Shown piece after piece: positions 1 through 22,237 of a stretch of 22,237 nt of DNA. The notes beneath the pieces were generated by a model. That model did not search any database, was not told the DNA's origin, and saw only the letters and a list, made by a program, of their open reading frames with translations. The position numbers and the translations under genes were made by a program. Numbering within the stretch: position 1 is the stretch's first letter; each line of letters begins with the position of its first letter. The stretch comes from Capsulimonadales bacterium. Its GTDB lineage: Bacteria; Armatimonadota; Armatimonadia; Armatimonadales; Armatimonadaceae. The stretch lies in assembly GCA_033762295.1 (NCBI GenBank), contig JANRLW010000121.1, positions 1 through 22,237 of the forward strand, given 5' to 3'.

Positions 1-225
1 GACGAACGCTCCCTGCAAGAGGCGCGTCAGACGGCGTTCCATCCGCAGGGTACGCTCCCGCTCCTCGCGTCCGGTATTCCGCCGACGTTCGATCTCCAGT
101 CCTGCGGAAAAGGCCGTGGCGACCGCCGCCGATACGAAGACCATCAGCACGACGGTGATCATGAGTTCGATCAGGGTCAGGCCGGCGCGGAATCGCCGCC
201 GTGGATCGCGGGAAAAACGGTTCAT
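1..225 (-). CDS. gspJ: Type II secretion minor pseudopilin, GspJ-like (partial, 3' end outside window)
   Basis: Read manually, not in ORF track: ATG at 225 gives MNRFSRDPRRRFRAG|LTLIELMITVVLMVFVSAAVATAF, a class III signal peptide with E5. ATGA overlap with the gspI stop (222-225). Position after G-H-I. Confidence 0.75.
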   Translation of the reverse strand, partial: MNRFSRDPRRRFRAGLTLIELMITVVLMVFVSAAVATAFSAGLEIERRRNTGREERERTLRMERRLTRLLQGAFV

Positions 226-638
226 GGGCCGACCGCCCCCGTATTCGCGGTGGTGTCCGGCGGGACGAAAAGAAGCGTCGTCAGTGTCTGCTCGGCGTTC
301 TCCCGGGTCGTCGTGACGGTGACCCGGCTGATGTTCTCCGCGCCGCTCGGCTGGATATCCAGAGTCCAGGTGATCTCCGGGTACCCCCGATCCTCGAAGT
401 CGCCGTCGGTATCGGCCGCCGTCGGGTCGACGATGACGCCGATCTCATTGATCTTTTCAAGGGCCAGTCGCTGGAGCAGTTCGGCCTCCCGGGCGCGAGA
501 ATCCGTCCGGTTGATGGCGGCGATCCCGCCAAAGACGCCGACCAGTCCGATCGCGACGAGCACGACCGCGACCAGCGTCTCGATCAGGGTGAACCCGGCG
601 CTCCGCCGGGTCCGCGCGAGCGGGTTACGACGAGACAC
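222..638 (-). CDS. gspI: Type II secretion minor pseudopilin, GspI-like
   Basis: RRSAG|FTLIETLVAVVLVAIG prepilin motif; 138 aa; GTG start preceded by GAGGTGGAG; overlaps end of gspH-like gene. Confidence 0.8.
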   Translation of the reverse strand: MSRRNPLARTRRSAGFTLIETLVAVVLVAIGLVGVFGGIAAINRTDSRAREAELLQRLALEKINEIGVIVDPTAADTDGDFEDRGYPEITWTLDIQPSGAENISRVTVTTTRENAEQTLTTLLFVPPDTTANTGAVGP

Positions 639-1227
639 GCGTCTCCACCTCTCCCGCCGGCCAGCGTTCCTCGGTCTCCTCCGGCAGATCGCCCTCGATC
701 CAGCGAGGCGACCCCTCCGACGGCAGAAGGAGTGTTTTTCGATCGGGGCCGACCTGAAAGGTCAATTCGGAATCCTCCGCCGAACCGTCGGGAAAGACGA
801 CCCAGCGAAACGTCTCCGGGTCGAGACTGTCGCCGTTCTGCCGGGCCGTCTCGACTGCGATCGAATTCCCGAACGGAACGCGCTGGCGAAAGTCGGACGA
901 CGACGTATCGTTGTCCGTACGGGTACTCGTCGGACGATTATCGACGGTCCCATCGGTCGTCAGTAGTTCGGCGGTCTCGGTGTCGGTCTCGATGACCAGG
1001 GCATCGCCGTCGACCCGCAGCAGAACCGGGGTCCGGGACTCCTGCGCGCGGTTGCGGGCGATACTCGGCAGGCGCAGCAGGGCGACCTGGGTTTCGCGCA
1101 GGGCGCGGGACCGCTGCAGAGCGACCAGGTTAGGGACGATCAGGGCGGCCAGGAGCGCAACGATCGTGGTGACCACGACCATCTCGATCAGGGTGTACCC
1201 GCGAACGCCGGAACGCGGTCGTTTCAT
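625..1227 (-). CDS. gspH: Type II secretion minor pseudopilin, GspH/FimT-like
   Basis: VRG|YTLIEMVVVTTIVALLAALIVP prepilin motif; C-terminal VVFPDGS motif typical of GspH/FimT; directly follows gspG. Confidence 0.8.
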   Translation of the reverse strand: MKRPRSGVRGYTLIEMVVVTTIVALLAALIVPNLVALQRSRALRETQVALLRLPSIARNRAQESRTPVLLRVDGDALVIETDTETAELLTTDGTVDNRPTSTRTDNDTSSSDFRQRVPFGNSIAVETARQNGDSLDPETFRWVVFPDGSAEDSELTFQVGPDRKTLLLPSEGSPRWIEGDLPEETEERWPAGEVETRVSS

Positions 1228-1247
1228 CGAAGACGTCCTTCTCTCCG

Positions 1248-1691
1248 CTACTCGCTCGTGATGTCCGCCGCCTCGCCCTCGCCGCCGGGGGCGCCATCGG
1301 AACCGTAGGACTCGATGACGAAATCGCTGCCCTCGGGGCCGGGCGACTCATAGTAGTATTCGTTGCCCCACGGGTCGGTCGGCAGTTCCTTGCTGATGTA
1401 CGGGCCTTTCCAGTTGGTCGCATCGGAGGGCTGGACCCGCAGGGCGCTCAAACCCTGCTCGGTCGTCGGGAACTTATCGTTGTCGATGCGGTACTGCTGA
1501 AGCAGGCTGGACAGGGTGGCGATATCGCTGGCGGCTTTCGCACGTTTGGCATCGCCGGTACGTCCGACGACGCGGGGGACGATCAATGCGGCCAGGATCG
1601 CCAGGATCAGGATGACGACCAGCAGTTCGATGAGGGTAAACGCCCGGAGCGGTCGCCGGGACGATCGGTAGCGGAAGTAAGGACGTTGCAT
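1248..1691 (-). CDS. gspG: Type II secretion major pseudopilin GspG
   Basis: RA|FTLIELLVVILILAILAALIVP; GspG hallmarks PTTEQGL, WKGPY, DPWG, SYGSDG..GGEG..ADI. Confidence 0.95.
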   Translation of the reverse strand: MQRPYFRYRSSRRPLRAFTLIELLVVILILAILAALIVPRVVGRTGDAKRAKAASDIATLSSLLQQYRIDNDKFPTTEQGLSALRVQPSDATNWKGPYISKELPTDPWGNEYYYESPGPEGSDFVIESYGSDGAPGGEGEAADITSE

Positions 1692-1693
1692 AG

Positions 1694-2908
1694 TTATTTC
1701 ACCAGATTCTGCGCTTCAAAGATGGGCAGTAGGACCGACAGCACGACAAAGCCGACGAAGGCGCCCATGGACAGGACGATCATAGGTTCGACGAGCGACA
1801 CCAGTCGGCGCATACCGGTATCCACCTCGAAATCCAGGCTTTCCGAGACGCGTTCCAGCATCCGGGGCAGGTCGCCGGTCTCCTCGCCGATCGCGACCAT
1901 ATGGGTAAGGACGGGGGGAAACGCGCCGGCATCGCGCATTGCGGAGGCGATCGCCCGACCGGCGCGGACATCCTGCTCGACCGTTTTCGCGCTTTCCAGG
2001 AAGACCCGGTTTCCGGCCGCCAGTCCGGCAATGCGCAGGGCCTCCAGAATCGGGACGCCCCCGTAAACCAGTGTACCGAGAACCCGCGCAAAGCGCGAGA
2101 TGGTCGCCTTACGCACGACCGGCCCCAGTACCGGCGCCTGCAGAATGAAGCGGTCGCGCGTGTACGCGCCGGCCGGCGTCGCCTGCCAGAGCCGGATCGC
2201 CACCACGGACCCGACCGCGCCAAGGATCAGCGCCACCCAGTTCTTCGCCGCGAAGTCCGCGCTGTCCAGGAGAATTCGAGTCGTGATGGGCAGGTCGCTG
2301 CCCAGGTCCTTGAAAACGCCCGAAAGCCGGGGAACGACGAACGCCATGAGGAAGACGACGACGGCGAACGCGGTAAAGATCAGGATCGAAGGGTAGACCA
2401 GGGCGCTGACGATCTGACTGCGCCGTGCCACCTCTTTTTCCTGGAATTCGGCCAGCCGGCCGGCGACCTCGGGAAACTGTCCGCTCGCCTCGCCCGCCCG
2501 CAGCGTCTGCGTGTAGACATCGCTGAAATACCGGGGATGACGGGAAAGCGCCTGACTGACCGGCATCCCCGCGCGGACATCGTCGAGGGCTTCCAGAGCG
2601 ATCGCCTGCAGCATCTTGCTTTCCGACTGTTCGCCGACCACTTCGAGGACCCGGTCGAGCGGTAGACCCGCGCCCGACAGGTCGGCGAGCCGACGCGAGA
2701 ACAGCGCGAGGTCCTGCGCCGACGGCGGGCGGTTTCGCAGGGTCGAGGCATTGATCGGCGCGGCGGCGCCTTCCCGGATTTCCAGGACGTAACGGCCTTC
2801 GGCGGCCAGGTGCGCGATGGCCGCTTCCCGCGTTTCGGCTTCGACCACCCCGGAGCGTTTCGTGCCGGACGCATCGATCGCCGAGTAACTGAAGGTTTTT
2901 TGCGCCAT
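1694..2908 (-). CDS. gspF: Type II secretion inner-membrane platform protein GspF
   Basis: 404 aa; FSYSAID..G..GVVEA N-terminus; two T2SSF domains (AGEASG / IGEETG); ALVYP and LVEP TM segments; between gspE and gspG. Confidence 0.93.
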   Translation of the reverse strand: MAQKTFSYSAIDASGTKRSGVVEAETREAAIAHLAAEGRYVLEIREGAAAPINASTLRNRPPSAQDLALFSRRLADLSGAGLPLDRVLEVVGEQSESKMLQAIALEALDDVRAGMPVSQALSRHPRYFSDVYTQTLRAGEASGQFPEVAGRLAEFQEKEVARRSQIVSALVYPSILIFTAFAVVVFLMAFVVPRLSGVFKDLGSDLPITTRILLDSADFAAKNWVALILGAVGSVVAIRLWQATPAGAYTRDRFILQAPVLGPVVRKATISRFARVLGTLVYGGVPILEALRIAGLAAGNRVFLESAKTVEQDVRAGRAIASAMRDAGAFPPVLTHMVAIGEETGDLPRMLERVSESLDFEVDTGMRRLVSLVEPMIVLSMGAFVGFVVLSVLLPIFEAQNLVK

Positions 2909-4503
2909 CAGAAGGCCTCCCGCTGACAGACACGCAACACCTCTTCCGGCGTGGTGCGTCCCTCCAGAACGGCGATCCGTCCGTCGCCGAGGAGGGTTCG
3001 CATGTTCTGTGTTTTGAGAGCGTGGTCCTTCATCACGGAGGAGCTGACACGGTCGACGGTCATCCGGCGAATCGGTTCATCGACCAGAAACAGTTCGTAG
3101 AGAGCCTGCCGTCCCTTGTACCCGGCCTGCTGGCACTTGTCGCAACCGCGTCCGCGCCGGAATTGGCCGCCGTAGGTGCGAATCTCCTCATCGGTGATGC
3201 CCAGGGCGTGGAGCGACTCCGGGGAGGGGGTGTCCGGTTCGGCGCAGAAGGCGCAGACCCGGCGGACCAGTCGCTGGGCGACCGCGCCGATCAGGGAAGA
3301 GGCGACCAGGTACGGCTCGACCCCCATGTCCAGCAGACGGGTGACCGCGCCGGGCGCGTCGTTGGTGTGCAGGGTGGAGAAGACCAGGTGCCCGGTCAGC
3401 GCCGCGTGAATGGCGATTTCGGCGGTTTCGTGGTCGCGAATCTCCCCGACCATGATGACATCCGGGTCCTGACGGACGATACTGCGCAGACCGTTGGCGA
3501 AACTCAGTCCGATGTTGGCGCGAACCTGGATCTGGCTGATGCCCTTGACCTGGTATTCGACCGGGTCCTCGATGGTCAGGATGTTGGTGGTGGGCGACCA
3601 GATCTCCTGCAGGGAGGCGTACAGGGTGGTGGATTTTCCTGAACCGGTCGGTCCGGTGACCAGGATGACCCCGTAGGGAAACTTGATCAACTGCCGGTAG
3701 CGGGAAAGCATATCGGGGCGCATACCGAGTTCGGGCAGACCGAGCATGGCCGTGCCCTTGTCGAGGATACGCATAACCGCGCGTTCGCCGAAGACGGTGG
3801 GGACGATGCTGAGACGGACATCGATGGCGCGACCGGCGATCACGATCTTGATGCGTCCGTCCTGCGGCAGGCGACGCTCAGCAATGTTGAGTTCGCCCAG
3901 AATCTTCAAACGGGAAACCAGTGCGGCATGCATTCGCTTGGGCGGGGACATGACGTCGCGCAGCATGCCGTCGACCCGGTACCGGACCTTGACCTCACGT
4001 TCGTAAGGTTCGATATGAATATCGCTCGCTCCGTCCCGGACCGCCTGGGCGAAGATCAGGTTGACCATCTGCACGACGGCGGTCTCGCCCGCCATCTTCT
4101 GCAGGTCGGCCAGGTCGGTCGTCTCGTCCGCCTCGTAGGCGCCGCCGTCGCCGCTTTCGGCTTCGCCCGGAAGACCGGCCAGAATCTTTTCGAGGAAGAT
4201 CTCCTCGATCTTCTCGCGCACCAGGTTGGCGTCGGCAAGGACGGCGCGGGTCGGCATCCGGAGCAGAACGCTTAATTCGTCGACGGCGGCCAGGGTCTGC
4301 GGCGCGCCGATGGCGGTCACCAGCGTCCCGGCTTCGAGGCGCAGAGGCAGGACCCGGTTACGAAGCGCGAAGTCGCCGGGAACGAGGCGGATGGCCTCGA
4401 CGGTGGGCTTGATCTCCTCCGGATCGATGAGGTCAAAGTCGCTGCCGGAATTCGCGCCGTCCGTGGATGATGACAGAGATGGTGACAGAGGAACGGCGAA
4501 CAT
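2908..4503 (-). CDS. gspE: Type II secretion ATPase GspE (GspE/PulE/PilB family)
   Basis: GASDIHIEP, IAERRLPQDG, Walker A GPTGSGKST, TIEDPVEY, RQDPDVIMVGEIRD, TGHLVFSTLHTN, Zn motif CAFC...CDKC. Start uncertain (ATG 4503 or GTG 4539). Confidence 0.95.
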   Translation of the reverse strand: MFAVPLSPSLSSSTDGANSGSDFDLIDPEEIKPTVEAIRLVPGDFALRNRVLPLRLEAGTLVTAIGAPQTLAAVDELSVLLRMPTRAVLADANLVREKIEEIFLEKILAGLPGEAESGDGGAYEADETTDLADLQKMAGETAVVQMVNLIFAQAVRDGASDIHIEPYEREVKVRYRVDGMLRDVMSPPKRMHAALVSRLKILGELNIAERRLPQDGRIKIVIAGRAIDVRLSIVPTVFGERAVMRILDKGTAMLGLPELGMRPDMLSRYRQLIKFPYGVILVTGPTGSGKSTTLYASLQEIWSPTTNILTIEDPVEYQVKGISQIQVRANIGLSFANGLRSIVRQDPDVIMVGEIRDHETAEIAIHAALTGHLVFSTLHTNDAPGAVTRLLDMGVEPYLVASSLIGAVAQRLVRRVCAFCAEPDTPSPESLHALGITDEEIRTYGGQFRRGRGCDKCQQAGYKGRQALYELFLVDEPIRRMTVDRVSSSVMKDHALKTQNMRTLLGDGRIAVLEGRTTPEEVLRVCQREAF

Positions 4504-4645
4504 ACGGCCTACGGACGTAAGCCGGGAGCGAAAGTTCACAGAAATTCATTGACGACAAAAACGATTCTCCGACTGCTCTCCGAACTGCCGTGAAATGGCG
4601 TCCGCGGACGGTGACGTAAACGGTGACATGGAAGGGCCTTCTTGC

Positions 4646-4675
4646 TTGACCGTTTCCGTTTCCCTTTGCTATACT
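4646..4675 (+). promoter_or_regulatory. Sigma70-type promoter for the beta-barrel/isomerase genes
   Basis: TTGACC (4646-4651), 18-bp spacer, TGc-TATACT extended -10 (4670-4675), ~57 nt before ATG 4732. Confidence 0.7.
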
Positions 4676-4731
4676 CCAACGAACGGGAGTGGGAAGAGAA
4701 CACGCAACCATTCCTTGGGCTGGAGGTGAGG

Positions 4732-5367
4732 ATGCGGCGGTTGCATCTTTGGGGGACGATGGCGCTTTGCGCCACGGCGATGACGCTGTTTTCGGGAAAA
4801 GCCGTACAGGCACAGACCGATCCGGGCGCGGGACCGCTTCGACTGAAGGTCGGCGGATATCTGCCGACCGAAGGAGGAGCGCGGGAAGTTATCGGGACGA
4901 ACTTCCTGTCGCTGGGACTCGGCTGGGATATCGGAACGGTTGACGGCAGAAGGCCGGCGCGGCTCGAAGTGTACGCCGACTATTTTGACCGGATCAAGCA
5001 CCACCAGGCCGCCGATATCGGGCGATTTCAGGTGTCGGCCTACGGACTCGGGGTCGCCGTGCGGTTCGACGCGGACCCGAACGGGACGCTGAAGACCTGG
5101 CGACCGTACTACGGTATCGGCACCGGAGTCTATCGAATGTATGCCCGGCAAACGGCGGTGATTTCCGTACTCGATCCCAGACCGGTGACCGAGCGAGACG
5201 AACAGTTTGGAGTCGGCGTCAAGTTCCTGATCGGCGCACAGCTCACCGGCGGGGTATTCGGCGAACTGGAGTATAACATTCTGCCGAGACCGGAGATCTT
5301 CAACGACGATATCAATGTCGACGGGATCCAACTGCGAATCGGTTACCGCTTCGGCGGACGACGGTAA
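4732..5367 (+). CDS. Outer-membrane beta-barrel protein (small OmpW/OmpA-TM-like)
   Basis: SD GGAGGTG before ATG 4732; signal peptide ending AVQA; amphipathic strands, RPYYGIGTG strand and terminal LRIGYRF strand (followed by GGRR). Confidence 0.75.
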   Translation: MRRLHLWGTMALCATAMTLFSGKAVQAQTDPGAGPLRLKVGGYLPTEGGAREVIGTNFLSLGLGWDIGTVDGRRPARLEVYADYFDRIKHHQAADIGRFQVSAYGLGVAVRFDADPNGTLKTWRPYYGIGTGVYRMYARQTAVISVLDPRPVTERDEQFGVGVKFLIGAQLTGGVFGELEYNILPRPEIFNDDINVDGIQLRIGYRFGGRR

Positions 5368-5393
5368 CGGCGAAGCGAACGGAAGGGGTAACC

Positions 5394-6167
5394 ATGCGAT
5401 TGGGGTTTTTGACCGACGGAACCGTCGAGGACGTAACGTTCGCTCGAAGCGAGGGCTTTGACTGTCTGGAACTGGCGTTGTTCGGCGATACGGGCCTGTT
5501 CGAGGACCATGCCGCCTTCAAAGGGGCCCTGTCGGATAACGGCGTGCCGCTGGCGGCGGTGAGCCTGTTCGGACAGGACTATTTCGATCCGGCGACGGGC
5601 GCGGAAAGAACGACGCGTCTGCGGCGTGTGCTCGATCTGGCCGTCGCCCTCGGAGCGCCGAATCTCGTGTTCGGAACCGGCAGCGGCGCGCCCGGCGCGA
5701 CCGAACCCGAACGGGTCGGAGCGGCCGTGGAGCGGTTCCGCCCGATCATCGCCGAAGCGCAGGCGCGCGGACTCGTCGTGTCGTTCTACAACTGCCACTG
5801 GGAGAACGTGATCGATCGTCCTTCCGCCTGGGAGATCGCCCTGCCGCAGCTGGCGGGCGTCGGAATCAAGTTCGATCCGTCCCATCCGATTCAGGGCGGA
5901 CGCGACTGGAAGGCCGAACTGCTGGCGGCGGGACCGCATCTGAAACATGCCCATGCCAAGGATGTTCTGCAGGTGGGCGGCCGGTTTGTCGCCGATCCCA
6001 ACCCGGGACTCGGCGATATCGACTGGGGCGCGTTCTTCGGCATCCTGTATCATGTCGGCTACGAAGGCGCGGTCTGCATCGAACCGCACAGCGCGCTTTA
6101 CACCGGGCCGAAACGACACGATTTCCTCCGCCTGTCCGGACGGTATCTGCGGCAGTTCCTGGTGTAG
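5394..6167 (+). CDS. Sugar phosphate isomerase/epimerase (xylose isomerase-like TIM barrel, AP endonuclease 2 family)
   Basis: GFDCLEL, FDPSH, HAHAKD, PGLGDIDW, GYEGAVCIEPH metal-binding motifs; SD AAGGGG. Confidence 0.88.
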   Translation: MRLGFLTDGTVEDVTFARSEGFDCLELALFGDTGLFEDHAAFKGALSDNGVPLAAVSLFGQDYFDPATGAERTTRLRRVLDLAVALGAPNLVFGTGSGAPGATEPERVGAAVERFRPIIAEAQARGLVVSFYNCHWENVIDRPSAWEIALPQLAGVGIKFDPSHPIQGGRDWKAELLAAGPHLKHAHAKDVLQVGGRFVADPNPGLGDIDWGAFFGILYHVGYEGAVCIEPHSALYTGPKRHDFLRLSGRYLRQFLV

Positions 6168-6205
6168 GTGCGTCGTTCGGACGGGCGCCTTCGGCTTCGC
6201 CGAAG

Positions 6206-6234
6206 TTGACAGGTAGGAAAATTTCGGCTACACT
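6206..6234 (+). promoter_or_regulatory. Strong sigma70-type promoter
   Basis: Consensus TTGACA (6206-6211), 17-bp spacer, TACACT (6229-6234). Immediately preceded by hairpin CTTCGGC-ttc-GCCGAAG (6189-6205). Confidence 0.8.
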
Positions 6235-6240
6235 CTGGGC

Positions 6241-6535
6241 GAATAAACCGATCGTCCCCGTGGCCCGGCAACGGGCCATCGCCCGACCCTGCCTGTTTTG
6301 TCACCGGCTCGAAAGGCGGGCGGTCGTCACACGAAATCGGACCCGACCATGATTGGGGAACGGGTGCGGCACGTTTCCTGCCGTAGACCTCCCCCGTGGA
6401 GCAAAAGTCCGTCCTGTCCTCAACGAAACGGTCGCGATGTCTTTCCCGGGAGGGGGACCGCCGTCGCGGAGCGCCGGTCCGGCGCGTTTTCGCGGAGGAT
6501 AATCCGGTATTGAGACGGTCGGGAGTAAACCTTCG
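6241..6535 (+). promoter_or_regulatory. Long structured 5' leader or candidate ncRNA (family not recognised)
   Basis: Hairpins TGGCCCG-GCAA-CGGGCCA (6261-6278), TGCGGCA..TGCCGTA (6365-6385) and GCGCCG-gtc-CGGCGC-gTTTT (6471-6490); no credible ORF. Confidence 0.45.
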
Positions 6536-7198
6536 ATGAACGCTGTTCCGTCGTCCGCTGTGCCGTCCTTCCTCGAACTGTGCAAAAGCGACGTTCGTCG
6601 CTGGATCGAACTATGGTCCCCGCCGGTCCCGACCCGTCGCGCCAAACGCTGGCAGGCCGGACTGAAACTGATCTTCAACTATTGCGGTTTACGGGCGACC
6701 CTGCTGTACCGGTTGAGCCATGCCCTGCACCGGGCGCGGATCCCGGTTCTGCCGGGAATTGTCGGACGCTGGAACCTGATGCTCTTCGGTCTGGATATTC
6801 CCGCCTCCGTTCCCTTCGGCCCCGGCATCTATATCCCTCATCCGGTCGGTACCGTGGTTATGGCGAAGAGCGTCGGCGCGAACGTGACCTTGATTTCCGG
6901 TATCACCATCGGGATGCGAAACGAACTGGCCTTTCCGGTGCTGGGAGACCGTGTCTTCGTCGGCGCGGGTGCGCGGATTCTGGGAAAGGTCGTGATCGGT
7001 TCCGATGTGAACATCGGTGCGAACGCCGTGGTGATCAAGGATGTTCCGGACGGTGAGACCGCGGTGGGCGTTCCGGCAACGATCCGCGCCCGTCGTCCCG
7101 CGCCGACTCCGGACAGTACGGATACGGCCTCGATCGTTCATACCAACGGCGCACATCCCGAACCGGTCGCCGAGCATTCCGCCGGGGCGGTGGTCTAG
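6536..7198 (+). CDS. Serine O-acetyltransferase-like hexapeptide acyltransferase (polysaccharide-associated WcaB/EpsC-type)
   Basis: YRLSHALH, GLDI, GPGIYIPHPVG, PVLGDRVFVGAGARILG, IGANAVVIKDVP..TAVGVPA; SD GGGAG. Confidence 0.85.
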   Translation: MNAVPSSAVPSFLELCKSDVRRWIELWSPPVPTRRAKRWQAGLKLIFNYCGLRATLLYRLSHALHRARIPVLPGIVGRWNLMLFGLDIPASVPFGPGIYIPHPVGTVVMAKSVGANVTLISGITIGMRNELAFPVLGDRVFVGAGARILGKVVIGSDVNIGANAVVIKDVPDGETAVGVPATIRARRPAPTPDSTDTASIVHTNGAHPEPVAEHSAGAVV

Positions 7199-7204
7199 AA
7201 ACCT

Positions 7205-7822
7205 ATGTCCTCCCAGAGAGCCTCTATCGGCGACGCCGTGCGGAAACGTCTGCAGCGGCCGCAGGACCTGCAAAGCCTCGCTAAGCTCGGTATGCGCCTC
7301 CTGTCCTCTCGCTGGAAGCTGCGCGGCTGCTCGCGGATCGGACTGGGGACCTGCGTCTGGGGCGACGTCCGCATCGCCAATTCCGGGCGCATCGATCTGG
7401 GGGAGCGGGTACGACTGCGCGGGACCCATGTCCCGATCGAACTGGCCGCGGTCGACGGCGGCGCTCTGCTGATCGAGGATGGCGTCTACATCAACAGCGG
7501 CACCTCGATTGCCGCGGCGAACGAGGTGCGCATCGGCCGGAACGTCGCGATCGGGAACTATGTGCTGATTATGGACAGCGACTTTCATAACGTCGACGAT
7601 CATCGGCAGGCGGGAAAATCGGCCCCGATCGTGATCGAAGAGGATGTCTGGATCGCCGCCCGCGTCACCGTTCTGAAGGGTGTTCGTATCGGTCGGGGCG
7701 CGGTTGTGGCCGCCGGGGCGGTCGTGACCAAGGATGTTCCGGCCTATACTCTGGTGGCGGGCGTCCCGGCAAAACCGCTGAGGAAGGTCGGCACGGGGCC
7801 CGATGAAGCGAAACCCGTCTGA
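7205..7822 (+). CDS. Hexapeptide-repeat O-acyltransferase (LacA/Maa/WcaF-like)
   Basis: [54 protein letters not shown]. Confidence 0.9.
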
Positions 7823-7854
7823 TCGTCCCGGAGGGACCGAACGGCACGGCGCGA

Positions 7855-8643
7855 TCAGGCGCTGCGGGTGAGCGAGGCGCGGGCGGTCGACAGATGCCGA
7901 CCCTCGCGGGTGAACATCGGGTCACGACGCCATCCTCGACGGTGCAGGCAGTAGGCGAGAGCGGTGCCCAGAACGCCGAAACCGTAGACGACCGACCGGG
8001 CGAAGTTGATGGAGGACGCTTCGGGGAAATATGAGGTCGGGCAGGAGATTTCTCCGATCTCGAAGCCGAAGGCTACCGCCTGCACCAGCACCTGATTGTC
8101 GAAAACGAAATCGTCGCTGTTCTCCTCCAGCGGAAGCGTTTCCAGGACCGTACGGGAAAAGGCGCGGTACCCGGTATGGTACTCGGAGAGGTTCAAGCCC
8201 AGCATCCGGTTCTCCGCCAGGGTCAGAAAGCGATTGGCGAGGTATTTGTACGGAGGCATTCCGCCTTTCAGTGCGCCGTTTCCCAGAATCCGCGAGCCGA
8301 GGACGATATCGAATCGTTCGGAGGCCACCATCCAGGCCATCGCGCCGACCAGACGGGGTTCGTACTGGTAGTCCGGATGGAGCATGATGACGATGTCCGC
8401 GCCCCGTCGCAACGCCTCCGTATAGCAGGTCTTCTGGTTGCCGCCGTACCCCCGATTACGGTCGTGGCGCAGGGTCGGTATTCCCATCTCCTCCGCGACC
8501 GCGACCGTGCCGTCGGGGGAGCAGTCGTCCACCAGCAGAAACTCGTCGACAATGCCGGGTGGTACGGCCGCCAGGGTCTGACGCAGTGTCTTTTCCGCTT
8601 TGTACGCCGGGAGGACGACAATCACTCGTTTTCCGTTGACCAT
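7855..8643 (-). CDS. Glycosyltransferase family 2 (DPM1/polyprenol-phosphate glycosyltransferase-like)
   Basis: [57 protein letters not shown]. Likely start ATG 8643 (MVNGKRV); the longer ORF overlaps the upstream gene. Confidence 0.92.
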
Positions 8644-8698
8644 TGTCTTGATTCCATTGACATCATCGGCGGATGCCGATCGTTTCAGCAGAAGGATG

Positions 8699-10021
8699 TC
8701 AGTAGACCGGCAGAACGAGGTTGAGAACGAAGAAACACGCCGGTGCAAGGAACGCGAGGTAGACGAAGGGACGGGGAGAATCGGGGCGGGTCGGCAACAG
8801 AGAGGCGGCCAGGTATGCGACGCTCCAGGCGATCGGCAGTATATAGAGACATTTGCCAGGGATGACATTCACTATCGGCTGTTGCCAGATAAACGCGATC
8901 AAGGCAAGCAGTTGGAGAAGACCGAACGGCAGGACGATCCGCCCCCACTCGGCCCAGGCATCCCCCCCGCCCGCGCGATTCCGAAATGCCGAACGGACGC
9001 CTCCGACGAGAATCGCCCCTGCGAAAAGGAGAGCGTAGAGACGGCCCGGACCGCGTGCGGTCGGCGTGGTCGGACCGAGGGCGGCGTCCTTGCGCCACAG
9101 ATCCTCCCATGTGTCGACCAGACGGGTCCGTTCCGGATCGCGGGTCGCGCCCGGATCGCCCGGGGGACGTCGGGCGGGAAGGAACAGATCGGCGACAAAC
9201 CCCGTGCGGTCGGCATCCCGCGCCGCGCGGGCCGCCCGGAGTTCGTCCGGATACCACCACTCATTGACATTCGGGAAGAACGATCCGGTCGGAACGTAGT
9301 ACCGGCCGTAAAAATAGGGAAAGGCGATCAGGATCGCGCAGCAGGCGGGAAGCATCGCCGAACCGAGTCGGCGAAGGCGCGCGGACGTCGGCCCGTCCGT
9401 ATTCACGGCGACCAGCGGAGGAAGCGCCGCGAGCAGCAGGCCGCTAAACTTGACGAAGAGAGCCGCGACCAGCGAACCGACCAGCAGGACGCCCCAACCG
9501 ACCCGCCCGAGGAGCGAACGATCCGGCGACCGCCATAACCGGATCGACGCCAGAAGGACGAGAGAGCCCAGGGCCAGAACCGGCATATCCATGTTGAGAC
9601 TGGCCGACGCATGAACCATCAGCGGCAGGGAGGGAAAGAGATAGAGGAAAGCGATACCCGCCGGGACCGACAGCAGGTCCATCCGCGCAAGAACCGCTCG
9701 AACGGCGAAAAACGCGGTCAGCAGGGAGAGTTTCGCGACCCATTGCACCGCGAGGACGTCGGTAACTCCCGGAATCCCCATCAAAGCCCGCGCCGCCAGA
9801 AAGGCGAGCGGTGGATGATAGGCCCAGAACGCCGACCGCAGTTCGGGGTTCGTCACCCCCGCCGCCGTCAGGTTCACACGGTGAAGGTAGTCTCCGGCGT
9901 CGAAACCGGAGATCGAGCCTGCCTGAAATCGCAGATGCCAGAACTGACAGAGCAGAAAGACCGCCAGCAGCGTCCATTCCGCGCGCCGCCATCGCTCCGA
10001 CGTTCGAGAGGCTTCCGGCAT
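8699..10021 (-). CDS. Polytopic membrane protein, probable GT-C glycosyltransferase (ArnT/PMT-like)
   Basis: N-terminal TM followed by FDAGDY, YHPPLAF, NMD and VKFSG motifs; many hydrophobic segments; directly upstream of GT2. Confidence 0.7.
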
Positions 10022-10059
10022 ACGGCATTATACCCGCCTTCCGCCTGCCGGGCGGTCGC

Positions 10060-12042
10060 TTACGGGACGGTCACGGACTGTTCGCGGGTGTTATTCTCGT
10101 GGGTCCGTTCCGGCAGGCGGCGAACATCGTCCGCCGTCGCACGGATTTTGAACGTCCCCGAGGCGGCGATCCAGTGCGGGACGCCTTTCGGACCGGCGTT
10201 CGAGGTGACTTTCCGGCTTTCGCCGGGCATCAGCGGGCCGGTGAAGTCGTCCGACCAGCAGACCATCTGTCCGTTGACGGAAAAGGCCACCCCGTGCACG
10301 ATCCCGGTCGGGGTCGGCGCGTTGCCGGTATTGCGAATCGTCGCCGTCAGGCGGACCGGTTTTCCGGCCTCCGGTTTTTCGGCGAAGCCGACGTCGGTCA
10401 CGATCAGGTCGGCATATTCCGAACGGGTCGCGACCGTGGTCCGGATCGGCGCGGACAACCGACCCGCGTTATCGCAGGCGACCACCTGATAGAGGTAACG
10501 TTTTCCGGGTAGCAAGCCGGTGTCGGTCAGGCCGTTCTTTTCGTCGGAGTTCGCCGTGCCGACAAGCCTTCCGAGCCGGGTAACAAAGACGGCGGCGGGC
10601 CGCTCCTTTTCGGCGAACTGCCAGGAGATCGTCGCCGAATCCCGCGTCGCCGAGGCCGAGACACGGGGCGACGGCGGGCGACCGGCGGTTTCGGGCGGGA
10701 CGATGCCGGAAAGACGGACGACCAGTATCTCATCGGGGACGGGCAGTGTCAGCGAGGTCACCCCGTTCGCGGTCGGACGGACCGGAGCCATGCCCGTTCC
10801 CGGTCGATATACGGTGACGCTGGCAGGCGCTCCCAGAGACAGCGTGATGTCGGCCTCCGGCGGCGTGATATCCTTCCGCTCCGACAGGTCGAACGACGAC
10901 ACCTCCTGCCACAGGAGAAGGAAGTAATCGCCGTTCGCCTTTTGCAGCAGGGTATGGTGGACGTTGGTCGTATTTCCTGCCATGGAGAGGCGAAGGGCGC
11001 GAGGGACGAATTCGGGGGAGGGGCGTATCCACTGTTGCCCGGTCGGGTCCCAGTGGGCCTCCGACAGGAGAGCGATCAGGTTGCGGATCGCCATGTACGC
11101 CGGTTTGGGAATCAGGTTGCGCCGGACGATACCGAAGCAGGCTTCCGCGTTCGTCGCTTCGCGTTCGTCTTTCTTATAATCCTCGAACTCATCGATGAAT
11201 TCGTAGATATGCGTGCGGACGATCCCGGCATTGAAGTACTCGGCGAAGTGGCGGGGCAGATATTTCGCCTGGGCCACCTCAGAGACACCGGGTTGCGCGC
11301 CGCCGAGGACGACGTTGCTGCCGAGGGCGGTATGGTATCCGCTTTCGGTGACGACGATCGGTTTCAGGGTCGCGCCCTCCCCGAGGAGGGCATAGGCGTC
11401 GGCGATATTGTTATTGATGTCCGAGTAAAGGCTGGTCGACGGCATCTGCCCGCCTGCGTACGGGTGCATTACGCAGTAGTCGAACGCGGTCAGCGGAGCC
11501 AGTTGCGCGTTCGCCCCGGCGCGACCGGTGGACGGCGCGATAATCGGCAGGTTCCGCAAGTCCGGATCGGCTTTGAGCGTCCGGTGCAGATCGTTGGTCC
11601 ACAGGCGCGGCCCCTCCGGAAACCCCTTGCCCTGATACGCCGCGCTCTTCTCGAACAACGCCACCTCGTTCGGACCTTCGACCATGGCGAGGACGTTTCG
11701 GATCGCCTTCAGGGCGTCCCGGGTCTTCGACGCGTCGCCCGGATCGGCGATAACGGTGGCGCGAATCCCGTGCGAAACGTAGAGATCGGTCAGGCGGGGG
11801 TGCTGTCCGTCACGCACGTAACGGATTCCGGAGGCGGCGAGCAGCGCTTTGACCGTCTCGTAAGCGAATCCGTACGGCGTATCCGGGTAGCCCCAGTGGG
11901 TGGCGACGCCGATGCTCTCGACGAAATCATCGGCGCGTCGCGCGAGTGCGAAGGGCGGGGGCGTTTGCGCCCGACCGAGGGACGGCAGGAAGAACAGCAA
12001 TCCCAGGGTCAGGATGCCCGATCGGCGGTTCAATGCATACAT
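10060..12042 (-). CDS. Secreted clan GH-A-like glycoside hydrolase with Fn3-like and CARDB domains
   Basis: Signal peptide (..LGRA|Q); VEGPNE (acid/base), MHPY, VVTESGY (nucleophile), CFGIV; Fn3 (ATISW..DTGLLPGKRYLYQVVACD.AG); CARDB (DLIVTDV..ATIRNTG..ENN). Alternative start 12072. Confidence 0.75.
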   Translation of the reverse strand: MYALNRRSGILTLGLLFFLPSLGRAQTPPPFALARRADDFVESIGVATHWGYPDTPYGFAYETVKALLAASGIRYVRDGQHPRLTDLYVSHGIRATVIADPGDASKTRDALKAIRNVLAMVEGPNEVALFEKSAAYQGKGFPEGPRLWTNDLHRTLKADPDLRNLPIIAPSTGRAGANAQLAPLTAFDYCVMHPYAGGQMPSTSLYSDINNNIADAYALLGEGATLKPIVVTESGYHTALGSNVVLGGAQPGVSEVAQAKYLPRHFAEYFNAGIVRTHIYEFIDEFEDYKKDEREATNAEACFGIVRRNLIPKPAYMAIRNLIALLSEAHWDPTGQQWIRPSPEFVPRALRLSMAGNTTNVHHTLLQKANGDYFLLLWQEVSSFDLSERKDITPPEADITLSLGAPASVTVYRPGTGMAPVRPTANGVTSLTLPVPDEILVVRLSGIVPPETAGRPPSPRVSASATRDSATISWQFAEKERPAAVFVTRLGRLVGTANSDEKNGLTDTGLLPGKRYLYQVVACDNAGRLSAPIRTTVATRSEYADLIVTDVGFAEKPEAGKPVRLTATIRNTGNAPTPTGIVHGVAFSVNGQMVCWSDDFTGPLMPGESRKVTSNAGPKGVPHWIAASGTFKIRATADDVRRLPERTHENNTREQSVTVP

Positions 12043-12161
12043 ATTTCGTGTGTTCCGTGTATCCTTCGACATTCGGCGCGCGGAACCGTCGCCGCTTTTT
12101 CCTCGACCTGTGAAGCGAACACAGTACGGATCGAGACGGTCCGGGTAAGGAGTTAGATACG

Positions 12162-12791
12162 ATGAATATCAAAAACCTTCCGTTATTCGTCGCCTTCGCT
12201 CTTTGGGCGGGGCCGACCGGGGCGCAGGAGGCGATCGTTCAAACCAACAGCGGCGAGACGGTGACGACGGTGACGCAGTCGGGGAAGAAGACGACGGTGG
12301 TGTCCAATGCGCCCGCGACCGGCGCGCGCCAGACCACGAGGGTCACGACGCGGACCCGGTCGACGCAACCGGCGACCGTCACTACCGAGAGCGGCGGTCA
12401 GCGCATCACGGTGACGGTAAACCGGGACCCCGTGACGTTCGCCGAAACGAGCCAGCCGGTCATGATGAGCGGTCGGGTCATGATCCCGTTGCGCGGGGTG
12501 ACGGAACGACTGGGCGGCAACGTTCTGTATGATCCGGAGAGCAAGGTCATTACCGGCGCGCATCCCGGCACGGGCAACCAGTTCCGGCTTCGGGTCGGAT
12601 CGGGTGAGGCGCTGCTGAACGGCCAGGAAATGGCGCTGGACGCCGCGCCGCAGGTGCTGAACGGTACGACCTACGTGCCGCTACGGTTCGTGTCCGAAGC
12701 GCTGGGCGCGAAAGTGAACTGGGAGGCGCAACAGCGTACCGTCCTGATCACCGTCGATGGCAATCAGGCGACCGTAACCACCGCGCCGTAA
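12162..12791 (+). CDS. Secreted protein with copper amine oxidase N-terminal (stalk) domain
   Basis: SD AAGGAG; signal peptide; Thr-rich linker; GRVMIPLRGVTERLGGNVLYD and NGTTYVPLRFVSEALGAKVNW repeats. Confidence 0.9.
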   Translation: MNIKNLPLFVAFALWAGPTGAQEAIVQTNSGETVTTVTQSGKKTTVVSNAPATGARQTTRVTTRTRSTQPATVTTESGGQRITVTVNRDPVTFAETSQPVMMSGRVMIPLRGVTERLGGNVLYDPESKVITGAHPGTGNQFRLRVGSGEALLNGQEMALDAAPQVLNGTTYVPLRFVSEALGAKVNWEAQQRTVLITVDGNQATVTTAP

Positions 12792-12845
12792 GCGTTCGGG
12801 GATCGGGTACCATTCGAAAAACCCTTCGATAAGGAAGTGCGACGT

Positions 12846-13169
12846 ATGCATGTGGTGAAACTGAGTGACAGTGAGATTCAGGCGCATCTCACCGATCTGC
12901 CGGGCTGGGCGGTGGAGAACGATGCACTGGTCAGGACGTACCGCTTCCCCGGTTTTCCGGAGGCGATCCGATTCGTCAACGCCCTGGCGGAGCATGCGGA
13001 GCGACTGCAGCACCATCCGGATATCGATATCCGTTACAGCCGGGTAACGCTGCGTCTGACCACGCATGACGTCGGCGGAATCAGCATGAAGGACTTCGGA
13101 CTGGCCCAGGAAGCGGAGAGCGACGCTCCCCTCGGGCATGCGGACGATTCCGACACACACGCCGCCTAG
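12846..13169 (+). CDS. phhB: Pterin-4-alpha-carbinolamine dehydratase
   Basis: LPGW, AE..QHHPDIDIRY, LTTHDVGGIS.KD signature; SD AAGGAAG favours ATG 12846. Confidence 0.93.
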   Translation: MHVVKLSDSEIQAHLTDLPGWAVENDALVRTYRFPGFPEAIRFVNALAEHAERLQHHPDIDIRYSRVTLRLTTHDVGGISMKDFGLAQEAESDAPLGHADDSDTHAA

Positions 13170-13259
13170 ATCGTCCGGATTGTCGGACCGGGACCGGATC
13201 GGGACGGACCGGGGTGTCCGTGGCAGGAAACCGGGCGGAGGACGGGCAACATTCCGGAT

Positions 13260-14558
13260 ATGAACCGGAACACGTCCTCCGTCCCGCGGACCTTCCGCCT
13301 TCCGCTGGCGGCGCAGGTACTGATTGCCGCCCTGCTCGGTCTCCTTCTGGGCGTGATTTTCGGGAAAAGCCCGTATCTCGGCGGCCTGCGAAACAGCGAC
13401 CTGGGCGCACTGGGTATGCTGGTCATCAAGGCATTGCGCGCCCTGGCCGTTCCGCTCGTCTTCTTTGCCATCCTCGACGCTTTTACCCGAACCCGTATCC
13501 CCCTCCGAAAAGGAATCCGGCTGGTTCTGATCTGCCTGGTGAACGTTTCGGTCGCGATGGCCATCGGGCTGACCCTTCTCAATACGTTTCGTCCCGGGGA
13601 TCGCTGGCGGGGGCATCTGGAGCAACTGGCGCTCTCGGTGGATGCGAAACCGGTGACGGCGAAAAAGGCGGAGGACCCGGAAGCCCCCGGCGCGACCCTC
13701 GAACTGCTCCCCAATCTCGCCTACTACGTTCCCTCGTCGTTGATCCGGCCCTTCGTTTACAATAACTTGATCTCGGTCGTCCTGCTGGCCCTGCTGATCG
13801 GAGGCGCGGTACGTCAGGTGCAGGAGCATCAGGAGCAAACCGGCGAAACCAGTATCAGGACGGTGGTTGCCTTCATCGAAGGGGTGTACCAGATCCTGAT
13901 CAAAATGCTGGAGTGGACCGTGCGAACGGTGCCCTATGCCGTTTTCGGGGTGGTGGCGGACGTGGTCGGCAAGTCCGGGGTGGGCGTGTTCTCGGTTCTA
14001 TGGATCTTTCTGGCGACGGCTCTGGCCGGACTGGCCCTCCATTCTCTGGTCTATTATCCGCTGGTGGCGGCATTTATCGGACGGAAGGGGCCGCGCGTCT
14101 ATCTGGGAAAGGGGGCCGACGCCATTCTGACCGGTCTGTCGACCAACAGCAGTCTGGCCACGGTTCCGGTCACCTTGCGCTGCCTGGACCGGATGGGGGT
14201 TTCTCCGTCGTCGGCGCGTCTGGCGGTCTGTGTCGGAACCAACCTGAACAACGACGGCATCACGCTGTACGAGGCGATCGCGGCGTTGTTTCTGGCGCAG
14301 GCGGTCGGACAGACGATGGGGTTCGGTCAGCAGGTCACGGTCGTTCTGGCGTCGATCATGGCGGGAGCGGGAGTGGCGGGAATTCCGGAGGCCGGTCTGA
14401 TCGTTCTGCCGCTCGTTCTGGGGGCGGCGGGACTGTCGGAAGGCGTGGTCGCCGCCGCCCTGCCCCTGTTGCTGCCGGTCGACTGGATCATCGCCCGCGT
14501 TCGTTCGGGCGTCAATGTCATGAGCGATATGCTGGTAGCGATTCTTCTCGATCGATAG
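13260..14558 (+). CDS. Dicarboxylate/amino acid:cation symporter (DAACS, GltP/DctA family)
   Basis: STNSSLATVP serine-rich hairpin, GTNLNNDG, GVAGIPEAG, VDWIIARVRSGVNVMSD. Confidence 0.93.
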   Translation: MNRNTSSVPRTFRLPLAAQVLIAALLGLLLGVIFGKSPYLGGLRNSDLGALGMLVIKALRALAVPLVFFAILDAFTRTRIPLRKGIRLVLICLVNVSVAMAIGLTLLNTFRPGDRWRGHLEQLALSVDAKPVTAKKAEDPEAPGATLELLPNLAYYVPSSLIRPFVYNNLISVVLLALLIGGAVRQVQEHQEQTGETSIRTVVAFIEGVYQILIKMLEWTVRTVPYAVFGVVADVVGKSGVGVFSVLWIFLATALAGLALHSLVYYPLVAAFIGRKGPRVYLGKGADAILTGLSTNSSLATVPVTLRCLDRMGVSPSSARLAVCVGTNLNNDGITLYEAIAALFLAQAVGQTMGFGQQVTVVLASIMAGAGVAGIPEAGLIVLPLVLGAAGLSEGVVAAALPLLLPVDWIIARVRSGVNVMSDMLVAILLDR

Positions 14559-14604
14559 AAAATCGATCGAAAGCCCCGACGGCCGGTGGTACGGCGGTCG
14601 GGGC
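14548..14604. terminator. Two hairpins between convergent genes; possible terminator, best fit for the minus-strand gene
   Basis: TCGATCGAT-agaaa-ATCGATCGA (14548-14570) and GCCCCGAC..GTCGGGGC (14573-14604); the latter is followed by TTT on the minus strand. Confidence 0.5.
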
Positions 14605-14619
14605 CGGGGGACAGCGCGT

Positions 14620-15381
14620 TCAGGCGACGATTTCCGCCGCCAGAACCCGGATCAGAGTGCGGGCGATGGCGGTCTCGTTCTTCTCGGCGGTCTCGTTCGT
14701 CGCGTCGGAGAAGCGTCCCGCCGCGCGGCGCATTTCCCGTTCGGTGTTTGCGCGGGTCCGCTGGCTCAGTTCGGGCAGAATGTCCCGGTTCCAGATCTCG
14801 GCGATTCGTCTGGTGCGGGCGTCGGCCTGCTTTGCCCGACCGGTGTCTCCGGCGGCGGTCCATATCCGGGTCTCGAGGCGATTTGCCAGAGTTTCCATGA
14901 AGTATCCCATCTGGAGAGCGTCGTAGGTCGGTTCGGGGGTGCGCAGCGCCTGATTGGCCAGGGCGCGGAGCCGGGCGACCCAGAGGCGGGCGTCCTGGTA
15001 CCGGCCGGCTTCCAGACATTCGTCGGCCTCCTGCCGCATCGCCCTTCCCAGGCGCATCAGGATGGTGGTCGGCGAGTCCTCGGACATGATTCCGCTATCA
15101 TAACCGCCGGCGACAATCCGCAGCGGTTCGGTGCGCAGATGGTCGAGGATGGTTCCGGCGGCGCGTCCGTCCCCGATACGCAGCATGACAGTCGCCCGGG
15201 AAAACTCCTCGTAAACCGGCTGCGTCAATGCCAGCGTCGTTTTGGCCTCCTGGCGTGTCGGCGAGGAGAAGGAGTTTCCGGTACAGAGCGGAAGTGTGAT
15301 CATGGCCCCGACAAGGGCGGTGACGAGACCGAAAAGGGGCAAACTGCTGCGCTTGATGTGCACCGTTGTCGAATTTTGCAT
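14620..15381 (-). CDS. Hypothetical membrane-anchored or exported alpha-helical protein
   Basis: SD GGAGAG before ATG 15381; N-terminal hydrophobic segment LPLFGLVTALVGAMITLPL; helical, weakly TPR-like body. Alternative start 15438. Confidence 0.7.
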   Translation of the reverse strand: MQNSTTVHIKRSSLPLFGLVTALVGAMITLPLCTGNSFSSPTRQEAKTTLALTQPVYEEFSRATVMLRIGDGRAAGTILDHLRTEPLRIVAGGYDSGIMSEDSPTTILMRLGRAMRQEADECLEAGRYQDARLWVARLRALANQALRTPEPTYDALQMGYFMETLANRLETRIWTAAGDTGRAKQADARTRRIAEIWNRDILPELSQRTRANTEREMRRAAGRFSDATNETAEKNETAIARTLIRVLAAEIVA

Positions 15382-15650
15382 CGTTCTCTCCGAAGATACG
15401 GGACAGTAAAAGGTATGAAGGACATACCTTTTCATCATAAGAACTGATTTGACAGCGGAGCGGCCACTCGCTTACGACATATCAGACACGTTACTTCGGA
15501 TTTCGGTTGCCGTTACCGGACGATTCCAATAACAAAAAGCAACGACTTTTTGTAAACTCCGAAGAACGCGTTTCGCTTATATGTCACATTACGTACTTGA
15601 GACGTTACCGAAATTCCGAACCGCGAAAAATAAAAGGGAATTTATTCGAG

Positions 15651-18314
15651 TTACGGCTGACTGAGGGCGACGGAACAGAGCCTCTCCAGGTTTTTGCCCT
15701 GCGTTTGGCGTCGTATTCTCTCTCTATCGTCCGGGGAAAGGTTTCGTGAAGCGGCAAGGCGTGTGAAATTATTCTCACAAAAGTCAGCGTACGGAGAGCC
15801 GCTTTCGCGGAACAGGTGGGCAGCCACCGCGTAACAGAGCAGGGCGCGTTCCGATTCCCCTGACTGCTCGATGGCTTCGCCGTAGTTGTTCAGGGCGAGG
15901 GCGACGCCGAAGGGATGCCGAAGACGCCGTTCGCAGTCCAGCGCGATTGCGTAGCAACGGGCCGCCTCAGTCCAGTCCTGCGCGGCGAAGGCGAAGTTAC
16001 CCAGGTTGTTCCGTGTGGCCGCCATACCGCGCACGTCGCCCGCTCTCTCCCGAATGGCCAAGGCCTCTTTCAGCAACGAGATACCGAGCGGAGTATTCCC
16101 GTTCGGGTCCTGATACTCGGTCAGTCCTAGGTTGTTCAGCAGGATGGCATCCCCGACCGGCGAGGCTCCGATCGCCCGCCGAATCTCGAGAGCCCGGCGA
16201 AAATACGCCCGTGCGGCAGGGAAGTCCTTCTCCGCCAGCGCTATCTGACCGAACAGGTTTTCCTCGTCCGCCGAACCTTCGTCCGCATCGGCCATGGCGG
16301 CCTGCGACCGGGCCTCGTTCAGGCACTGACGGGCCTGTTCGATCTGTGAGATGTCCAGGTACAGGCCCGCCGCCTCGCGATTCAGCCGCCGGCGTAGATT
16401 GTCGGGACCGGGATCGGCCGGGGCGACGGACGCGAGACCGTTCCGGATATAATGGAGAGCCTGTTGCGGGAAGCCAAGCCGGAAGAACAGAAGCCCGAGA
16501 CTGAGACAAAGATGGCCGTGGAGGTCCGGGACAGGAATCGCGCCTTCCCGTCGTTGTCCGGCCCATAGTTCGGCCTCGTGCAGATCGGCGGAGACCGACT
16601 CCAGTGCCCGAAGCGCGCCGCCCTCGTCCGCCGTTCGCAACCGGGAAAGGTCGTCCCCGGCGCGGGCGAGAAAGTGGAGGGCATGACGTCGGCGAACCGC
16701 GTCCGCGGCCTCGGCTCCCTGTTCTCGAAGACGTTCGGCGGCGTATTCCCGCAACGACTCCGGCAGCGAATAGCGAGTGGTCTGGGTCTGACTTTCGATT
16801 TCGGTCCGTAGCAGGGAGTGGTCCCGCAGTGTTTGGGTATCCTCGAAAACATCGGGACTATCGCAGACGGCTTCGGCGTCGTCGAGGGTGAAGCCCGCCC
16901 CGGTGAAGACCGAAAGCTGGGCAAACAGGGCGCGCTGATCCTCGGTCAAAAGCTGGTAACTCCACTCGATGGTGGTGCGTAGAGCACGTTGCCGCTCCGG
17001 AAGGTCGGGGAGGCGTGCCTGCAGGAGACGGAAGCGTTCATTCAGGCGTTGCACCATCTGGCGTGGGGTCAGGGCGGTAATGCGGGCAGCCGCCAGCTCA
17101 AGCGCCAGGGGGACGCCTTCCAGACGCTGGCACAGGGTCATGATGTCCGCCTCGTTTTCCGCGTTACGGGTGAAGTTCGGCTGGCGTGCCCGGGCACGCT
17201 CGACGAAAAAGACGACCGCTGTCGGGAGCGGAAAGGGCTGAAGCTCGTAGACCGTTTCGGCCTCGAGGCCCAGGCGGCGGCGTGACGTAACCAGACAGAC
17301 CAGATCGGGCAGTCCGCGAATCAGTTCCAGAATGGCCTCTTCCCCGTCCGCCACCTGTTCCAGGTTGTCCAGCGCAAGAAGCGTCCGCCGTCGTTCGCGC
17401 AGCCAGGCGAAGACGCGTTCCCGCGCGGACGGTGGCGGCTGAAGGTCCAACCTCAGGTCGACGGCCACCTTTTGCATAAGCGCGTCCCGTGTCTGCGCCT
17501 GCGCCAGATCGCACCACCAGACCCCGCCCGGAAAGACTTCGGAACAGAGTTCCGCCACCTGAAGCGCGGTCCGTGTCTTACCGATCCCGCCGAACCCGAG
17601 CAGGGTAATCAGTCGCTTCCCCTGCGAGAGGAGGTCGGTCAAAGCAAGAACATCGTCCTCGCGGCCGACGAACGGGGTAAGCGGCAGTGGGAGATTGTGA
17701 CGGACTACCCCCAGCGTGGCGGGCGGCGGGAACCTTTCCGGCAATCCTTCGGCCAATACCTGGTGAAGGTGTACCTCACCGATCCCTTTCAGACGATGCG
17801 TCCCCAGGTCCGCGAACCGAATCCCCTCACGTATCAGGTCCTTCTCCACCAATATCCGGGTAGAGTCGGAGAGCAGTATCTGCCCGCCATGGGCCGCGCC
17901 CGCGACCCGTGCCGCGCGGTTGGGAGCGGGGCCAGCGTAGTCCGGACGACCATTGTCCTCCATCAGGGGCGATTCGCCGGTGTACATGCCCATCCGGACG
18001 AGCACCTGGTCGATAGGATTCGGCCAGGGGTAGGCAAGGAGCGCTTGTTGCGTGGCGACCGCCCAGCGTACCGCGTCGGCCGCCCCGGCAAAGGTGAGAT
18101 GGATGCCATCTCCCGTGGTCTTTACCTCGTACCCGCCGAATCGGCGAAGGTCGGCACGCAACAGGCGGAAATGTTCCAATCGAACGGATTCGAAGGCGTC
18201 ACCATACGTTTCCGAGAGGGCGGAGGAACCTACCATATCCGTGAAGACATGGGTAACTACCCCTGTCGGCGGTGGGACATACCTGGCGGAGGAATCGTTC
18301 GGGAAAATCGGCAT
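15651..18314 (-). CDS. Class III adenylate/guanylate cyclase - STAND (NB-ARC-like) NTPase - TPR protein
   Basis: Cyclase: FTDMVGS, EVKTTGDG, DYAGPAPNRAAR, GGQILLS. NTPase: PFVGRE, Walker A GFGGIGKT, Walker B LLALDNLE, VTSR, GVPLALELAAAR, WSYQLL. C-terminal TPRs with NNLG. Likely start ATG 18314 (SD GGAG); ORF open to 18377. Confidence 0.92.
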   Translation of the reverse strand: MPIFPNDSSARYVPPPTGVVTHVFTDMVGSSALSETYGDAFESVRLEHFRLLRADLRRFGGYEVKTTGDGIHLTFAGAADAVRWAVATQQALLAYPWPNPIDQVLVRMGMYTGESPLMEDNGRPDYAGPAPNRAARVAGAAHGGQILLSDSTRILVEKDLIREGIRFADLGTHRLKGIGEVHLHQVLAEGLPERFPPPATLGVVRHNLPLPLTPFVGREDDVLALTDLLSQGKRLITLLGFGGIGKTRTALQVAELCSEVFPGGVWWCDLAQAQTRDALMQKVAVDLRLDLQPPPSARERVFAWLRERRRTLLALDNLEQVADGEEAILELIRGLPDLVCLVTSRRRLGLEAETVYELQPFPLPTAVVFFVERARARQPNFTRNAENEADIMTLCQRLEGVPLALELAAARITALTPRQMVQRLNERFRLLQARLPDLPERQRALRTTIEWSYQLLTEDQRALFAQLSVFTGAGFTLDDAEAVCDSPDVFEDTQTLRDHSLLRTEIESQTQTTRYSLPESLREYAAERLREQGAEAADAVRRRHALHFLARAGDDLSRLRTADEGGALRALESVSADLHEAELWAGQRREGAIPVPDLHGHLCLSLGLLFFRLGFPQQALHYIRNGLASVAPADPGPDNLRRRLNREAAGLYLDISQIEQARQCLNEARSQAAMADADEGSADEENLFGQIALAEKDFPAARAYFRRALEIRRAIGASPVGDAILLNNLGLTEYQDPNGNTPLGISLLKEALAIRERAGDVRGMAATRNNLGNFAFAAQDWTEAARCYAIALDCERRLRHPFGVALALNNYGEAIEQSGESERALLCYAVAAHLFRESGSPYADFCENNFTRLAASRNLSPDDRERIRRQTQGKNLERLCSVALSQP

Positions 18315-18414
18315 TGTCACGATACTCCGTTTACGAAGAGGCGGAAAAGGGACGTCTCTTCCGACGTTTCGTGGCAAGGAAAAATAGCTCGAAATGCGTT
18401 AACTTGCCGTTATG

Positions 18415-18434
18415 ATGTTAAAATATTCTAGCAT
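18415..18434. promoter_or_regulatory. Putative bidirectional promoter core (two abutting extended -10 elements)
   Basis: Plus strand TGt-TAAAAT (18416-18424) abuts minus strand TGc-TAGAAT (18433-18425); 8 of 10 pairs palindromic; AT-rich spacer between divergent genes. Confidence 0.55.
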
Positions 18435-18503
18435 AATTTTTTACTGGAATCTGATAGTGATCGTCCGGGCCAGTGCCATGACGGCCCGATTATGAGGATA
18501 CCC

Positions 18504-21452
18504 ATGCCCCTGCAAGACCGCGTTTGTGTGTCATTCCATTGCTGTTCGGTTCCGATTTCCAAACGCCATTTTCCAAGGGCGATTTTTGCCCTCTGGGTGA
18601 TTATGGTGGCGAATTCTGCGCTTGCGCAAACTACCCCGATCCAATCCTCGAACCCGCCCGGTGTTCCCAAAACCGCGACTACACCACCTACCGAGCCATT
18701 ACCTGAAGTCGCCGCCTTGATTCAAGCCGGAAAAGAGGAGGCAACAAAGTTTCAGTGGGAGGAGGCGCTGATAAAGTATCGCACAGCGTTGGAACGATCC
18801 CGAACGCTTTCCGACAAAACGGGCGAAGGTGTGGCGTTAACAAGTATCGGTATGGTTTTCGCCTCCACCGGTCAACCGGATAAAGCGTTGGAGCATTACG
18901 AACAGGCTTTACCCCTTTTGCGAATGACGGGGAGCAAACTCTTTGAAGCCAATACGCTCAACAATATTGGAAACGTTCATGCGACGACGGGGCAACCGGA
19001 CAAAGCATTGGAACATTACCGACTGGCGTTTCCTCTCTATCACGAGACGGGGAATCGTGCCAGGGAGGGGGCCGTGCTAGCCAATATGGGTGTCGTCTTC
19101 GCCGATTCGGGCCAACCGGATAAAGCGTTGGAACATTACGAACAGGCTTTACCCCTTTTGCGAATGACGGGAAGCAAACCCTTTGAAGCCAATACGCTCA
19201 ACAATACAGGTAACGTTCTCGTTGCGATTGGCCAACCCGGCAGGGCACTACAACTTTTTCAACAAGCGCTATCACTTTACCGAGAGACGGAAAATAACGT
19301 CGGGGCGGCCAACGCGCTCAACGGTATGGGTAACGTCTATGTAGCGATTCGGCAACCTGTCAAAGCCCTGGAGTATTTTCGGCAAACATTAGCATTGTAC
19401 CGGCAGGCCGGATTCAAGGCCCAGGAGGCAGGGGTTCTAGCCAACATCGGTGCCGTCCTCTCGGATATGGGTCAACCGGATAAAGCGTTGGAGCATTACG
19501 AACAGGCTTTACCTCTTTTGCGAATGACGGGAAGTAAACTCTTTGAAGCCAATACGCTCAATAATATAGGCAACGTTCATGCGTCTACCGGAAGGACGCG
19601 GAAGGCCCTGGAAAACTACGAACAGGCTTTGTCCTTCTATCAGCGGTTAGGAAATACAGCGGGTGAAGCCAACACACTCAGCGGAATCGGCAACGTCTAC
19701 CGTGACGCCGGCCAGGCGCAAAAAGCGCTGGAGTATTACCGTCGCAGTATCTCCGGAATTGAGGCCGTACGTTCTCGAATCCAAAACGATACCGAGGCAA
19801 GATCGGCCTTTCTGGAGGGCTATCTGGCAACCTATCATCTGGCTATTCATCTCCTTCTGCGCGAGGGCACTTTGCCTGCCCGACTGGAAGCGTTTGAACT
19901 GGCGCAGAAGGTCAAAGCCCGCTCCCTGCTGGACCGACTCGGCAACGCGAAAAACGACCTGGTCGCTCGACTGACGCCTGAGGAACGCGACAAAGAGGCT
20001 GGCCTGCGCGTTGCCTGCGACCGACTCAACCGCGCCATGGTCGCCGAAGGGGTCAGGAATGAAATCGGTAGCAAAAAGCGGTTCGAACAGGCAAAAAGTG
20101 CCCTGACAAAGGCCGAACAGCAACTGGCTCTCTTCCAGGACAGCCTTTACGCCCGTTACCCCGATCTGTCCGCGCGGCGGGTCGCCCGAACCGACTCCCT
20201 GACGGACATCGCCCGCGCCCTGCCCGAAGACACCGCCCTGATCGAGTTCGTCCGCCTCAATGACGGCAAAAAATTGGACCGTACCGTGGCCTTCGTCGTC
20301 ACCAGGGTGGGCAAGCGGCCTCGCCTCACCGTGTACGACACCGGACGGGATGGCAAATCCCTGACCGACCTCGCGCGCCGTCTCAACGGTGCGTGCGCCC
20401 GACCGAGCGGAAACTACATCCTTCCGGCCCGAAAACTCCATGCCGCCCTGCTCGGACCGGCGGCCAAGCCTCTCGTCGGGAAGCGCTCGTTGATCGTCTG
20501 TCCGGACGGGGACCTTTGGAAGGTGCCGTTTGCCGCGCTTCGGGACGCCCGAGGACGATTCCTGTTGCAACGCTACGATCTGTCGGTGGCGTACTCGGCG
20601 ACCGGTTGGCGGGCTGCCCGGACGGTGCGAACCATCCAGAAGCGGGCGAAGTCGCCTCTATCAGGCCGCCTCCTGACGCTAGCGGACCCGGACTTCGGAT
20701 CGGTGAACCGACTGGCCGCCGAGTTCGGCAACACGCCCGGCGTCCAGGGACAACGGCCGATCTCCATCCCGGATCGTCCGATTAGCATCCCGGATCGTCC
20801 GATTAGCATCCCTGACCGCCCGATCTCCATCCCGGATCGTGCGGTGTCGCTGGGACTGATCGAGCGCGCCGGAGCGTTGCGCGCCCTGCCCGGCACCCGC
20901 AACGAGGCGCGGGCCATTCAAAAACTGTTCCCGGACGCCACCCTGTTGACCGGCAGGCAGGCGCAGGAGTCCACCTTCAAGCAGCAGGCGCCGCGCTACG
21001 GTCGTCTGCATCTGGCGACGCACGGTTTCTTCAACGATGCCTCGCCTTTGCTGTCCTCCCTGGTGCTGGCCGCGCCACCGGACACGGGGGCCGGGAGTGA
21101 CGAAGACGGTCTGCTGACCGCGCGCGAGATCCTGGGTCTGGACCTCTCCCGTTGCGAAATGGCGGTCTTGTCGGCGTGCAGCACCGGAGTGGGCAAGCAG
21201 CAGAGCGGGGAGGGGATCGTGGGACTGACCTGGTGTCTGACGGCTTCGGGTTGCCCGAGTCAGATCGTCTCCGGTTGGCCGGTCAGCGATGCTTCCACAG
21301 CCCGCCTGATGCGCGAATTCTACGGCGGCTTGAAGCGGGGACAGAGCAAGGCTGCGTCGTTGCGTTCGGCGTCGCTGGCTTTGCTGAAGTCATCAGCGAC
21401 AAGTCATCCGTACCACTGGGCGCCCTTTTTTCTCGTCGGAGACCCGAATTGA
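18504..21452 (+). CDS. TPR-CHAT (caspase HetF associated with TPRs) cysteine protease with probable signal peptide
   Basis: About 8-9 40-aa TPR units; KARSLLD, IVCPDGDLWKVPFAAL, LPGTRNE, catalytic LHLATHG (His codon 21021) and VLSACSTG (Cys codon 21177), EGIVGL, WPVSD, HPYHWAPF.LVG. SD GAGGA favours ATG 18504 (alternative 18492). Confidence 0.93.
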   Translation: MPLQDRVCVSFHCCSVPISKRHFPRAIFALWVIMVANSALAQTTPIQSSNPPGVPKTATTPPTEPLPEVAALIQAGKEEATKFQWEEALIKYRTALERSRTLSDKTGEGVALTSIGMVFASTGQPDKALEHYEQALPLLRMTGSKLFEANTLNNIGNVHATTGQPDKALEHYRLAFPLYHETGNRAREGAVLANMGVVFADSGQPDKALEHYEQALPLLRMTGSKPFEANTLNNTGNVLVAIGQPGRALQLFQQALSLYRETENNVGAANALNGMGNVYVAIRQPVKALEYFRQTLALYRQAGFKAQEAGVLANIGAVLSDMGQPDKALEHYEQALPLLRMTGSKLFEANTLNNIGNVHASTGRTRKALENYEQALSFYQRLGNTAGEANTLSGIGNVYRDAGQAQKALEYYRRSISGIEAVRSRIQNDTEARSAFLEGYLATYHLAIHLLLREGTLPARLEAFELAQKVKARSLLDRLGNAKNDLVARLTPEERDKEAGLRVACDRLNRAMVAEGVRNEIGSKKRFEQAKSALTKAEQQLALFQDSLYARYPDLSARRVARTDSLTDIARALPEDTALIEFVRLNDGKKLDRTVAFVVTRVGKRPRLTVYDTGRDGKSLTDLARRLNGACARPSGNYILPARKLHAALLGPAAKPLVGKRSLIVCPDGDLWKVPFAALRDARGRFLLQRYDLSVAYSATGWRAARTVRTIQKRAKSPLSGRLLTLADPDFGSVNRLAAEFGNTPGVQGQRPISIPDRPISIPDRPISIPDRPISIPDRAVSLGLIERAGALRALPGTRNEARAIQKLFPDATLLTGRQAQESTFKQQAPRYGRLHLATHGFFNDASPLLSSLVLAAPPDTGAGSDEDGLLTAREILGLDLSRCEMAVLSACSTGVGKQQSGEGIVGLTWCLTASGCPSQIVSGWPVSDASTARLMREFYGGLKRGQSKAASLRSASLALLKSSATSHPYHWAPFFLVGDPN
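18870..19566 (+). repeat. Three near-identical ~97-nt intragenic TPR copies (18870-18966, 19110-19206, 19470-19566)
   Basis: Each encodes GQPDKALEHYEQALPLLRMTGSK[L/P]FEANTLNN. About 4 mismatches versus copy 1 by eye. Offsets 240 and 360 nt are multiples of the 120-nt unit. Confidence 0.95.
20754..20837 (+). repeat. In-frame 4 x 21-nt tandem repeat encoding (RPISIPD)4
   Basis: Units: CGGCCGATCTCCATCCCGGAT / CGTCCGATTAGCATCCCGGAT / CGTCCGATTAGCATCCCTGAC / CGCCCGATCTCCATCCCGGAT. Confidence 0.97.
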
Positions 21453-21484
21453 TTCGGTAGCCTCGCCGCAAAATCTGTCGCGCG

Positions 21485-21514
21485 TTTGACGACGTTTAAC
21501 GACACTTGACGACG
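21485..21514 (+). promoter_or_regulatory. Triple direct repeat with 10-bp period, candidate transcription-factor site
   Basis: TTTGACGACG TTTAACGACA CTTGACGACG in the intergenic region upstream of the 21690 ORF. Confidence 0.55.
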
Positions 21515-21689
21515 AATGGAAATACGCCAAAGGTAGATGAGAGGCGTGTACACCGGCCCGGCGCCGTCCCTCGCCAACCGAAATTCGAATACCTGATCCC
21601 ACGCCCCCCCGGTGGCGAAGATAAATGGCGGCAGTAATCAACGTAAATCAAGCTCCGCCGGACGCCACCGGCACGCGGGGGAATGGCTC

Positions 21690-22237
21690 ATGCGCTCGTC
21701 ACAACGAAATCTCGTTCGCCTGGCCGTATACGGGTCGTGGTGGATCGGGACGGTCCTCGCTTCAACCGCTCACGCGCAGAATCCGGTGCGTCAGGGAAGT
21801 GTCCTTTACTACACCGACGAAGCCCGGATCGATTCCGATATCTCCGGCCATCATGTCGTCATCGGGAAAAGGCCGGGCGGAAGGTTCGGTCACGCCCACG
21901 GTGACACGGACATACGGACGCCCTATACGGTCACCATCGCCGACGGAGCGACCATCACCTTCTCGACCGAAGATACGGGCTACGGGTCCGCCTCCTTCTA
22001 CAATAACAGCCGTCTGGCGATGAACGGCGGCAGTGCCGGCGGGGTGATAGGGTTCGATAACAGCGTCCTGGAGATCAATGCCGGCAGTCTTTCCTCGGTG
22101 CACGGATTTCAACAGGCCGAAATTCATTTCCGCGGCGGTCAGGCTCATTACATCGAAAGCTGGAATTCGGCGGCGGTAACGATCTCCGGCGGAAACGTGC
22201 TGAACGTTTCCGGACTGGAAACCGGATCGATCACGGT
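21690..22237 (+). CDS. Secreted beta-helix-repeat surface protein (partial; possibly PEP-CTERM-type)
   Basis: Read manually, not in ORF track: SD GGGGGA; MRSSQRNLVRLAVYGSWWIGTVLASTAHA|QNPV signal peptide; ~19-aa repeats (FYNNSRLAMNGGSAGGVIG / FDNSVLEINAGSLSSVHG / FQQAEIHFRGGQAHYIES / WNSAAVTISGGNV); open to the window end. Confidence 0.85.
   Translation, partial: MRSSQRNLVRLAVYGSWWIGTVLASTAHAQNPVRQGSVLYYTDEARIDSDISGHHVVIGKRPGGRFGHAHGDTDIRTPYTVTIADGATITFSTEDTGYGSASFYNNSRLAMNGGSAGGVIGFDNSVLEINAGSLSSVHGFQQAEIHFRGGQAHYIESWNSAAVTISGGNVLNVSGLETGSIT

Follow-up and report, generated by a model that had tools for sequence, protein, structure and literature searches.

A TPR-CHAT protease of 986 amino acids, encoded in a window of 22,237 nucleotides (the whole stretch of DNA analyzed here), carries four perfect copies of the heptapeptide RPISIPD and a closing arginine in a loop that precedes its catalytic histidine and cysteine. 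The clade to which this enzyme belongs seems to write its own recognition motif many times into an active-site loop. Our preferred reading, with a probability of roughly 0.45, is that the array forms tethered, multivalent arginine recognition sites that gate the enzyme's own active site, a substrate mimic in loop L1. The enzyme itself would then be an exported, arginine-specific TPR-CHAT protease, the activity and cleavage of which are predicted. The following features of the gene are needed.

18492 to 21452, plus strand: TPR-CHAT protease gene, 986 aa (ORF; Pfam TPR families and CHAT, PF12770)
18492 to 18626, plus strand: probable signal peptide, aa 1 to 45, basic, then hydrophobic, with ALA before Gln (by eye)
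18702 to 19778, plus strand: TPR solenoid, about aa 71 to 429 (Pfam; helices in the full-length AlphaFold2 model)
20424 to 21443, plus strand: CHAT domain of the caspase/separase fold, aa 645 to 984 (Pfam; model fold matches)
20700 to 20885, plus strand: loop L1 of clan CD enzymes, joining strand 1 to helix 1, aa 737 to 798, 62 aa, predicted mostly disordered (loop length; pLDDT)
20754 to 20837, plus strand: four RPISIPD units, the Arg-Pro sites (TRF, codon comparison, simulation)
20838 to 20885, plus strand: proximal non-proline arginine sites R783-A, R792-A and R797-A (loop sequence; Arg-position counts)

The repeat at positions 20754 to 20840 (amino acids 755 to 783 of the plus-strand ORF) is real and lies where the first-pass annotation had placed it, between LADPDF (aa 730) and LPGTRNE (aa 799) and upstream of the His/Cys pair. 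The exact units begin at 20754, 20775, 20796 and 20817, the final arginine occupies 20838 to 20840, and TRF gave a period of 21, 4.0 copies and a score of 105. R792 stands 7 residues ahead of Leu799, the commonest arginine position in CHAT loops, repeat or not. The TPRs precede the CHAT domain, which matched PF12770 with 236 bits (cut-off, 24); a match of the protease to RNPP_C remained below the threshold (25 versus 26.5 bits). The enzyme is probably exported, as judged from its N terminus and from a crude hydropathy test that flagged a hydrophobic leader in 76 of 86 long relatives. The CHAT model resembled Csx29 (Z 24.0, rmsd 3.0, 286 aligned residues), separase (Z 23.6, rmsd 3.1, 284 aligned) and DdvA (Z 21.5, rmsd 3.5, 269 aligned). 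The loop, named L1 as in the part of PMC4357240 on clan CD enzymes, was unplaced in both AlphaFold2 models, with a pLDDT below 50 for aa 746 to 792 in the full-length one.

The units differ from each other in 1 to 6 of 21 nucleotides, and every difference is silent; codon comparison bore out the variants that had been listed before, including Ser TCC versus AGC. When 7 base changes, the fewest that the array requires, were scattered randomly, all four peptides stayed intact in 0.04 to 0.07% of 200,000 simulations, a figure that flatters the window because the array had been picked for this very property. A second genome (locus L003) contains 7 RPISAAS units with 11 changes, again all silent (P about 1e-5), with the 7 identical units taken for the test and one divergent heptad plus two inserted dipeptides left out. 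Counted as codon variants, silent versus replacement, the heptads gave 6/0 in the window and 10/0 in L003, compared to 1/3 for a threefold 13-mer repeat that a Cyanothece CHAT protein has in this loop and 7/2 for three 99-nt TPR copies of the window gene itself; the 2 units of locus L001 were identical in their DNA and uninformative. This silent divergence in two genomes, unlike the controls, supports selection acting on the heptad peptide. The earlier claim of selection on the exact peptide holds to this extent, but the exact heptapeptide is not kept family-wide: 72 modal units occurred among 126 proteins.

Arrays of 2 to 15 units of the form R-[P/A]-[I/L/F]-x4 were present at loop L1 in 124 of 156 sequences of one clade, whose members are Armatimonadota where named, and in none of 21 sampled sequences outside of it. 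The objection that homologs might have unrelated, nonrepetitive loops, raised in the first-pass annotation, falls away because these 124 clade members carry arrays. Within a protein the units are alike, and between lineages they differ (0.71 versus 0.34 identity). The distance from arginine to arginine was 7 in 666 of 716 intervals, lysine filled just 10 of about 4,300 unit residues at non-Arg positions, and position 3 was I, L or F in 98%, a value already favored by a unit definition that included a hydrophobic third residue. Mixed arrays are polar: the Arg-Pro units were all ahead of the Arg-Ala units in 33 of 35 and in reversed order in none, the Arg-Ala/Gly/Asp sites come last, and the final arginine of the loop was followed by a residue other than proline in 124 of 126. 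Arginine at position −7 was found in 77 of 131 repeat loops and also in 55 of 104 nonrepeat loops, so that the array resembles a family motif that was amplified. On the other side, 32 of the 156 clade members had no or one unit (30 of these keep the dyad), and along the tree the array is gained or lost no fewer than 19 times, which indicates that it can be dispensed with or readily replaced. With 6 independent pairs, a tree-based co-variation test was underpowered. A likeness of the units to the SH3-ligand motif was dropped, the register of the prolines being wrong.

Four residues make up the dyad and the putative P1 pocket.

20904 to 20906, plus strand: Glu805 (helix 1), which may be an acidic residue lining the P1 pocket (invariant, 124/124; role deduced from topology)
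21021 to 21023, plus strand: catalytic His844 (position; invariant, 124/124)
21177 to 21179, plus strand: catalytic Cys896 (position; invariant, 124/124)
21288 to 21290, plus strand: Asp933 (WxVxD, after strand 5), which may correspond to the separase aspartate that binds the P1 arginine (invariance)

The histidine, the cysteine, the helix-1 glutamate and the loop-5 aspartate were all intact in 124 of 124 array-bearing proteins. The Asp933 position was an aspartate in 156 of 156 clade members versus 4 of 21 sequences outside, and by topology it would be the equivalent of the separase residue. Arginine-specific clan CD enzymes hold the P1 arginine at these helix-1 and loop-5 acidic positions (PMC4357240 and PMC10317155, both in part), and the CHAT protease HetF cuts after arginine, at R117-S118 (PMC9457339, in part). 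By both arguments, the product of cleavage would be PISIPDR and not the RPISIPD 7-mer of the earlier proposal. A CHAT domain as such does not guarantee arginine specificity, because Craspases cut after Met or Leu (PMC11506125, in part), and the Arg-Pro bonds need not be decoys, because clostripain is able to cut such a bond (PMC13709457).

In our preferred reading, the P1 pocket could accept each arginine, either of its own chain or of a sister molecule. The distal Arg-Pro copies would be competitors, slowly cut or uncut, by which the enzyme stays occupied at rest, and the Arg-Ala/Gly/Asp sites beside helix 1 (R783, R792, R797) would be readily cut. A signal sensed by the TPR solenoid may align the dyad, whereupon the loop would be cut and the site opened, with the copy number of 2 to 15 tuning a threshold or a delay. 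Counted in favor were the 7-residue arginine period, the scarcity of lysine, the polarity, the intact dyad and acidic residues, the −7 arginine of ordinary CHAT loops, and a repeat profile that matched 49 CHAT proteins and one WD40-caspase. Related devices exist: separase requires a P1 arginine and uses autoinhibitory loops (PMC10317155, in part), clostripain and PmC11 are activated by a cut of an internal loop after Arg or Lys (PMC4850288, in part), and the gingipain prodomain places an arginine in S1 (PMC4357240, in part). Counted against it were the assignment of the P1-pocket residues by topology only, the loop being unplaced in the models, a polarity that may partly reflect one ancestral layout common to relatives, and precedents that work via other loops or domains than L1. 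Of the earlier idea of an autoinhibitory pseudosubstrate, the substrate mimic is the best available reading, and the D-R junction as its cut site is not supported, since aspartate precedes the arginine in 12% of units and the arginine is constant.

Alternatively, the array may be an uncut, multivalent docking site, the units of which are short linear motifs gathering copies of a partner, or the enzyme's own TPRs, outside the cytoplasm. This is unlikely, but it agrees with disordered, proline-rich units of fixed period, with identical units (for instance, the RPIEPPS and RPIDQPS groups) in proteins just about 60% identical in the core, and with the resistance of Arg-Pro bonds to many proteases. 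It leaves the Arg-Pro to Arg-Ala polarity unexplained, and three probable paralogs with a common unit have TPR parts only about 31% identical, evidence against a reading of the units by the protein's own TPRs. Moreover, all 50 matches of a repeat-profile search were clan CD proteases, 49 CHAT proteins and one WD40-caspase; the search covered 8,000 candidates of 71 to 2000 aa, and the absence from other families is weak evidence because just 13 of 28 database seed proteins were recovered.

That WD40-caspase, P0268 (C14, with HG and DTCH motifs), has array-type units in its WD40 region, 3 of 5 of them verbatim in CHAT loops, so the motif is portable. This would suit an array that is a bait region, cut by another arginine-specific protease, a caspase-like sister or a foreign one, which activates the enzyme in a cascade; a CHAT-to-caspase cascade is known (10.1101/2023.06.23.546230, in part). 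The proposal is nevertheless improbable, with P0268 being a single, N-terminally incomplete record without genomic context, and with no gene for a partner protease seen in the window or in L003.

A built-in signal is just as improbable. Cuts after every arginine would free PISIPDR copies outside the cell, which would be imported and read by the TPRs of a neighboring protein.

15651 to 18377, minus strand: head-to-head neighbor, nucleotide cyclase-NB-ARC-TPR protein, possible partner (Pfam; arrangement repeated in L003)

The neighbor in L003 has the same arrangement and 43.7% identity over 730 aa, so this gene accompanies both informative array loci, the window and one other genome, and it is absent at the repeat-less locus L002. 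The export signal from the crude hydropathy test, the uniform, lineage-specific units and the ability of clostripain to cut Arg-Pro are also in agreement with a signal, and repeated autoinducers within one precursor are known from Phr (PMC5199041, in part). However, the pairing rests on two loci, the Pfam matches of the neighbor are cyclase, NB-ARC and TPR with no RNPP_C, so that it is not an RRNPP-family receptor by Pfam, and many arrays are mixtures of units. Peptide import would be needed; the protease appears to be exported and the cyclase to be cytoplasmic. Caspase genes are also known to adjoin STAND ATPase genes where no peptides are involved (PMC8195603, in part). The earlier suggestion of a peptide read by a neighboring TPR receptor thus gained a recurrence in one other genome and stays open but weak. 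A complex prediction without alignments of the neighbor's TPR region (349 aa) with a 40-aa repeat scored 0.02, evidence neither way, and a comparison of the two divergent intergenic regions brought out no DNA motif common to both. An insensitive single-sequence search, weak evidence against stand-alone precursors, found the repeat in 0 of 474 candidates under 542 aa. In an equally doubtful protease-pheromone device, a cue would trigger the proximal arginine cuts, followed by fuse-like, stepwise slow Arg-Pro cuts, and the unit number would set the delay and the dose of PISIPDR, read by the cyclase-NB-ARC-TPR protein into a cyclic nucleotide.

The downstream ORF, without a family match, is cut off by the window edge, 0.8 kb past the protease gene; of the 77 window ORFs listed, the 12 that were compared with Pfam included neither a cas family nor a sigma factor; PADLOC gave generic TPR models only, the Rfam and tRNA scans were empty, and the ESM Atlas returned generic CHAT clusters. 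A genome scan yielded at least 610 stretches, mostly distant CHAT loci, with a readable loop in 46 of 80 loci; because just 2 of these 46 had arrays among the matches listed, conservation of the neighborhood is barely sampled. The plasmid CHAT matches were distant, with about 34% at most among the best 25 of 186.

Slightly less probable again is a tolerated spacer, a permissive loop expanded by slippage with selection on general composition alone. Loop L1 measures between about 5 and more than 130 aa among CHAT proteins, the unrelated Cyanothece 13-mer arose at the same loop, the copy number is free to vary, and loss of the array is frequent. The all-silent divergence in two genomes, unlike the controls, speaks against it, as do the strict period, the near absence of lysine and the polarity, and also the lack of modal units with two acidic residues, 0 of 72 versus 11.6 expected from column shuffles that ignored kinship. 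Finally, the caspase-like cut after aspartate at each D-R junction, suggested by the four window units that all end in Asp, is very improbable: the residue before the arginine is Ser in 61%, Ala in 17% and Asp in 12% of units, only the arginine and its 7-residue spacing persist, and the invariant helix-1 glutamate (124/124) differs from the basic P1 pocket with an arginine in helix 1 of Asp-specific caspases (C14A).

TPR-CHAT proteins are widespread and little understood (PMC11506125, in part). Trigger and substrate are obscure for most of them, and the array offers a direct way to approach both specificity, Arg-[Pro/Ala]-hydrophobic, and activation; 0 to 15 copies and 72 unit variants form a natural test series. 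Should copy number tune a threshold, this would be a repeat-encoded dial on a caspase-like enzyme; should peptides be set free and detected, the protease would both produce and carry a peptide signal.

No description of such an array was found in the literature, and no tandem repeat in loop L1 is mentioned for Csx29, DdvA or HetF in the portions of the sources used. The CHAT region had no phmmer match to sequences of solved structures, and a second PDB sequence search returned TPR matches only among the best 60 of 350. Craspase Csx29, the periplasmic domain of DdvA and HetF share with the window protease the TPR and CHAT (PF12770) architecture, the His-Cys dyad and the fold (Z 21 to 24). Csx29 shares a type III-E locus with Cas7-11, whereas no cas family accompanies the window protease among the scanned ORFs. 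DdvA is extracytoplasmic, as is probably the case here, and was proposed to cut itself, but it has a cytoplasmic zinc anti-sigma domain and a membrane helix, whereas the hydrophobic leader of the relatives runs straight into the first helices. DdvA-type anti-sigma genes adjoin an ECF sigma gene; the upstream neighbor here is the cyclase-NB-ARC-TPR gene, and the truncated downstream ORF matched no family. Phr and NprX (RRNPP) likewise combine an exported chain, tandem lineage-variable short peptides and an adjacent TPR gene; here, the export is probable, the repeats are inside a 986-aa protease, and the neighbor is a cyclase-NB-ARC protein instead of an RRNPP regulator. Separase has the fold in common with the CHAT model (Z 23.6), binds its strict P1 arginine by a conserved aspartate, and is regulated by substrate mimics, autoinhibitory loops and securin. 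In the clan CD enzymes clostripain and PmC11 (C11) and in the gingipain prodomain, an own Arg/Lys segment restrains the enzyme and cutting frees it, in clostripain by excision of a nonapeptide between two arginines; these use one or two sites in the post-His loop or prodomain, whereas the proteases described here present 2 to 15 periodic sites in loop L1.

The repeat at 20754 to 20840 encodes four RPISIPD heptads and a final Arg, amino acids 755 to 783 of the open reading frame at 18492 to 21452(+). As read in the first-pass annotation, the heptads are perfect and their differences silent, including the Ser codons TCC and AGC; six columns vary. All peptides remained intact in 0.04 to 0.07% of the neutral simulation runs (minimum of 7 changes), a value obtained with an array that was chosen for silent-only divergence, the very trait scored by the simulation. 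Seven RPISAAS units at L003, a CHAT locus of a Chthonomonadaceae genome, contained 11 changes, 11 of 11 silent (P about 1e-5); a single divergent heptad and two inserted dipeptides were excluded from this count. The controls were a Cyanothece 13-mer repeat in the same CHAT loop, with 1 silent versus 3 replacement changes, and the window gene's own three recent TPR copies, with 7 versus 2. Because the heptad differences are all silent in the window and in L003, while both controls hold replacements, selection on the repeat peptide, as already proposed from the window array, is well supported.

The Cyanothece repeat (L060, 1097 to 1213) is an independent threefold expansion with copies nearly identical at the DNA level. 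The near-identical 99-nt TPR segments of the window gene, at 18870 to 18968, 19110 to 19208, and 19470 to 19568 (5 to 7 differences), point to a recent duplication within the sensor region.

Domain, catalytic dyad, and fold place the protein in the TPR-CHAT family. Pfam identified TPRs and a CHAT domain over amino acids 645 to 984, the core of the AlphaFold2 models was confident (mean pLDDT of 87 to 89), and the domain model matched Csx29 (Z 24.0), separase (Z 23.6), and DdvA (Z 21.5). Assignments as Craspase, DdvA-type anti-sigma, or RRNPP system were rejected on the features tested. The repeat is placed after strand 1 and before helix 1, in loop L1, which the part of PMC4357240 consulted describes as one substrate-binding region of clan CD; pLDDT was below 50 across amino acids 746 to 792 of the full-length model, and the same loop was low in the domain model. 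The N terminus, read by eye, looks like a signal peptide, which would be omitted by the database record beginning at Met38, and 76 of 86 long relatives passed a crude hydropathy test for an N-terminal leader. We infer that the protease is probably exported.

Related repeats were present in other CHAT loops, as the first-pass annotation had suggested checking. Among 270 collected proteins, in which relatives of the query are overrepresented, 241 allowed the loop to be anchored, and at least two heptads occurred in 131 of these under a loose and 126 under a strict rule. A FastTree tree of 177 of the 235 loop-free cores (near relatives plus 20 random others) placed all arrays into a single clade of 156 (support 0.96), with 2 to 15 units in 124 members and 0 or 1 unit in 32; none of the 21 tree members sampled outside it had an array. 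The named carriers were six Armatimonadota records (Armatimonas rosea, Armatimonas sp., an Armatimonadetes MAG, two Fimbriimonadales, and a Chthonomonadaceae) and one labelled Chloroflexota. The clade member P0187 repeats the eight-residue RGGIDMMS many times instead, and the catalytic His is missing from only two clade members, P0059 and P0195, which have Ser in its place and also no array.

With Arg at position 1 by definition, position 2 was Pro (78%) or Ala (14%), position 3 Ile, Leu, or Phe (98%), position 6 Pro (55%), and position 7 Ser (61%), Ala (17%), or Asp (12%), and Lys was nearly absent. Cutting at the Asp-Arg junctions, as once proposed, is not borne out by this 12%, and cleavage after Asp is highly improbable. 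The Arg-to-Arg interval was 7 residues in 666 of 716 cases. Units were 0.71 identical within a protein versus 0.34 between proteins, and may be identical where the cores are only about 60% alike. Two acids in one modal unit were found in 0 of 72 cases versus 11.6 expected, not corrected for kinship. Arrays are polar: Arg-Pro units all preceded Arg-Ala units in 33 of 35 mixed arrays. The residue after the final Arg ahead of the LPGT motif was not Pro in 124 of 126, and an Arg 7 residues ahead of the LPGT Leu was also present in 55 of 104 loops without repeats.

The following features surround the protease gene:

15651 to 18377, minus strand: cyclase-NB-ARC-TPR gene, in head-to-head arrangement with the protease gene
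14620 to 15438, minus strand: 272-aa open reading frame directly downstream of the cyclase gene
21612 to 22235, plus strand, open at the window end: downstream open reading frame, probable leader, short beta-type repeats

The head-to-head pair also exists at L003 (cyclase-NB-ARC-TPR gene at 3 to 2132(-), 43.7% identity over 730 amino acids), these being the two informative loci with the pair among the genome-scan matches listed; the cyclase gene is missing at L002, which holds a clade member without repeats. L001, a locus of insufficient length, was left out of this comparison. The motifs FTD, GDG, and NRAARV, which we take to be cyclase motifs, look intact in both genes. The reading frame at 14620 to 15438 had no match in Pfam, NCBIfam, PADLOC, or 80 loci, and that at 21612 to 22235 none in Pfam or NCBIfam, with Atlas matches below 0.9. 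The genes at 222 to 4539(-), an ATPase, a membrane platform protein, and three prepilin-like genes, presumably form a type II secretion or pilin-like cluster. Third-position GC was 0.67 in the protease gene, 0.72 in the cyclase gene, and 0.77 to 0.81 in four housekeeping-type window genes. Three probable paralogs, grouped by equal length of the longest contig as a proxy, have a common repeat unit, yet identity between their TPR parts is about 31%. Probable clustered paralogs, by the same proxy, are P0029/P0034/P0246, P0037/P0153/P0263, and P0003/P0007, with related repeat units and mostly divergent TPRs (27 to 38% identity, one pair 59%).

A repeat-only profile, which recovered 13 of 28 seed proteins and was thus incomplete as a search, matched 49 CHAT proteins and, as sole non-CHAT match among the 50, P0268, a WD40-Ig-caspase (C14) protein. 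Its WD40 region contains five RAITADS-like units (amino acids 135 to 170), of which three recur unchanged in CHAT loops. An Asp is located two residues ahead of the P0268 Cys. P0268 is a candidate cascade partner or module swap.

The array is a real, selected variant of a known protease family and apparently undescribed so far: among the matches listed from open-licence PMC and bioRxiv full text without supplements, no paper dealt with tandem repeats in CHAT loops or with Armatimonadota CHAT proteins, though supplementary alignments or subscription journals may mention them. Its mechanism is a testable, unproven proposal. The equivalents of Glu805 and Asp933 were present, together with the catalytic His and Cys, in 124 of 124 repeat carriers of the clade. 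Arg specificity of the putative protease is likely because invariant acids occupy these helix-1 and loop-5 positions. In the parts of the sources consulted, the HetF CHAT domain cleaves after Arg117 (PMC9457339), a conserved Asp of separase binds the P1 Arg and substrate mimics block the enzyme (PMC10317155), MALT1 employs acids of helix 1, loop 4, and loop 5 (PMC4357240), and craspases, by contrast, cleave after Met or Leu (PMC11506125). With Arg specificity, the array is best read as tethered Arg sites: many copies would be held beside the active-site pocket, the Arg-Pro copies would act as slow competitors, and proximal Arg-Ala, Arg-Gly, or Arg-Asp sites would be the trigger cuts. Such a mechanism would be similar to that described for clostripain, PmC11, and gingipain in the parts of PMC4850288 and PMC4357240 consulted, but in another loop and with the sites multiplied. 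Each of these steps is inferred, and the probability of this reading is about 0.45. Against it stand a loop that was unplaced in every model and the absence of the array from a fifth of the clade, and against slow Arg-Pro competitors the ability of clostripain to cut Arg-Pro (PMC13709457, consulted in part).

Alternatively, the array may serve for docking without being cut, which is unlikely but keeps some weight. It is less probable that the array is bait for another protease, and equally so that it releases a signal peptide, like the repeated Phr precursors in the part of PMC5199041 consulted. A tolerated spacer is more doubtful again.
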